Shown here one piece after another: positions 1-64,000 of a stretch of DNA of 64,000 bases. How positions within the stretch are numbered: position 1 is the stretch's first letter; each line of letters starts with the position of its first letter. The stretch is from Spirochaetota bacterium (GTDB taxonomy: Bacteria; Spirochaetota; UBA4802; JAFGDQ01). The notes beneath the pieces are model-generated. The model ran no database searches, was not told where the DNA came from, and worked only from the letters and a program-made list of their open reading frames with translations. The position numbers and the translations under genes were made by a program. The stretch covers positions 21,185 through 85,184 of the forward strand of contig JAZDKB010000053.1 of assembly GCA_043803405.1 (NCBI GenBank), in the 5' to 3' direction.

Positions 1-2
1 AT

Positions 3-1064
3 GTTGAGGATATTTTGATCGGCTGCTGTTTCCCTGAAGCGGAGCAGGGATTTAATATAGCCAGAGTAACGGCTTTACTGGGGAAATTTCCGGATGAGAC
101 CAGTGGGGCAACATATAACAGATTTTGCTCCTCCAGCCTTGAAACAATTGCAATACAGTCAATGAGGATAGCATCCGGGTGGTGCGAGGTCGCAATTGCC
201 GGAGGCATTGAATCTATGAGTATAGTGCCGATGACCGGCAACCTGCCGCGGCCTCATCCCGATCTTGCAAAGGATCGGCCTGAAGCTTTTACATCCATGG
301 GAGTTACAGCCGAGAATGTGGCAAAACGCTACAAAATAAGCAGGGAAATGCAGGATGAATTCAGTTATCATTCGCATATCAAGGCCGCTGAAGCGCAGAA
401 AAAAAATCTGTTTAAAGAGATAGTGCCTGTACCTTCGCATAAGTATGTTGAAGATGCGGACGGTTCTGTAAGGAGAGAAATCAGGTCGCAGGATATTGAT
501 GACGGCATACGTGCTAACACAACAATTTCCGGGCTTGCAAAGCTTCGGCCGATATTTTCAGCAAGAGGTACAGTGACAGCAGGTAATTCATCCCAAATGT
601 CCGACGGGGCTTCGGCAACACTTCTAATGAGCGGGGATGCCGTAAAAAAATTTGGCGTTAAACCTGCAGCAATGCTGAAATATTTTGCAGTGACAGGCGT
701 AAAACCCGATGAAATGGGCGTAGGCCCTCTATATGCAATACCAAAACTGTTAAAAATTGCAGGTATGAAAATTGATGACATTGGCCTGTTTGAGATCAAT
801 GAAGCGTTTGCTTCGCAGGCAATATATTGTCTTCGGGAACTCGGCCTTTACAATAAAGAATTATGGGAATCCGGCAGCAGTGTTAGAAAAATAAATGTTA
901 ATGGCGGCGCAATAGCTCTCGGGCACCCGATCGGTTGTACGGGAGCTAAACTCGCAGCTCAGCTGATTAATATGATGAAGGAAAAAAATGTGAAATACGG
1001 CATTGAATCAATGTGTGTAGGAGGGGGCATGGGCGCTGCTGCGCTTTTTGAACTGGTAGAGTAA
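3..1064 (+). CDS. Acetyl-CoA C-acyltransferase (thiolase), 5'-truncated by window edge
   Basis: Thiolase motifs NRFCSSSL, NEAFA, GGAIALGHP, CVGGGMG; frame open to the window start. Confidence 0.93.
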   Translation, partial: VEDILIGCCFPEAEQGFNIARVTALLGKFPDETSGATYNRFCSSSLETIAIQSMRIASGWCEVAIAGGIESMSIVPMTGNLPRPHPDLAKDRPEAFTSMGVTAENVAKRYKISREMQDEFSYHSHIKAAEAQKKNLFKEIVPVPSHKYVEDADGSVRREIRSQDIDDGIRANTTISGLAKLRPIFSARGTVTAGNSSQMSDGASATLLMSGDAVKKFGVKPAAMLKYFAVTGVKPDEMGVGPLYAIPKLLKIAGMKIDDIGLFEINEAFASQAIYCLRELGLYNKELWESGSSVRKINVNGGAIALGHPIGCTGAKLAAQLINMMKEKNVKYGIESMCVGGGMGAAALFELVE

Positions 1065-1152
1065 GCAAATATTTTTACTACGTTGAGTAAATTACTTGCC
1101 TAAAATAATACTATGTTGCATTTTTGAAATAGAATGATAATACAGGAGTTTT

Positions 1153-2100
1153 ATGATGGCAAAAGTCGCTTATCTTTACGATGACATTTATTTACAACAT
1201 GAAACCGGGTATGGGCATCCTGAATGTCCTGAAAGATTATCTGCTATTAATTATAAAGTCAAGATGCTTCCTTTCTATAATGATATTATTAAAGTTGATA
1301 AGAAAAAAGCTGATTTTAAATATATTGAATTAATCCATGACAGGAGTTATATCGATAGAGTAAAAACTGAAATAGAATCCGGAACCAGATTCCTTGATTC
1401 AATGGACACCGTTGTAAGCTCAATGTCGTTTGAGGCGGCTATATATGCCGTAGGCGGATGCCTTAACATGTGTGATGTCATTATGCGCGGGGAAGCGGAT
1501 TGCGGTTTCTGCGCTGTGCGTCCTCCAGGTCATCATGCTGAAAGAAATCATGCTGCCGGGTTCTGTATTTTTAACAACATAGCAATATCCGCGAAATATC
1601 TTCAAAAAGAATACAAAATAGAAAGAGTAGCAATAGTTGACTGGGACGTGCATCATGGAAACGGCACCCAGCATTCTTTTGAATCCGATCCGACCATATA
1701 TTTTTTCAGCCTTCATCAGTATCCCTATTATCCGGGTTCCGGCGCTGCCAGCGAAAGAGGGGAAGGAAAAGGTAAGGGTTTTAATCTGAATTTCCCAATG
1801 GGGCAGGGAAGCGGAGAAAAAGAATATATGCAGGCCTTTGAAAAAAGCATAATTCCCGAGCTGGAAAAATTTAAGCCCGAAATTATTTTAATATCGGCAG
1901 GTTTTGATTCTCATGAGGCTGATCCTTTGGCTTTGATAAGCCTTACGTCGGACTCGTATTATAAATTCACAAAGATGCTGCAGGGAGTTGCTAAAAAATA
2001 TTGCTCGAACAGAATGATTGCGTTCCTTGAAGGCGGATACGACCTTAATGCGTTAACAGACAGCGTAATAAGGGTAATGGAAGCTTTTAACGAAGGATAA
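1153..2100 (+). CDS. Histone deacetylase-family protein
   Basis: HPECPERL, RPPGHHA, GFCIFNN, DWDVHHGNGTQ, SAGFDSH, LEGGY motifs; AGGAG RBS. Confidence 0.95.
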   Translation: MMAKVAYLYDDIYLQHETGYGHPECPERLSAINYKVKMLPFYNDIIKVDKKKADFKYIELIHDRSYIDRVKTEIESGTRFLDSMDTVVSSMSFEAAIYAVGGCLNMCDVIMRGEADCGFCAVRPPGHHAERNHAAGFCIFNNIAISAKYLQKEYKIERVAIVDWDVHHGNGTQHSFESDPTIYFFSLHQYPYYPGSGAASERGEGKGKGFNLNFPMGQGSGEKEYMQAFEKSIIPELEKFKPEIILISAGFDSHEADPLALISLTSDSYYKFTKMLQGVAKKYCSNRMIAFLEGGYDLNALTDSVIRVMEAFNEG

Positions 2101-2110
2101 CCGGCAGAGG

Positions 2111-2452
2111 TTATCGGCTACTGAAAGCAGGTGCGGACGAAGCGAAATATTCTGTCCCGCTAAATATATCACCAATAAGCCCTTCATCAAGCATTGATAT
2201 TAATGCTTTTGTTTTCTGTTCCATCTCTCCGGTAACATCGCTTTTTATACTCTGAAGCTGTAAATATTCATCCGCGATATTTAGTGCAGCGAGAATTGCT
2301 AACTGGGCAATATTGCCGCTTGTAACTGATTTCCCGATTTCTTTCATCTTATTGTCAATATATTCGGCTAATTTTAAAATGTATTCAGGTTCAGCTTCGC
2401 CCATTATGCTGTATTCATTGCCGTAAATATTGACTTTTACTCTGGATTCCAT
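2111..2452 (-). CDS. zapA: Cell division protein ZapA
   Basis: VKVNIYGNEY...LAEYIDNKM...AILAALNIADE pattern. Confidence 0.88.
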   Translation of the reverse strand: MESRVKVNIYGNEYSIMGEAEPEYILKLAEYIDNKMKEIGKSVTSGNIAQLAILAALNIADEYLQLQSIKSDVTGEMEQKTKALISMLDEGLIGDIFSGTEYFASSAPAFSSR

Positions 2453-2545
2453 TATTTCCTCATAACTATCATAATGAATTATTTAAATAATACAGGATAT
2501 TTTTCCAGCTATGCCGGGAATTTGACTAATAGTCAGATTTAATAA

Positions 2546-3229
2546 TTATTTTTTCTTTTTATTCGGTTTCTCATCTTCTTCGATTATAATAAAATCATCG
2601 TCGCTTTCGGTTTTATCTCCCTCTGCTTCGGAATCGTCAATAATAACCAGTTCGTCGTCAACATCATCTATAACAATCTCGTCTTCATCGTCATCCAGCA
2701 AGACTATCTCGTCATCATCTTCTGCCGATTCGGATTTAACTACTATGTCATCATCTCCGGATGTTTCATCATCAATTATAATAATGTCGTCATCTTCTTC
2801 AGAAGCATCTTTTTCAGGTTCAAGCGCGTCTACAGATACGTCTTCCAGCTCTCCCAGGGTATCGTCGTCTTCTATCGGAGTGCCAATTGAAGATGACACA
2901 GCTGCAGGTTTTCTGGCTGGTTCTCCGGCAGGTATAGCGCCTTCCTTCACAGTTTCAAGCCTTGTGAGAAGTTCAATGATTTTCTTTTCGAGAACGTCTT
3001 CCTTCTCTCTAATTTCATCCAGCTCTTTAATTTTAGCAGCAAGTTCTTTCTGAATTTTTTCCAACTCCTGCTCTTTTTCCTCAAGGCTTAGCTTAGCGTC
3101 TTCCGCCTGCGCCTGAAGAGACTCGTTATCCGTTTCAAGCTTCGAGTTTTCGGTTCTTAAATCTCCTATCAGTTGTAAAGCTTTTACTATCCTGCTTTCC
3201 AGTTCTTCCAGTTGCTGCATTGAAATCAT
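2546..3229 (-). CDS. ZapB-like coiled-coil protein with long acidic C-terminal tail
   Basis: N-terminal heptad coiled coil, position upstream of zapA, D/E-rich tail. Confidence 0.6.
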   Translation of the reverse strand: MISMQQLEELESRIVKALQLIGDLRTENSKLETDNESLQAQAEDAKLSLEEKEQELEKIQKELAAKIKELDEIREKEDVLEKKIIELLTRLETVKEGAIPAGEPARKPAAVSSSIGTPIEDDDTLGELEDVSVDALEPEKDASEEDDDIIIIDDETSGDDDIVVKSESAEDDDEIVLLDDDEDEIVIDDVDDELVIIDDSEAEGDKTESDDDFIIIEEDEKPNKKKK

Positions 3230-3410
3230 TATTATACCTCCGGTAAAACATTTATTAGTTAAATATTTATCTCATCTTCAATATCTGGCTCAATATCCGT
3301 TTCAGAAAATATACCCTGTAATGATATACGGAATAATTCGCCTTCAATTACAGGCTCTTAACCGTTATTTTTAAAATATAAGATTATACTTATTTTCGGC
3401 TGAAACAGGA

Positions 3411-3440
3411 AATAAGACTATAACAAATTATAGTCTTATT
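3411..3440. terminator. Perfect AT-rich hairpin (13-bp arms), possible terminator or processing site
   Basis: AATAAGACTATAA-CAAA-TTATAGTCTTATT immediately after the stop of the 3445-4359 gene. Confidence 0.4.
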
Positions 3441-3444
3441 TAAA

Positions 3445-4359
3445 TTAAAATTGCAAGCTAAAATCAAATCCGAGGACGGATTTAATATAATTTTTTTCTC
3501 TTATGGGATTTACGATGTAATAAGTTCCCAGAAATAAAGAATTTGAAAAGAAATACCTTCCCCCAATGGATATTAATATCGGGTTAATTCCTGATCCTTC
3601 AACAGGAATATTTTCGTATCCGGATTGTTTTTTATAAACCCTGTGAGAAGCATAAAATTCAATAAATGGTATGATCGGGTAAATGATATCAGTATTGACT
3701 GCTGTTGAGCACACAGCATAATCGTTTTTCAGCCTGCTGCCCGAAAGAAAAGTATCTTTTGATTTGAAATTGAGGCCGAATAATTTTGAATAGGTTTCTT
3801 TTTTAGTAAGATTAAAATAAAATCCGTTATAAAACCCCTCGTCCTCCCCCTCCCTGAATACATAAAATATATTGAGATGCAGGAATATTGATTTATATAT
3901 GTCAAACTTAAACACAGGGCCTATCTTTAACTCGTTTTTACCAAACGAAACATTTCTCCATTCGCTTTCGGCGTATGCATCCGGCCCTGTCGGTAAACGG
4001 AACAGGAAAAGCAAACCTGTATGCATAAAATTAAAAAAATCTCCCAGATAAAACCATGCTTTTAAATACGAGTCGCCCAGTTTGCTTGAAGACGCGTTTA
4101 TTATATTATTATGAATATAATCCACCGAATACCAGACCGTGATGCTAGAGAACGCTCCGAAACCTATGGAATAGTTTTCTTTACGGAAGTTATTATTTAC
4201 TTTTATGATTTCTTCGCGCAGACCAACTGTAATTTCGCTTTCCGGGATTGTGTAGATCGTTTCAGTTAGAGGCAGGCTTGCTTTAATATCAGTGCAAAAG
4301 TAAAATAAAATAAGCGCCACAACGGCGCTTATCATTCTAATTTTGTTTATGCTGTGCAT
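3445..4359 (-). CDS. Hypothetical exported, probable outer-membrane beta-barrel protein
   Basis: Signal peptide, aromatic-rich alternating strands, C-terminal Phe (FDFSLQF). Confidence 0.6.
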   Translation of the reverse strand: MHSINKIRMISAVVALILFYFCTDIKASLPLTETIYTIPESEITVGLREEIIKVNNNFRKENYSIGFGAFSSITVWYSVDYIHNNIINASSSKLGDSYLKAWFYLGDFFNFMHTGLLFLFRLPTGPDAYAESEWRNVSFGKNELKIGPVFKFDIYKSIFLHLNIFYVFREGEDEGFYNGFYFNLTKKETYSKLFGLNFKSKDTFLSGSRLKNDYAVCSTAVNTDIIYPIIPFIEFYASHRVYKKQSGYENIPVEGSGINPILISIGGRYFFSNSLFLGTYYIVNPIREKNYIKSVLGFDFSLQF

Positions 4360-4377
4360 TCACCTTTCGGGAAATTG

Positions 4378-4734
4378 TTATGCAAACTTTTCTTTAACAG
4401 TATCGACTATTTTTTGAAAAGCTTTCTGATCCTTTACCGCAATATCTGCCAGCATTTTTCGGTTTATTTCTATATTGGATTTCTGCAAACCGTTGATCAG
4501 CTTGCTGTAGGAAATCCCGCAAATTCTGGCTGCAGCGTTTATCCGAATTATCCATAATGCACGAAAGTCTCTTTTTTTAGCACGTCTGTGGATATATGAA
4601 TTTGTAAGCGCTCTTCGTCTTGCATCTTTAGCTGTTCTAAAGAGCAGGCTTCTGGCGCCGATAAAGCCTTTGGTATCCTTCAGTATTTTTTTTCTTTTTT
4701 GATTATGTGTTTTACCGCTTATGGCTCTTGGCAT
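4378..4734 (-). CDS. rplT: 50S ribosomal protein L20
   Basis: KRDFRALWIIRINAAAR, INRKMLADIAV; thrS-infC-rpmI-rplT synteny. Confidence 0.98.
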   Translation of the reverse strand: MPRAISGKTHNQKRKKILKDTKGFIGARSLLFRTAKDARRRALTNSYIHRRAKKRDFRALWIIRINAAARICGISYSKLINGLQKSNIEINRKMLADIAVKDQKAFQKIVDTVKEKFA

Positions 4735-4765
4735 AGTTTTCCTCGTTATTATTAATAATTATTTG

Positions 4766-4969
4766 TTAGCAGCTCGCATACGGCATCATCTTTTTTAATC
4801 TGTTCGCAACTGCTGCAGGTTCAATTTCGGATTTTCTAAGATGCCGTTTGCGTTTTGTGGTTTTATTTTCGAGCAAATGGCTTTTGCATGCCTTGGCTCT
4901 CTTTACCTTGCCGGTTTTAGTTATTTTAAATCTTTTTTTTGCGCCACTGTTTGTTTTTAATTTAAGCAT
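4766..4969 (-). CDS. rpmI: 50S ribosomal protein L35
   Basis: KLKTNSGAKKRFKITKTGK; synteny. Confidence 0.97.
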   Translation of the reverse strand: MLKLKTNSGAKKRFKITKTGKVKRAKACKSHLLENKTTKRKRHLRKSEIEPAAVANRLKKMMPYASC

Positions 4970-4971
4970 TA

Positions 4972-5553
4972 TTAACCTCGTTCTTCTTCATCTTGTTCTT
5001 TCGACTTTTTCTTTTTTTTGTTGCCTCCGGGGGCTACAACCATTGCAATAGCACGTCCTTCTGTCGTTGCCTGCTGTTCAACCTGAATTAGATCTTCAAG
5101 GTCGACAAGCACTCTTTCAAGGAGACTGAATCCAAGTTCGTTATGCACAATCTCTCTTCCCTTGAACCTGATTGAGAATTTAACTTTGTCGCCTTTTTCT
5201 AAAAATGATTTTGCCTGATTGATTTTAGTGTCATAATCGTGACTCGCAATAGCAGGTCTCAGTTTAATCTCCTTTAAATGAATTACTTTCTGTTTCTTTT
5301 TATTTTCCTTGGTCTTCTTCCTCTGATCAAACACAAATCTACTGTAATCAATTAGCTTTACGACCGGAGGATTCTGGTTAGGAGATATCTCAACTAAATC
5401 GAGCGTTTTTTCGCGTGCAATCCGTAATGCATCTTCAAGGGATACAATGGTCGATTCACCATCTTCTCCGACAAGCCTGACCTTATCCGCTCTTATCTCC
5501 TCATTGGTCCTTAATCCTTTGCTTTTTCCCATTTTTGAATCAGATTTGTTTAT
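4972..5553 (-). CDS. infC: Translation initiation factor IF-3, probable ATA start
   Basis: NEEIRA, LDLVEISP, KEIKLRP, KVKFSIRFKGRE; AGGAGG lies 6 nt before an in-frame ATA at 5553-5551 (first ATG is at 5532). Confidence 0.95.
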   Translation of the reverse strand: MNKSDSKMGKSKGLRTNEEIRADKVRLVGEDGESTIVSLEDALRIAREKTLDLVEISPNQNPPVVKLIDYSRFVFDQRKKTKENKKKQKVIHLKEIKLRPAIASHDYDTKINQAKSFLEKGDKVKFSIRFKGREIVHNELGFSLLERVLVDLEDLIQVEQQATTEGRAIAMVVAPGGNKKKKKSKEQDEEERG

Positions 5554-5663
5554 AACGATCCTCCTAATTATAAATTTGGATTAGCTGAAAATAATAAATA
5601 GATAAAATCAACAAAATTTCTATTAATTTAACATTATTTTTTTAGAAAATAAAGAATTTTTTG

Positions 5664-7586
5664 CTAAATTTTATCATTAATTTCTTTTTTAATGATTTTT
5701 ATAAATTCTTCTGTAGAAAAAGATGCGGATTCTTTTTCGCCTCTTTTCCTTATGGAAATTGTTCCCTGTTCGGATTCTTTTTTACCAATGACACCGATAT
5801 ACGGCACTTTTTTGCCGATGGCATCCCTGATCTTGTAACCGATGGTTTCTTCCCTTAAATCGGATTCTGTACGAATATCTTCAAGTAAAAGCTTCTTTTC
5901 AAGTTTTTCGGTATAATCTTTTGAGTCTTCGCCTACGTTTATAAGAATAATCTGTATGGGCGCAAGCCATGCAGGAAATTTGCCTGCATAATGCTCAATG
6001 AGTACTCCGATAAATCTTTCCATTGAGCCTAATAGCGCCCTGTGTATCATATAAGGTTGATGCTTTTTGCCGTCTTTATCAATATAAGATAATTCAAAGC
6101 GTTCGGGTAGATTAAAATCGAACTGAATCGTTGAACACTGCCATTCGCGTCCGAGCGCGTCCATTATTTTAATATCGATCTTTGGGCCGTAGAATGCGCC
6201 GCCGCCTTCGTCGAGCTCGAATTTGATGCCTGCGCGCTTAACGGATTCTTCCAGCGCGCGGGTTGCGTCTACCCATGCGGATTCATCGCCTACGGATTTC
6301 TCCTTTGGCCTTGTTGCAAGATACACCTTAAACTTCTGAAATCCGAACGAGCGCAACATGAACAGGCAGAACGCAAGAACTCTGTCGATTTCCTCCGGCA
6401 TCTGGTCGGGCCTGCATATTAGATGCGCGTCATCTTGGGTAAACCCGCGAACACGCAGCAGACCGTGCAGTACTCCGCTACGTTCGTATCTGTATACTGT
6501 TCCGAGTTCTGCCCAGCGCAGGGGCAGTTCCCTGTAAGAGTAGCCCTTATTTTTATATATCATCAAATGAAATGGACAATTCATTGGTTTAATGAAATAA
6601 TCCTGTCCTTCAATATCCATTGGAGAATACATGTTTTCGTTGTAAAAATCGAGATGACCGCTTGTCTCCCATAGCTGTGCTTTGCCTATATGAGGAGTGG
6701 CCACCATTTCGTAGCCGTTTTTATAATGTTCTTCGCGCCAGAAGTTCTCAATAATGTTTTTAAGGCGCGCTCCTTTCGGATGCCACAATACGAGGCCGGC
6801 TCCCGTTTCTTCGTGAATGGAAAAAAGATCGAGTTCCTTGCCCAGCTTTCTGTGATCGCGCTTCTTTGCCTCTTCGAGCATTGTGAGATGCGTTTTTAGA
6901 GCCTTCGCGTCCGGGAACGCTATCCCGTATATGCGCTGAAGCATTTTATTTTTTTCGCTGCCCCGCCAGTATGCGCCCGCAACCGACAGAAGTTTGTAAG
7001 CTTTAAGATACGAGGTTCTCGGAACATGAGGCCCTCTGCAAAGGTCTACATATTCACCCTGCCTGTATATTGTTACAGGTCCTTCGCTTAGTTCGTTTAA
7101 AATTTCTACTTTATAGATTTCATTTTTATCCCGGAACAGTTTAATTGCTTCATTCCTGGTTATTTCTTCGCGGATGATCTCAAGGTCATCTTTTTCGATC
7201 TTCTGCATTTCGGCTTCAATTTTTTCAATATCTTCGGGTGTGAATGTTCTGTCTATGTCAAAATCATAATAAAATCCATCGTCGGTTGAAGGGCCGATTG
7301 ACGGTTTTGTCTGCGGGAACAGTCTTATTACAGCCTGTGCCATTAAATGCGAGGCCGAATGCCAGAAAACGTTTCTGCCTTCAGGTGTATCGAAGGTAAA
7401 AACGCTAAGCTTCGCGTCTTCGTTCATCTTATATGAAAGATCAACCAGATCGCTGTTAACTTTTGCGCATATTGCCGCTTTTTGTAATCCTTTTCCAATA
7501 TTGCCGATTATTTGGTAAACAGTGTTTCCTTTTTGGGCAGATAGAATGGAAGAATCCGGCAGGGTAATATTAATTTCTGAACTCAA
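5664..7586 (-). CDS. thrS: Threonine--tRNA ligase
   Basis: HSASHL, DLCRGPH, RDHRKLG, KPMNCP, RVRGFTQDDAH, GAFYGPKID; start moved to TTG at 7586 behind AGGTGG because the longer ORF overlaps a tRNA. Confidence 0.97.
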   Translation of the reverse strand: MSSEINITLPDSSILSAQKGNTVYQIIGNIGKGLQKAAICAKVNSDLVDLSYKMNEDAKLSVFTFDTPEGRNVFWHSASHLMAQAVIRLFPQTKPSIGPSTDDGFYYDFDIDRTFTPEDIEKIEAEMQKIEKDDLEIIREEITRNEAIKLFRDKNEIYKVEILNELSEGPVTIYRQGEYVDLCRGPHVPRTSYLKAYKLLSVAGAYWRGSEKNKMLQRIYGIAFPDAKALKTHLTMLEEAKKRDHRKLGKELDLFSIHEETGAGLVLWHPKGARLKNIIENFWREEHYKNGYEMVATPHIGKAQLWETSGHLDFYNENMYSPMDIEGQDYFIKPMNCPFHLMIYKNKGYSYRELPLRWAELGTVYRYERSGVLHGLLRVRGFTQDDAHLICRPDQMPEEIDRVLAFCLFMLRSFGFQKFKVYLATRPKEKSVGDESAWVDATRALEESVKRAGIKFELDEGGGAFYGPKIDIKIMDALGREWQCSTIQFDFNLPERFELSYIDKDGKKHQPYMIHRALLGSMERFIGVLIEHYAGKFPAWLAPIQIILINVGEDSKDYTEKLEKKLLLEDIRTESDLREETIGYKIRDAIGKKVPYIGVIGKKESEQGTISIRKRGEKESASFSTEEFIKIIKKEINDKI

Positions 7587-7629
7587 AACAACCACCTGAT
7601 AATAAAATACATCTAAAGTCTCCAGTAGC

Positions 7630-7703
7630 TGGGCGATATTGGACTTGAACCAACGACCTTCTGCGTGTCGAGCAGACGCTCTAGCCAGCTGAGCTAATCG
7701 CCC
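7630..7703 (-). tRNA. tRNA-Val(GAC), CCA not encoded
   Basis: GGGCGATTAGCTCAGCTGGCTAGAGCGTCTGCTC-GAC-ACGCAGAAGGTCGTTGGTTCAAGTCCAATATCGCCCA folds as a full cloverleaf. Confidence 0.96.
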
Positions 7704-7952
7704 TTGCAGGAAATTATTAGTTTGTTTTAGCAGCGCGGACATTGTCAACTAATTTTTTTAGGGAAAGTTGACATCAGGCTTATTCTTGATTTGTATTTGA
7801 CAGTTATAAAAAACTTTTTTGTATAATAATTTATTAAAAGACATCCTAAAATCTATATTATAATGTGGCAATTATCCTAAATTATTGTTTTCTCTGCAGA
7901 TATATAAAAAAATCAATAAATTCGAGTTTTATTTAAAATGTTGGATTTTGCC

Positions 7953-8006
7953 TTGACAAAATAGCTAACTATATTACTATATAAGTATATAATTATATAG
8001 TAATAT
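7953..8006 (+). promoter_or_regulatory. Sigma70-type promoter of the CODH/ACS cluster with overlapping 14-bp inverted repeat (candidate operator)
   Basis: TTGACA(7953)-16 nt-TACTAT(7975); ATATTACTATATAA-8 nt-TTATATAGTAATAT at 7971-8006. Confidence 0.55.
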
Positions 8007-8042
8007 GATATTAAAACAAATAATTCATAAAGGAATAACCTG

Positions 8043-8795
8043 ATGGGTTATGTAATAGCTCTTGCAGGCAAAGGCGGAGTCGGTAAAACAACTATTGCTG
8101 CCCTGACTGTCAAATATCTGCTCAATAATAACAAAACTCCAATTCTGGCAGTTGACGCTGACCCGAATTCGAATTTTCCGGAATCCATTGGGATAAATGT
8201 GAATGATACCATTGGAAGCGTTCTTGCCGATTTTCTGAAGAATAAATGCGCAGTCCCGCAGGGAATATCGAAGCAGTCATTCCTTGAACTGAGGCTGCAT
8301 CAGATATTAAAAGAAGGGAAAGATATCGACATGATGGCAATGGGCACGCCCGACGGCCCTGGCTGTTACTGCGCTGTTAATTCGATCCTTAAGGATTATT
8401 TTGACACTTTGGCGACTAATTATAAATACATAGTCATTGATAACGAAGCAGGAATGGAACATTTTAGCAGAAAGAATAACAGCATTATCGATCTTCTTAT
8501 TGTTTGTTCAAATTATTCGCGTAAAGGCATAATAACTGCGAAAAGGCTTTCCGATCTGGTTGATTCACTCGGCCTGGATGTTAAAGCAAGGGCTCTAGTT
8601 GTAAACCAGGCACCTGAGCAAATGGATGAAACTATACTTGAAGAAATAAAAAAAACAGGTTTGCCTCTGATGGGCAATATTGTGCCGGATAACCTGATTG
8701 AGGAATTTGAACTGAACGGTAAAGCATTAACCGGTTTGCCGAATAATTCAAAAGCATATCAAAGAATAGAATTGTATTTGAAAAAATATATATAA
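8043..8795 (+). CDS. cooC: CooC/AcsF-type nickel-insertion ATPase
   Basis: GKGGVGKTT, DADPNSN, GPGCYC, DNEAGMEH. Confidence 0.9.
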   Translation: MGYVIALAGKGGVGKTTIAALTVKYLLNNNKTPILAVDADPNSNFPESIGINVNDTIGSVLADFLKNKCAVPQGISKQSFLELRLHQILKEGKDIDMMAMGTPDGPGCYCAVNSILKDYFDTLATNYKYIVIDNEAGMEHFSRKNNSIIDLLIVCSNYSRKGIITAKRLSDLVDSLGLDVKARALVVNQAPEQMDETILEEIKKTGLPLMGNIVPDNLIEEFELNGKALTGLPNNSKAYQRIELYLKKYI

Positions 8796-8935
8796 GTATT
8801 AGATTAAGTTGTTAAAATTTTTTATTATTATAAATGCGCGATATCGAGTCAGAAAAGTTATCATTATTTACAAAAGAACTGGCAATATACATGTCCTCTT
8901 CGAATTAGAGACTGTATGAAAAGTAAGGCTGTAAA

Positions 8936-9070
8936 GCTCCCGGCCCCCTAAATCCCCCTAGAGGGGGACTTAAAAGCGGAAAAAGCACAAGCCTTTCAAT
9001 TTAAAAAAATCATAAGTCCTCCTCTAGGGGGATGGCGGCGAAACAGCCTAGGGGGCTGCACTAGCAAAGG
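8936..9070. repeat. Family A inverted-repeat element, gene-less copy 1
   Basis: CGGCCCCCTAAATCCCCCTAGAGGGGGACTT at 8941-8971 and an inverted partner at 9014-9058 carrying a small hairpin insert; flanks GCTCCC and AGCAAAGGCA shared with the 14111 copy. Confidence 0.8.
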
Positions 9071-9251
9071 CATTATCTCTTTGTTTAGCGTGCGATTTTT
9101 CCTGCTGGTTGGGCGGGGTCGAAACCATCGGGAACTACTAATGCAATCATAAACCGCTATAGTAGTAATCCTGATATATATTATCAGTTGCTTATTCATT
9201 TTGCAATATACTCTAAATTTATTTCTATAAATATAATTACCGGAGGACAGA

Positions 9252-10142
9252 ATGTCCGCAAGAATAATCAGCGGAAAGGATGTTGCTGCTGATATTAGAA
9301 AAGAACTTAAAGCTGAGGTTGAGATGCTTGTCAGCAGGCACAACATACAGCCCGGCCTTGTTACAATACTTGTGGGCGAGGACCCTGCCTCGCAAAGTTA
9401 TGTTTCGGGAAAACAAAAGACTGCTAAAGAGCTCGGATTTTATTCTGTTCAGGATACGCAGCCTGCTGAAATATCCGAAGAAAAGCTTTTAAATCTTATT
9501 GATAAATATAATAAAGATCCTAAGATTCACGGCATTCTAGTCCAGCTTCCTTTGCCGAAGCACATCAACGAAAACAGGGTGCTTTATGCTATAAATCCGG
9601 ATAAGGACGTGGACGGATTCCATCCTGTGAATGTCGGGAAGCTTATGATAGGCGAAGGAAGATATTTCCCTTGCACGCCTTTTGGCATTCAGCAGCTTTT
9701 AATCCGGTCGGGTGTAAAGACCGAGGGTGCTGAGGTTGTGGTGCTTGGGAGGAGCAACCTGGTAGGCAAACCGATTTCCATGATGCTTGTCCAGAAGGCG
9801 AACGGTGCAAATGCAACAGTGACAATGTGTCATACAAAGACAAGGGATATTAAGTCGCATACTTTAAAAGCAGATATTCTGATCGTTGCTGCCGGAAATC
9901 CGAAGGCAGTGACTGCCGACATGGTTAAAGAAGGCGCGGTTGTAATTGATGTCGGTGTTAACCGCATAGGCATGACATCTGAGGGTAAAGCAAAACTGAC
10001 AGGCGATGTTGATTTTGAATCTGTCAAAGAAAAGGCAGGTTTAATTACTCCTGTGCCCGGCGGGGTTGGGCCAATGACGATTACAATGCTGATGTACAAT
10101 ACTGTTAAAGCTGCTAAATTCGCAGCAGGTCTGGAGAAGTAA
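9252..10142 (+). CDS. folD: Bifunctional methylenetetrahydrofolate dehydrogenase/cyclohydrolase
   Basis: HGILVQLPLP, KDVDGFHP, GRSNLVGKP, TPVPGGVGPMT. Confidence 0.97.
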   Translation: MSARIISGKDVAADIRKELKAEVEMLVSRHNIQPGLVTILVGEDPASQSYVSGKQKTAKELGFYSVQDTQPAEISEEKLLNLIDKYNKDPKIHGILVQLPLPKHINENRVLYAINPDKDVDGFHPVNVGKLMIGEGRYFPCTPFGIQQLLIRSGVKTEGAEVVVLGRSNLVGKPISMMLVQKANGANATVTMCHTKTRDIKSHTLKADILIVAAGNPKAVTADMVKEGAVVIDVGVNRIGMTSEGKAKLTGDVDFESVKEKAGLITPVPGGVGPMTITMLMYNTVKAAKFAAGLEK

Positions 10143-10154
10143 AGCATTCATAAT

Positions 10155-10330
10155 GGTGCGTGCTAAAATCTATATTTCGCTATGTTGTTTATCAAGACAA
10201 TAATAATCAATTTTCTCGCCGCTAATGCTTACGTCCTGTAAGAAGCGGCGTACGGCAACTTCCTGTTGCCTGAAAATTGATTATTATTGTCTTGTATTAC
10301 GATATTACAATAGGTTTTAGGACGCACTCT
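10155..10330. repeat. Family E nested-palindrome element, longest copy
   Basis: Outer arms GGTGCGTGCTAAAATCTAT / ATAGGTTTTAGGACGCACT; perfect 23-bp inner arms 10193-10215 and 10272-10294; two small internal hairpins. Confidence 0.8.
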
Positions 10331-10370
10331 AAAAAAAATAACAAAGATAAAAATAAAATAAGAGGATGCG

Positions 10371-10589
10371 ATGGCAGATAAAGAAATTGAAAAAAAGGAT
10401 TTCGCAGGCAGGACGATTAAGATACTGGGCGAAACTTATGATGCAGGGTCTCCGGAATGTGTAGGCTGCGGAGAAGACCTTGGCTGGAGATCGCATTTTA
10501 AAACAAGAGAAGAGAAATTGAAATATTTAAAGAGTGCGGAAAGATACTGGTACAGCAGGGACTGGTTCGGCAGCGAGAAGCAAAGATAA
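10371..10589 (+). CDS. Small hypothetical protein (72 aa, CxxC) inside the acs cluster
   Basis: GAGGA RBS, ATG start, co-oriented with the cluster, ECVGC motif. Confidence 0.7.
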   Translation: MADKEIEKKDFAGRTIKILGETYDAGSPECVGCGEDLGWRSHFKTREEKLKYLKSAERYWYSRDWFGSEKQR

Positions 10590-10629
10590 AATGACTTTAA
10601 GGTTTTTGTAGAGTTATATTTTTTTTATT

Positions 10630-10734
10630 AGACTTGTTGCAAATCTAAAGTGTCATTTCGACCGAAGGGAGAAATCTATTAACAAAATGAAAGATTTCTC
10701 CCTTCGGTCGAAATGACACTTTTACAACAAGACT
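10630..10734. repeat. Family D REP/MITE-like palindrome, intact copy
   Basis: Perfect 31-bp arms AAAGTGTCATTTCGACCGAAGGGAGAAATCT at 10647-10677 and 10692-10722, inside outer arms AGACTTGTTGCAAA / TTTACAACAAGACT. Confidence 0.85.
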
Positions 10735-10744
10735 ATTCATTAAG

Positions 10745-10770
10745 CTCTGTGCCTCAGTGTCTCTGTGGCA
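10745..10770. repeat. Family C repeat, single arm
   Basis: CTCTGTGCCTCAGTGTCTCTGTGGCA, three 9-nt units, matching the arms at 11955 and 18913. Confidence 0.7.
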
Positions 10771-10817
10771 AATTTTTTTTTAGGAATATTATCATTCAAT
10801 GATATGGAGGACATGCA

Positions 10818-11768
10818 ATGGGATTTGACATACCAAAGATAGATTACACAGGAAAAATAAAAGAAATCGTTTTAGGTTCAGGAGATACGGCAGTAACCGT
10901 TGGCGGCGACTCATGTTATCCGTTTTATTTATTTGAAGGAAATATGCCGCATAAACCCAGGATCGCGATGGAAGTTTACGATTCGGAACCGACAGACTGG
11001 GCTGAGGCAGCGATAGAACCATTTAAAGACGTAATCAATAATCCTGCTGCATGGGCAAAGAAGAATGTTGAAACTTACGGAGCAGAACTTATTGCTCTTC
11101 AGCTAAGGAGCATTGATCCCAACGGTATGAACAGGGCTACGGATGAAGCTGTTAAGGTCGCAAAGAGTGTGATAGATGCAGTTAATGTGCCTGTTATTGT
11201 ATGGGGAGTATCGAATCCCGAGCGGGATACTGAAGTGTTAAAGGCAATTGCGGAACAATGCGCCGGAAAGAATTTGATCATTGGGCCTGTTGAAGAAAAG
11301 GACTACAAACAGATTGGCGCTGCTGGCATGGCTTACAAGCATGTTATAATCGCGACAAGTCCTATTGACGTTAATCTTGCCAAGCAGCTGAGTATTCTGC
11401 TTGGCAACCTTGGGGTTCCTGAGAAGCAGATGATAATTGATCCGACTACGGGCGCTCTGGGCTATGGTCTGGAATATACGTATTCGGTCATGGAGAGAAT
11501 AAGAATGGCTGCTCTTACGCAGGAGGACGACAAACTTCAGTATCCGATCATCTGCAATGTGGGTTACGAGACGTGGAAAACAAAGGAAGCGAAGATGGAC
11601 GAGTCCGAGGCGCCTTTGCTGGGAGACGCTAAGAAGCGCGGTGTGCTTATTGAATGCGTGACTGCAATGAGCTTCCTTTTAGCCGGTGCTAATATTGTAA
11701 TCCTGCGACATCCGGATTCCGTTAAGCTGATAAATTCAATGATAGCTAAGATGACTGCCGAGGTTTGA
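10818..11768 (+). CDS. acsD: Corrinoid iron-sulfur protein small subunit (CODH/ACS delta)
   Basis: PFYLFEG, SPIDVNLAKQL, LGYGLEYTYSVMERIR, GANIVILRHP. Confidence 0.95.
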   Translation: MGFDIPKIDYTGKIKEIVLGSGDTAVTVGGDSCYPFYLFEGNMPHKPRIAMEVYDSEPTDWAEAAIEPFKDVINNPAAWAKKNVETYGAELIALQLRSIDPNGMNRATDEAVKVAKSVIDAVNVPVIVWGVSNPERDTEVLKAIAEQCAGKNLIIGPVEEKDYKQIGAAGMAYKHVIIATSPIDVNLAKQLSILLGNLGVPEKQMIIDPTTGALGYGLEYTYSVMERIRMAALTQEDDKLQYPIICNVGYETWKTKEAKMDESEAPLLGDAKKRGVLIECVTAMSFLLAGANIVILRHPDSVKLINSMIAKMTAEV

Positions 11769-11776
11769 TATTATTA

Positions 11777-11981
11777 TGCCACAGACTCACAGAGACGCAG
11801 AGAAGTAAAATAGGTCTTATTTTAATTTTAAAATATTTACAAGTCATCTCGAAATTAACTTTAATATTTTTTAAATTGTAATGTATTACAATTTAAAGTC
11901 AGCTATTTATGTAAAATCATATTTTTGGGACGAGCTTTACTTATGTTTTTTTTATCTCTGTGTCTCCGTGACTCTGTGGCA
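11777..11981. repeat. Family C inverted pair with nested palindromes
   Basis: TGCCACAGACTCACAGAGACGCAGAGA (11777-11803) and inverted partner (11955-11981), 24/27 match; internal perfect TTTAAATTGTAAT-GT-ATTACAATTTAAA (11870-11897). Confidence 0.8.
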
Positions 11982-12078
11982 GATTCAGTAATAGCTTTTT
12001 AATAGTATATTCTAAGTTATTTCACTAAGTTATATAGTTTAAACATGATTTAAATCTGAATAAATTCAGGAAAACAAT

Positions 12079-14040
12079 ATGCCGGAAAACAAACCTATTA
12101 GTATAGATAAAGCCTCCCTTGAACTTTATGAGAAGGCAAAGAAAGACGGTGTCAACACTGTATTTGACAGGGCTGCGGACATGAAGCCGTGCCCGATCGG
12201 TGCTGAAGGGAGTTGCTGCAAAACCTGTTCAATGGGGCCGTGCAGGGTACCGCTTCCGGGAAAAGAAACTCCGGGGATGAAGGAGCAGAAAGTCGGGCTT
12301 TGCGGCGCAACTGCTGCAACTATTGCTGCGAGGAATTTTGTGAGAATGATAGCAGGCGGGTGCGCCGCACACTCGGATCACGGGCGCGGTGTGGCTGAGA
12401 CATTCCTGCTTGCTGCGAAAGGCAAAATCCCAAACTACGGCGTAAAAGATGTGCAGAAGCTTTATCAGCTTGCCCTGGATTTCGGGATTAAGATTGAGGG
12501 ACGGGAAGATAAGGATATAGCTATTGAGCTCGGGGAAAAGGCGGTTGCCGAATTCGGCAGGCAGAGTGGACATTCGGCTCTTATCGAAAGAGCCCCGGAA
12601 AAAAGAAAGGAGATATGGCTAAAGGAAGGAGTGATGCCGAGAGGCGTTGACAGGGAAATAGTAGAGATAATGCACAGGACTGCAATGGGTGTTGACCAGG
12701 ATTACAAGTCGCTCTTTAAGCAGGGAACAAGGGCGGCTCTTGCTGACGGCTGGGGCGGCTCTATGCTGGCAACGGATCTTCAGGATATTTTGTTCGGTGT
12801 GCCTGTGCCGGTTATTAGCGAAGCGAACCTGGGCGTTCTTAAAAAGGACGAGGTTAACATAATTGTTCACGGCCATGAGCCGCTTTTGTCGGAAATGGTT
12901 GTGCTTGCTTCGCGCGATCCTGAACTGATCGCGCTTGCGAAATCAGAGGGCGCTAACGGGATCAATCTTTCCGGCATGTGCTGCACTGCGAACGAGGTGC
13001 TCATGAGGCACGGGATTCCTATCTCCGGCAATTTCCTTCAGCAGGAACTCGCTATCGTTACAGGTGCAGTTGAGGCTATGGTTGTTGATGTGCAGTGCAT
13101 CATGCAGTCGCTTGTGAGCGTTGCTTCATGTTATCATACAAAAATAATTACAACGAATCCTAAAGCACACATTACGGGCGCAGCAAGGATCGAGTTTGAC
13201 GAACACGACGCGCTGAATTCCGCGAAAAAAATTGTGAGGACTGCGATAGAGAATTTTAAAAACAGGAAAGGCGAGGTTGTAATCCCTGTGCATAAAAGCA
13301 AAATGATTGCCGGGTTCAGCCATGAGACTATCAATTACCTGCTTGGCGGTTCGTTCAGGGCATCGTACAGGCCTTTGAATGACAATATTATTAATGGCAG
13401 GATACGCGGGATCGCGGGCGTTGTGGGCTGCAACAATGCGAGGACTACACACGACAGCCACCATCTTATCCTGATAAAAGAGCTTATTAAAAACGATGTT
13501 ATTGTTCTTTCAACAGGATGCAGCGCGATTGCTGCTGCTACTGCGGGGCTGCTGACGCCCGAGGCTGCTTATGAATTTGCGGGCCCCGGCCTGCGGGAGG
13601 TTTGCGAGACCGTGGGCATTCCTCCGGTCCTTCACATGGGCTCGTGCGTGGACAACAGCAGGATACTCATGGCTGCAACAGCTGTCGTAAAGGACGGCGG
13701 CCTTGGGCAGGATATAAGCGATCTGCCTGCTGCGGGCGCTGCGCCTGAATGGATGAGCGAAAAGGCGATCGCGATAGGCCAGTATTTTGTCGCGTCCGGT
13801 GTTTACACTTTGTTCAGCGGATCGGACTCGTTTCCTGTGCTGGGGAGCAGGGAAGTGACGAAGCATCTCTTTGAGGAGATGGAACAGATATACGGCGGGA
13901 AATGGGATTTCGTTAATGACCCGATGGAGATGGCAAAGAAGATGATTGCTCATATAGATAAGAAACGCAAAGCGCTCGGTATAGACAAGGCAAGAGAAAG
14001 AGTACTTTTTGATATGGAAGCAAGAAGGGAGCTGGTGTGA
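12079..14040 (+). CDS. cooS: Anaerobic Ni,Fe carbon-monoxide dehydrogenase catalytic subunit
   Basis: CPIG...CCKTCSMGPC, AHSDH, HGHEP, MCCTANE, DVQC, GCNN, TGC, GSCVDN, EWMSEKA. Confidence 0.97.
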   Translation: MPENKPISIDKASLELYEKAKKDGVNTVFDRAADMKPCPIGAEGSCCKTCSMGPCRVPLPGKETPGMKEQKVGLCGATAATIAARNFVRMIAGGCAAHSDHGRGVAETFLLAAKGKIPNYGVKDVQKLYQLALDFGIKIEGREDKDIAIELGEKAVAEFGRQSGHSALIERAPEKRKEIWLKEGVMPRGVDREIVEIMHRTAMGVDQDYKSLFKQGTRAALADGWGGSMLATDLQDILFGVPVPVISEANLGVLKKDEVNIIVHGHEPLLSEMVVLASRDPELIALAKSEGANGINLSGMCCTANEVLMRHGIPISGNFLQQELAIVTGAVEAMVVDVQCIMQSLVSVASCYHTKIITTNPKAHITGAARIEFDEHDALNSAKKIVRTAIENFKNRKGEVVIPVHKSKMIAGFSHETINYLLGGSFRASYRPLNDNIINGRIRGIAGVVGCNNARTTHDSHHLILIKELIKNDVIVLSTGCSAIAAATAGLLTPEAAYEFAGPGLREVCETVGIPPVLHMGSCVDNSRILMAATAVVKDGGLGQDISDLPAAGAAPEWMSEKAIAIGQYFVASGVYTLFSGSDSFPVLGSREVTKHLFEEMEQIYGGKWDFVNDPMEMAKKMIAHIDKKRKALGIDKARERVLFDMEARRELV

Positions 14041-14110
14041 GAGATAAGCTCTCTAACCCTAAAGGGGCATGGCTGTCTAATGCTGATTATTTTTGTTGTA
14101 AATCGGATAT

Positions 14111-14236
14111 GCTCCCAGCCCCCTAACCCCCTAAAGGGGGCAACGGCTTGGAAATTATTTCGGCGAATGTTACGTTTTTTTACAAGAATATGCCCCCTTT
14201 AGGGGGTTAGGGGGCCGAAGAAGCAAAGGCAATCAT
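14111..14236. repeat. Family A inverted-repeat element, gene-less copy 2
   Basis: CAGCCCCCTAACCCCCTAAAGGGGGCA (14116-14142) and TGCCCCCTTTAGGGGGTTAGGGGGCCG (14191-14217), 26/27 inverted match, 48-bp spacer. Confidence 0.88.
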
Positions 14237-14257
14237 ATAGTAAAATATTTCTAAACT

Positions 14258-14442
14258 AGGGGAAGCAATCCCCCAGTTAGGGGAAACAATCCCCCTGATG
14301 GGGAAAAGAACTTCCCTCCAGGGAAATTAAATATCCCAACTGGGGAATGGAATCTCCCTCGAGGGAAATAGAATTTCCCAGATGGGAAAGAAGATATCCC
14401 TTGTGGGAGGAATAATATCCCTGATGGGGGAAATAGTTTCCC
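14258..14442. repeat. Array of nine 21-bp-periodic degenerate palindromes (GGG-N11-CCC-N4)
   Basis: Units start at 14258, 14279, 14300, 14321, 14342, 14363, 14384, 14405 and 14426 with no indels. Confidence 0.88.
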
Positions 14443-14494
14443 TTTAGTACATTTAAGTATAACGATTATGTAATAATTTTCAGGAGGCAACGAG

Positions 14495-16699
14495 GTGTCC
14501 AAGATTATAGCTTCTGCGGGCATTAGAGGCGCTTACAGGATTGTCGAAAGGGCAGAAACAAAACTGAAAGAGTCGATCGATAAATGGGGTCCGAACAGGG
14601 AAGTCGCGTTCCCCAATACCGGATATTATCTTCCCATTATTTACGGAATACTCGGACATAGAGTAGAAAAACTGAAAGATATGGAATATGTTATTTCCGT
14701 GTGCCGGAATCTGCTGCCTCCGCCCGTAAGGGAGAAGCATCATCTTCCATACCTTGGCCCTGCTCTTGATGCCGGCATGGCTACTTTTTTTGCAGAAGAA
14801 ATAATTGAAGCAATAAAATATATTGAGAACCCGAACGTGTATGTAAAGGGCGAGGATATCACTGACAGCAACATCTGGCTGGGAGCCGCGGACGATGTTA
14901 TTTTAAGAAAGCGCGGTGTGGAATTCGTTGACGGCACAGCTCCCGGGTTCGCCGCGATCCTGGGCGCGCCCGAGGACCCGAAGGTCGCTGCAAAGATCGC
15001 GCTCGAGCTTCAGGAGAAGAATCTGTACGTGTTCATGTGCGCTCATACCGACGGGCGCAGCATGCCGGAGCAGCTTATAAGCGAAGGGGTGCAGGTAGGG
15101 TGGGGCACAAGACTTGTGCCCTTTGGCCCGGAGTCGTCCGCAGCAGTATTCGCGATCGGGTTCGCGACCAGGGCTGCAATGTCGTTCGGGGGCATTGAGC
15201 CCGGCGATTACCGCAAAATTCTCATCTATAACAAAGACCGCATCTTCGCGTTCGCAATGACCCTCGGTTACGTAAGCGACGACTGGTACGCGAACGGGCT
15301 GGGGTGCGTGAACTACGGCTTCCCGATCATAGCAGATACCCCGATTCCGGAAATTCTGCCTACCGGGATCTGCACCTACGAGCATGTGGTATCGAACATT
15401 CCGCACGGGAATATTGTTGCAAAGGCGATCGAGGTAAGGGGGCTCAAGGTAAATGTCACAAAGGTGCCTGTTCCTGTCGCGTACGGGCCTGCGTTCGAAG
15501 GGGAAAGGGTAAGGGGGGATGATATTTTTCTGGAAGCCGGCGGCGGCCGCACACATGCAGTTGAGCTTGTGGTATCCGCAGACATGAATGCAATTACGGA
15601 CGGAAAAATAGAAGTAGTAGGGCCGGATGTGAAAGATGTTGCTCCGGGAGCGACTCTCCCGCTCGCTGTATACATCCAGGTTGCAGGCAGGGAGATGCAG
15701 GAGGATTTTGAGCCTATACTCGAAAGGCAGATCCATCATCTTATTAATTACGCGCAGGGTATAATGCATATCGGCCAGAGGGACATTGCGTGGCTAAGGG
15801 TGTCCAGGCAGGCTGTAGACAAAGGATTTAAGCTCTCCAATATAGGCGATATCATGCATGCCAAATTCCACCAGGAATTCGGCAGCATACTGGATAAGGT
15901 ACAGGTAACCATATATACCGAAGAAAAAAAAGTAAGCGAGATACTTGAGCAGGCGAGGGCTGTGTACAAACAGCGCGATGACAGGATAGCCGGCATGACA
16001 GACGAGGACACGAATCCGTTTTATTCATGCACTCTTTGCCAGTCGTTCGCTCCGAATCATGTGTGCATCGTAACACCTGAGAGGACCGGCCTTTGCGGTG
16101 CTTATAACTGGCTGGACTGCAAGGCATCGAATGAGATGAACCCGACAGGCCCGAATCAGCCTGTGCCCAAAGACAAAGTGATTGACGCAAAATACGGGCA
16201 GTGGAAAGGCGTGGATGATTTTGTTGCAAAGGCATCAAGGGGAAATGTGCTGACAGTGGACGCGTACAGTATAATGAGGAACCCCATGACATCATGCGGG
16301 TGCTTTGAATGCATTGCGGCAATTCTTCCGCTGTGCAACGGCATAATGATAGTTGACAGGGATACATCCGTGATGACGCCCAGCGGAATGAAATTTACAA
16401 CGCTTGCAGGCATGGTGGGCGGCGGCAATGTGACCCCGGGATTCCTGGGACACAGCAAGTATTACATTACCAGCAAAAAATTTATTCTGGCAGAAGGCGG
16501 TATTAAAAGGATTGTGTGGATGCCGAAGTCGCTTAAGGAAGAGATAAAGGAACGCTTTAATGAAATGGCTTCCAGAACCGGATGCCCCGATCTTCTGGAC
16601 AGGATCGCAGATGAGACTGTCGGCGTTGCTGAAGAAGAAGTACTGACTTATCTTACAGAGAAACAGCATCCGGCGCTTACAATGGATCCGATGTTTTAA
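14495..16699 (+). CDS. acsB: Acetyl-CoA synthase, bacterial type with N-terminal domain
   Basis: FPNTGYYLP, FEPILERQIH, CTLCQSFAPNHVC, CGAYNWLDC, MTSCGCFEC; GTG start behind AGGAGG. Confidence 0.97.
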   Translation: MSKIIASAGIRGAYRIVERAETKLKESIDKWGPNREVAFPNTGYYLPIIYGILGHRVEKLKDMEYVISVCRNLLPPPVREKHHLPYLGPALDAGMATFFAEEIIEAIKYIENPNVYVKGEDITDSNIWLGAADDVILRKRGVEFVDGTAPGFAAILGAPEDPKVAAKIALELQEKNLYVFMCAHTDGRSMPEQLISEGVQVGWGTRLVPFGPESSAAVFAIGFATRAAMSFGGIEPGDYRKILIYNKDRIFAFAMTLGYVSDDWYANGLGCVNYGFPIIADTPIPEILPTGICTYEHVVSNIPHGNIVAKAIEVRGLKVNVTKVPVPVAYGPAFEGERVRGDDIFLEAGGGRTHAVELVVSADMNAITDGKIEVVGPDVKDVAPGATLPLAVYIQVAGREMQEDFEPILERQIHHLINYAQGIMHIGQRDIAWLRVSRQAVDKGFKLSNIGDIMHAKFHQEFGSILDKVQVTIYTEEKKVSEILEQARAVYKQRDDRIAGMTDEDTNPFYSCTLCQSFAPNHVCIVTPERTGLCGAYNWLDCKASNEMNPTGPNQPVPKDKVIDAKYGQWKGVDDFVAKASRGNVLTVDAYSIMRNPMTSCGCFECIAAILPLCNGIMIVDRDTSVMTPSGMKFTTLAGMVGGGNVTPGFLGHSKYYITSKKFILAEGGIKRIVWMPKSLKEEIKERFNEMASRTGCPDLLDRIADETVGVAEEEVLTYLTEKQHPALTMDPMF

Positions 16700-16751
16700 G
16701 GTGTGAAATTATAGTTTCTAGCTGGGTATTTAAGCAGCCGATTTTTTAAGA

Positions 16752-17297
16752 ATGATTATTTTTACTTCTTCAGCCCCCTAACCCCCAAAGGGGGCATAAT
16801 TGGGAAGGTCTGGATAGTAAGTCATTATTACCAGATGAAAGGAATGTTGCAAAACAATGAACAAAGGAGTAAAAACGCCTGATTATATAATACAGTTGGC
16901 CAGAGATATGAGAAATAATATGACCATTGCTGAAAAGAAGTTATGGTCGGCTATAAATAAGAAACAGATTGATGGCTTTAAATTTAGAAATCAGCATCCT
17001 GTAAATCGTTATATACTTGATTTTTATTGCGATAATAAACAACTCGCTATTGAGGTTGATGGGGATGTTCATATTAAAAAGCAGGAAGATGATAAATATA
17101 GAGACGAATTTTTAAATAGTCTGAGCATCAGAGTTTTACGTTTTAGCAATAATGATATTATGACTGATTTAGATACTGTTATAAATAAGATTAAAAAGGA
17201 ATTATCTGCTTAATAGAAAATATTATCTAATAATAGCAGGATTTCTATTGAATAATGTTTTTCAGAATGTGCCCCCTTTGGGGGTTAGGGGGCCGAA
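16752..17297. mobile_element. Putative mobile element: DUF559 gene bounded by family A inverted repeats
   Basis: TTCAGCCCCCTAACCCCCAAAGGGGGCATA (16769-16798) and TGTGCCCCCTTTGGGGGTTAGGGGGCCGAA (17268-17297), 28/30 inverted match, between acsB and acsC; mobility is inferred. Confidence 0.6.
16857..17213 (+). CDS. DUF559 / Vsr-like endonuclease-domain protein
   Basis: ARDMRNNMTIAEKKLW, KFRNQHPV..YILDFYC, LAIEVDGDVH, DKYRDEFL...IRVLRFSN. Confidence 0.92.
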   Translation: MNKGVKTPDYIIQLARDMRNNMTIAEKKLWSAINKKQIDGFKFRNQHPVNRYILDFYCDNKQLAIEVDGDVHIKKQEDDKYRDEFLNSLSIRVLRFSNNDIMTDLDTVINKIKKELSA

Positions 17298-17447
17298 AGG
17301 GCAATTGCGATGTTATGCAAGTATGTTTTTCCAAAAGCAAATAATAATAACAGATATTTAGCATGAGGCAGCCCTTGGGTGCAGGGTGGGAAGAAATATT
17401 AATAACGAAAATTCGAATTACTAAATTATACTTCAGGAGATTACATA

Positions 17448-18797
17448 ATGGCGCTATCCGGAATTGAGATTTATAAAATGCTTCCGCAGACTAACTGCAA
17501 AGACTGCGGCGTACCGACATGTCTTGCGTTTGCCATGAAGCTTGCTGCAGGCCAGGCAGAGCTCGATAAATGTCCTCATGTGTCAGCCGAATCCAGAGAA
17601 AAGCTTTCGAGTGCGTCAGCGCCCCCGGTTATTCCTGTGACAATAGGAGCAGGCGCGGATATTTTTAAAACAGGCGGCGAGACTGTGCTCTTTAGGCACG
17701 ACAAGACATTCGTTAATCCTACAGGCATTGCTGTTTTAGTATCAGATAAAATGAGCGATGCTGATGTTGACAGAAGGCTGAAGAATTTCAGAGAGCTGCA
17801 GTATGAGCGCGTGGGACTTCATCTGAAGGCCGATCTTATAGCAATAAAATCCGAAAGCGGCGATGCGTCCGTTTTTGAAAAACTTATCGGTAAAGTAAAA
17901 GCTTCCGTGAATGCCGGGCTGATACTGATGAGCGATAAGACCGATGTTCTGAGCGCGGGCGTTAAGGCATGTGCAGAAAGAAAACCGCTTCTGTACGCAG
18001 CGACAAAAGAAAACGCAGAGGCGGTCGGCAACCTGGCAAAGGAAAACAAATGCGCTGTTGCCGTAAAAGGCAGCAGCATTGATGAAGTAATTGAGCTGAC
18101 CACTAAACTTACAGGCATGGGCATTAAGGAAATCGTGATCGATTCCGGATCGCGTACATTAAGAAAAGCGTTCGAAGAACAGATCATTATAAGGCGCGCT
18201 GCAATAAAGAAAGCCTTTCGGTCGCTTGGTTTCCCGACAATCACTTTCCCGTGCGAGATGACAAATGATCCTATGGAAGAAACGTTGATTGCCTCGACCT
18301 TTATTGCCAAGTACAGCGGCATTGTTGTGCTGTCCGGTCTTGAGGGGCACAGCCTGTTCCCGCTTCTGGTGCAGAGAATGAATATATTTACTGATCCCCA
18401 GCGGCCAATGGCAACCGAACAGGGCATATATCCGTTTAACAATCCGGACGAAAATTCGCCTCTGCTCATTACTTCGAATTTTTCGTTAACATATTTTATA
18501 GTGTCAGGCGAAATTGAAGGGAGCAGGGTGCCTTCATGGCTTTTGATTCTGGATACTGACGGATTATCCGTGCTAACAGCATGGGCAGCAGGCAAATTCG
18601 TTCCGGATATAATTGGCGCGTTCGTTAAAAAAAGCGGAATAACGGATAAGATAAAACACAGGTCGCTTGTTATACCCGGTTTTGTCGCATCAATAAGCGG
18701 CGAACTGGAAGAGGAGCTTTCCGGCTGGAAGATCACGATAGGCCCAAGAGAGGCGCAGCATATTCCGAAATTCCTTAAAGAATACAGAGCCGGATAA
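17448..18797 (+). CDS. acsC: Corrinoid iron-sulfur protein large subunit (CODH/ACS gamma)
   Basis: LPQTNCKDCGVPTCLAFAM...CPH, GGETVLFRH, NIFTDPQRP, TNFSLTY-like motif, GLSVLTAWAAGKF. Confidence 0.96.
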   Translation: MALSGIEIYKMLPQTNCKDCGVPTCLAFAMKLAAGQAELDKCPHVSAESREKLSSASAPPVIPVTIGAGADIFKTGGETVLFRHDKTFVNPTGIAVLVSDKMSDADVDRRLKNFRELQYERVGLHLKADLIAIKSESGDASVFEKLIGKVKASVNAGLILMSDKTDVLSAGVKACAERKPLLYAATKENAEAVGNLAKENKCAVAVKGSSIDEVIELTTKLTGMGIKEIVIDSGSRTLRKAFEEQIIIRRAAIKKAFRSLGFPTITFPCEMTNDPMEETLIASTFIAKYSGIVVLSGLEGHSLFPLLVQRMNIFTDPQRPMATEQGIYPFNNPDENSPLLITSNFSLTYFIVSGEIEGSRVPSWLLILDTDGLSVLTAWAAGKFVPDIIGAFVKKSGITDKIKHRSLVIPGFVASISGELEEELSGWKITIGPREAQHIPKFLKEYRAG

Positions 18798-18842
18798 TGT
18801 ATGTAAATTTACTAGTATCCGGACTGGATAAATTCAAATTGA

Positions 18843-18941
18843 TTTTGCCACAGAGGCACGGAGTCACAGAGAAGACAAATTAATTATTTTTATAATAAAA
18901 ACAAAGAAAAAACTCAGTTTCTCAGTGCCTCCGTGGTAAAA
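18843..18941. repeat. Family C inverted pair
   Basis: TTTTGCCACAGAGGCACGGAGTCACAGAG ... CTCAGTTTCTCAGTGCCTCCGTGGTAAAA. Confidence 0.75.
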
Positions 18942-18989
18942 TTTTTTCTGGATTGTCTTTAAGCAGCATAAATCAAAAGGAATAGAATA

Positions 18990-19874
18990 ATGTCATTCAT
19001 CAGAATAGGCGAGAATTTGAATGTTATGTCAAATGTACTCGGACCGGCAATGAAAGACAAAAATGCCAAACCTATTCAGGAAATGGCAGTGAGAGAAACT
19101 GAGGCCGGTGTAGATTATATCGATGTGAATATTGGCCCTGCAAGGAAGGGCGGTCCGGAGATGATGGAATGGCTCGTAAAAATAATACAGGAAGTGACGG
19201 ATGTCCCATTGTCGCTGGATACGACAAACATGGAGGCCACCGAAGCAGGCCTTAGAACAGCAAAAAATCCGCCATTAATTAATTCAATTTCACTTCAGTC
19301 CACAAGAATAGACGCTGGTTTAAAACTGGCAAAAAAATACGATGCCGATTTCATTGCACTTTTATGGAGCGACGACGGGATGCCGAGGGATGCAAATGAG
19401 CGCGCCATGCTAGCTGTAGACTTCATTCAGAAAGTGACGGATGCGGAAGTATCTACAGAGAAAATGTGGATCGATCCTATTCTTTCTCCCGTATCTGTGG
19501 ATATTAATCAGCTGAAGGCTTGCGTGGAATTTGTGCGCATGCTCCAGGATATTGCTCCCGGTATAAAATCAACCTGCGGTTTATCGAATATATCGAATGG
19601 AGTCCCGGGCGAGCTAAGAACTTATCTTAATATTCCATACTCGATCATGCTTATGAAAAGCGGGCTTACTTCTGCCATTGTGGATGCGTTTGATGATAAA
19701 CTGACTGACGTTGTGAATGGCAGAAATACTGCATTGATCGATCTCATAGAAAAAGTTGCAGGAGGCGTAAAGGTCAGCACAGGCGGTTTATCAGCAGAGG
19801 AAATTAAATATATTAAAAGCGCAAAGGTTCTCACAGGCGAGACGCTGTTTTCCAATTCATGGCTGGAAATATAA
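18990..19874 (+). CDS. acsE: Methyltetrahydrofolate:corrinoid Fe-S protein methyltransferase
   Basis: IGENLN, IDVNIG, LSLDTTN, INSIS, IDP, GLSNISNG pterin-binding barrel; operon context. Confidence 0.9.
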   Translation: MSFIRIGENLNVMSNVLGPAMKDKNAKPIQEMAVRETEAGVDYIDVNIGPARKGGPEMMEWLVKIIQEVTDVPLSLDTTNMEATEAGLRTAKNPPLINSISLQSTRIDAGLKLAKKYDADFIALLWSDDGMPRDANERAMLAVDFIQKVTDAEVSTEKMWIDPILSPVSVDINQLKACVEFVRMLQDIAPGIKSTCGLSNISNGVPGELRTYLNIPYSIMLMKSGLTSAIVDAFDDKLTDVVNGRNTALIDLIEKVAGGVKVSTGGLSAEEIKYIKSAKVLTGETLFSNSWLEI

Positions 19875-20488
19875 AACAAAATAATTACGAGACAGCATAT
19901 AACGAAGCTGCTGGCAATCTGCTGCATAAAGATTTAACTGATGTGGCAGCTAAGAGCGGAGCCAGCCTGTCTAACCAGTCCGGATCAACATGCCTGGAAG
20001 TCCTGTTTTTTAATGATATAATAATTATAACGCACCCGCAGGTTACATTAAAATATAAATCCAAAAATTCAGAAGTCAGCATGTGGGCAAGGATATTGCT
20101 GTTGCATTATTTAACCCAGGCAAAAGGAACCCCTACTACAGGCGAGCAAATCACTTTTAAACAGGTTCCCGGCGGCCTCGGTTATTATCCTGCCTTTAAG
20201 AGAAGAACAATAAATCCTTTGTTAAAAATTTTCGGAAATAATTTACAGGGGTTTGCCGCTGCTGCAGAAAGACTTGGCGGTATAAGATCGGATATCAGTA
20301 AATATTCTTTTCTTTTTAAGATATTTCCAAGGGTGTCTGTTCTGTTTACTTTATGGGAAGGCGACGAGGAGTTCCCGGCAGACGGCAATATTGTTTTTGA
20401 TTCGTCAATTACAGACTATCTGACTTCAGAAGATATTGCAGTCATGTGCAATATGAGTGCTTTAATGATTGTAAAAGAAGGACGTTAA
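19859..20488 (+). CDS. DUF3786-like protein
   Basis: ILLLHYL, ITFKQVPGG..YYPAF, FPRV....LWEGDEEFP, LTSEDIAV; typical acs neighbour. Confidence 0.82.
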   Translation: MAGNIKQNNYETAYNEAAGNLLHKDLTDVAAKSGASLSNQSGSTCLEVLFFNDIIIITHPQVTLKYKSKNSEVSMWARILLLHYLTQAKGTPTTGEQITFKQVPGGLGYYPAFKRRTINPLLKIFGNNLQGFAAAAERLGGIRSDISKYSFLFKIFPRVSVLFTLWEGDEEFPADGNIVFDSSITDYLTSEDIAVMCNMSALMIVKEGR

Positions 20489-20509
20489 AAAAATATAGAG
20501 AGTAATGAA

Positions 20510-21265
20510 ATGAAAATCGCGATCTCAGGAAAAGGCGGCGTAGGTAAAACAACACTGGCAGGCCTTTTGAGTTATTATCTCGCAGGAAAAGGCAATCGTG
20601 TTATTGCAGTGGACGCGGACCCTGACGCGAACCTTGCTTCCGCGCTCGGCATAGACAGCAGTAATATTGTCCCCATTGCGGAAATGGAATCGCTCATTGA
20701 AGAGCGTACGGGAGCGAAACCAGGCTCATCCGGCGCGCTCTTTAAGATCAATCCTAAGGTCGATGATCTGCCTGAGAAGCTGTGGGTAGAGAAAGACAAT
20801 ATACGCCTTATGGTGATGGGGACTGTAAAAAAGGGCGGGGGCGGATGTATTTGTCCTGAGAGCACATTGCTTAAAAATCTTATTTCTCATCTTGTCCTGT
20901 TCAGAAACGAAGTTGTTATTCTGGACATGGAAGCTGGGATAGAGCATTTAGGCAGAGCTGTCGCTTCGTCAGTAGATATTCTTATTGTTGTTGTAGAACC
21001 CGGCAAAAGAAGCATTGAAACAGCAAAGCATATAAAAACTTTAGCCAATGATATAGGGATAACAAGACTGGCAGTAGTGGGAAATAAAATACGGAAAAAA
21101 AGCGACGAGGATTTCATATCGGGGAGTTTAAAGGAATTGAAAATACTGGGATATCTTCCCTATGACGAAGCTTTGATTGAATCTGACATGAAAGGATTCC
21201 AGGCTCCATCTAAATACTCGACCCAAATAAACGATATTTTACAAAAAATTGCTGCTGAGTCCTAG
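20510..21265 (+). CDS. cooC: Second CooC-type nickel-insertion ATPase
   Basis: MKIAISGKGGVGKTT, DADPDANL, GGGCICPE, DMEAGIEHLGR. Confidence 0.92.
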   Translation: MKIAISGKGGVGKTTLAGLLSYYLAGKGNRVIAVDADPDANLASALGIDSSNIVPIAEMESLIEERTGAKPGSSGALFKINPKVDDLPEKLWVEKDNIRLMVMGTVKKGGGGCICPESTLLKNLISHLVLFRNEVVILDMEAGIEHLGRAVASSVDILIVVVEPGKRSIETAKHIKTLANDIGITRLAVVGNKIRKKSDEDFISGSLKELKILGYLPYDEALIESDMKGFQAPSKYSTQINDILQKIAAES

Positions 21266-21429
21266 AATCTTCTGAGCAGAAATTCTATTTCTTTTTTATC
21301 CCTGGCATTCTTACCGGAATTGATGAGGGATTTTTTCAGCTTTTCGAGTAATTCTTTTTTTTCTGATAATGTCTTTTCGCTGTTGTGCTGATTTTTTTTC
21401 CCATTTGTGGTTTTTGGGTCCGAAGCCAT
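21262..21429 (-). CDS. Small basic hypothetical protein (55 aa)
   Basis: ATG immediately after the helicase stop codon; fills the gap to cooC; no family recognised. Confidence 0.4.
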   Translation of the reverse strand: MASDPKTTNGKKNQHNSEKTLSEKKELLEKLKKSLINSGKNARDKKEIEFLLRRF

Positions 21430-21430
21430 A

Positions 21431-23041
21431 TCAGCTTTTCTTTTTATTACTTTCTTTTGCAAGTAATTCGGCACTTGGGATAAAATTTGCGCCGTATTTC
21501 TTTTTATAATATTCCATGCGTTCCTGTACAGTTCCTTTCCTGTCCGCTTTTATTTTAACAGAAAGTTTGTTCTTTTTAGAACTCCTGAGATTTATAAATG
21601 CCAGCGCCTTTTGAAAGATGTTCATTCTTTTCTTAGCCGGAGATGGAACAGTATTTTGCTGTTCTACTGAAATATTCCTTTGCCTTTTTTGGGAAATATT
21701 TCTGGCAACTGTCCTGGAAGATACTTCGGCGCGTTCGTTAGCGTATACCTTCTCTTTTGCTTTCAGCTTATTGCGGACTCCGGGCTCTTTCAGTGTGAGC
21801 GATTTTTTAGCGTGCGCAGGCCTGCTTGCTTTGTGAGGCTGGTTACGCCTTTCCGAATCTTCCCTGCCAGGTTTTTCAAGGTAGAAGTGCATGCCTGCGC
21901 TTTTATCTTTAACAAACATATCTTCGTCAGCCTGGACCACCGGTATTTTAAACTTGGTAAAAGCTTCGATCGCTTCCAGCCCGTACACATATTTCTCGCA
22001 CGCAAGCGAAATTGCTTTACCCGATTTACCCGCACGCGCCGTTCTGCCTATCCTGTGAACGTAATTTTCACAGTCTTCGGGCAGATCGTAATTGATTACT
22101 AAATCGAGGTCGTCAATATGAAGGCCGCGCGCCGCAACTTCTGTAGCAACCAGATATTTAATATTGCCCGATTTTACTTTTTCTATTATTCTAAGTCTTT
22201 TGCTCTGAGGAAGATCGCCCATTATGTACTGGCATTTTATTCCGTTGAATTCCAGCCTTCTGCAGACTTCGTGGGCTGTTCTCTTCATATTGGTAAATAT
22301 GAGCGCGTTCTTGGGCTGCTCCTTTTTAAAAATGCCGAGTAACAGCTTTATTTTTTCATCCTTGCCTACGTGATACAGTTCCTGTTGAATTTTATCTACT
22401 ACAATCGTATCCGGAGTTATCTGTACTTCAGCAGGATCATTCATGTATTTCCATGCCAGGTCTCTGACACGCGAATTCAGAGTGGCGCTAAAGAGCATCG
22501 TTATCCGGTCAGGGCCTTTCGGCATATTGACCATCATCCTTTGCAGATCCGGAAGGAAACCCATATCAAACAGGCGGTCCGCTTCATCTATTATAAGAAT
22601 CCCTATATCCTGAAAATGCAGTTTACCCTGCTCGCTGAAATCGATAAGCCTTCCAGGCGTGCCGATAATTACATCTACGCCGTCGGAAAGCATCTTTTCC
22701 TGCTCTGTATATCCTACTCCGCCGTAAAAACAGCCGATTGAAAACTTTAAATATTTGCCTATTAATTTTGCTTCTTCTTCAATTTGAACTGCAAGTTCCC
22801 TGGTGGGAGCAACAATAAGTGTTTTTTTATGTTTTAATGAATCATCTTCCAGAAATAACTGAAAGATCGAGACAAGAAAAGCACAGGTTTTGCCTGTCCC
22901 TGTCTGGGATTGAACGCATACATCTTTTTTCTTAAGGGTTTGCGCGAACGTTGCTTCCTGCACAGGCGTGCATTCGATATATCCGGCAGAATTAATGCCT
23001 TTGAGAAGATCCTTATTTAAATTAAGCTCGGTAAAGTCCAT
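21431..23041 (-). CDS. DEAD-box RNA helicase with basic C-terminal extension
   Basis: QTGTGKT, PTRELA, TPGRL, DEAD, SAT, ARGL, HRIGRTAR. Confidence 0.95.
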   Translation of the reverse strand: MDFTELNLNKDLLKGINSAGYIECTPVQEATFAQTLKKKDVCVQSQTGTGKTCAFLVSIFQLFLEDDSLKHKKTLIVAPTRELAVQIEEEAKLIGKYLKFSIGCFYGGVGYTEQEKMLSDGVDVIIGTPGRLIDFSEQGKLHFQDIGILIIDEADRLFDMGFLPDLQRMMVNMPKGPDRITMLFSATLNSRVRDLAWKYMNDPAEVQITPDTIVVDKIQQELYHVGKDEKIKLLLGIFKKEQPKNALIFTNMKRTAHEVCRRLEFNGIKCQYIMGDLPQSKRLRIIEKVKSGNIKYLVATEVAARGLHIDDLDLVINYDLPEDCENYVHRIGRTARAGKSGKAISLACEKYVYGLEAIEAFTKFKIPVVQADEDMFVKDKSAGMHFYLEKPGREDSERRNQPHKASRPAHAKKSLTLKEPGVRNKLKAKEKVYANERAEVSSRTVARNISQKRQRNISVEQQNTVPSPAKKRMNIFQKALAFINLRSSKKNKLSVKIKADRKGTVQERMEYYKKKYGANFIPSAELLAKESNKKKS

Positions 23042-23205
23042 TATTACATTTAAACAGATTACAACAATCTTTATATATTATGGTGCGTCAGCAATATTAT
23101 TAAATCTTAATAACTATATGCCAAAATTTAAGGAAAGTCCATTAAAATACTTAAGTCAAGAATAAAAAACCGGATTTATAAAATATTAACCTGTTTTTTT
23201 AGTAT

Positions 23206-24537
23206 TTAATCCAGCGAGTGATTAAAATTGACTGAAACCGATGTATCTTCCCTGCTGAATCCATAATAGAAATGCACAATAGTATTTTTATTCCAGGCGA
23301 TCACCAGGCCTCCGCCGTAACCCAGTTTATAGTCATTTATACGCGGATCGGTAAACGGATCTCCTGCTTTGTCGTAAACATTACCTGTATCTGCAAATCC
23401 GACTGCCTTAATGTTGAATTGCTGTCCGGATAATGAGAACTTACAAAAACTATAGCGGATTTCGATGTTGCCCATGGTCATTGTGGGCCCTAAAAAACGA
23501 TCCTGCTGGTACCCGCGCAGGGTTCTGAATCCTCCCAAACCGTTAAACCTGTTATAGAAAAAGCTGAACGAATTCATTTCATAAAACGGAACATCGCCAT
23601 TAGCGTCAGTATATGCTATTCTGCCTGTCACAACAAATGATCTGAATAAAGTTACATACATTCTTGCCCCGGCAGTCGATCTGTTGAAATTATAAGCGGA
23701 ACCGGTGGTTTTACTGTTTAAGTCGAATACATAATCTATATAAGCGCCTCTATTCGGATCAGGTTCAAAATCGCGTGTATCCCAGGCAATCCCTGCGCGC
23801 GCAAAGTTAGTCCAGCCTCCGCTATAGCCCTCCGGGCGTACAGTGCTAAGCAAAGTAGGCATAGTTTGCGTGTAAGAGTCATTGTCAAAAATCCCCAGCC
23901 TGAATTTCCTGCCGTCCCACGGATCAATGTCGGCATACCGGAAACGGACGCCAAAAAGCAGTTTTATATCCTGCAAAATATCTCTGTAAAAGTCTGCGCT
24001 GTATTCAGGTGCTGTAATCGTGTACTTATTATATTTGTAATTTGAATAATTATTCGTTTTCAAAAAGCGGCTTTCATAATCGCGGTAAGTGGAATATTTA
24101 TTGCCGTTAGAGTCTGTAAGCTTTTGACTTGCTGCATAAGCGCCGGTTCCGTAAAAGTTCGCATTAAGTCTTTCTTCGTAAATAAACGATGTTTTTAACC
24201 GGAAACCGGTATTGAAAATATTAAAAGAATTAAGATTTAATTCATGATATTGATAGCCTTTTGTAGTGCTGAAGTACTGACAGTATATTTGAGTATTATA
24301 AGGGATATTGACAAAGTCCGGATCCGATCTGCTGCCGTTATTGTAAAAATAAAAACGCAGTCCGTATCCGACTCCGTCGTCGCTGGAGAAGTTTACGAGC
24401 GGAATCCCTGTAATGTAATTGCCTTCCCGTTTTTCCGCAATGTCTTCATCGTTCAGCCTGGCAAGTAAAAATGAATTATAAGCAAGTATAAATATTATAC
24501 GGATTATTAGGAAAGAAAATTTTGTAATATATTTCAT
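23206..24537 (-). CDS. Omp85/BamA-superfamily outer-membrane protein, Leptospira-like
   Basis: REGNYITGIPL...GVGYG, LGGFRTLRGY...RFLG, GNIEIR, DTGNV, YGGGL. Confidence 0.75.
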   Translation of the reverse strand: MKYITKFSFLIIRIIFILAYNSFLLARLNDEDIAEKREGNYITGIPLVNFSSDDGVGYGLRFYFYNNGSRSDPDFVNIPYNTQIYCQYFSTTKGYQYHELNLNSFNIFNTGFRLKTSFIYEERLNANFYGTGAYAASQKLTDSNGNKYSTYRDYESRFLKTNNYSNYKYNKYTITAPEYSADFYRDILQDIKLLFGVRFRYADIDPWDGRKFRLGIFDNDSYTQTMPTLLSTVRPEGYSGGWTNFARAGIAWDTRDFEPDPNRGAYIDYVFDLNSKTTGSAYNFNRSTAGARMYVTLFRSFVVTGRIAYTDANGDVPFYEMNSFSFFYNRFNGLGGFRTLRGYQQDRFLGPTMTMGNIEIRYSFCKFSLSGQQFNIKAVGFADTGNVYDKAGDPFTDPRINDYKLGYGGGLVIAWNKNTIVHFYYGFSREDTSVSVNFNHSLD

Positions 24538-24617
24538 TTATAGCACAATTTTTAATCTGCTGAAAAAAGCTCAAAGCAAAATTCACACTAAGTCGGCCGC
24601 TGAAATGTGTTATGGAT

Positions 24618-26927
24618 TTAATTTATTGTTTTATTATTATAAATTAATCTATATTGAATTAAAAATTTTCCTGTTCGCAGTATATACGATCTTGTTTCCT
24701 CAAAAGGAATAAATTCTATAAGATAATCATCATCGGCATTAAAATCCCTGAGCCATTTTTTTACATTGCCTGCCCCGGCATTGTACCCGGCCATCATTGC
24801 TTCAAAGTCCGCCTTAAAGAACTTGCTGAGCCATGCAAGATAGTTGACTCCGAATTTTATTGAAGTGGACGGCTCCTTTAAGTCGAATTCTTTTATCTTA
24901 AATCCTTTTGCGATATCTTTTGCTGTCGCAGGCATAAGCTGCATAAGCCCGACAGCTCCGGCAGACGACACAGCTTTGTGATTGAATGTCGATTCAGTCT
25001 TCATTACGGCATATACCATCTCTGCCGGTATTTTACCCTCCGTTTCACCGCAAAGCTTTTCAACATCATCTTTAAATGCAGCCGGAAAAAGTTTTGCGAT
25101 TGTACCGGCTGATAGTACAGATATGTTTTCTTTTAATTTATGATATTTTAAAAGCTTCAATACTGATACGGCTGCGTAATTATAGTTGTTATACTTGCCT
25201 CCCATCTGTGCGAGTACCCTGTACTTGTCCATACGAAATTCGGATTTATTCGGGATAATGGCCAGTTCCCTTGATATACCTTCGCTGTAACCGGCTCTAA
25301 AATATTTTTCAATTTCTTTCAGATTATATTTATATTTTGACCCGGGTTCGGTATCTGCAAGGCTTTCCTCGAATGATTTATACTTTTTCATAGTATCGTT
25401 AAAATCCATTGCTGAAATTCTTTTGTCTCTTTCTGCAAAGTCCTTCTGATATAAAAATAACAATGTATGGTAAAACATTGCGTCAGTATAATTTTTTGCG
25501 CGCAGTGCTTCCGTAAAGTTTAATTGCAGCTCATCGGGTTTATAGTTTTCCTTAAACGTATCCAGCGTTTTCCATGTGTATGCGGAATCCGGGTTCAGGG
25601 CGGCCATCTCTTTTATTCTTTGGAGCGCATCTGCCTTTCTTTCCCGGCCATACAGCTTAACAAGCCAGAACCTGCATCTGCCGGAGTAAGCTCCGTATGG
25701 ATAAGCAGACAGGGAATCTTCCATATATTTTATTGCGGATTTAGTATCTTTCTCTTTCAGCTTGTTTCTCGCTAAAATCCAGAAGAAATACTGCGAAGTC
25801 TTGTCTTTAGGATATTTGCCTATATAATCGAGCAATATATTTTCATGACCGGATCCGTTAGCTATCAAATACTGCGCGACTCTTTTCCTGGAATGCTTCA
25901 GGATATCATCGGAGGCATCCCTGCTCAGCTTTTGATAAATGTTATAAGCAGGCTGTTTCTTTTTCATTATCCATAATTCATCAGCTTCTGCTTTTAATAA
26001 TTTATGATACACCGGAGTTTCCGATGCAAGCGACGAAATCAGATTTTCGGTCTCACTGATGTTCCCGGACCGGACATAATTCCGCACTGCATATTTAAGC
26101 AGGTCGTTCCTTAACGGTTCGCTTAGCTCTTTGCCGGCAATGCTTTTTGCAATCCCGGCCGCTTCCCTGTATTTCGCATTGTGATACAGCGAAGCAATCA
26201 GCAATACCTTTTCATTATCTTTCAGTTCGTAATTAGTTTTTGAAACAATGCCCTGTATGCGCTCACACGCAATTCCTGACTGCCATGTTTTCGCACTCAG
26301 CCTGAGCACATTAAAATATTCCGCAACTGCGTTTTCCGTGTCCTCTTTGCGCTCATAAGCGGAAGCGATGCGTATCTGTATAATTGATCTGGAACTTACG
26401 TCGTCATACCTGACCAGCATCCCTTTTAGTAATGATATTACATCATCGTATTTACCAAGTTCCATAGATGCATTTGATTTCAGCAAAATTAAATCCCTGT
26501 ACAGGGCGGAACCGGATTTGTTTATAAGGCTTGTAAATTTAATGACATACTCGAACTCCCTGAATTCAAAGAAAAGCGCCGCGATTTCGTACACTGAGTC
26601 GTTATAGTATTCCGACTTTATGTGAAAGCCATTCACGTATTTATAGACAGTAGAAGGGAATATCCTTAGATTCGGATTTGAGGAATACTGAAAACAGGAG
26701 TTGGCAAAATGTAATATGGCTTTTTTGGGTTCTCCTTTTTTTTTGTAAGCTACGCCTAAAAGAAAATGTTCTCTATAGCCGGCATTTTTATTGTCCAGTT
26801 CCTGTATTATCCTGTCCGGTGGACTATAGAAGCCTGCTTTAGACAGATTATCGGTTTCAACCGCGTTTGCGGAACATGTGATAAAAAGAAAAACAGAGAT
26901 TATTAAAATAATTTTATATATTGGCAT
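24618..26927 (-). CDS. Lytic transglycosylase (SLT domain) with TPR-like N-terminal region
   Basis: AVMKTES, SSAGAVGLMQLMPATA, YNAG, IPFEETRSY. Confidence 0.9.
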   Translation of the reverse strand: MPIYKIILIISVFLFITCSANAVETDNLSKAGFYSPPDRIIQELDNKNAGYREHFLLGVAYKKKGEPKKAILHFANSCFQYSSNPNLRIFPSTVYKYVNGFHIKSEYYNDSVYEIAALFFEFREFEYVIKFTSLINKSGSALYRDLILLKSNASMELGKYDDVISLLKGMLVRYDDVSSRSIIQIRIASAYERKEDTENAVAEYFNVLRLSAKTWQSGIACERIQGIVSKTNYELKDNEKVLLIASLYHNAKYREAAGIAKSIAGKELSEPLRNDLLKYAVRNYVRSGNISETENLISSLASETPVYHKLLKAEADELWIMKKKQPAYNIYQKLSRDASDDILKHSRKRVAQYLIANGSGHENILLDYIGKYPKDKTSQYFFWILARNKLKEKDTKSAIKYMEDSLSAYPYGAYSGRCRFWLVKLYGRERKADALQRIKEMAALNPDSAYTWKTLDTFKENYKPDELQLNFTEALRAKNYTDAMFYHTLLFLYQKDFAERDKRISAMDFNDTMKKYKSFEESLADTEPGSKYKYNLKEIEKYFRAGYSEGISRELAIIPNKSEFRMDKYRVLAQMGGKYNNYNYAAVSVLKLLKYHKLKENISVLSAGTIAKLFPAAFKDDVEKLCGETEGKIPAEMVYAVMKTESTFNHKAVSSAGAVGLMQLMPATAKDIAKGFKIKEFDLKEPSTSIKFGVNYLAWLSKFFKADFEAMMAGYNAGAGNVKKWLRDFNADDDYLIEFIPFEETRSYILRTGKFLIQYRLIYNNKTIN

Positions 26928-26977
26928 ATTTCCTTCCTTATCTTACTCAGCTTTGACCAGGCATCGTTTGTTGTCAT

Positions 26978-27649
26978 CTATCTTCTTTTTGTTTTAAATT
27001 TTTTTGTCATGACAGTAGGCGAGTCGGGCAGCGAATGAACATGCGGCAGCTCGAATTTAAATCTCATGGCAGCAAGGCGGCTTAAGATCGTTACAAACAT
27101 GCACGCAAAGATTATTATTGTTTTGTCTGTTTCAAAGTTAATAAGAATAACCGGCACAAGACCGCCGAGCAGCGACGCCGTTGCGTAAAAATCTTTCCGG
27201 ATAACGTAAGGAATCTCGCGCACCAGGATGTCGCGCACAACGCCCCCGCCAGTGGCTGTTGCCGCTCCGAGCAGCAGTATGCCGATAGGCCCCATCCCGC
27301 TTTCAACAGCTTTCATTGTTCCGATCGCAGTGAATACGCCGAGTCCCACAGCGTCCGCTATCATCACAATGTCCCAGCGCTTTGCAATTTTCGGCGCAGC
27401 AAAGAATACGATTGCGGCCGCTACAAGGCAGATTATAAAATAGATCTCGTTCCTAAACGCGCTCGGAGGCGTGTACCCTATGACTACATCCCTCAGTATC
27501 CCGCCGCCAATGCCGGTTGCGGCTGCAAGCACCAGCAGGCCGAGAAAATCGAGCTCGTATTTCACTGCCTTGAACGCTCCCGAAATCGCGAACACGAACG
27601 TCCCGGAAATATCCAGCGCGTATATTAATGCTGTCTCAAATTCGCTCAT
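26978..27649 (-). CDS. Trimeric intracellular cation channel (UPF0126/YadS) family membrane protein
   Basis: FAISGA, GIGGGILRD, DAVGLGVF, TGGGVVRD, YAT. Confidence 0.9.
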   Translation of the reverse strand: MSEFETALIYALDISGTFVFAISGAFKAVKYELDFLGLLVLAAATGIGGGILRDVVIGYTPPSAFRNEIYFIICLVAAAIVFFAAPKIAKRWDIVMIADAVGLGVFTAIGTMKAVESGMGPIGILLLGAATATGGGVVRDILVREIPYVIRKDFYATASLLGGLVPVILINFETDKTIIIFACMFVTILSRLAAMRFKFELPHVHSLPDSPTVMTKKFKTKRR

Positions 27650-27791
27650 AGTCAGTTACACTAAAATTAGGTTTTTATGCTATGTAAAACTTTTTAATTA
27701 AGTAATAAATAATGTGAAGTTTACATTAAACAAAAAAAGTCGCACATCGCGTTAGGCTTAAATATTATTATATCTTTTTGAAATATTGTAA

Positions 27792-27959
27792 AATGCCCTC
27801 ACCCCAGGATTGCCTCACGCTAAATGGATTACGCTTCAGTACCCTCACCCGCCTGGCGCTATCGCGCCAAGCACCCTCTCCCGCGAAGCGCGGGTGAGGG
27901 TTAAGTTCCTCCCTCGCCCGCGCTTCGCGGGAGAGGGAGGTTAGGAGGGTGAGGGCATT
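27792..27959. repeat. Family B (BoxC-like) composite palindrome
   Basis: AATGCCCTCACCC ... GGGTGAGGGCATT enclosing two inverted CCCTCTCCCGCG-hairpin units. Confidence 0.85.
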
Positions 27960-28040
27960 AACAGTCACCCACATTATTATCCCGCATTCTTAAACAACTA
28001 GTCTATTGAAAATCGAATACTATTTTTAGTAAATATATTA

Positions 28041-30836
28041 TTATTGCGTTATTATTTTAGTCTTTATCCCTTCTTTAGTAAATTCTAATTTTATTTTTAT
28101 ATCTTTTGTCGAAAAAAAGCGCGTAAGGATATCGGATTTGATTTCATCGGCTTTTATGTATGGAGAAGATAAATCACCGAAGACCGAGTTCCTTACTTTA
28201 CCTGTTTTTGCGTCTATTGTATATACTCCTCCCATTGGGCATAGGGGCTTGAATCCGAAAACCTCAAGTGACTTTTGTGCTATGTCCTTCTCTCCCGGGA
28301 ACAAGGTATCCAGCAGTTTAATTGTTCCGAAATTTTTAAAGCTGCTTGACTGTGCGGATTCGAGAATGGACATTTCGTAGCTGCTTCTTTCAAGCTTCAT
28401 TTCTGCCGGACGGTACACAGCCATGATGTTTCCCTGCTCAATATTTTTATCGTATTTGCTTTTGCCGGAATCTATTATCCTTTTCATGTAATCTTCGGTT
28501 GTGGCTATTTCCAGGTTATTATTGTGAATAGCAATAAATATACGGAACGTAATTGTCTCCAGAATAGTGATCTTTAAAACATTAATATCCCTTGATTTAT
28601 ACTCATAATTATAAAAGCTGTAACTCATTTCACGGGGCATATTATCGCTAAATATTATTTTGATAAAATTCCTGATGTCATCAACATTTGCCTGCTCCTT
28701 AAACGGGATTGAGAGCCGCAGCGGATGGAAGAGCGTCCACGCGAGGAAGCCGAAAGCAACGGCATCTTCATTAATTCTGGAGCTCATGAAATGAGTCATC
28801 ATCCCGGAACTGTCGAAATCCGCGAGCGGAACAGTGTCCAGCACGTGAAGCTGTATTTCGTTTTTGAACTTATCGATGAGCAATTTATTTAATTCTGACT
28901 TTTCCTGCTGCCTGTGCGAAGTCAGTGCCTCCGGCATTGCCTCTTTCAGCAGATCCGTGTTAAGCTTAAAAAGCAGCCCCATTATCTCCCCGTCAACAGT
29001 GTTGCCTGCATGAAGGTCTATCGGTGCGCCGCCTATAATAGCAGTCACCTGTTCATATATCGAATTATTTATTAAAGGCAGAATGCAGGTCTCAACAGAG
29101 ATGCCGTCATCCAGTTTAAATCTGACACCGATCGGGTCAAAGTAATCCCGCCAGAAATTGCAGTATTCATCAGAAAATCTTTTGTAACTTTCAGCTTCTT
29201 CTTTTGAGGCATATTTTAATTCTTTGTCAATATTGGGCTTCATAAAGCCCTGGCGGCCGTACAGTTTACTGAAAGCAGTAAAACTGTTTTTGTAAAATCC
29301 AAGCCCGTCGAACATATCAGGCTTGTTCTGCTTCTTCCCTGCAAAGAAATCCAGCACGTTCGTAACACCCGCATCCTCTTCGCCTGAAGCATCCTTATAT
29401 GTATTTACCATAAGTTTGGCATATGAATTTGCTTTTTCTTTGTTATCCTTTGCCTTGGGATTTTCTTTATTTAATTTTTCAGCAAGTCTCGTTATAATAT
29501 TATACCACTGCCACTGGATCGGCTGCTTATCCTGCTTTGTCTGCGAAGTAATTTCGATCACTGTTTTATAAAGCTTGTCATTCTTAACTGCCGATACCTT
29601 TTCTTCCTGTTTCTTTGTTAAAGATGGCCTGGCTATAAGCCCGTGTATATCTTCCATTGTTTGCGGATATTTTTTATTTAGCTGATAATAAAATATAATA
29701 TACCTTTCCAGCTTTGCCACGCGCAGGGCTTCGTTCATTCTTCGGGCTTCCTTGATCCGCAGTTCCGGGCCAACGAGGCGGCGTATAAAAGAATCGGACA
29801 AGTATATAAATCCGTCTTCATTCTCCTCTGCCGGATATATTGTCCGCATGTAAATATAGTCGTCCGCTTCTGCCATAGAAGGATTTTTTTTAGCTGCTGT
29901 AAGTATAACCGCCTCGAGCGCTTTGGCGGAGTTGGAGATTACTGCGGTGTCCGGATCAGTATAAGCGAGATAGGAATTAATTCTGTTGTCTTCAGTATAA
30001 ACGCGGTTTGCCTTAATGCCTCCGATTGTTACGTCTTCGCTTCCGGCTCCGGATTCCTCACGAAAGAACTTCCTGTAATCATTGATAGTGGAATTAAAAA
30101 CAGAATCGTGCTTTAATCTGAAAATCAGCGTGACATCCGATCCTTCAATAATAAAAGGGTCTGACCCTGTTATTGCCATTTCTCTTATTACCAGGTTGTA
30201 AAATTTCCGGGCTGCCTTGTTTTCTTTTAAAGCAAGCTGGGTGAGGATTTTTTCTTTTAGCATAAAGTCAGCCGACTGCGGAGTAAAGCGCTTATGCAAA
30301 GAGCCTCCGACTTTCCCGAGATAATCGAAAAAATCGAGCGACTTGGTCATGTTGTTAAAATGGAGATAATAAAAGTTCTCGGGACAATACTTATCCAGTT
30401 CCGACAATTTGGGCTTTTTTCCTTTGTACATTTCCTTAAACGGATGAGACTTGATCTCCGGCCCTGTTAGCTTCGATATTTCGACATCCTGCGCAGTATA
30501 GCTGCTAGGCCTGATTGTCCCGGTCTGAATTGATTCGCGTATAGCCAGCCCGCCGGACAGCAGGGAATAACCGTCAACAGTGGGCCTGTTAAAGAGTGAA
30601 CGCCTGTCTGAATATCTTTGATGATATTTCTGATTCGGGGTTATGTTATGATTTTTTTTCAGGTGATCGAGTATTTCGCCGGCATATCCAAGCCGGTCTC
30701 CGCCCATCATCCCTATCTCCGCCAGTTGGTCCGCGATCTTCTGCATTTTAATGTTTGCATCTTCAGCACCGGCCATGTAGAACGGGTTAATTGCAGAAAC
30801 AGCCAGTATAAGAAATAAAACAAGAACTCTTTTCAT
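28041..30836 (-). CDS. Large exported hypothetical protein (931 aa)
   Basis: Long ORF, AAGGAG RBS, signal peptide; no family recognised. Confidence 0.8.
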   Translation of the reverse strand: MKRVLVLFLILAVSAINPFYMAGAEDANIKMQKIADQLAEIGMMGGDRLGYAGEILDHLKKNHNITPNQKYHQRYSDRRSLFNRPTVDGYSLLSGGLAIRESIQTGTIRPSSYTAQDVEISKLTGPEIKSHPFKEMYKGKKPKLSELDKYCPENFYYLHFNNMTKSLDFFDYLGKVGGSLHKRFTPQSADFMLKEKILTQLALKENKAARKFYNLVIREMAITGSDPFIIEGSDVTLIFRLKHDSVFNSTINDYRKFFREESGAGSEDVTIGGIKANRVYTEDNRINSYLAYTDPDTAVISNSAKALEAVILTAAKKNPSMAEADDYIYMRTIYPAEENEDGFIYLSDSFIRRLVGPELRIKEARRMNEALRVAKLERYIIFYYQLNKKYPQTMEDIHGLIARPSLTKKQEEKVSAVKNDKLYKTVIEITSQTKQDKQPIQWQWYNIITRLAEKLNKENPKAKDNKEKANSYAKLMVNTYKDASGEEDAGVTNVLDFFAGKKQNKPDMFDGLGFYKNSFTAFSKLYGRQGFMKPNIDKELKYASKEEAESYKRFSDEYCNFWRDYFDPIGVRFKLDDGISVETCILPLINNSIYEQVTAIIGGAPIDLHAGNTVDGEIMGLLFKLNTDLLKEAMPEALTSHRQQEKSELNKLLIDKFKNEIQLHVLDTVPLADFDSSGMMTHFMSSRINEDAVAFGFLAWTLFHPLRLSIPFKEQANVDDIRNFIKIIFSDNMPREMSYSFYNYEYKSRDINVLKITILETITFRIFIAIHNNNLEIATTEDYMKRIIDSGKSKYDKNIEQGNIMAVYRPAEMKLERSSYEMSILESAQSSSFKNFGTIKLLDTLFPGEKDIAQKSLEVFGFKPLCPMGGVYTIDAKTGKVRNSVFGDLSSPYIKADEIKSDILTRFFSTKDIKIKLEFTKEGIKTKIITQ

Positions 30837-30910
30837 GATTTTTCTCTCCTTATGCAGATATATTATACAATTATTTCTTTGGGCATTGTTGTCTCATGCT
30901 AAGGCTGAAT

Positions 30911-31822
30911 CTATTCGACTGCTAAAAACAACCTGTTAAAAATCCTGCTGATATTTTTACTGTAAATAATGCCTTCTGCCCTGCCGATTACTGAATCTGT
31001 TTTAATCACTTCGAATGAATCATCTTTGCTTCTGTTATCAAATGCTATAAAAAGCTCGTTGCTCCCAAGAGTGACCGGTTTAATAAATGGAGCATTTTTA
31101 TCTTTGCCAGGTTTGAGTTTAACCGGATATCTTCTTTTCCCGTTTACTTCAAAAAAAAGATCCTCGGAATTAGTCAGTCCCATAGCAGTTAATTCGGACT
31201 TTGAAAAAATGTTATAAGATAGTGCTCCGTCGTTTATATAAAAATAATTTTGTTTTTTACTGACCGTATCGCCGTCCCTGCCTATTATTCTTCCTTCAAT
31301 GATGCCGTTCTTTGAACTAAAAAGAATTATATTTCCGATATCGATATGCCCGGCAGCATATTTATTTACAAGGATATAGTCGTTTTTCAGAAGAGCAGGA
31401 TTCATGTTATCGGTCTCTATTTTCTCAATTGAAAAAAAAGAGGTCATTAAAAATACAGAAAGAATTACAAGAACAGAATTAACAAATGTATATAGCAGGT
31501 AAAAGGAAACAGAATTATATTTTTTAAGATTATATGCGTTTTGTCCCTTTGCCGATTGCATTGCTTCGATCGGGGAGATCAGCCAGACTAAAATATGCAG
31601 GCCTGCTGCTGTGAGGACAAATAAGACAGAGAAATCTTTCTGAATAATTAAATAAACAGGAATGAAGAGCAAGGATAAAATCCGCACTATGAAAAACACA
31701 ATGCCCCTGGACAAATCGCCGTTGTAAATCTGTCCCAGGCCAGTAAATACAAATGAAAGAGCGAATGCCAGCGTACGGTATCTCTTTAACGAACTTTCGG
31801 ATTTTATTATTTCGCTTTTCAT
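30911..31822 (-). CDS. Signal peptidase I (S26)-like membrane protein, catalytic residues apparently lost
   Basis: GLGQIYNG membrane domain; IETDNMNPALLKNDYILVNK, EGRIIG and DNRSKDDS resemble S26 boxes. Confidence 0.7.
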   Translation of the reverse strand: MKSEIIKSESSLKRYRTLAFALSFVFTGLGQIYNGDLSRGIVFFIVRILSLLFIPVYLIIQKDFSVLFVLTAAGLHILVWLISPIEAMQSAKGQNAYNLKKYNSVSFYLLYTFVNSVLVILSVFLMTSFFSIEKIETDNMNPALLKNDYILVNKYAAGHIDIGNIILFSSKNGIIEGRIIGRDGDTVSKKQNYFYINDGALSYNIFSKSELTAMGLTNSEDLFFEVNGKRRYPVKLKPGKDKNAPFIKPVTLGSNELFIAFDNRSKDDSFEVIKTDSVIGRAEGIIYSKNISRIFNRLFLAVE

Positions 31823-31836
31823 TTATAGTGTTCTTG

Positions 31837-31931
31837 TTGCCTTGTGCTAAGCGGATTACGTTTCAGTGTCCTCACCCGCCTGGCGCTATCGCGCCATGCA
31901 CCCTCTCCCGCGAAACGCGGGCGAGGGTTAA
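31837..31931. repeat. Family B repeat, direct copy of 27810-27904
   Basis: 84/95 identical by manual alignment. Confidence 0.88.
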
Positions 31932-32080
31932 AAAATTTCTATATCAGTATCTATTTCTTTGGCGGTTTCATGTTCCTTAACTTAATATATTTCTGAGTTT
32001 GTCTTCCTCAGGTGTTGAGTCATGTCTAATATCTCTGAAAAATAATTTTTTCTATTGCATATAATATGTTTTTCCTGGTT

Positions 32081-32155
32081 CCCCTCTCCCTGACTGCCGA
32101 CCCCCTGTTACGAATAATACTAAATTCAGGGAGAGGGGTTAGGGATGAGGGCATT
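32081..32155. repeat. Family B (BoxC-like) repeat
   Basis: CCCCTCTCCCTGA ... TCAGGGAGAGGGGTTAGGGATGAGGGCATT. Confidence 0.75.
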
Positions 32156-32202
32156 TAAAGTCAGCCCTTGAGTTAGGGTGATGAGGTCATCATGCCGAAC
32201 AG

Positions 32203-34238
<2,036 letters not shown>

Positions 34239-34262
34239 TCAAATAATTATTTATCTCTAATT

Positions 34263-35534
34263 TTATTCTTCTATCTTAATAAGCGTAATATCGTTTTCCA
34301 TAAAATCGAATGAATTGATTTTCTGCACAGACTGAAGCATTCCCTTCTCGGAACACCTATGTGTCATGATAATTACAGGAACGTAGGATGTGTTCTCGGC
34401 TTTCTGCTTAACAGAAGCAATGGATATATTGTTTTTAGCAAGTACGCCGGAAATTTTCGAAAGTATCCCCGGGCTGTCAAGTGTGCTGAGCCTCATATAA
34501 TATCTGTGCATCTTATCTTTCGATTCAACCAGCTTTGCCGCGACTATCGCCTTTTCTACTTTGCTGTTTGCCTTTCCTCTGAGAGCTATCTGCACAACAT
34601 CGCTCACTACTGCGGAGGCAGTAGGCAGGCTGCCTGCGCCCTTGCCGTAAAGAATTACGGGCCCGGTCATATCTCCGGAAAACATGATAGCGTTGAATTC
34701 ATTGCGCACTGAAGCAAGCAGGTGCTTTAACGAGATCATTGCCGGGCGCACGGAAATATCAAGCTTGTCGCCGATCAGCCTGCTTACGCCCAGAAGCTTA
34801 ACGGCAAAGCCCATCTCCCTTGCGTAAATAATATCATCCTTGCTTATTTTCGTAATGCCTTCAACCGGTATCGTTTTAAAGCTGATTTTCCTGCTGAACG
34901 CCATACGCGAGACAACCGCAAGCTTGTGCGCGGCGTCAAATCCTTCTATATCGAAAGTCGGATCAGCCTCGGCAAATCCCTTTTGTTGGGCATCCTTTAG
35001 CGCGTCTGCAAATGACAGCCCGTCGTCTTCCATCCTTGTTAAAATATAATTCGTGGTTCCGTTCAGTATGCCCATAACGGACTCTATGCGGTTGCCGACC
35101 ATACCGTCCCTTAAGGCCTGTATGCACGGTATGCCTCCGCCGACCGATGCTTCAAAAAAAATCCTTGATCCGGATTCATTTCCTGCTGCAAATATCGCCT
35201 CGCCTTCTTCCGCTAAAAGCTTTTTGTTGGCAGTAACGACATTTTTGCCTTTTGTAAGCGCTTCTATTACAATCGACTTCGCAGGCTCTATTCCGCCGAC
35301 AAGCTCAATAACAGTGTCAATTTCAGGATCATTGACTATATCTTTCCAGTTTTTTGTTATATTAACGTTTTTAACTTTTTTCTTTATCTCATCGGCCCTT
35401 AAATCGCAAATACTCTTAATCGCAATATCAATACCCGACCTTTCATTTATTAAGGCGCTGTTTCTATCTAAAAGAGTGTATACGCCGCTTCCGACAGTTC
35501 CGAATCCTATAAGCCCCAGTTTTATATTTGCCAT
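34263..35534 (-). CDS. hom: Homoserine dehydrogenase with ACT domain
   Basis: GFGTVG, VVTANK, EASVGGGIP, NGTTNYIL, AEADPTFDIEGFDAAHK, GAGSLPTAS. Confidence 0.95.
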   Translation of the reverse strand: MANIKLGLIGFGTVGSGVYTLLDRNSALINERSGIDIAIKSICDLRADEIKKKVKNVNITKNWKDIVNDPEIDTVIELVGGIEPAKSIVIEALTKGKNVVTANKKLLAEEGEAIFAAGNESGSRIFFEASVGGGIPCIQALRDGMVGNRIESVMGILNGTTNYILTRMEDDGLSFADALKDAQQKGFAEADPTFDIEGFDAAHKLAVVSRMAFSRKISFKTIPVEGITKISKDDIIYAREMGFAVKLLGVSRLIGDKLDISVRPAMISLKHLLASVRNEFNAIMFSGDMTGPVILYGKGAGSLPTASAVVSDVVQIALRGKANSKVEKAIVAAKLVESKDKMHRYYMRLSTLDSPGILSKISGVLAKNNISIASVKQKAENTSYVPVIIMTHRCSEKGMLQSVQKINSFDFMENDITLIKIEE

Positions 35535-35556
35535 TGCCGAATCCTCTTAAATATTT

Positions 35557-35649
35557 GACTTGTTGCAAATCAAAATTGGAGAAATCTATTTGATATTAAG
35601 AGATTTCTCGCTGCTGTGCTCTCTGAAATGACGGTTTCGCAACAAGTCT
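35557..35649. repeat. Family D repeat, degenerate copy
   Basis: GACTTGTTGCAAATC...GAGAAATCT...AGATTTCTC...GAAATGAC...GCAACAAGTC. Confidence 0.75.
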
Positions 35650-35908
35650 GTTTATTACTATAAATCATCAAAACTAATATTTTATATTATATAATAGTCA
35701 AGTTTGATTTTTAATGTAAATGGAAAAAGTATTAAGCGAATTTTACCGGGATGAAAAAATATTTAAGAATTATTTGCCGGATAAAAAACAGGATAGATAA
35801 TGTCCGATGTCAAAAGCGGTTAAAAAGTAATAAGATAATATAAACAAAAATAAATAAAAAATATTCTCTGAATATATTCTCTTTCAGCAGACCTGCTGCA
35901 TATAAAAG

Positions 35909-36196
35909 CTATGCATAATAAAACTTATCATCAGGTATAAGCGAAATCGAATCTCTTATTATGTTGCCTTTAACATTTTTGCAGTTTTTATTTAACTCTT
36001 TTGCAAGCTGGTAAAACCTGTCGAAATCAACCATTATCTTCATAGATACTTCGTTCAGCCTGTCGATATTCTCCCGGATTTCCTGCCCCAGATGGATAAT
36101 TGTAACTTCTCTTTCCCTGCATTCTTTAATGAGATCTTTATGAAGTTCTCTCTCCTCCGGACTTAATGTTGCAACAATGTCGTCAATCTTTTCCAC
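35909..36196 (-). CDS. Hypothetical protein (95 aa)
   Basis: GTG start behind AAGGG, helical composition, no overlap with other genes. Confidence 0.65.
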   Translation of the reverse strand: MEKIDDIVATLSPEERELHKDLIKECREREVTIIHLGQEIRENIDRLNEVSMKIMVDFDRFYQLAKELNKNCKNVKGNIIRDSISLIPDDKFYYA

Positions 36197-36466
36197 AATG
36201 CCAACCCTTTTAATTTTATACTCTATCTACTTATAATGTAAATTAACGATGGTCAACATTCAACTTAATTGCTAATAAAGCAAGAATTTTTTTTTATGTA
36301 AATGCGCAATTTGAATACAAGCCAGGATAGAAGAAAGTGTAGTTTCCTTTTTTGCGCTCTGAAAATTTCCTCCTTGACTAAGCCGCACTTTTTATACAAT
36401 TAAGATTAAATTATTGAAAAATTACCATTGTTTATAGCTGTTTATATAAATCATGTACCTGTACAC

Positions 36467-36542
36467 TTAGAGTGTGATTCAAAACCTGTTTTCTTATTAT
36501 CTCGCATTACGACGTAACAATAGGTCATGATATACACTCTAA
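36467..36542. repeat. Family E repeat, short copy
   Basis: TTAGAGTGTG...AACCTGTT ... AATAGGT...ACACTCTAA; 3' part resembles 10296-10332. Confidence 0.65.
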
Positions 36543-36578
36543 TTCAACCGTACCAGGCTATGGATAAACGGGATAATT

Positions 36579-37970
36579 ATGACAATACGCAAAATAATAT
36601 TCTCAACTGTTTTAATTATATGTGCAGCAATCGTCTCATGCGATAAAATAAAAAATATGAATTTCGGTTTATTTAATTCATATAAATACGAAGGCGAAAT
36701 TAAACTTTCCGATTATAAATGGCTTAAGGATAAAAAAATATTCCTCGATCCCGGCCACGGCGGGAAAGGCAAATCGGACAGATTCAGAATAGGGCATGGA
36801 GGTATAACCGAAGAAGAAGTCAACCTGAGGGTTGGGCTCATCCTGGGGGACATGCTGGAAAGGGCAGGGGCAGTTGTGCGTTTAAGCAGGGGAAAAGACA
36901 TCGATGTGTCGCAGCCCGATCGCGTGAAAGCGGCAAACGCATTTCTGCCGGACCTGCTGGTAAGCCTGCACCATGACGGCTCGCCAAGGCCGATGGATAA
37001 TGTAAATTTCCCGTCTGTGCTGATATGGGGCAATAAAAAAGTAAGGCCGTTAAGCTATGCATTCGCGGAACTTTTACTGGAAGAATTCAGCAGGATTATG
37101 GATGTAAAGGGAGCCGTTATTTCGGACTTTGCTGTATATAAAGAAACAGGCACCATGATACTTCGCGAAACGAGATATACATGCCCGGGCGTAATAGGCG
37201 AAGCGGGTTTCTTTTCGGATGAAAAACACGCGAAAAGATTAAGCGACATCCATTACAACCAGGCGGAAGCTGAAGCTTATTTTTATGCTATCGCAAGATT
37301 CTTTGAAAGAGGAATACCTAAAGCCGAAGTGCTAATATCTTCGTCTTTAAATAATGAATCTTATCTACTGAACATGATTAAGGATGCGAATCCGGTGATC
37401 GCGATTAAAACAGAGAGCGGGCTGGAACGCGCAGGCATCATCAAAGAATCAATGAAAGCGACACTGGATGATGTTCCGGTTACATGCAGGGCGGCATCGG
37501 ATGATCTTTTTTTTGTAGAATACGGGAGCAGGCTGTACCCGGGCGGGCACAGTATTAAGTTTTCTTTCAGGAATCAGCGCAATCAGAGCAGCATGATTTA
37601 CACTGCCGGTTTTACTGTTGAAATAAAGAAAGGGGATTATGCCAGGCTCGTATCCGACGGTATAAAATTTTTAAATAACAGAAGGAATTTGACAGAAGGT
37701 CTTAAAATGCTTTTATCGGCTTATTCAATGGGTATAACAGACCCGGATGCCGACAGAGTAATATTTCATATTGCCAGAGGATTTGCTTTAACAGGCAATA
37801 AAACAAACTCGAACTATTATTATGCCAAGCTGTTAAATTTTTATCCTCAGAGCAAATATGCAAAAAAACTGGAAACGCGCTTCAGGGATTACCGTTTCCC
37901 TGTCGAATATAACGGCAAATGGCTGGATATAAAATACGAGCCGTTTTTAAAAGACGAAAGCAGGAAGTAA
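36579..37970 (+). CDS. N-acetylmuramoyl-L-alanine amidase (Amidase_3), probable lipoprotein
   Basis: FLDPGHGG, EEEVNL, VSLHHD, GEAGF; IVSC lipobox-like. Confidence 0.88.
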   Translation: MTIRKIIFSTVLIICAAIVSCDKIKNMNFGLFNSYKYEGEIKLSDYKWLKDKKIFLDPGHGGKGKSDRFRIGHGGITEEEVNLRVGLILGDMLERAGAVVRLSRGKDIDVSQPDRVKAANAFLPDLLVSLHHDGSPRPMDNVNFPSVLIWGNKKVRPLSYAFAELLLEEFSRIMDVKGAVISDFAVYKETGTMILRETRYTCPGVIGEAGFFSDEKHAKRLSDIHYNQAEAEAYFYAIARFFERGIPKAEVLISSSLNNESYLLNMIKDANPVIAIKTESGLERAGIIKESMKATLDDVPVTCRAASDDLFFVEYGSRLYPGGHSIKFSFRNQRNQSSMIYTAGFTVEIKKGDYARLVSDGIKFLNNRRNLTEGLKMLLSAYSMGITDPDADRVIFHIARGFALTGNKTNSNYYYAKLLNFYPQSKYAKKLETRFRDYRFPVEYNGKWLDIKYEPFLKDESRK

Positions 37971-38060
37971 ATATTTTCCTTAAAGAATATTTGACAAAAA
38001 CAATAACAGCAGTGATGATATAAACATAAAGGCAGAATAAACATTCAGAGGAGAACAAGT

Positions 38061-38540
38061 ATGAATAAAGCAGTCCTGGCTTTATCCTTTATTATTTTTT
38101 TAAGCTCATGCGGCAGCCTTACCTATGTTAAAAATATATTAAAGACAAAATTAAGCATTCAGCAGATAGTCGAAATTAAAGATGACATGGATAAAAAGGA
38201 TAATCCCGCATATGCGTTTGAAAAAACTCAGAAACTCCGGAACACGCGCGTATATATCAATGACGTAAAAGTAAAGGATATTGTATCTTCCACAAATGTC
38301 GATTATAAATTCTGTGTTATAGTTACGGTATCCACTACAAAAGGAGACATAGACTGCTATATATATTCCGGGACCGACGATATATTTCCGGAAGAAGACG
38401 TTAAAACAATTTCAAAGCTGAAAAAGGGAGTTAGTATAATTGATATAGAGGGTGATTTCAGCAAATTTTTTACTTTGCTGGATGAAACATTCACTAAGAT
38501 AGAAATTATTAATGCCAATATTGATATTAAAAAAAATTGA
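38061..38540 (+). CDS. Hypothetical lipoprotein
   Basis: LSSC lipobox; GAGGAG RBS. Confidence 0.7.
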   Translation: MNKAVLALSFIIFLSSCGSLTYVKNILKTKLSIQQIVEIKDDMDKKDNPAYAFEKTQKLRNTRVYINDVKVKDIVSSTNVDYKFCVIVTVSTTKGDIDCYIYSGTDDIFPEEDVKTISKLKKGVSIIDIEGDFSKFFTLLDETFTKIEIINANIDIKKN

Positions 38541-38638
38541 GTATTTTAAAAGTTATTTGTTTAATTGATATTCCGGATCAGCGGAGTATTTTTAGATACT
38601 GATTTGAAAAACATGCCGGGTATAATAGGGAATCTTTT

Positions 38639-40924
38639 ATGAACCTTTTAAAAAAACCTTTAATTTATTATATTTCTGCAGCGCTGATAATTGTAATCAC
38701 TGTCTTAATAATAATACTTATAAATAAAAACAGCGCCTCTTATGATGGCAAGGTCTATGCTGCGGTTGAATCGGAAATAACGATCGTGAGGGATGAAAAC
38801 GGTATACCTTCTGTAAAAAGCAGCAGCATTAACGATGCGTATTTTTCAATCGGATTTTTGCACTGTCAGGACAGGCATTCCCTGATTGAATATTTCAGGG
38901 CTATAGCAAACGGGCATCTTCCCGAATTAAAAAATAATGACGGGATATTGCTTAATAAACTGTCCTTGACAATCGGATTTGCAAGGGAAGCGGAAAAGAT
39001 TTTAACAAGGATAAAAAATCCTTATAAGGATTATCTCGACTCTTACGTTAAAGGGATAAATGCTTCCAAAAAAGAATTTTTCGGAATAAGTCAAAAGAGA
39101 TTTTCTTCATCCGAATGGACTGCAAAAGATGTGATCTCAATTCTGATCATGTTCGAATGGGCTGATTCGTTTTTAAATAACAGAAAGCTCATATTCCCGC
39201 TCCCTGAAAAAATAGACCAGAAAAACCTTAAAGAAATAATTCCGCCCGGGCTTCTGCATCAATATTCGGACGATGAACGGAGCAGCGTAAATCTGCTCGT
39301 AAAAATCAGGAACACTGTTCTGGAAAGCATAGGGCAGTTCCAGGAGGGTTTTGCTTTTTATATAGGCGGTGAGAACATGGAAGACGGCAAGGCCGTTTCC
39401 GGATTTTCCCTGGACGGCAGAATGAGTATATATCCGAAATGGTACCCGGTTACTGTTACTGTCGGTGAAAAACGAATACACGGCGTTACAGCTTCCGGTT
39501 TGCCTTTTATCTTTTTCGGCAGAAATGAGGACATTTCCTTTTCGGGATTTAATCTGAATGTCGAAACGCAGGATTTTTTCATTGAGCGAACAAGAGTATT
39601 TAACGGAACTAAGCAGTATTACATGAACGGAGTATGGAAGAATTTTAATCTTATTGATGAGAAGCTTGCTCCCGGCACAAAAGGCGACAGTGAAGATGAA
39701 TCCGCCTTAGCTGTAAGGGCAACCGATATCGGGCCTGTGATAAGCGACCTGATAAGCAGGGAAGAAGATTCCTACACTATCTCAATAAATTCAATATTTC
39801 CGGATGAAAGCTATATACATCTTCTTTTCGAAATACCGCTGGCGAATTCAATTGCAAATGCGAAAAATTTGCTGTGGAATATTTATTCTTTACCGAGGCT
39901 GTATCTTTTTGCCAATGATGATGATGCGGTTTGCGCGTTTTCAGGAAAAATTCCGCAGAGGTTCCAGGGAAGATTTTTTAACGACAGCAGCGCTTATACC
40001 GCAGGTATTTTCGATATTCTCTACTACGGGAAAAAATCGGCTACCTATAATTTAATAATAGGAAATAATATTTTTGAAACTGAACCTGCAATAATAAAAG
40101 ATCGCCTTGTATACAAGGATCAGCTCCGATACGATACATTAAAAGATCTGGTTGAGAAAGAGGACTATTTAACCTCAAAGGATATTACTGCGGCCATGAG
40201 CAATACCCGTTCGGCACTGGCGGAACAGTTTGTACCTGAGTTTCTTTCAATGCTGGAGCAGATGCCGCTGCCGTCAGCCAAACTGTGCAGAATTTATTTC
40301 AACAACTGGAACTATAATATGGCTCCGGATTCGGTTGCTGCAACTATCTTTAATACTCTTCTTATAAAAATGCTGGAAGAAACAATTAAAGATGAGATGG
40401 GTAACTCAAACCGCGTATTAATGGAAAACTATTATTATTTAATAAACAGGTTTTATGATCTGGTTCTTAAAGGGAATTCAGCAATATTTAACGACATAAC
40501 CACAAAGGGAAATATCGAGAACAAAGAGAATATTTTTGACAGGGCTTTTATAAAAATGCTCAGGAGTTTAAGTAAGCAGTCCGGACCTGAAATGAATAAC
40601 TGGAAATGGGGAAAATATCATAAGGGAAATTTTAAAATGCCTGCCGACAGGAAAGAATTAAAACATATTGCGATTGCAGGCGGCAGCTCGACTATCAATA
40701 AAGGAGAAGTCAGTGCTGTAAATTTATTAAAACCTGTTAATGTCTCGCTGATTTCCGGAATTTTTTACATGGATTTGCATCTTTCTTTTTTATCTCTTGG
40801 GGTATCGCCGACTCTGGACACCAGTTCGGACTATTTTAAAAGCTCCGTTAGTTTCGGTAATTTTGTGAGCATTGACAGCACAGAGGCGCAACATACTTTA
40901 AGGCTGCTGCCCTTGAAAAAATGA
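38639..40924 (+). CDS. Penicillin acylase (Ntn hydrolase)-like protein, probably catalytically degenerate
   Basis: IVRDENGIP, GFLHCQDR, YVKGIN, GRNEDI, TDIGPVI, WKWGKYH; no GSN nucleophile motif. Confidence 0.78.
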   Translation: MNLLKKPLIYYISAALIIVITVLIIILINKNSASYDGKVYAAVESEITIVRDENGIPSVKSSSINDAYFSIGFLHCQDRHSLIEYFRAIANGHLPELKNNDGILLNKLSLTIGFAREAEKILTRIKNPYKDYLDSYVKGINASKKEFFGISQKRFSSSEWTAKDVISILIMFEWADSFLNNRKLIFPLPEKIDQKNLKEIIPPGLLHQYSDDERSSVNLLVKIRNTVLESIGQFQEGFAFYIGGENMEDGKAVSGFSLDGRMSIYPKWYPVTVTVGEKRIHGVTASGLPFIFFGRNEDISFSGFNLNVETQDFFIERTRVFNGTKQYYMNGVWKNFNLIDEKLAPGTKGDSEDESALAVRATDIGPVISDLISREEDSYTISINSIFPDESYIHLLFEIPLANSIANAKNLLWNIYSLPRLYLFANDDDAVCAFSGKIPQRFQGRFFNDSSAYTAGIFDILYYGKKSATYNLIIGNNIFETEPAIIKDRLVYKDQLRYDTLKDLVEKEDYLTSKDITAAMSNTRSALAEQFVPEFLSMLEQMPLPSAKLCRIYFNNWNYNMAPDSVAATIFNTLLIKMLEETIKDEMGNSNRVLMENYYYLINRFYDLVLKGNSAIFNDITTKGNIENKENIFDRAFIKMLRSLSKQSGPEMNNWKWGKYHKGNFKMPADRKELKHIAIAGGSSTINKGEVSAVNLLKPVNVSLISGIFYMDLHLSFLSLGVSPTLDTSSDYFKSSVSFGNFVSIDSTEAQHTLRLLPLKK

Positions 40925-41035
40925 TCTTACCATATCGTATTCACTTCTTAGTATTTTTAGTATGATTTATCATTGTACCCATGACCGGTTTCATCGCCGG
41001 TATTTTTTAATTAAATTTATTTTTGGAAAATATAA

Positions 41036-41476
41036 ATGACTAAAAAAAGCGATATTGCAGTACAAAAATTTAACGAGGGATACAATTGTTCCCAGTCTGT
41101 GCTGTTTTCATTCTGCGATGACCTGAAGTTAGATAAGGACATTGCGCTTAAGCTCGCGTGCGGCTTCGGAGCAGGCATGGGCAGAAAACAGGAAGTCTGC
41201 GGAGCTGTTACAGGCGGCATAATGGTTCTGGGCGCTAAGTTTGGCAGGGGAGAGAAAGAAGATATTTCTTCAACTGAAAAGACTTATCCAAAGGTCAGGG
41301 AATTTATGGATAAATTCGCGAAAAAAAACGGCAGCTTTGTATGCGGTTGTTTGCTGAACGAGTGCGAGCTTCTCAGCGAAGAGGGACAAAAATGTTTCAG
41401 GGAAAACAGTCTAAGAAATAAAGTGTGCATACCTTGCGTTCAGAGCGCTGTTGAAATACTGGAAGAAATGTTATAA
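41036..41476 (+). CDS. C-GCAxxG-C-C family putative redox protein
   Basis: GYNCSQSV, GFGAGMG...VCGAVTG, later Cys residues. Confidence 0.88.
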   Translation: MTKKSDIAVQKFNEGYNCSQSVLFSFCDDLKLDKDIALKLACGFGAGMGRKQEVCGAVTGGIMVLGAKFGRGEKEDISSTEKTYPKVREFMDKFAKKNGSFVCGCLLNECELLSEEGQKCFRENSLRNKVCIPCVQSAVEILEEML

Positions 41477-41824
41477 AGTGCCTCCTATAGTATAAAGATC
41501 CTTCTATAGTACCCACCAGCATCTAATATATTTTATGTGAGCAGTTAATAATTTAAATCAATTTATGCTGCATTCATATTTATGAATCCTCAGTCGGATC
41601 ATTACGATTAATAAAAACTTATTTGTTATATTCCTTTTCGTTATTCAGTAAAAAAAATCAGAATCTTTACAAGGAAAATAATATTCTTGTATCGTATTTT
41701 TCTTCCAATATTTAAAGAATAATTGTTGTATTTTATAGCTTATTTTTTTTATTATACTAAATCATTACTAATGATATTTACCGGCTGTTTTAAAGCAGCT
41801 TATTTTATAATACGAGGCAGCACA

Positions 41825-43009
41825 ATGAATACAGAAGACTTAATACGGATTGCGAATGCAAAACTACTCAAGGTCACAAACCGGCCGGACATTGTGATGG
41901 CAAAAGGCAGAGGCCTGTACCTGTACGATGTTGAAGGCAACAAATACCTGGATTTTGTGGCTGGCTGGGGCGTGAACGCGCTTGGGCATTCTCCTAAAGC
42001 CGTTGCAAAAGCGCTCGCGAAGCAGGCAAAGACGCTGGCGAACGCGAGCCCCGCTTACTTCAACGTGCCGATGATTGAGTTTGCGGAAATGCTCACTGGA
42101 GCCTCGTGCTTTCAGAGGGCGTTCTTCTGCTCAACAGGCGCGGAAGCGAACGAAGGCGCAATCAAGCTCGCGCGCAAGTACGGCTCAGTTCACAAAAAAG
42201 GAGCAAGCGATATAATAACAACAATCGGGAGCTTTCACGGACGCACGCTGACTACCATGGCTGCTTCGGGGAAAGCTGCGTTTGAAAAGCTGTTCGAGCC
42301 GAAGACAAAAGGATTCGTTAAAGTCAAATTCAATGATTTGAACGCTGTCAAAAAAGCGATCACAAAAAATACCTGCGCTGTAATGCTGGAGCCTATCCAG
42401 GGTGAAGGCGGAGTAAATGCTGCAAATAAAGATTATGTCCTGGGATTGCGTGAACTTTGCGATAAAAACAATATGCTTTTAGTTTTCGACGAAGTGCAGA
42501 CAGGCATGGGCAGGACAGGAAAAATGTTCTGCTATGAACACTTCGGGATAGAGCCGGACATTATAACTCTGGCAAAGGGGATCGGCGCTGGGTTCCCGCT
42601 TGCGGCCATGCTCGCTAAGGAAAAACTCAATATATTTGCTCCAGGAGAGCAAGGAGGAACATATACGCATCAGCCCCTGGCTATGGCAGTAGGCATTGCC
42701 GTGCTGAAAGAGTTTAAAGAAAAAGACGTTGTCGGTAACTGCGCGAAAATGGGAGCGCTCATCGTATCAAGGCTGCAGGCGCTGTCAAATGAATACGAGA
42801 TCGAAAACATAAGAGGCATGGGGCTTCTGCTTGGGTTTAATCTGCAGAAAAGCAATGCTGCCGATTTCGTGAATAAATGCTTAAAGGACGGCCTGCTCAT
42901 CAATTCTCCGCAGGAAAAAGCGATACGGCTAATGCCTCCGCTTATTATAAAAGAAAAAGAGATCAACGAACTGTTTGCTATATTAACGAAAAATCTTGCG
43001 AAAAAATAA
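41825..43009 (+). CDS. argD: Acetylornithine aminotransferase (class III)
   Basis: GAEANEGAIKLAR, SFHGRT, EPIQGEGG, DEVQTGMGRTG, AKGIG; start placed at ATG 41825 behind GAGG. Confidence 0.88.
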   Translation: MNTEDLIRIANAKLLKVTNRPDIVMAKGRGLYLYDVEGNKYLDFVAGWGVNALGHSPKAVAKALAKQAKTLANASPAYFNVPMIEFAEMLTGASCFQRAFFCSTGAEANEGAIKLARKYGSVHKKGASDIITTIGSFHGRTLTTMAASGKAAFEKLFEPKTKGFVKVKFNDLNAVKKAITKNTCAVMLEPIQGEGGVNAANKDYVLGLRELCDKNNMLLVFDEVQTGMGRTGKMFCYEHFGIEPDIITLAKGIGAGFPLAAMLAKEKLNIFAPGEQGGTYTHQPLAMAVGIAVLKEFKEKDVVGNCAKMGALIVSRLQALSNEYEIENIRGMGLLLGFNLQKSNAADFVNKCLKDGLLINSPQEKAIRLMPPLIIKEKEINELFAILTKNLAKK

Positions 43010-43013
43010 AGCA

Positions 43014-46000
43014 ATGAAAGACAGGCTATTTAAAATTCTTTTTTGCCTGCTCAGCGTTCTTGTTTTTTCTGTTTTCGCGGATATTGCAGAAGCGGACGAC
43101 TGGTCAGACCTTGACGAAGGCGAGCACGAAATTTACGGAAGCGAGAAAGATGAAAAATATCCGGTAAACATGCTTTTTTTAGAAAAAGAAAAATGGTCTA
43201 ACCATTATTCTTTCATGGCATTATGGCTTTACAAATATACCGACTATCCTAAATACGCATCAACCAGGTTCCTGCCGTTTTATTATAATATTGAAAGCAA
43301 AATTGATAACCGTAAAAAAAGAATTGTACCGTTTTTCTGGTATAACCGCGTTGAAGGCAACTCCGACCTTCTGGTTACGCCTATTTTTTATTCAAACAGA
43401 AACTCCGGCGATTCCGACATATCATGGCTGTATCTGTTCTGGTGGGGCAAAAGCGGAACTGATTACAAAACCTCATATAATTTTTTTATTCCATTACTGT
43501 TCTATAATAGCGACGGCCGAACCAAAGACGGCAGTGACACGGACTCTTTATTGATCAACCCGTTGTTCGTTTCAAAATATAATACAGGCAATAACAGTGC
43601 GTACAAACACAGAACCAATTTTTCATTGCTGCATTATTATGAATCGGACACATGGCCGGATAAAAATGAGACAACCTGGTGGGCGCCTATTATACCGGTA
43701 ACTTATCACCACACCTCTGCCGACGGAGGGCACAGGAATGTTTTATTTCTATTGGATTATTCATGGAAAACAGATGGTCCGGTAGATAAATGGGAACGTT
43801 TCTGGCTTGCGCCGTTCTGGTTCTGGGAAGGCGGGGATAACGGGTATAATAATATTCTGCCTCCAATCTACATTGATTCAAGAAATGCGAACGGAGAATC
43901 CTATTGGCACATCCTTCCTTTCTTTATTTATAAGAAAGATATTAGTCATAATTACACTACATTTAATAAAACAATAATTACTTTGTTTTCTTATCATTCA
44001 AAGGAATTCAAGGGAGATAAAAAGTGGGACGGCGATTTAACGCGGCAAACCGAATGGTACCCAATAATCCCGCTTTATTTCGCGCACACAGATTCCGGGC
44101 GCGGCACACACAGGAACTTTCTGTGGCTGTTCGACTGGCACAGTAGTAAGGAAAACGGCATTGACAGGTTCTGGTTTATCCCAGTCTGGCTCAAAGGAAA
44201 AAACTACAGGCATTTCCTGCTTCCGCTATACATGAACTTTAAACAGGATAACGATGGATATTATACACACTTTCTTCCTTTACTGATATTCAACTGGCGT
44301 TCTTTTGAAAAAAATTATTCAAATTCAGATAAAAATTATGAAAGTAAGGTTTACAAAGAAACAAGGCTTTCGTTTATATACTCATCTACAGGCAAATATG
44401 CTGTCAATGGGGAGACGGAAAGTGAATTATACAAATCATTCTGGCTGCCTATAATCCCGCTGTTTTACAGATCAACCCACAAAGAAGAAGGCTCACACAC
44501 AAATCTTTTTTGGCTAATAGACTGGGCTAGCAATAAAGAAGGAAACACGGAGCGGTTCTGGTTTATCCCATTCGCATTTCATCAGCCGGGAGATTCCGGT
44601 TACAGATTTTATTTTCCTTTTTACTTCAGGCCGTCCGGCAACACCGAAAAGAGCGGGCTCTCGTTCGGGCTGTTCCATTACCACTCATGGTCACCCGAAA
44701 AAAGAATTATGTGGCTGGGCCCGTGCTTTGCCCAGTATTATCCTGAGAAGAAAGAGCATTTCGGCATGCTTCTGCCTGTTTATGCTGCGTGGAAAACGCA
44801 AAAGAGCGAAGGAGAAATTCTGCTTCCGTGGTCAATTACTTACAGGGATAATAAAAGATCTTTATACGTAAATATTTTCGGCATATCAAAAAGCGCTGTG
44901 CTTGGGCCGCTCAATCCCGAAGTGTCGCTCGGAGCAGGGACATACAACGGCAGGTGGTACTTTGACACGGATGTATCGTGGCTTTATAATGTGTTCAGCG
45001 TATCAACCCGCATAAGCGTTAAGAATCCGTGGAGCGGCGGGGAAAGCGTTCCTGATATAAAAAGCCCTGAAGAAGGAAGCGACATCCGGGAAATATTCGC
45101 GGATGAATTTAATGCAGGACCGTCACTGAAAAAAGACAGAGAGCTTTCAAGGGACACCTCGGAATTCTTCTGGGGATACAAATTACTCTTCGGGTGGTTC
45201 GCGTACGAGCATGGCGACACGAAGAGGCACATAAGGCTTATTCCGCTCGGATGGTTCACGTGGGATAAAAAATCGGATGATAAGCTTTACACAATTCCGT
45301 TTGCTTTTCTTTCGTACAAATCGCAGGATATCGAGTACTTTGTACTCTATCCTTTATTCATTCCGATTTACGGGTATCAGAGAGATAGGGAATCGTATGC
45401 CAGGGGCTTTTTTATAAATGCTTATTGGGATGAATATAATGCTGACGAAAAACTGCGTGAGCAGACAATATTGTGGCCTCTAATAAACTGGTACAGATCG
45501 CCAAGAAAACACGGATGGAGAATCTTCCCTGTTATATGGCACAAGGAAGCCAGTAAGGACGATTCTCAGATAAGCAAATATATAATTCCGCCGCTGTTGT
45601 TTTATTCGAATTATGAAACAGACAGGAATAATAATCTTAAAAACAAAAGCGTAATTAATCCGCTGTATTATTCCAGAAAAACAACAAGCGCGTCGGAAAC
45701 AAGCGAAACAACAACAATTCCGATCATCCCGCTCATTTATTATTATTCCAGCAATACAACCATATATTCATTCGGCAGTAATACAGGCGCTTCGGATTCA
45801 GCAACAGGAGCAAAAATTAAAACCATTACCCGCACAATGAATCATTTTCTTCCTCTGCTTTATTTTTCCTGGGACACGATAACCATTTGGGAAAACAACA
45901 GGGAAGAAAAGGAATCCAATACTTTTTGTCTTGGTTACTACCGGAGCGCGAATCAAAAAGAAGAGAAATCCAGCGTGCTGTTCGGGCTATTCAGCCGGAA

Positions 46001-47513
46001 AAAGAATATTGCGGATGATTCGTCTAAAACCGGACTTCTTTACGGTCTTTTCAGATACTCTTCAGGTAAAGAATCGCAGTTTTATTTTATCCCGTTCTGG
46101 TATTATAATTCTTATAATAATATTATTAATAATCAGCAAAAGAGAAGTTTTATAAGTCCGGTTTATTATTCCAGAAAAACAACAAGCGCGTCGGAAACAA
46201 GCGAAACAACAATGCTCCCGATCATTCCGCTAATTTATTATTCTTCCAGCGATAAAACAATATATTCATTCGGAAGGGATACAAACACTGCAGATTCAAT
46301 ATCGGGAGCAAAGGTTAAATCGATTACACATTCGACCAGGCATATACTTCCTCTGCTTTATTTTTCATGGGACAAGACAACTGTTCTGGAAAATAATAAA
46401 GAAGAAAACGAATCCAGCAATTTTCTGCTTGGATTTTACTGGGGTTCAAATCAAAGAGAAACGAAAAAGAGCCTGCTGTTTGGATTGTTCAGCTGGAAAA
46501 ATAATCTTACTGATGACTCGAGCAAAACCGGACTTCTTTACGGCCTTTTCAGATATGCGTCAGGTAAAGAATCGCAGTTTTACTTTATCCCGTTCTGGTA
46601 TTATTATTCTTCACAATCCGAATGGCACTTTAATCTTTTGCTATTTGCGGATTATAAATCGGAAGAAAATTATAAACGGTTTTTTCTTTTCCCGTTCTGG
46701 TACACAAGCACTGAAAACGGAAACTCGCACAGTAACATTCTCGGCCTTATAGACTGGAAGCGCGGCCATGACAGCAAGCTCACGAGATCATGGTTCCTGC
46801 CTTTTTATTTATGGTACCCCGGAGAAGAAAGCGATCTATTTATTTTCCCATTGCTAACATATTATGGGAGTTCGCCTAAAGAGACTACTAAGTTTATCTT
46901 AGGTTATTATTCTTATAGCTCGGATTCCTATGAGCGGCAGAATTTCCTGTATCTCTTTGACCGCAGGAAATATCATGAGGATCACAAAGAATACAATTAT
47001 TTATTCGGCACTATACATTATGAGACAACGCAGTATAAAACAGAATGGAAGCTTGCTTTCGGAATATTAATGGATTACGAAGGATATAAAAATTCTGAAA
47101 ACTATAAATTCGATTTTCTGCTTTTTATAAGCAACTGGGAAAGGAACGGAGACTACTATCAGTCCAGCATATTGCCTTTGTGGTACTACAAAGAAAACAA
47201 AAATGACTGGTCGTTCCTTACTCCTGTGGGATTATCGTACTTCAGCAAAGACAGAAACGGCGACCTAGACCTTGGGCTTCTGGGCTTGCTTTACTTCAGG
47301 AACAACGACATACCAGAGAAGAGCGACACGCGCGCAGTGCTCGGCGGCGCTCTTTACTGGGAAAGAGAAAAACCGGAAAGAGGCTATCACTCATTCGGGA
47401 GCCTGTGGGGCGTCCTGTGGGATTATGAAACCGAAAGTGAGACCGGATTTAAAAAGTTAAGCATATTAAAAATTCCGGTATACAAGTCAAAAGGATCCGG
47501 CGAAGAGAAATAA
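43014..47513 (+). CDS. Very large aromatic-rich exported repeat protein with an internal duplication
   Basis: Signal peptide; many F/W-x-P-F/L-Y/W units; duplication 45657-46106 / 46155-46604. Confidence 0.8.
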   Translation: MKDRLFKILFCLLSVLVFSVFADIAEADDWSDLDEGEHEIYGSEKDEKYPVNMLFLEKEKWSNHYSFMALWLYKYTDYPKYASTRFLPFYYNIESKIDNRKKRIVPFFWYNRVEGNSDLLVTPIFYSNRNSGDSDISWLYLFWWGKSGTDYKTSYNFFIPLLFYNSDGRTKDGSDTDSLLINPLFVSKYNTGNNSAYKHRTNFSLLHYYESDTWPDKNETTWWAPIIPVTYHHTSADGGHRNVLFLLDYSWKTDGPVDKWERFWLAPFWFWEGGDNGYNNILPPIYIDSRNANGESYWHILPFFIYKKDISHNYTTFNKTIITLFSYHSKEFKGDKKWDGDLTRQTEWYPIIPLYFAHTDSGRGTHRNFLWLFDWHSSKENGIDRFWFIPVWLKGKNYRHFLLPLYMNFKQDNDGYYTHFLPLLIFNWRSFEKNYSNSDKNYESKVYKETRLSFIYSSTGKYAVNGETESELYKSFWLPIIPLFYRSTHKEEGSHTNLFWLIDWASNKEGNTERFWFIPFAFHQPGDSGYRFYFPFYFRPSGNTEKSGLSFGLFHYHSWSPEKRIMWLGPCFAQYYPEKKEHFGMLLPVYAAWKTQKSEGEILLPWSITYRDNKRSLYVNIFGISKSAVLGPLNPEVSLGAGTYNGRWYFDTDVSWLYNVFSVSTRISVKNPWSGGESVPDIKSPEEGSDIREIFADEFNAGPSLKKDRELSRDTSEFFWGYKLLFGWFAYEHGDTKRHIRLIPLGWFTWDKKSDDKLYTIPFAFLSYKSQDIEYFVLYPLFIPIYGYQRDRESYARGFFINAYWDEYNADEKLREQTILWPLINWYRSPRKHGWRIFPVIWHKEASKDDSQISKYIIPPLLFYSNYETDRNNNLKNKSVINPLYYSRKTTSASETSETTTIPIIPLIYYYSSNTTIYSFGSNTGASDSATGAKIKTITRTMNHFLPLLYFSWDTITIWENNREEKESNTFCLGYYRSANQKEEKSSVLFGLFSRKKNIADDSSKTGLLYGLFRYSSGKESQFYFIPFWYYNSYNNIINNQQKRSFISPVYYSRKTTSASETSETTMLPIIPLIYYSSSDKTIYSFGRDTNTADSISGAKVKSITHSTRHILPLLYFSWDKTTVLENNKEENESSNFLLGFYWGSNQRETKKSLLFGLFSWKNNLTDDSSKTGLLYGLFRYASGKESQFYFIPFWYYYSSQSEWHFNLLLFADYKSEENYKRFFLFPFWYTSTENGNSHSNILGLIDWKRGHDSKLTRSWFLPFYLWYPGEESDLFIFPLLTYYGSSPKETTKFILGYYSYSSDSYERQNFLYLFDRRKYHEDHKEYNYLFGTIHYETTQYKTEWKLAFGILMDYEGYKNSENYKFDFLLFISNWERNGDYYQSSILPLWYYKENKNDWSFLTPVGLSYFSKDRNGDLDLGLLGLLYFRNNDIPEKSDTRAVLGGALYWEREKPERGYHSFGSLWGVLWDYETESETGFKKLSILKIPVYKSKGSGEEK

Positions 47514-47727
47514 AAATATAATGCTCAAGATGCGTATTTTACTACCTGTAACATAATAGGTTAAATCAGGACTCATCATAAAATAAAAAAATTAATATTC
47601 TGCTTAATTAGTTTTTTTATTAAGAAAGTATTTGTATAATACAGATATTAATGATATAACAGCATTTTAAGTTGTACAGGTTATTATTTAATCTATATGT
47701 GAATACTATTATTTTTTTGAGGAAAAA

Positions 47728-48030
47728 ATGATAACAGCTAATATCGATAAGACGCTTAATATTGCAATTAACGCTGAATCAATGGACATCAACAATGCGG
47801 ACATTATAATGAAAGAAATGAAAAAGGAAGCCTTAAGTAATGCCAGTAAAGATATTGTAGTAGATCTGGGGAATGTAAGATTCGTCGATTCATCCGCAAT
47901 TGCAATACTTGTGAAATTTGTTCAATCGCTTGTGGGTTCCAGAAGAAAAATTTCTTTTGTTAACGCGAGTGAAAGCGTATTATATTCCGTAAATGTACTT
48001 AAGCTTACAAAATTCCTGAACTTTAAATAG
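47728..48030 (+). CDS. STAS-domain anti-sigma factor antagonist
   Basis: IVVDLGNVRFVDSSAIAIL. Confidence 0.9.
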   Translation: MITANIDKTLNIAINAESMDINNADIIMKEMKKEALSNASKDIVVDLGNVRFVDSSAIAILVKFVQSLVGSRRKISFVNASESVLYSVNVLKLTKFLNFK

Positions 48031-48072
48031 ATAACGTTTAAGACAAAAAGCAAAAAGCGTTCATTAAAAAGT

Positions 48073-48759
48073 TTATTCAATATTAAGCTTTCTGTAGCCT
48101 TCCGGCAGCTTAAATATGCTTTCCGGTATCTCTCCTGCTGAAAATTTTATGAGCTCTATTTTCAGATTTTTTTCCGCTGTTTTCGGTCTTATAATTATTG
48201 TCGCGCTTTCAGCAATATATAAATTACCGGCCTTCATTGCCGGCATCAGCTTTTTTATTATTATATCGCTGTTCTGTTCCAGAAAAGAAAGGTACGGAGA
48301 CAGAGGAGCTTCAATATCTTTTGTGAGCCATATTCGCGCAAGAGCAGCTATTTTCGGAATATATATCACCACCTCATGACAATGGTAATTCCCGATCTTC
48401 TTTTTAATCCCGCTTTCCTTGCTCAGCACATCTTCCGGTTCCAGATTTACAAACTCACCGTAAATCCGTTCATTATACGGCAGCTTAAAATTCCCGGACG
48501 CGTAAATCGATATATCTTTTTTTGCATCTTCGATAACATAAACTTTATTTGCGTTGTAATCAAAAATAATTTTTTTTGCAATCGTGGGGTCGTCAAGCAA
48601 TGTCTTATCTTTTGCAATATATGTTTTTCTGACTCCATGGAACGGCTTTTCGGTCATAGTTGTAGTGATTTTTTCTTCAATGGTTATATCCGGATATACT
48701 GCTGTTGAAACCGAAGAAATAAAAATAATGCATAATATGATTTTTTTTATTCGAAGCAT
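48073..48759 (-). CDS. Exported protein, DUF4412-like
   Basis: Signal peptide; KKKIGNYHC, IWLTKD, FKLPEGY. Confidence 0.6.
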   Translation of the reverse strand: MLRIKKIILCIIFISSVSTAVYPDITIEEKITTTMTEKPFHGVRKTYIAKDKTLLDDPTIAKKIIFDYNANKVYVIEDAKKDISIYASGNFKLPYNERIYGEFVNLEPEDVLSKESGIKKKIGNYHCHEVVIYIPKIAALARIWLTKDIEAPLSPYLSFLEQNSDIIIKKLMPAMKAGNLYIAESATIIIRPKTAEKNLKIELIKFSAGEIPESIFKLPEGYRKLNIE

Positions 48760-48856
48760 ATTGGACCTCGGTTATTTTAACAGGCTGCCTGTGAATTCAT
48801 GTACCCTGCTGCCTTGTATAAAACATTGCTGTTCTAATTTATTGTTTCCATTGTTG

Positions 48857-48913
48857 AATCCCCCGGATCGCTTCGCGATCCACCCCCTTTAATTAAAGGG
48901 GGCAAGGGGGATT
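48857..48913. repeat. Family A-related single palindrome with hairpin insert
   Basis: AATCCCCC-GGATCGCTTCGCGATCC-ACCCCCTTTAATTAAAGGGGG-CAA-GGGGGATT. Confidence 0.72.
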
Positions 48914-48975
48914 TTTCAGCAAAAATTATCTCAAGCAGATAAGCCAATAATTAATAATCGGCTTGTAATCAAACT

Positions 48976-50208
48976 TTAAATAAATATCTGCCCCTGCAGG
49001 GTTGCTTTCTTTTCTCCTGAAGCGGCTTTATTGTCCTTGCCCATCGGGTTCTGGTATTCGGCCTTGATATTGGCGTTGTGGCCGTCAATAAAGTAATTTA
49101 AACCGAAAGTCATTGAAGAAGACTCTTTATCGTCAGCAAAATAAGTATCGCCCTTCCAGTACTGGTATTTTATTACAGGCTGAACCTGCCCCATAAACAA
49201 AAAGCCCATCTGCCCGAAGTAGCCGTACTGGGTTACGGTATTGGCATCAGGCCGGTATTTCATTCTTACGTAGCCGCCCTGCAGCGTTATGACAAGCTCA
49301 TCGCTTACTTTGTAATCAATAGTCGCATCCCCGGTCAAAGCGAGATAATTTCCGAGTTCGCCGTCTATAATAGAAGCATCTTTCTGGAAGTCAATGCCTC
49401 CGCCTATAGACAGTACATTTTTTTTACCGAGGTAATTCCCGCTGTAGAAAAAGCCTGTTTCCGGATCGGCAAAGTTAAGCTGTATCCTGCCGCAAAAGCG
49501 CGGCCAGTTGTCGGGATTTATATCGTCGGTTTTTTCCGGTGTGCCTTTAAGATCCCTTGCCTGGCCGCGGAAAACGCCTATCCTGTAATCGAAAACGCGC
49601 TTCGCGATACCCCTGATCTCAACTCCTGTATCGCGCCATTCGTTGCTTGTTGTGCCTGCGGGGATCACAAGCGAGTTATAATCAACGCCAAGCAGGCTGG
49701 CTGCGGACTCCAGATTATGATGCATGAACGGGAGGCAGATGAGGCCTGCGGCAACTTCAAATGCATTACTGAATTTGTAATTGATAAAGGCGTCCTGAGT
49801 ATAAACGCCTTTGCTGTCTTTTGTTGTATGTGTATGATTTGTAGTTTCAGTCGTTCCGCTTGATGTTTTATCGCTTGAATTCTGCGAACCGGATCCATTC
49901 TTCCCGATTAAGATGTCGTCAGTCTGTATAAAAAATTCGACATTCTTTGCTGCTTCTCCGTTAAGAATAAACCTTGACCGCCTCACCTGGAACCCGCTTG
50001 CCCATTTCGCGTCGCTTTCGCTTTCCCCTGCTTCGGAATCATATTCGTTCATTGAGTAAGCCTGTGCCTGAATCAGGCCGTGAATTGCGATCCATCTGTG
50101 ATCTCCATAAGAGAGCTTTGCAACGCCCTTATCTTCTTCCGCAAAAACCGGTAATATTGAAAATATAAGAATTAACAATGTTATATAGACTTTAATCAGT
50201 CTGTGCAT
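48976..50208 (-). CDS. Porin, OprO/OprP-like
   Basis: Signal peptide; FQVRRSRF, QDAFI, WRDTGV, GLNYFIDGHNANIK. Confidence 0.72.
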   Translation of the reverse strand: MHRLIKVYITLLILIFSILPVFAEEDKGVAKLSYGDHRWIAIHGLIQAQAYSMNEYDSEAGESESDAKWASGFQVRRSRFILNGEAAKNVEFFIQTDDILIGKNGSGSQNSSDKTSSGTTETTNHTHTTKDSKGVYTQDAFINYKFSNAFEVAAGLICLPFMHHNLESAASLLGVDYNSLVIPAGTTSNEWRDTGVEIRGIAKRVFDYRIGVFRGQARDLKGTPEKTDDINPDNWPRFCGRIQLNFADPETGFFYSGNYLGKKNVLSIGGGIDFQKDASIIDGELGNYLALTGDATIDYKVSDELVITLQGGYVRMKYRPDANTVTQYGYFGQMGFLFMGQVQPVIKYQYWKGDTYFADDKESSSMTFGLNYFIDGHNANIKAEYQNPMGKDNKAASGEKKATLQGQIFI

Positions 50209-50702
50209 AAAAAAGTCCTCCTCGGAAAATATTTCTATAATTGCCGCAATTTCATAAAAAAACTCGTTATCTGCCTGCTTGTCAAATATAAAATTTACAT
50301 AGTTTAATAATATATTTAGGGTTTATATTTAAAGTCACTTAAATTAAAAAGGCATACTAATCATTATTCCGACTTATAAAATAGAAGCTGGATTTGCAAT
50401 CTACATAAAAAATTATATTAATATAATTAAAATTAATATTATTACTTGTAAAATATTAATTATCTGCTATTATTACATAATAAAAAAATAATTCACTGCA
50501 CTCTGATCAATTGAATATCGGCAAGATAATAAAAATATAGTCCGATAGATTCATGATCAAACCCAATTGACGCATTCCATGCTCAATTATCTTAAGTTTT
50601 GTTTGCATTATTATTCTCAGCGAGCCAGTCGCGGGATACGATAAAGAACCCGGATATATATTATTTTAAATATATATGATTTTAAATATCCAGGAGGTAA
50701 AG

Positions 50703-52007
50703 ATGCACAAACGAAAAAAACTTAAAAAGATTTTGCTCTCATTTTCAGTATTTGTTTTATTCATGTTCCCTATAAGTGTTACTTATTCCGAACATAAACA
50801 AAAACATCCGGTCAATAAAGAAATAATAAATTTTATCTTAAACAATTTTAAAAAGAATTCGCATGTAACTTTAAAGGAATACGAACTGAACAGGCAGTGG
50901 GTTTTTACGGAATTAGATATACATGATGAAGAGACTTACCCTATCACGATCAACGTACTTGCCAGCCTTAAAAAAATGCCGGAAAAGATCGTTTATATGA
51001 TTGCGCCTCCGGGATTCAATTTCCAGTTCAATTATTTTTCAAACAGCGACAAAAGCATAGCGCGCTACATGATGGATAATGATTATCTGGTTATCGGCAT
51101 TACGTTCAGGGAGAATAATCTTCCCCCTGAGACGAACGAAGTTTTTCTTAAAGACTGGGGCTTAAAAAAACATCGCCTTGATATCCGTAAAATCGTTACG
51201 ACAATAAACAAAATAATCAAACTTCCTTATGACATGCTCGGCCAGGCGGCTTCGGCAGTATGCGTTCTGGATTATGCAGCCAGTTATTCGGATAATCTGG
51301 ACACAATAATCCTTCTGGATACCGACAGTTTCGATCCTTCCATACAGCCTGAAAAAGTTCAATACGCGAATATGACTTATAGCGCCCTGAATCAGATAAT
51401 GGATGGGGGCACGTATGCCGATCCTTTTGTTATCAATCTCCAGAATTTAATACACACTGCGCTTTTATACCCGGGCATGGACTCCGGGCAGAGCAGGGAG
51501 TTTATGGGATTGCCGGGCAACTTTACGGTAAACGGACTGGTTCATCTGGCTTTGATATATACGACGTATATGGCAGGAATCCATACGCCGATTACGGGCC
51601 TTCCCGGAGAATGGGTGATGCTTCAGGGAGTCTCTGCCGGCTATTATAATTTCGCTTTTGACCCGGCTCAGGATACTTTCGGATTGAATAATATTTCTTT
51701 GCCGGTTGTAGATGCAGCAACATTGTTGAACGGCTCCGGCATAACTCCCATTGCCATCAACCGCGATCTGCATGCCTTGCTGTCCCTGAACGGTCAGTAC
51801 ACGATCAACTGGAAAGGGATAAAAGAAAAAGTAATCATGGTCAATGGGCAATACAGCTCCGGCAACCAGACCTATTACGGAACGCTGATACAAAACGCAG
51901 GAAACAATGACGTATCAATTACAGTAATTCCCGGATACGCTTATCTTGACTTGCTGCTGGGAGAGAATGCCCAAACCGATGTGTGGCCGTATTTTATTAA
52001 TGATTAA
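50703..52007 (+). CDS. Exported alpha/beta-hydrolase-fold protein, catalytic residues apparently altered
   Basis: SIARYMMDNDY, LGQAASA, IILLD, PGYAYLDLLLG; AGGAGG RBS before ATG 50703. Confidence 0.65.
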   Translation: MHKRKKLKKILLSFSVFVLFMFPISVTYSEHKQKHPVNKEIINFILNNFKKNSHVTLKEYELNRQWVFTELDIHDEETYPITINVLASLKKMPEKIVYMIAPPGFNFQFNYFSNSDKSIARYMMDNDYLVIGITFRENNLPPETNEVFLKDWGLKKHRLDIRKIVTTINKIIKLPYDMLGQAASAVCVLDYAASYSDNLDTIILLDTDSFDPSIQPEKVQYANMTYSALNQIMDGGTYADPFVINLQNLIHTALLYPGMDSGQSREFMGLPGNFTVNGLVHLALIYTTYMAGIHTPITGLPGEWVMLQGVSAGYYNFAFDPAQDTFGLNNISLPVVDAATLLNGSGITPIAINRDLHALLSLNGQYTINWKGIKEKVIMVNGQYSSGNQTYYGTLIQNAGNNDVSITVIPGYAYLDLLLGENAQTDVWPYFIND

Positions 52008-52097
52008 AAGAAATTTAATACATCATTGTATTAAATGTTAATAAATGTCCCAGCCGATATTTGAAAAAAGATTTTGCGATGTACTATTAATAAAACA

Positions 52098-52137
52098 AAA
52101 AGAGGCTGTCCTAAATTGCCTTCAGGACAGCCTCTTT
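52098..52137. terminator. Bidirectional intrinsic terminator
   Basis: AAAGAGGCTGTCCT-11 nt-AGGACAGCCTCTTT between convergent genes. Confidence 0.8.
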
Positions 52138-52167
52138 ATTATATTCGTAATTTATTTCCGTTTTTTC

Positions 52168-53457
52168 TTAGTCGGAAAAATCCCCTTCAGGGCCTTTGTT
52201 CCCGTGAACGGATTTTACCTTTTCCCTTATCTTTGGTTCTGTCCAGTCTTCCGCCTTCTCTATCTTTTTGGACTTCGCTTTAAGATTGTACGATTTCGCT
52301 TTAAGGATTGCCTCAATTGCGAGCGGAGCAGTATTGCCTGCGTTGAAAACCTTTGTCAAAATATTGTAAGTAAAGTCCTCTACTCTCTTTGCCATTCTGT
52401 CCCTGACTGCCTTGGGCTGCCCCAATAGTTTATTTTCAAATGGAAGATTCAGCTTTTTGTAATCGCCGGGCTTCCATTCCTTTGATTTCGCATATTCAAC
52501 CATTTCCGCCCACATCTCTTCGGTCATGCCCTGATCCTTCACCTTAATAAAACCGCCCTGGGTATCGAACTGTGCATTCCCGTAATCGTTAACTTCAAGT
52601 CCCCATATAAGCATTTGCAGAGCGGTAGCTACGTTTGCCTTCGTAGTCCTTGTCTCACTCGCTATTCTCCGCAGACGGTCGGAGCTGTTTCCGGATGTGC
52701 CGTGCTGGGCTCCCGAAACATTGTACTTTGCGAGAGCTTTGTGTATCTCCGCGGTCAGCTCAACCTGAATGCCAGCGTCGCTCGCTTCTATGCCGTGAGT
52801 TGTGCCGTTATTCAGCGCTATCCAGTCCGGGAAAATGCCGTTCGCGTTTAGTCCCTGAATAAGGAAAAGCGCCTCTTCTTTGGTTGAAAGCCCTTCTTTG
52901 CCTTTAATCTCGCCGACTTCGGTTTCATATCCCGCCCACTTGGGAATATACTGGTTCAGGGCGATGTTCGCGAGTAAATTTTCTTCCTCAGGCATATTGG
53001 AAGCATCGATTGCGATTGAAGTAATCCCTGCGTCAAACATACTGGGAATCTCAACTTTTGCCTTATCAACATCCTTCTGATTTTTTAATTGATAATGATC
53101 CGCATGAATTGCAACAGGTACTGTTATGCCAAGCTCGTTCATAACAGTGTTAACCAGCGTTGCCATGTTCCATGAGCTAACCGCGCAGTATGCACCGGAC
53201 CCTCCCTCCGATTTTGCGATCTCTATTATAATTGCTGCCTTGGCTCTCTGTGCTGCTTTCAGCACGCCGCGTATAACAAAAAGACTCCTGGCATTGGCGG
53301 CAATCGTCATTGCCTTGCCCTTTGCCATTAAGGCCCTGTCTATGACCTTCCCGCTAACGATAAGCGCGTTTGAATGCGGAAACAGCTTTACGATATTCGG
53401 CGTTCTTCCGATTTCCAAAGCTTTTTTAAAATCTTTAGCCATTGAATCCTTAGCCAT
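52168..53457 (-). CDS. fba: Class II fructose-bisphosphate aldolase
   Basis: IHADHY, IDAS, ETEVGEI, NNGTTHG, AQHGTSG, KANVAT. Confidence 0.88.
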   Translation of the reverse strand: MAKDSMAKDFKKALEIGRTPNIVKLFPHSNALIVSGKVIDRALMAKGKAMTIAANARSLFVIRGVLKAAQRAKAAIIIEIAKSEGGSGAYCAVSSWNMATLVNTVMNELGITVPVAIHADHYQLKNQKDVDKAKVEIPSMFDAGITSIAIDASNMPEEENLLANIALNQYIPKWAGYETEVGEIKGKEGLSTKEEALFLIQGLNANGIFPDWIALNNGTTHGIEASDAGIQVELTAEIHKALAKYNVSGAQHGTSGNSSDRLRRIASETRTTKANVATALQMLIWGLEVNDYGNAQFDTQGGFIKVKDQGMTEEMWAEMVEYAKSKEWKPGDYKKLNLPFENKLLGQPKAVRDRMAKRVEDFTYNILTKVFNAGNTAPLAIEAILKAKSYNLKAKSKKIEKAEDWTEPKIREKVKSVHGNKGPEGDFSD

Positions 53458-53516
53458 ATAAATCCTCCATAAATATTTTTTTTTTACTTTTTTGCGGTAA
53501 CATATTTATAAATATT

Positions 53517-54413
53517 TTATTTTTTTCCGTTTTTAACAGCATTAAAGACTTCCTGCGCCTGCCTGGGAGTTGCTTTCTCGTGAATGACCGCGTAAAGCGC
53601 TCTCATCATTGCAACCGGATATGCATGCTGCCACACGTTTCTGCCGAGATTAACTCCGATCGCTCCCTTCTGCATTCCGTCGTAAACAAAATCGAATACT
53701 TCCAACTCGGTCTCGCATATTGGGCCGCCCGCGATCACAACAGGCACCGGGCATCCATTTGTTATTTTATCGAAATCCTCTTTGGCATAATAAGTCTTAA
53801 CTACTTTTGCGCCAAGCTCGGCCGCGATCCTGCACGAGAGAGAAAGGAAGCGCGCTGTTCTTTTATCCAGTTCCTTGCCTACGGCAGTAACTGCCATTAC
53901 CGGGATGCCGTAGTTTTCGCAATCGTTCACAAGGTCCGCCAGGTTCTGCAGCGACTCTTTTTCGTAATCGGTTCCGACAAAAATTGAAACGCCTACTGCC
54001 GCTACATTCAGTCTTATAATATCTTCAACTGAAGTTGTTATTACTTCGTTTGCAAGGTCTTTGCCTATAACGCTTGTGCCGCCCGAAACGCGCAGAATTA
54101 CAGGAGTATTTAAATGCGCATCAATAGAGCTCCGCAAAACCCCTCTTGTAACAAAAAGCCCGTCCGCATAGGGAAGTAGCTCTTCGATTGTTTCAGCCGG
54201 CCGCTCAAGGCATCTTGTTGGCCCCTGAAAGTAACCGTGATCTATAGGCAGAAAAAAGCAATGCCCGTCCGGCTTAATAAGCCGCGACAGCCTGTTCTTT
54301 ATTCCCCAGTCCAGATTTTCCGCACCCTTAATATATTTTCCACTGCCGGTCCTTTTTATTTCCGGCATCTCGCTTGCGCTTCTTGAATCCAAAATTCCTG
54401 CTGCATCTGCCAT
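53517..54413 (-). CDS. lsrF: LsrF-like class I aldolase/thiolase
   Basis: LDWGIKNRLSR, DHGYFQGPT, TRGVLR, RIAAELGA..VKTYY, CPVPVVIAGG, GRNVWQ. Confidence 0.88.
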   Translation of the reverse strand: MADAAGILDSRSASEMPEIKRTGSGKYIKGAENLDWGIKNRLSRLIKPDGHCFFLPIDHGYFQGPTRCLERPAETIEELLPYADGLFVTRGVLRSSIDAHLNTPVILRVSGGTSVIGKDLANEVITTSVEDIIRLNVAAVGVSIFVGTDYEKESLQNLADLVNDCENYGIPVMAVTAVGKELDKRTARFLSLSCRIAAELGAKVVKTYYAKEDFDKITNGCPVPVVIAGGPICETELEVFDFVYDGMQKGAIGVNLGRNVWQHAYPVAMMRALYAVIHEKATPRQAQEVFNAVKNGKK

Positions 54414-54821
54414 CTTCCAGTCTCCTTTCTCTTTTGTAATAATTTACTTAATTTCTTTGTTATTTATTACTTGTTGCATCCGTTCATAATATTGGACTAT
54501 TTTAAAAAAGCAAGATTTTATTTCAATATATTAATATTTATAAAAAGAGACAAAGAAAACAGCTTAAAACACTTATCAAAATATAAATGTCCCAGAAGAG
54601 CAATAATTTTTATTTATAGAAGATATTGTTCACGCGGTTGAAATATGATTATATATATAAAATAATATTTGCCAACGTACGGGAAAAGCTTGCCAACACA
54701 TCGGGAAGCTATGCAAATGTGCAGATTCTTTTCCTGCGCGCGGGCAAGACATTGTAATATCAGATGAATTGGTTTTTAAATGAAATATATGGATAAAAAT
54801 AGTATATAAAGGAAAGCAGAT

Positions 54822-54861
54822 AAAACGGGCATTCGAATATTTGCATTCAAATGCCCGTTTT
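54822..54861 (-). terminator. Intrinsic terminator after adk
   Basis: AAAACGGGCATT ... AATGCCCGTTTT hairpin 36 nt past the adk stop. Confidence 0.7.
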
Positions 54862-54896
54862 ACGGAAACGGTTTTAAACAATCTATAATAAAATAT

Positions 54897-55589
54897 TTAT
54901 TTCAACTGGCCCATCAGTTTATCGCTTACTGATTTAATATCCGAAGTACCGTCAAGCTCAATAATAATCGGTTTGCCTTTATTAGCTTTTGAAAGCTCCT
55001 TAAAATAAATAACAGAAGCAAGAGTACCGTTCTTTTTATCGTAATAAATATCGTGGCGTTTTCTGATCGCTTCTTCATCCTGGTCGTCCGACCTTGCTGA
55101 CAGGCTGCCGCCGCAAACCCTGCATATCTGTTTGCCATCTTTCTCAGCAGGTTTTATCGCATCAATGAAAACATGGTTAGGATGATTCCCGTCCTTTTCG
55201 CAAATGCGTCTGCCCATTATTCTTTTCTTTGCGATTTCCCTGTCCAGGGTTATCTCAATAACGTAATCCAGGTTAATGCCTGCCTTGTTAAGCGCGTTGT
55301 TTAAAGCAATTCCCTGCTCCGCATTTCTAGGAAAGCCGTCAAGCAGCCATCCTTTTTTACAATCCGGCTCTTTTAGCCTGTCAAGAATCATAGGTATTGT
55401 AATATCATCCGGCACAAGCGCGCCTTTGTCTATGTATGCCTTTGCTTTTTTTCCCAGCTCTGTTCCCTTCTTGATGTTGTCCCTGAAAATTACGCCGGAC
55501 TCAACATGCGTTATATTATATTTTTTCTGAACGATTGCGCCCTGAGTCCCTTTACCGCTGCCGTTCGGCCCAAATATTAAAATATTCAT
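54897..55589 (-). CDS. adk: Adenylate kinase with Cys/His metal-binding LID
   Basis: GPNGSGKGTQ, LVPD, LDGFPR, RSDD; C-x5-H-x19-C-x2-C. Confidence 0.95.
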   Translation of the reverse strand: MNILIFGPNGSGKGTQGAIVQKKYNITHVESGVIFRDNIKKGTELGKKAKAYIDKGALVPDDITIPMILDRLKEPDCKKGWLLDGFPRNAEQGIALNNALNKAGINLDYVIEITLDREIAKKRIMGRRICEKDGNHPNHVFIDAIKPAEKDGKQICRVCGGSLSARSDDQDEEAIRKRHDIYYDKKNGTLASVIYFKELSKANKGKPIIIELDGTSDIKSVSDKLMGQLK

Positions 55590-55686
55590 ACGATATCTCC
55601 GTTTTTAAAAGTTGATTATTTTGACATTGACTAATAAATACTCTCATATATATTTGTAAAGTAAATTTCTTAGGAAATAATTACCA

Positions 55687-56088
55687 ATGGAAACAGCAAT
55701 ACTTAATATAATAAAGAAAAGGCCGTTTGTATTTGTTTCTTATTTTAACGTGCTGTATTTTTTCGAAATAATTAACCTCATGTTCCTGCTTTTAATGATT
55801 TACGGAAAAGTAATTTCGGTTTTAAGCGGTATTATTTTATCCGTATTGCTGTCGTTTCATATAATAAACTTATATTATAAAAAAGAAATAAACAGGAAGA
55901 TGCAGCTTTTCATGATGGACGTTCATCTCGCATACTCCCTTCCTTTTCTTTTAATTACTGCGCTGAATTTTTACGGGAGCAGCGTGCCTGACTATTTATT
56001 TGTTTTAGTAAGATCAGTTATAGTATGCTTTGATATTTTATTTATTTATATTCTGAGTGACTATAAAGAAGAAAATGCAGCAATTTAG
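55687..56088 (+). CDS. Hypothetical membrane protein
   Basis: About four hydrophobic segments; clean divergent position. Confidence 0.6.
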   Translation: METAILNIIKKRPFVFVSYFNVLYFFEIINLMFLLLMIYGKVISVLSGIILSVLLSFHIINLYYKKEINRKMQLFMMDVHLAYSLPFLLITALNFYGSSVPDYLFVLVRSVIVCFDILFIYILSDYKEENAAI

Positions 56089-56166
56089 ACAGTAACGTCT
56101 AAATTTTTTTTCCGGAAGAATAAAGTACTTATTATACTCCTACGGCTACCAAATTAAATTTATACA

Positions 56167-56352
56167 TACCCTCATCCCCCTTCTCTCAGATAGCTGCTAT
56201 GATTTTGTATAAATTAAATAGAGAATTTAATATTATTGAAAAGTTTTGCTGATAGTTCAAGGGAGAAGGGGAACTTTCCCCTCTCCCCGAGTTATATTTA
56301 AGTTTTCTGTAAAGATATTGTTCGGGGAGAGGGGAGTAAGGGGTGAGGGCAT
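56167..56352. repeat. Family B (BoxC-like) inverted pair with AT-rich loops
   Basis: CCCTCATCCCCCTTCTCTC...GGGAGAAGGGG then CCCCTCTCCCCGA...TCGGGGAGAGGGGAGTAAGGGGTGAGGGCAT. Confidence 0.75.
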
Positions 56353-56387
56353 CTGACGTTTCCCACGCCAGATTTATTATATTTAAT

Positions 56388-56464
56388 TTAGAATGTATCC
56401 CAAAAGCTATTATTGTCTCTATAAGCAACATAGCGATAAATAAGGGTTTGGGATCGCACTCTAA
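56388..56464. repeat. Family E repeat, short copy in opposite orientation
   Basis: Reverse complement GTGCGATCCCAAACC..TATTTATCGCTATGTTGCTTAT..AGACAATAATA matches 10156-10207. Confidence 0.7.
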
Positions 56465-56470
56465 AGTTAT

Positions 56471-57739
56471 TTACCCTTTGCTGTTGCTGTCTATCCACAC
56501 CCGTACTGCATACCTGTAATAATCAACAGGCGGCGGAGCAGGATCGAGATTTTTAACGATAAGCTTTCTCGCCCATCTTCTTTCGGCGTATTCGCAAATG
56601 TCCTTTATGTTCCTGCCCGAAAGATTATTCGAAGTCTTCGCAATGACCGCGAGTTCCTCCGGTTTAAGATGCATTGCGTAATTCGAGAATATTGCAGCGC
56701 GCTCCTTTTCGTTCGGAAGCGGGAAATGAATGGACTGGTCGAACCTGCTTATTAGCGCGTGATCCAGATCGTTTCTTCTGTTGGTAGCTCCGATAGTGAT
56801 AGTGCTGGTGATTGCGTCAATGCCGTCCAGCCTGCGCAGCAGAACTGACAGAACGCGCCTCGTGGCCTCGAACATATTGTCGTCGCGCGAGCCTGCAAGC
56901 GAGTCAATCTCGTCAAGGAAAAGTATCGCTCCTCCGAGATCTTCGCAGGCATCGAATATTTCAGCCAGGTTCTGCGACGACTGCCCGTACCACTTCGACA
57001 TAATGGACTCGATCGGCACATACACAAGCGGTACTTTTGCCTCTCCCGCGATAATGCGCGCTGCCGTAGTCTTGCCCACACCCGGGGGTCCCTCGAACAA
57101 TATCGCCTTCGGCCTGTTCGACTCGAAAGACATGCGCGTTAGCTTCGCGATCGAATCGTATATTGCCGGGTTCTGCAAAGGCAGTATGATAGTATCTTTA
57201 ATATTTCTTTTTACTTCCTCGTAGCCTGCAATGTACGACCAGTCAAGCCCCTCGCTGTCCGTAATCACGGAAGCGCCAACACGGATAAGGCGCATCACAG
57301 GATCGTCTTTCACGGCAGAGAATGCTGCCTTAAAAAGCTCCAGCGCCAGGTTGACTTCTTCCTGGGCAAGGTTCCCTTTCTTTGTAATATCTACTTTGAA
57401 ATTCGTTGTGATTCCCGAAAGCTCTATCTTAATATTATCCAGAATATTATCAGTTTTAAAAAGATTGGTGTTCAATGCCTGAAAAGCGAAATACCCGTTC
57501 TCAAAATGATGCACCCTTATGTTTATTAGATGATCTTTTATTATAGAAATAAAGGTGACCAGAAGATTGTCATTGATGTACGGGAGCGAAAAAGAGATTT
57601 TAGTCTTGCCCTGCTCGTACGAAACCGACGGGGGGACGATCGCGTCTTTTTTACGCTTTTCAATCAACCCGGCAATTTCTTTTTCAACAGTATCCTTCAT
57701 CTGGTTAAAGGATATTTCAGCCGCCTGGTTATTTTCCAT
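56471..57739 (-). CDS. AAA-family ATPase
   Basis: GPPGVGKT, FLDEIDS, GATNR, LDHALISRF. Confidence 0.9.
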   Translation of the reverse strand: MENNQAAEISFNQMKDTVEKEIAGLIEKRKKDAIVPPSVSYEQGKTKISFSLPYINDNLLVTFISIIKDHLINIRVHHFENGYFAFQALNTNLFKTDNILDNIKIELSGITTNFKVDITKKGNLAQEEVNLALELFKAAFSAVKDDPVMRLIRVGASVITDSEGLDWSYIAGYEEVKRNIKDTIILPLQNPAIYDSIAKLTRMSFESNRPKAILFEGPPGVGKTTAARIIAGEAKVPLVYVPIESIMSKWYGQSSQNLAEIFDACEDLGGAILFLDEIDSLAGSRDDNMFEATRRVLSVLLRRLDGIDAITSTITIGATNRRNDLDHALISRFDQSIHFPLPNEKERAAIFSNYAMHLKPEELAVIAKTSNNLSGRNIKDICEYAERRWARKLIVKNLDPAPPPVDYYRYAVRVWIDSNSKG

Positions 57740-57811
57740 AGAGATCTCCGCTTGGCAAATTTTGCTGCTTTTAACTATTACAAATAAGCCTGCCGCCTGC
57801 TGAAATAGATT

Positions 57812-59101
57812 CTAACTCCTTTTATCTATCTCGACATAATCGCGTAATTTATATCCTGTATATATCTGGCGCGGCCTGCCTATCCTGAACGGCACAGTGT
57901 CGTGCATCTCTTTCCACTGGGCGATCCAGCCCGGCATTCTGCCGATCGCAAACATTACCGGATACATCTCCGTGGGTATGCCGATAGCCCTGTAAAGAAT
58001 GCCGCTGTAAAAGTCCATGTTCGGGAAAAGCCTTCGCTCAAGGAAATAGTCGTCTTTCAGAACAGCCTGCTCAAGTTCCAGGGCAATATCGATGAGCGGC
58101 TCCTTAATAGCAAATTTTTGAAATATAAGATTGCAGTAATCTTTAAGAATTTTTGCGCGCGGGTCATAATTTTTATAAATACGATGCCCGAAACCGTAAA
58201 GCCGGAATTTGTTGCTTTTATCCTTGGCCCGTTCAATGCACTGCTTTATCGACATCCCTTCATTCTTAATGTCTTCGAGCATTTCAATAACGCGCTGGTT
58301 TGCTCCGCCGTGCAAAGGACCCCATAGCGCGCAAATGCCTGCGCAGATCGATGAATACAGATTCACCATGCTGCTGCCGACAAGCCTTACCGTTGATGTG
58401 CTGCAGTTCTGCTCGTGGTCCGCATGAAGAATGAGAAGCACATTCATCGCTTTTTCGATCTCCGGTTCAACATTGTATGATTTTACCGGGCTGGAGAACA
58501 TCATGTTTAAAAAGTTCCCGCAGTATCTTAAATCGTGCTTCGGATAAACGAACGGTTCGCCTATTGAATGTTTATACGAATATGCGGCAATGGTTCGTAT
58601 CTTGGAGATCAGTATTGCGGCCATTACATCAAACGTGCTGGAAATAAATTCTTCAGTATAAAAGTACGGGTAATATACGGAAAGCGCATTCACCATTGTG
58701 CTTAAAATTGCCATAGGATGAGCCGTAACCGGAAAGCCGTCAAAAAAACGGAGCATCTCTTCATGTATCATTGAATTCTCGTTAAGCCTTCCGGAAAAAA
58801 TCTTTCGCTCATTTTCAGTAGGAAGATGTCCGTAAACAAGCAGATAACATATCTCGGTAAAAGGAGCCTTCTCTGCCAGCACTTCAATCGGATACCCCCT
58901 GTATCTCAGAATGCCTTTCTCCCCGTCGACATATGTAATGGCGCTCAGGCACGAACCCGTATTCTGATAACCCGGATCTAGCGTAATAAAACCGCTCTTA
59001 CTTCTTAATGCCGATATATCTACTGCTCTTTCACCTTCCGTGCCCTCTACAAGCGGCAGGCCGTAATTTTTGCCTTCAATATTGAATATCGCCTCAGCCA
59101 T
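57812..59101 (-). CDS. gltA: Citrate synthase (type II-like)
   Basis: GILRYRGY, HADHEQNCST, GPLHGGAN, GFGHRIYKNYDPRA, PNMDFYSG; start placed at ATG 59101 behind GGAG. Confidence 0.95.
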   Translation of the reverse strand: MAEAIFNIEGKNYGLPLVEGTEGERAVDISALRSKSGFITLDPGYQNTGSCLSAITYVDGEKGILRYRGYPIEVLAEKAPFTEICYLLVYGHLPTENERKIFSGRLNENSMIHEEMLRFFDGFPVTAHPMAILSTMVNALSVYYPYFYTEEFISSTFDVMAAILISKIRTIAAYSYKHSIGEPFVYPKHDLRYCGNFLNMMFSSPVKSYNVEPEIEKAMNVLLILHADHEQNCSTSTVRLVGSSMVNLYSSICAGICALWGPLHGGANQRVIEMLEDIKNEGMSIKQCIERAKDKSNKFRLYGFGHRIYKNYDPRAKILKDYCNLIFQKFAIKEPLIDIALELEQAVLKDDYFLERRLFPNMDFYSGILYRAIGIPTEMYPVMFAIGRMPGWIAQWKEMHDTVPFRIGRPRQIYTGYKLRDYVEIDKRS

Positions 59102-59317
59102 TTTTCTCTCCGTGAAATGCTTTATTGCCATGAATAAAAAATCTAAGATTTATCGAATTCAGAATCATTATTTATATTTATAAAGACTGTATTGCAACAA
59201 ATATTTGAATGCGTGTATAATTACGAGGATAAAATAAACTAGGGCTTTGATCTGATAAGTTCAAATTTAAAATATTTTTTAATTCAAGATCATGCGTTCT
59301 AAGCACTAGCCTGCGGA

Positions 59318-60394
59318 TTAATCGCCTGCGAACCTGTATACTAAAGATGATCCCTCAATTACTGCGTTTTCAGCAAATGGGGATTTAAGCGGCCTGGAAA
59401 TATCAATAAGACGTTTAAGGGTATTAAGGGCACGGGTTCCGTTAAGAAATTTATACTGGAAAGGGGTTTCGGCGTCGCCATTGCCGTTTATGGGGAATAC
59501 GCGGAAATAGTGTATCCTGTTTTTCAGGAAAGATATTTCAACAAGAATATTTTCTTTCGCATCCCTGTTGTATGATCCGAAGATAAAATTGCCAAGCGAG
59601 TAAAATATCGGTTTTCCTTTATAGATTTCAATACCCTGAACTATGTGCGGATGGTGCCCTATAATAACATCTGCTCCGCTGTCAATAATCGAATGCCCAA
59701 GTTCAATATCGTATTCCGCTGGATACACAGAGTATTCGATCCCCCAGTGCAGTGAAACAATAATAAAGTCATAAAAAGATTTGCACTTTTGAACATCTGA
59801 TCTTATTATGTTTAAATCCGCCTTCGCGACACCCGGAGTGTTTTCGCCTGCCAGAGTATCTTCATAAGCTACGTTTGTATATGCCAGTATTGCGAATCTT
59901 GTGTTTTTAATTTCAGTTGTTATCGGGACACGGGCTTCGGATAAATCACCGCCCGCGCCTGTAAAGTTTATCCCGTTAGCAGTAAGATTTTCAAGCGTGT
60001 TGAACAGGCCTGTTTTCCCGTAATCCAGTGTGTGATTATTCGCAAGGCTAACCCCGTTTATTCCTGCTGCCTTTAGTAAAGCGACATGTTCTGTATTTCC
60101 CTGAAAAATGTACTTTTTTGCCGGATGTACTTCGCCGTTATCGGATATCGGGCATTCAAGATTGCAAAAATTGTAATCAAAATTATCGAGAAATTTTTTT
60201 AAATGAATAACGGGAGAATCAATTCCGTTGTTAAGAATTACTTCTTTTATAGCCCAGTCAAGCATTACGTCTCCGGCAAATAGAATCCTGACTAACTGTG
60301 AATGATTGTTCTTAGACTTTTCAGGATCAGGATTGCCGGTTGTGCTGCATGCAGACAATAAAAGAATTAAAATTAAATATATTTTTCCAATCAT
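59318..60394 (-). CDS. CapA-family metallophosphoesterase lipoprotein
   Basis: AGDVML, NLE, LANNHTLDYG, HWGIEY, GHHPH, YSLGNF; LSAC lipobox. Confidence 0.9.
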   Translation of the reverse strand: MIGKIYLILILLLSACSTTGNPDPEKSKNNHSQLVRILFAGDVMLDWAIKEVILNNGIDSPVIHLKKFLDNFDYNFCNLECPISDNGEVHPAKKYIFQGNTEHVALLKAAGINGVSLANNHTLDYGKTGLFNTLENLTANGINFTGAGGDLSEARVPITTEIKNTRFAILAYTNVAYEDTLAGENTPGVAKADLNIIRSDVQKCKSFYDFIIVSLHWGIEYSVYPAEYDIELGHSIIDSGADVIIGHHPHIVQGIEIYKGKPIFYSLGNFIFGSYNRDAKENILVEISFLKNRIHYFRVFPINGNGDAETPFQYKFLNGTRALNTLKRLIDISRPLKSPFAENAVIEGSSLVYRFAGD

Positions 60395-60796
60395 TTGCTA
60401 AAAAGTCCGTTGTCGGTAATTTTCCGTATTATATATTAAAGCCGGTTTCAGCAGCTAAATTGAAGCTGATTGCCGAGATTTTTTCTTCAGGAATATGTTT
60501 CTTGAAAAAGTTATTTATTTAAAGCGACAAAATAAAGAATAAGTCAATGGAAATCCGAATATTTTTTACAATTTTTTTAACAGTTGAAATTTTTTTCTCA
60601 TTGACTAATTTCCGGAATTTTTATAATTTCTATTGAACGACTGAATTATTAATATAATTTGCTGAATTCGTACTATATATAATATCAATAATTAGAATAT
60701 TGCTGTTTTTACGGTTTTATAAGGTTATAGGTAAAACAAGGCAAAAATAGATTTTTGGCATAAAAATATTATATTAAAATATAAAGGAGATGTGAT

Positions 60797-61306
60797 ATGA
60801 AAAAGAATTATTTTGTAATTTTTTTATTTGTCTCAATTGCTTTTGTTTTTGCGTTTGGTTGCGCCACCACGCCCGGCCAGACTCCGGAACCAGGTAAAGG
60901 CGGCGCTGCAATGGATATTTCTTCTTATAACAAGCAGCTGACTGACCATTCTATAGGCGGATTTGCTTATAAAAGCTCAAAACTTGATACGGTAAAATGG
61001 GACAGATGGGCGGCAAAAGCTGCGCCAATAGTAAAAGATATAATAGCTAAACTCCCGGAAGGATATGCATTGCAGGTAACAGGCCATACTGATGCAAGCG
61101 GTCCGGAAGAAAAGGAAGGCGGTAAACCCGGCAATTTAAAGATATCGACAGACAGAGCAAAAACGGTTTATGACGCACTTAAAAGGGCAAACATAAACTC
61201 TCCGAAAATGACCTATAAAGGAATCGGATCCGAAGAACTCATAAACGGGTATGATCCGAGAGCTGCGGAGCAGAGAAGAGTATCATTCAAGATAGTTCAA
61301 AAATAA
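60797..61306 (+). CDS. OmpA-domain lipoprotein, Loa22-like
   Basis: AFGC lipobox; GFAYK...LPEGYALQVTGHTDASGPE...GN...RA...QRRVSF resembles Leptospira Loa22 as recalled. Confidence 0.85.
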   Translation: MKKNYFVIFLFVSIAFVFAFGCATTPGQTPEPGKGGAAMDISSYNKQLTDHSIGGFAYKSSKLDTVKWDRWAAKAAPIVKDIIAKLPEGYALQVTGHTDASGPEEKEGGKPGNLKISTDRAKTVYDALKRANINSPKMTYKGIGSEELINGYDPRAAEQRRVSFKIVQK

Positions 61307-61330
61307 ACAATTCTCTCATTTGCTTTTCAC

Positions 61331-61361
61331 AAAAAAAGCCGGGACCATCTCCCGGCTTTTT
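61331..61361 (+). terminator. Intrinsic terminator
   Basis: AAAAAGCCGGGA-CCATC-TCCCGGCTTTTT after the OmpA gene. Confidence 0.85.
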
Positions 61362-61370
61362 ATTTTCTCA

Positions 61371-61453
61371 TAGATTCTTAATTTAACCTATTGTTATCAA
61401 AATAATTATTGTCCCGAATACGCCTTCCAATAGGTTTTGGGACGTACTCTTAA
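61371..61453. repeat. Family E repeat, degenerate copy
   Basis: AACCTATTG ... CAATAGGTTTTGGGACGTACTCT matches the right arm at 10308-10330. Confidence 0.65.
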
Positions 61454-61767
61454 TTTTATTATACAAAGCGTTCGGTAACCATAAAATATATATATTGAAA
61501 AAATTCAAATTGACAAGAAAACTTTGAATATTAACATAGATTATCCTTGTGCAATAAAATAAGTGATTGACCGCATTCTATTACAGGCTATAGGAATAAT
61601 TATTCCATGGCGGATAATTAGATGCAGGGATTTTTGGAAATTACATTATGTTTTTATAAAGCTAATGGGCGATTCTTTATATAGAAATAAATCGCTGGGC
61701 GCAGGACCGGTGCGGCAGCTTTAGCTCTTTCCCACGGGAACATAATTAAACAATAAAAAGGTATATT

Positions 61768-63642
61768 ATGTCAAAAAGAATATTATATATTATAATAATT
61801 CCATTAGCGCTTATTCTTTTGCCGAAAGTATCATGCCAGAAAAAAGACACGGAAGTTCAGGACAAATCCGCAAAGGTCGACTCTATTCCGGCAAAAAAAA
61901 CCAATATTGTAAAAGATAAAGGATGCATTGAGGGAAACTGTATTGATGGCCGCGGAACTTATGTTTATGAAGACGGCAGCACATATACCGGCAATTTTAA
62001 GGATGGGAAAAGACATGGTAAAGGGAAAATGAAATGGGCATCCGGTTCCAGAAAAGGTGAAGAGTATGAAGGTGACTGGTTTAATGACAATATGGACGGA
62101 CTTGGCGTTTATACTTATACAGACGGAAGTAAATATACGGGTTCATTTAAAGACGGCAAGAGGCACGGCAAAGGCGTTATGGCATGGGAGTCCGGGCCGC
62201 GTAAAGGTGAAAAATACGAAGGCGAATGGTTTAATGATAAAATAGAAGGTAAAGGCGTTTACACATATGCCGACGGCAGCAAATATGAAGGCGAATTTAA
62301 AGATGGCAAAAGAAACGGCAAAGGCAAAATGATATGGGCGTTCGGGCCGCGCAAAGGTGAGATCTACGAAGGCGAATGGAAAGACGACAAAATGAACGGT
62401 AAGGGCACATATATCTATGCCGATGGCAGCAAATATGAAGGCGAGTTCAAAGACGATAAAAAAGACGGCAAAGGTAAAATGACATGGGAATCCGGGCTGC
62501 GCAAAGGTGAGACCTACGAAGGCGAATGGAAAGATGACAAAATTGAAGGTAAAGGCGTTTACACTTATGCCGACGGCAGCAAATACGAAGGTGAGTTTAA
62601 AGACGGCAAGAAAGACGGGAAGGGGACAATGACATGGGCGTCCGGGCCGCGTAAGGGTGATAAATATACCGGCGAATGGAAAGATGACAAGATTGAAGGC
62701 AAAGGCGTTTACACTTATGCCGATGGCAGTAAATATGAAGGCGAATTCAAAGACGGCAAGAAAGACGGGAAGGGGACAATGACATGGGCGTCGGGGCCGC
62801 GTAAAGGTGAAAAATATGAAGGCGAGTGGAAAGACGATAAGATTGAAGGCAAAGGCGTTTATACTTATGCCGATGGCAGCAAATACGAGGGCGAATTCAA
62901 AGACGGCAGAAAGCACGGGAAAGGGACAATGACCTGGGCGTCCGGCCTGCGCAAAGGTGACAAATATACGGGTGAGTGGGCGGATGATGAAATGCATGGC
63001 CTGGGAAAATATTCATATGCTGACGGAAGGTTATATGAAGGCAGGTTCGAGAAAGGGAAAAAGCACGGATATGGAGTAATGACCTGGACGAGCGGGCCTA
63101 AAAAGGGCGAAAAATATGCGGGTGACTGGAAAGATGATAAAATGGACGGTCTTGGAGTATATACATATCCTAACGGTAAAAAACAAACCGGGCAATGGAA
63201 AAACGGGAAATGGTACGGGATTGTTAAAGCAACTGCCGAAAAAAGCAAGCCGGCAGTTATTAAACCGAATAGCGATAAAACAGCTGTTAAAAAGCCTGTG
63301 CCTGTAGCTCCTAAAGAAAAGAAGAAGGAAATTGAGAATACAACTAAATCAGATGATTTACCGGATATTTTAAAAGCCGAATATATCTATATACAAAAAG
63401 ACTGGCAGAACTGGCATTTGCTTGAAGGCGGACTTGAAAAATATATAAAAGATAAAATTTTGCAAATTGAATATATTGACGGAAATATTACAAAAGGGAA
63501 ATTGATAAATATTGCCAACGAAAGGGAAATAGGCTATAATCGCTGGAAAACCTATTGGAATGTTGAAACCCTGGACACCGGAAAAACAAAAGTGCCTGAG
63601 ATGTCAATATGGAGAATAAAAATATTGAAGGAAACGAGATAA
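61768..63642 (+). CDS. MORN-repeat exported protein
   Basis: GCIEGNCIDG cap, then about 8.5 tandem 50-aa units of YEGEWKDDKIEGKGVYTYADG type. Confidence 0.92.
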   Translation: MSKRILYIIIIPLALILLPKVSCQKKDTEVQDKSAKVDSIPAKKTNIVKDKGCIEGNCIDGRGTYVYEDGSTYTGNFKDGKRHGKGKMKWASGSRKGEEYEGDWFNDNMDGLGVYTYTDGSKYTGSFKDGKRHGKGVMAWESGPRKGEKYEGEWFNDKIEGKGVYTYADGSKYEGEFKDGKRNGKGKMIWAFGPRKGEIYEGEWKDDKMNGKGTYIYADGSKYEGEFKDDKKDGKGKMTWESGLRKGETYEGEWKDDKIEGKGVYTYADGSKYEGEFKDGKKDGKGTMTWASGPRKGDKYTGEWKDDKIEGKGVYTYADGSKYEGEFKDGKKDGKGTMTWASGPRKGEKYEGEWKDDKIEGKGVYTYADGSKYEGEFKDGRKHGKGTMTWASGLRKGDKYTGEWADDEMHGLGKYSYADGRLYEGRFEKGKKHGYGVMTWTSGPKKGEKYAGDWKDDKMDGLGVYTYPNGKKQTGQWKNGKWYGIVKATAEKSKPAVIKPNSDKTAVKKPVPVAPKEKKKEIENTTKSDDLPDILKAEYIYIQKDWQNWHLLEGGLEKYIKDKILQIEYIDGNITKGKLINIANEREIGYNRWKTYWNVETLDTGKTKVPEMSIWRIKILKETR

Positions 63643-63680
63643 AGGCAAATTTTATTACCATTTATCATGTTTTAAACGAA

Positions 63681-63749
63681 TAGACTTGCTGCAAATCTAA
63701 AGTGGAGAAATCTTCCTTCGGCAATTCAGAGATTTCTCGTCGCTATGCT
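63681..63749. repeat. Family D repeat, truncated copy
   Basis: TAGACTTGCTGCAAATCTAAAGTGGAGAAATCT...AGATTTCTCG. Confidence 0.7.
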
Positions 63750-64000
63750 GGATACGATTGCCTTCTGATAACCTGCCCCTACAAAAACTCAAACAGTCCT
63801 CGAAAATTTTCATTAATTCCATCAAATTTAAGCATCACAAATACTATTAACGAATTTTGAGTTAGCAATCCACCGGCGGCCGCCGGACAAATATGAGAGA
63901 AACGTAGATGAGACAGGCCGATAAAAAAGTGTGAAGTATTCTGAAAATGACTGAAAAACCTATGGAGTCAAGAACCCGTTAGTTAGCATAGTCTCAGACA

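Follow-up and report, generated by a model that had tools for sequence, protein, structure and literature searches.

A DUF559 nuclease gene enclosed by triplex-type hairpin repeats in a Wood-Ljungdahl cluster of a Spirochaetota bacterium: a candidate counterpart of the Ssn/SRM and RAYT/REPIN systems

Between acsB (CdhC/ACS_CODH_B) and acsC (CdhD/FeS) in the Wood-Ljungdahl cluster of a Spirochaetota bacterium lies a small DUF559 gene that is bounded on either side by inverted C-run repeats, and pairs of the same repeat occur elsewhere in the cluster with no gene between them. A preliminary description of this 64,000-nucleotide stretch (hereafter the window, from one contig of a 3.98-Mb draft genome that is 94% complete) proposed that the nuclease recognises and propagates its own flanking repeat. 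The locus thus raises the question of what spreads these repeats and what part the enzyme between them plays. DUF559 is a very common family for which we know of no tested substrate, and repeats of the BoxC or triplex type have been known since the 1990s. By analogy with characterised systems, the answer that we consider rather probable is that the cassette recurs at unrelated sites, that the nuclease would nick the folded repeat arm and that host repair would then copy or swap arm-to-arm units.

The position of the gene between acsB and acsC was recovered with Pfam, the left arm matches the reverse complement of the right arm at 28/30 (Table 1), and the arm-DUF559-arm cassette measures about 520 bp. 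One strand of an arm reads C5-TAA-C5-AAA-G5 and the other C5-TTT-G5-TTA-G5, an order that follows the Y-R-R layout, TTA loop included, of BoxC/TMECO triplex motifs. The arrangement of C-runs and hairpin noted earlier is present, but in the DNA fold of lowest energy the partner of the G-run is the first and not the second C-run, so that either C-run can pair. Exact matches to the arm pattern begin at five positions in the window (8943, 14118, 14193, 16773 and 17272), compared with 0.00 expected from 100 shuffles. The 8.9-kb copy does consist of a pair, although about 15 nt interrupt its degenerate right partner (about 9014-9056), and it belongs to a sub-type in which the first loop is longer. 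Beside this copy, at 8908-8923, there is a different IS-like end. Folded as a whole with DNA parameters, the cassette unit forms a long stem (z -5.9). Promoter and terminator scans of this unit were at chance level with no terminator-like site, and an Rfam scan of the window returned a tRNA as its sole match and no intron.

Table 1. Coordinates of the cassette, its gene-less relatives and the neighbouring genes in the window.
Feature	Position	Strand	Basis
DUF559 gene, 118 aa	16857..17213	+	PF04480 Pfam match, predicted structure, structural matches, invariant columns
Left arm: C-run, TAA, C-run, AAA, G-run; short-stem triplex-type repeat; core 16773-16796	16769..16798	+	
Right arm, inverted copy of the left arm (28/30)	17268..17297	-	
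Leader and first 22 codons; section surviving in seven gene-less derivatives	16796..16922	+	
Outer "81-type" flank of the MITE backbone, common to many gene-less pairs	17298..17357	.	
Outer terminal inverted repeat of the family-restricted MITE, CAGGG-type end; left partner absent from the cassette unit	17358..17376	-	
Outer terminal repeat (14068-14086) and "49-type" flank, MITE backbone as at the cassette	14068..14117	+	
Gene-less arm pair in the cooS/acsB spacer; 52-bp interior class (n=4 in the genome)	14118..14215	+	
Gene-less pair in the cooC/folD spacer; TAAAT-loop sub-type; right arm degenerate	8943..9056	+	
acsB, upstream neighbour, outside the element	14495..16699	+	Pfam
acsC, downstream neighbour, outside the element	17448..18797	+	Pfam

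The protein belongs to DUF559, as it matches PF04480 over profile positions 4-108 of 109 with 123.1 bits (cut-off 20.6, E 5.8e-36), and no GIY-YIG Pfam match was found in it. Its predicted structure is a single domain (pLDDT 88.7), for which the top structural match is the uncharacterised 3HRL (Z 16.1, rmsd 0.7 over 91); other matches include the catalytic domain of the homing endonuclease I-Bth0305I (Z 11.9, rmsd 2.6 over 92), Vsr (Z 9.9, rmsd 2.0 over 96) and RAP-domain RNA-binding proteins (Z 8-9), and there is a profile match to 3R3P (E 1.4e-6). Invariant among 41 homologues are R19, E26, W30, Q46, D55, D68, H72, D79 and R95, of which E26, D55, D68, H72 and D79 are the predicted active-site residues; they are intact and follow the EDxHD pattern, the residue roles of which are discussed in PMC3239194 and PMC12907096. 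Their spacing is nearly that of the Caulobacter DUF559 protein VsrA, where E73, D102, D115, H119 and D124 have been mapped to the Vsr active site (PMC12907096). E26 is retained in 143, D55 in 144 and D79 in 143 of a set of 145 proteins in which the conservation of E66, D68 and H72 was partly imposed by the search pattern. Additionally, dN/dS was computed for 14 pairs and ranges from 0.06 to 0.28 in the 11 for which dS is finite, indicating purifying selection. Given the Vsr-like fold, the conserved residues and the low dN/dS, the protein most likely works as a nuclease and lacks a separate DNA-binding domain; fold and conserved residues together are the basis on which we infer nuclease activity. 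The catalytic fold and residue pattern are shared with the EDxHD homing endonuclease I-Bth0305I (PMC3239194) and with Vsr. Unlike EDxHD homing endonucleases, the protein has no N-terminal NUMOD/HTH and resides in no intron or intein, and its genes occupy many repeat-bounded loci.

This similarity to Vsr raises the alternative that the DUF559 protein is a host very-short-patch repair nuclease nicking T:G mismatches, the arms being regulatory or incidental hairpins. VsrA, which has the equivalent residue pattern, is needed for the SOS response of a cytosine-methyltransferase mutant, a phenotype interpreted in the available text as mismatch repair by a proposed repair nuclease, and unlinked methyltransferase/Vsr pairs have been proposed for Caulobacter (PMC12907096). 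Retention of the E. coli DUF559 gene ycjD in 3346 of 5426 genomes of that species (at least 80% query cover) also fits a household role. Against it, a profile search finds four DUF559 genes in the host genome and no PF00145 cytosine methyltransferase in that 94% complete assembly; unlike canonical Vsr, the window gene has no cytosine methyltransferase adjacent to it, and a crude methyltransferase motif lies near only 1 of 162 DUF559 loci. The VsrA reading, as presented in that text, rests on phenotype and not on nuclease specificity (PMC12907096), and a regulatory role of the arms is not favoured by the lack of a terminator-like site at the cassette unit. The varied neighbours, the in-place decay between arms and the multiplying deletion derivatives described below also speak against repair. 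We regard a repair nuclease with incidental hairpins as decidedly unlikely.

The repeat class itself is already known, as by their layout the arms are short-stem relatives of BoxC/PIT/TM motifs (PMC4666352). Like BoxC, PIT and TMECO elements as described there, they consist of Y-run, loop, R-run, TTA loop and R-run, are intergenic and sometimes form tandem inverted pairs. Unlike those of TMECO, their stems are of 5 bp pure C/G here and 6 bp in sub-types (the ITxF definition of the TM class gives stems of 6-15 nt), and the TMECO consensus with its 9-bp stems has 0 matches in the window or the genome, which places the arms outside BoxC/TMECO proper. The genome-wide count of copies called for in the preliminary description gave 64 short-stem arms by regular expression, mostly paired: 52 of them form 26 inverted pairs, and 2 pairs surround DUF559 genes. 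A broader detector returned 144 arms compared with 12 in a shuffled genome. The DUF559 paralogue at C10:140450 is bracketed by its own six-C arm sub-type, and the other two paralogues have long-stem arms nearby. As a background for such proximity, 136 of 3333 called ORFs (4%) have an arm nearby on any side and 7 (0.2%) on both sides.

A RAYT or transposase gene bracketed by the same repeat elsewhere in the genome would have spoken against the nuclease, and none was found: Y1 (RAYT), GIY-YIG, PDDEXK_3, IS1182 and IS256 genes were considered as bracketed genes and are not flanked by arms of this family (family A). No family-A arm occurs within 350 bp of the two Y1 matches in the genome. An IS256 gene has one arm within 350 bp, on one side only and inside a separate MITE. 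The lack of a target-site duplication at the arm ends noted earlier holds across the family, with no offset common to 26 pairs here or to 14 pairs in a congener; in this respect the core arm-to-arm unit is not an IS or a DDE MITE.

Gene-less pairs have interiors in classes of about 51, 52, 54, 100 and 142 bp. The 142-bp class comprises seven copies, including two with a decayed arm, that are colinear with the window cassette: they follow positions 16771-16922 (arm, leader and the first 22 codons, decayed) and then jump to 17254. This breakpoint is identical in 7/7 derivatives, most of which run on to about 17376. The derivatives share 82-97% identity among themselves and 68-72% with the gene-bearing interior, a sequence pattern that a single deletion followed by amplification would explain. 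Internally deleted, gene-less versions of the cassette thus exist in this genome, as had been proposed, in the form of seven genuine derivatives. The 14.1-kb copy, for which such an origin had been suggested, has no place among them. It was read as an inverted, internally deleted cassette, but judged by the outer flank and inner ends its polarity is that of the cassette, and between its 52-bp interior and the cassette interior no homology was detected (local score 18 vs a shuffle mean of 17.8); on account of polarity and interior, that derivation is not supported. The remaining gene-less classes have no homology to the cassette interior past the bases adjoining the arm. The homology reported beyond the core repeats is real (16752-16774 matches the reverse complement of 14214-14236 at 18/23, and 17354-17373 that of 14071-14090 at 16/20). 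It reflects family-wide flanks, the TTGCTTCTTCGG-type flank being present at 14 arms, and the outer end of a separate MITE with target duplications.

This outer layer is marked by a 17-19-bp repeat starting with CAGGG that is located outside the arm pair, separated from one arm by about 49 bp and from the other by about 81 bp. It is found near 25 of the 64 arms; among the 26 pairs, 5 carry both outer ends, 11 carry one and 10 none, so that 16/26 have at least one. The window unit has the right MITE end only. Where both ends are present, 7-10-bp direct repeats flank 8/15 units vs 2/210 mismatched flank pairs, in a test for which the ends were set after inspection and 2 of 17 candidate pairs were dropped as spurious. 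With terminal inverted repeats and target duplications, the outer layer is by sequence a DDE-type MITE, and a DDE transposase probably spread some copies in this genome, given these 7-10-bp duplications; the likeness to DDE-IS MITEs, with CAGGG-type ends and 7-10-bp duplications, is confined to the outer layer and to one family. The outer ends start like the CAGGG-type E. coli H-repeat at yhhI, which we take to be of the ISAs1 type, and CAGGG ends with an 8-10-bp duplication are presumably an ISAs1 signature, as checked on the E. coli yhhI element only. ISAs1 transposase was found in 0/7 genomes and in 0/122 genomes of the order (draft assemblies), the ends of PF01609, PF00872 and PF13546 loci in five genomes do not match the outer repeat, and viral and plasmid scans for that repeat were blank or at chance level. 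IS1182 was considered as its partner and rejected, since only about 10 terminal bases are common and the loci of IS1182 relatives have no such ends, as was the IS256 of the host genome, which has different ends. The MITE flank at 14.1 kb abuts an older decayed arm at about 14048-14069, and in another genome (G006) the MITE is present in bare form, with a length of 39 bp. We also considered whether the outer repeats at 14068 and 17376 might delimit a composite element that includes acsB; this was ruled out by eye, because the flanks have no common duplication and acsB is syntenic in the congener G002.

These observations bear on the alternative that arms and gene are cargo or hot spots, with DDE transposases and MITEs (IS1182-like, ISAs1-like and other) moving the pairs and inserting into them and DUF559 riding in an anciently associated cassette. 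For part of the spread in the host family this explanation is real. In addition to the target duplications, the MITE of a further genome (G004) surrounds a complete cassette, in the order outer end, arm, DUF559, arm and outer end; at C44 an intact IS1182-family element has replaced the hairpin of a long-stem arm, as is also described for IS1272 (PMC5678879), and two further IS-like ends lie beside arms in 10/10 and 4/4 copies. Since 16/26 pairs have an outer MITE end, a transposase can explain much of the spread here, including several of the seven derivatives. As a complete account, cargo transport is nevertheless unlikely. The outer repeat is present in 5/61 genomes, all of one family, and in only 2 of the 20 members of the clade to which the window protein belongs, whereas the cassette spans many phyla; the congener G002 has 191 arm matches and 1 outer-repeat match; no transposase with matching ends was found, ISAs1 being detected in 0/122 genomes and the IS1182 and IS256 elements of the host genome having other ends; and purifying selection on a nuclease that stays within clade-matched arms is left unexplained.

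One pair of outer flanks encloses interiors of 52, 54, 100 and 142 bp as well as the gene, plus a single instance of the 51-bp class, and the 100-bp class also occurs in the congener G002 without the MITE backbone, where 4 of 5 tested copies beat all shuffles. When the outer flank and the interior of the cassette unit were each compared with the derivatives, the flank was the closer of the two in 5 of 7 cases (p<0.05), with one opposite and one not significant and all made with one reference, hence not independent. That one MITE backbone holds at least five different interiors suggests that interiors have been exchanged at the arms.

The association of gene and arm extends across bacteria. Among stand-alone metagenomic homologues with both flanks, 48/51 have an arm within 350 bp, 27 on both sides and 22 inverted inward, in a set drawn from the best 80 of 567 confirmed matches (69/80 loci stand-alone) and scored with a structure-based arm detector that was designed after inspecting the first loci. 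An arm also lies near 33/45 stand-alone homologues of the own phylum and 9/9 from genome_contigs. Distal-window controls gave 0/31, 0/34 and 1/8 for the metagenomic, phylum and genome_contigs sets, respectively, and distant viral relatives 1/14, 0/46 and 0/6. The enrichment of inverted arms beside DUF559 genes for which a cross-genome check had been advised is thus evident (48/51 vs distal 0/31). Among named replicons, 7/8 are positive, from three phyla (Cyanobacteriota, Deinococcota, and Alpha-, Beta- and Gammaproteobacteria); no arm was detected at 19 of 145 full-length homologues. Arm type also follows protein phylogeny, the second check advised, with 31 label changes vs 55.8 when shuffled on a FastTree tree of 145 rows and few columns from which 17 loci were dropped as partial or broken; this match is expected even without any specificity, because arms and gene are physically linked. 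The window protein falls in a clade of 20 rows, supported at 100 by FastTree; of these members, 19/20 have short-stem arms and 16/20 inward arms on both sides. Neighbours within the clade are varied (alr/clpA, cas1, hsdM/hsdR, engA and radical SAM genes), and DUF559 copies decay in place between arms. Because the gene-arm pairing recurs at unrelated sites in many bacteria, the DUF559 enzyme is the likely missing partner that spreads this known repeat class.

The ycjD gene of E. coli has a BoxC pair on one side only, and E. coli K-12 has ycjD and 23 TMECO sites. In E. coli Nissle the ycjD site is occupied by the eef efflux operon with no BoxC match; this alternation of ycjD and eef is reported in PMC12817139, the ycjD text of which is silent on the repeat. 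DUF559 genes are enriched among predicted inversion targets in a table of PMC9881135 (odds ratio 14.3), which fits recombination at inverted arms.

Comparison with relatives shows how the repeats are placed. At the acsB-acsC junction, which had been proposed for an alignment with relatives, the gene is absent in all 8 relatives with adjacent acsB and acsC, but no exact empty site could be recognised. Spacers there measure 85-390 bp, with a gene-less pair in G002, a long-stem pair in G021 and no arms in the other six. No exact pair of empty and filled sites was found among the relatives compared, as these are too diverged. In the congener G002, arms occur at five junctions of the acs operon, and its cooC-folD spacer is 65 bp with no repeat, compared with the 8.9-kb pair of the host genome. 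Pairs in this congener stop sharply at the arm, often beginning at the stop codon, with a loose outer-end match at 4 of 40 arms examined. The exact arm sub-type of the window is present in 4/31 genomes and absent from another congener, G001. Across 251 genomes of the phylum, a DUF559 homologue occurs in 18 of the 22 with at least 10 arm matches vs 25 of the 229 others, tallies in which kin genomes are not independent and thus confound the comparison. No PF04480 match was found in G229, G249 and G203 (92-99% complete) despite 38-232 arm matches. One genome with many arms (G008) has a sole DUF559 copy that is interrupted by a stop and lies between arms, and G004 has an intact cassette with only 2 arm matches, both flanking it.

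The location of the arms is also compatible with a system acting on RNA, in which the arms would fold in the transcript and the protein would bind or cut there, altering operon mRNA processing, with RNA-linked or host-driven spread. Of the pairs with scored neighbours, 21/24 lie between co-oriented genes vs 1013/1596 background spacers; many arms of the congener G002 start at a stop codon, and both the RAP-domain structural matches and the long stem formed by the whole unit could be read in this way. Selection, however, would also leave arms after stop codons. Among the structural matches whose activity is known or presumed, the top three are DNA nucleases, and a scan of neighbouring genes revealed no reverse transcriptase. 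According to Holder et al., RNA is unable to adopt purine-motif triplexes, and PIT elements showed neither promoter nor terminator activity (PMC4666352). We consider action at the RNA level very improbable, the least so favoured of the readings weighed here.

Our best reading, by analogy, is a REPIN/RAYT-like or Ssn/SRM-like system with a different enzyme, one that would work most like Ssn/SRM. The DUF559 nuclease would recognise the folded single-stranded arm and nick there. A folded single strand is the likely target because what is conserved is the fold (a hairpin with a third C-run, the stem of which varies between 4 and about 12 bp from clade to clade) and no single duplex sequence. Recombination or gap repair by the host would then copy, delete or swap the content between the arms, with the gene included or not; host functions would be required because the Vsr-like fold predicts hydrolytic cutting without rejoining. 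In the host family a second layer is added, in which some arm pairs, including the cassette, sit inside the CAGGG-end MITE and were probably moved by a DDE transposase. Movement by nicking and host recombination is modelled in this scheme on Ssn/SRM and RAYT/REPIN.

The parallel with RAYT/REP drawn in the preliminary description holds for the layout, as inverted doublets occur with an enzyme gene, but not for the enzyme, which is not an HUH Y1 protein. RAYT, as an HUH tyrosine transposase, can both cut and rejoin, a chemistry that is not predicted for DUF559. As in REPINs according to the text of PMC3116915, there are inverted doublets, fixed spacer classes and intergenic dispersal, repeats cluster beside one enzyme gene and a genome may hold several repeat types and enzymes. 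A difference from REPINs is that some of the doublets here derive by deletion from the enzyme gene itself. The system of Ssn with NTS/SRM, as described in PMC11893778, is similar in having a small single-domain nuclease gene inside dispersed hairpin inverted repeats, a repeat variant for each homologue and no transposase. The shares of flanked genes are also comparable, with 48/51 on any side and 27/51 on both for DUF559 and 71% and 42% for Ssn (PMC11893778). Ssn is a GIY-YIG protein (cd10448), unlike the window enzyme with its Vsr/EDxHD-like PD-(D/E)XK fold; SRM is a simple hairpin, to which the arm here adds a third C-run of the triplex type; and Ssn cuts single-stranded DNA at its flanking repeats (PMC11893778), whereas cutting by DUF559 is predicted. 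Neither DUF559 nor Vsr occurs in the main text of PMC11893778. The protein thereby fails to qualify as a RAYT, an Ssn, an EDxHD homing endonuclease or a canonical Vsr.

Both the design of a small enzyme within its own repeats and the repeat class are known; the pairing of DUF559 with the repeat is the apparently new part. Local instability has been linked to TMECO sites with its cause unexplained (Holder et al., PMC4666352), and the accessible main text of that paper names no enzyme (0 occurrences of ycjD and of nuclease), although its supplements may name ycjD. No paper linking DUF559 or ycjD to BoxC or triplex repeats was found in the open-access literature searched. A bolder form of our reading, which we offer tentatively and with some doubt, would make DUF559 proteins triplex- or hairpin-specific nucleases that drive autonomous elements of ~500 bp without transposase, recombinase, intron or target duplication, with BoxC, PIT and TM repeats as their non-autonomous copies and YcjD as the cause of BoxC instability in E. 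coli.

The pairing of DUF559 with BoxC makes the substrate of the enzyme family and the spread of the repeat class directly testable in E. coli K-12, and an arm-cutting activity would offer an alternative view of the Caulobacter VsrA phenotype. The locus in the window provides fossil evidence of the process in the form of derivatives with a common breakpoint, interiors apparently swapped at the arms and a cassette captured by an unrelated MITE. If our reading is true, DUF559 would be the third unrelated nuclease fold, after HUH (RAYT) and GIY-YIG (Ssn), to adopt the design of an enzyme within its own hairpin repeats, and the family could be the source of a nuclease of 118 aa that acts specifically on a non-B DNA structure.

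The C-run/hairpin repeats, or arms, that form inverted pairs with or without a DUF559 gene are themselves sites at which other elements are found. An intact element of the IS1182 family stands in place of the hairpin of a long-stem arm, within a MITE bounded by the CAGGG-type outer repeat, and is a case of an insertion that has replaced an inverted repeat. Arms also adjoin three further IS-like end sequences on several contigs of the same Spirochaetota genome (10/10, 4/4 and 4/19 copies), which suggests that the arms are repeated insertion targets. Long-stem BoxC-like elements occur at three places in the window, and the first of these begins with the outer MITE end and is inserted into a C-run arm. 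A lone arm elsewhere in the genome lies inside an ORF that adjoins an RHS-type gene, where the frame reads through it. In E. coli the fabI-sapF interval (L093, L331) is a single site that is occupied either by ycjD with its BoxC pair or by the eefRABCD efflux operon, and similarity between these alternatives ends ~40 bp ahead of the BoxC arm.

Additional repeats are present in and around the Wood-Ljungdahl (acs) operon. Immediately past the gene-less arm pair in the cooS-acsB spacer are approximately ten head-to-tail 21-bp palindromic units of the GGGAA...TCCC type, none of which occur in the cooS-acsB spacer of the congener G002. A second family, of the CACAGAG type, forms inverted pairs at three acs operon junctions and has 84 copies genome-wide; of the genes tested for flanking copies (DUF559, PDDEXK_3, GIY-YIG and transposase), not one has this repeat beside it. 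A third family, with 13 copies in the genome, is represented in the window by a perfect 31-bp inverted repeat; it is similar to the GTC-tagged SRM/REP type and does not flank the single small GIY-YIG gene found. Between folD and acsD is a small ORF (~70 aa) with a CxxC motif that exhibits 80% DNA identity in G002; given this conservation, the acs operon probably does encode a small protein here. Two other ORFs contain intragenic repeats, and a tRNA gene is the only Rfam match within the window.

Coordinates of repeats, insertion elements and genes (window positions unless a contig is named)
Feature	Position	Remark
IS1182-family element	C44:27042-28755	L308; intact
IS-like end beside arm	8908-8923	
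Long-stem BoxC-like elements	27805-27950, 31837-32160, 56329-56359	
Lone arm in ORF	C10:137987-138009	
21-bp palindromic units	14259-14460	
CACAGAG-type repeats	10740-10774, 11777-11810, 11948-11987, 18840-18942	
31-bp inverted repeat	10647-10722	
folD-acsD small ORF	~10349-10590	
ORF 61768-63642	61942-63141	repeats, 150-bp period
ORF 42996-47513	45596-46393	300-bp duplication
tRNA gene	7630-7703	minus strand; Rfam
PDDEXK_3 (GxxExxY-type) genes	C18:47272-47610, C19:62322-62618	L380, L381

Both PDDEXK_3 genes of this genome are bracketed by a repeat family of their own, with TCTGAACC...GATT arms and copies in both direct and inverted orientation. The pairing of a small gene of nuclease fold with a repeat of its own is thereby seen a second time in the genome that carries the DUF559 cassette.
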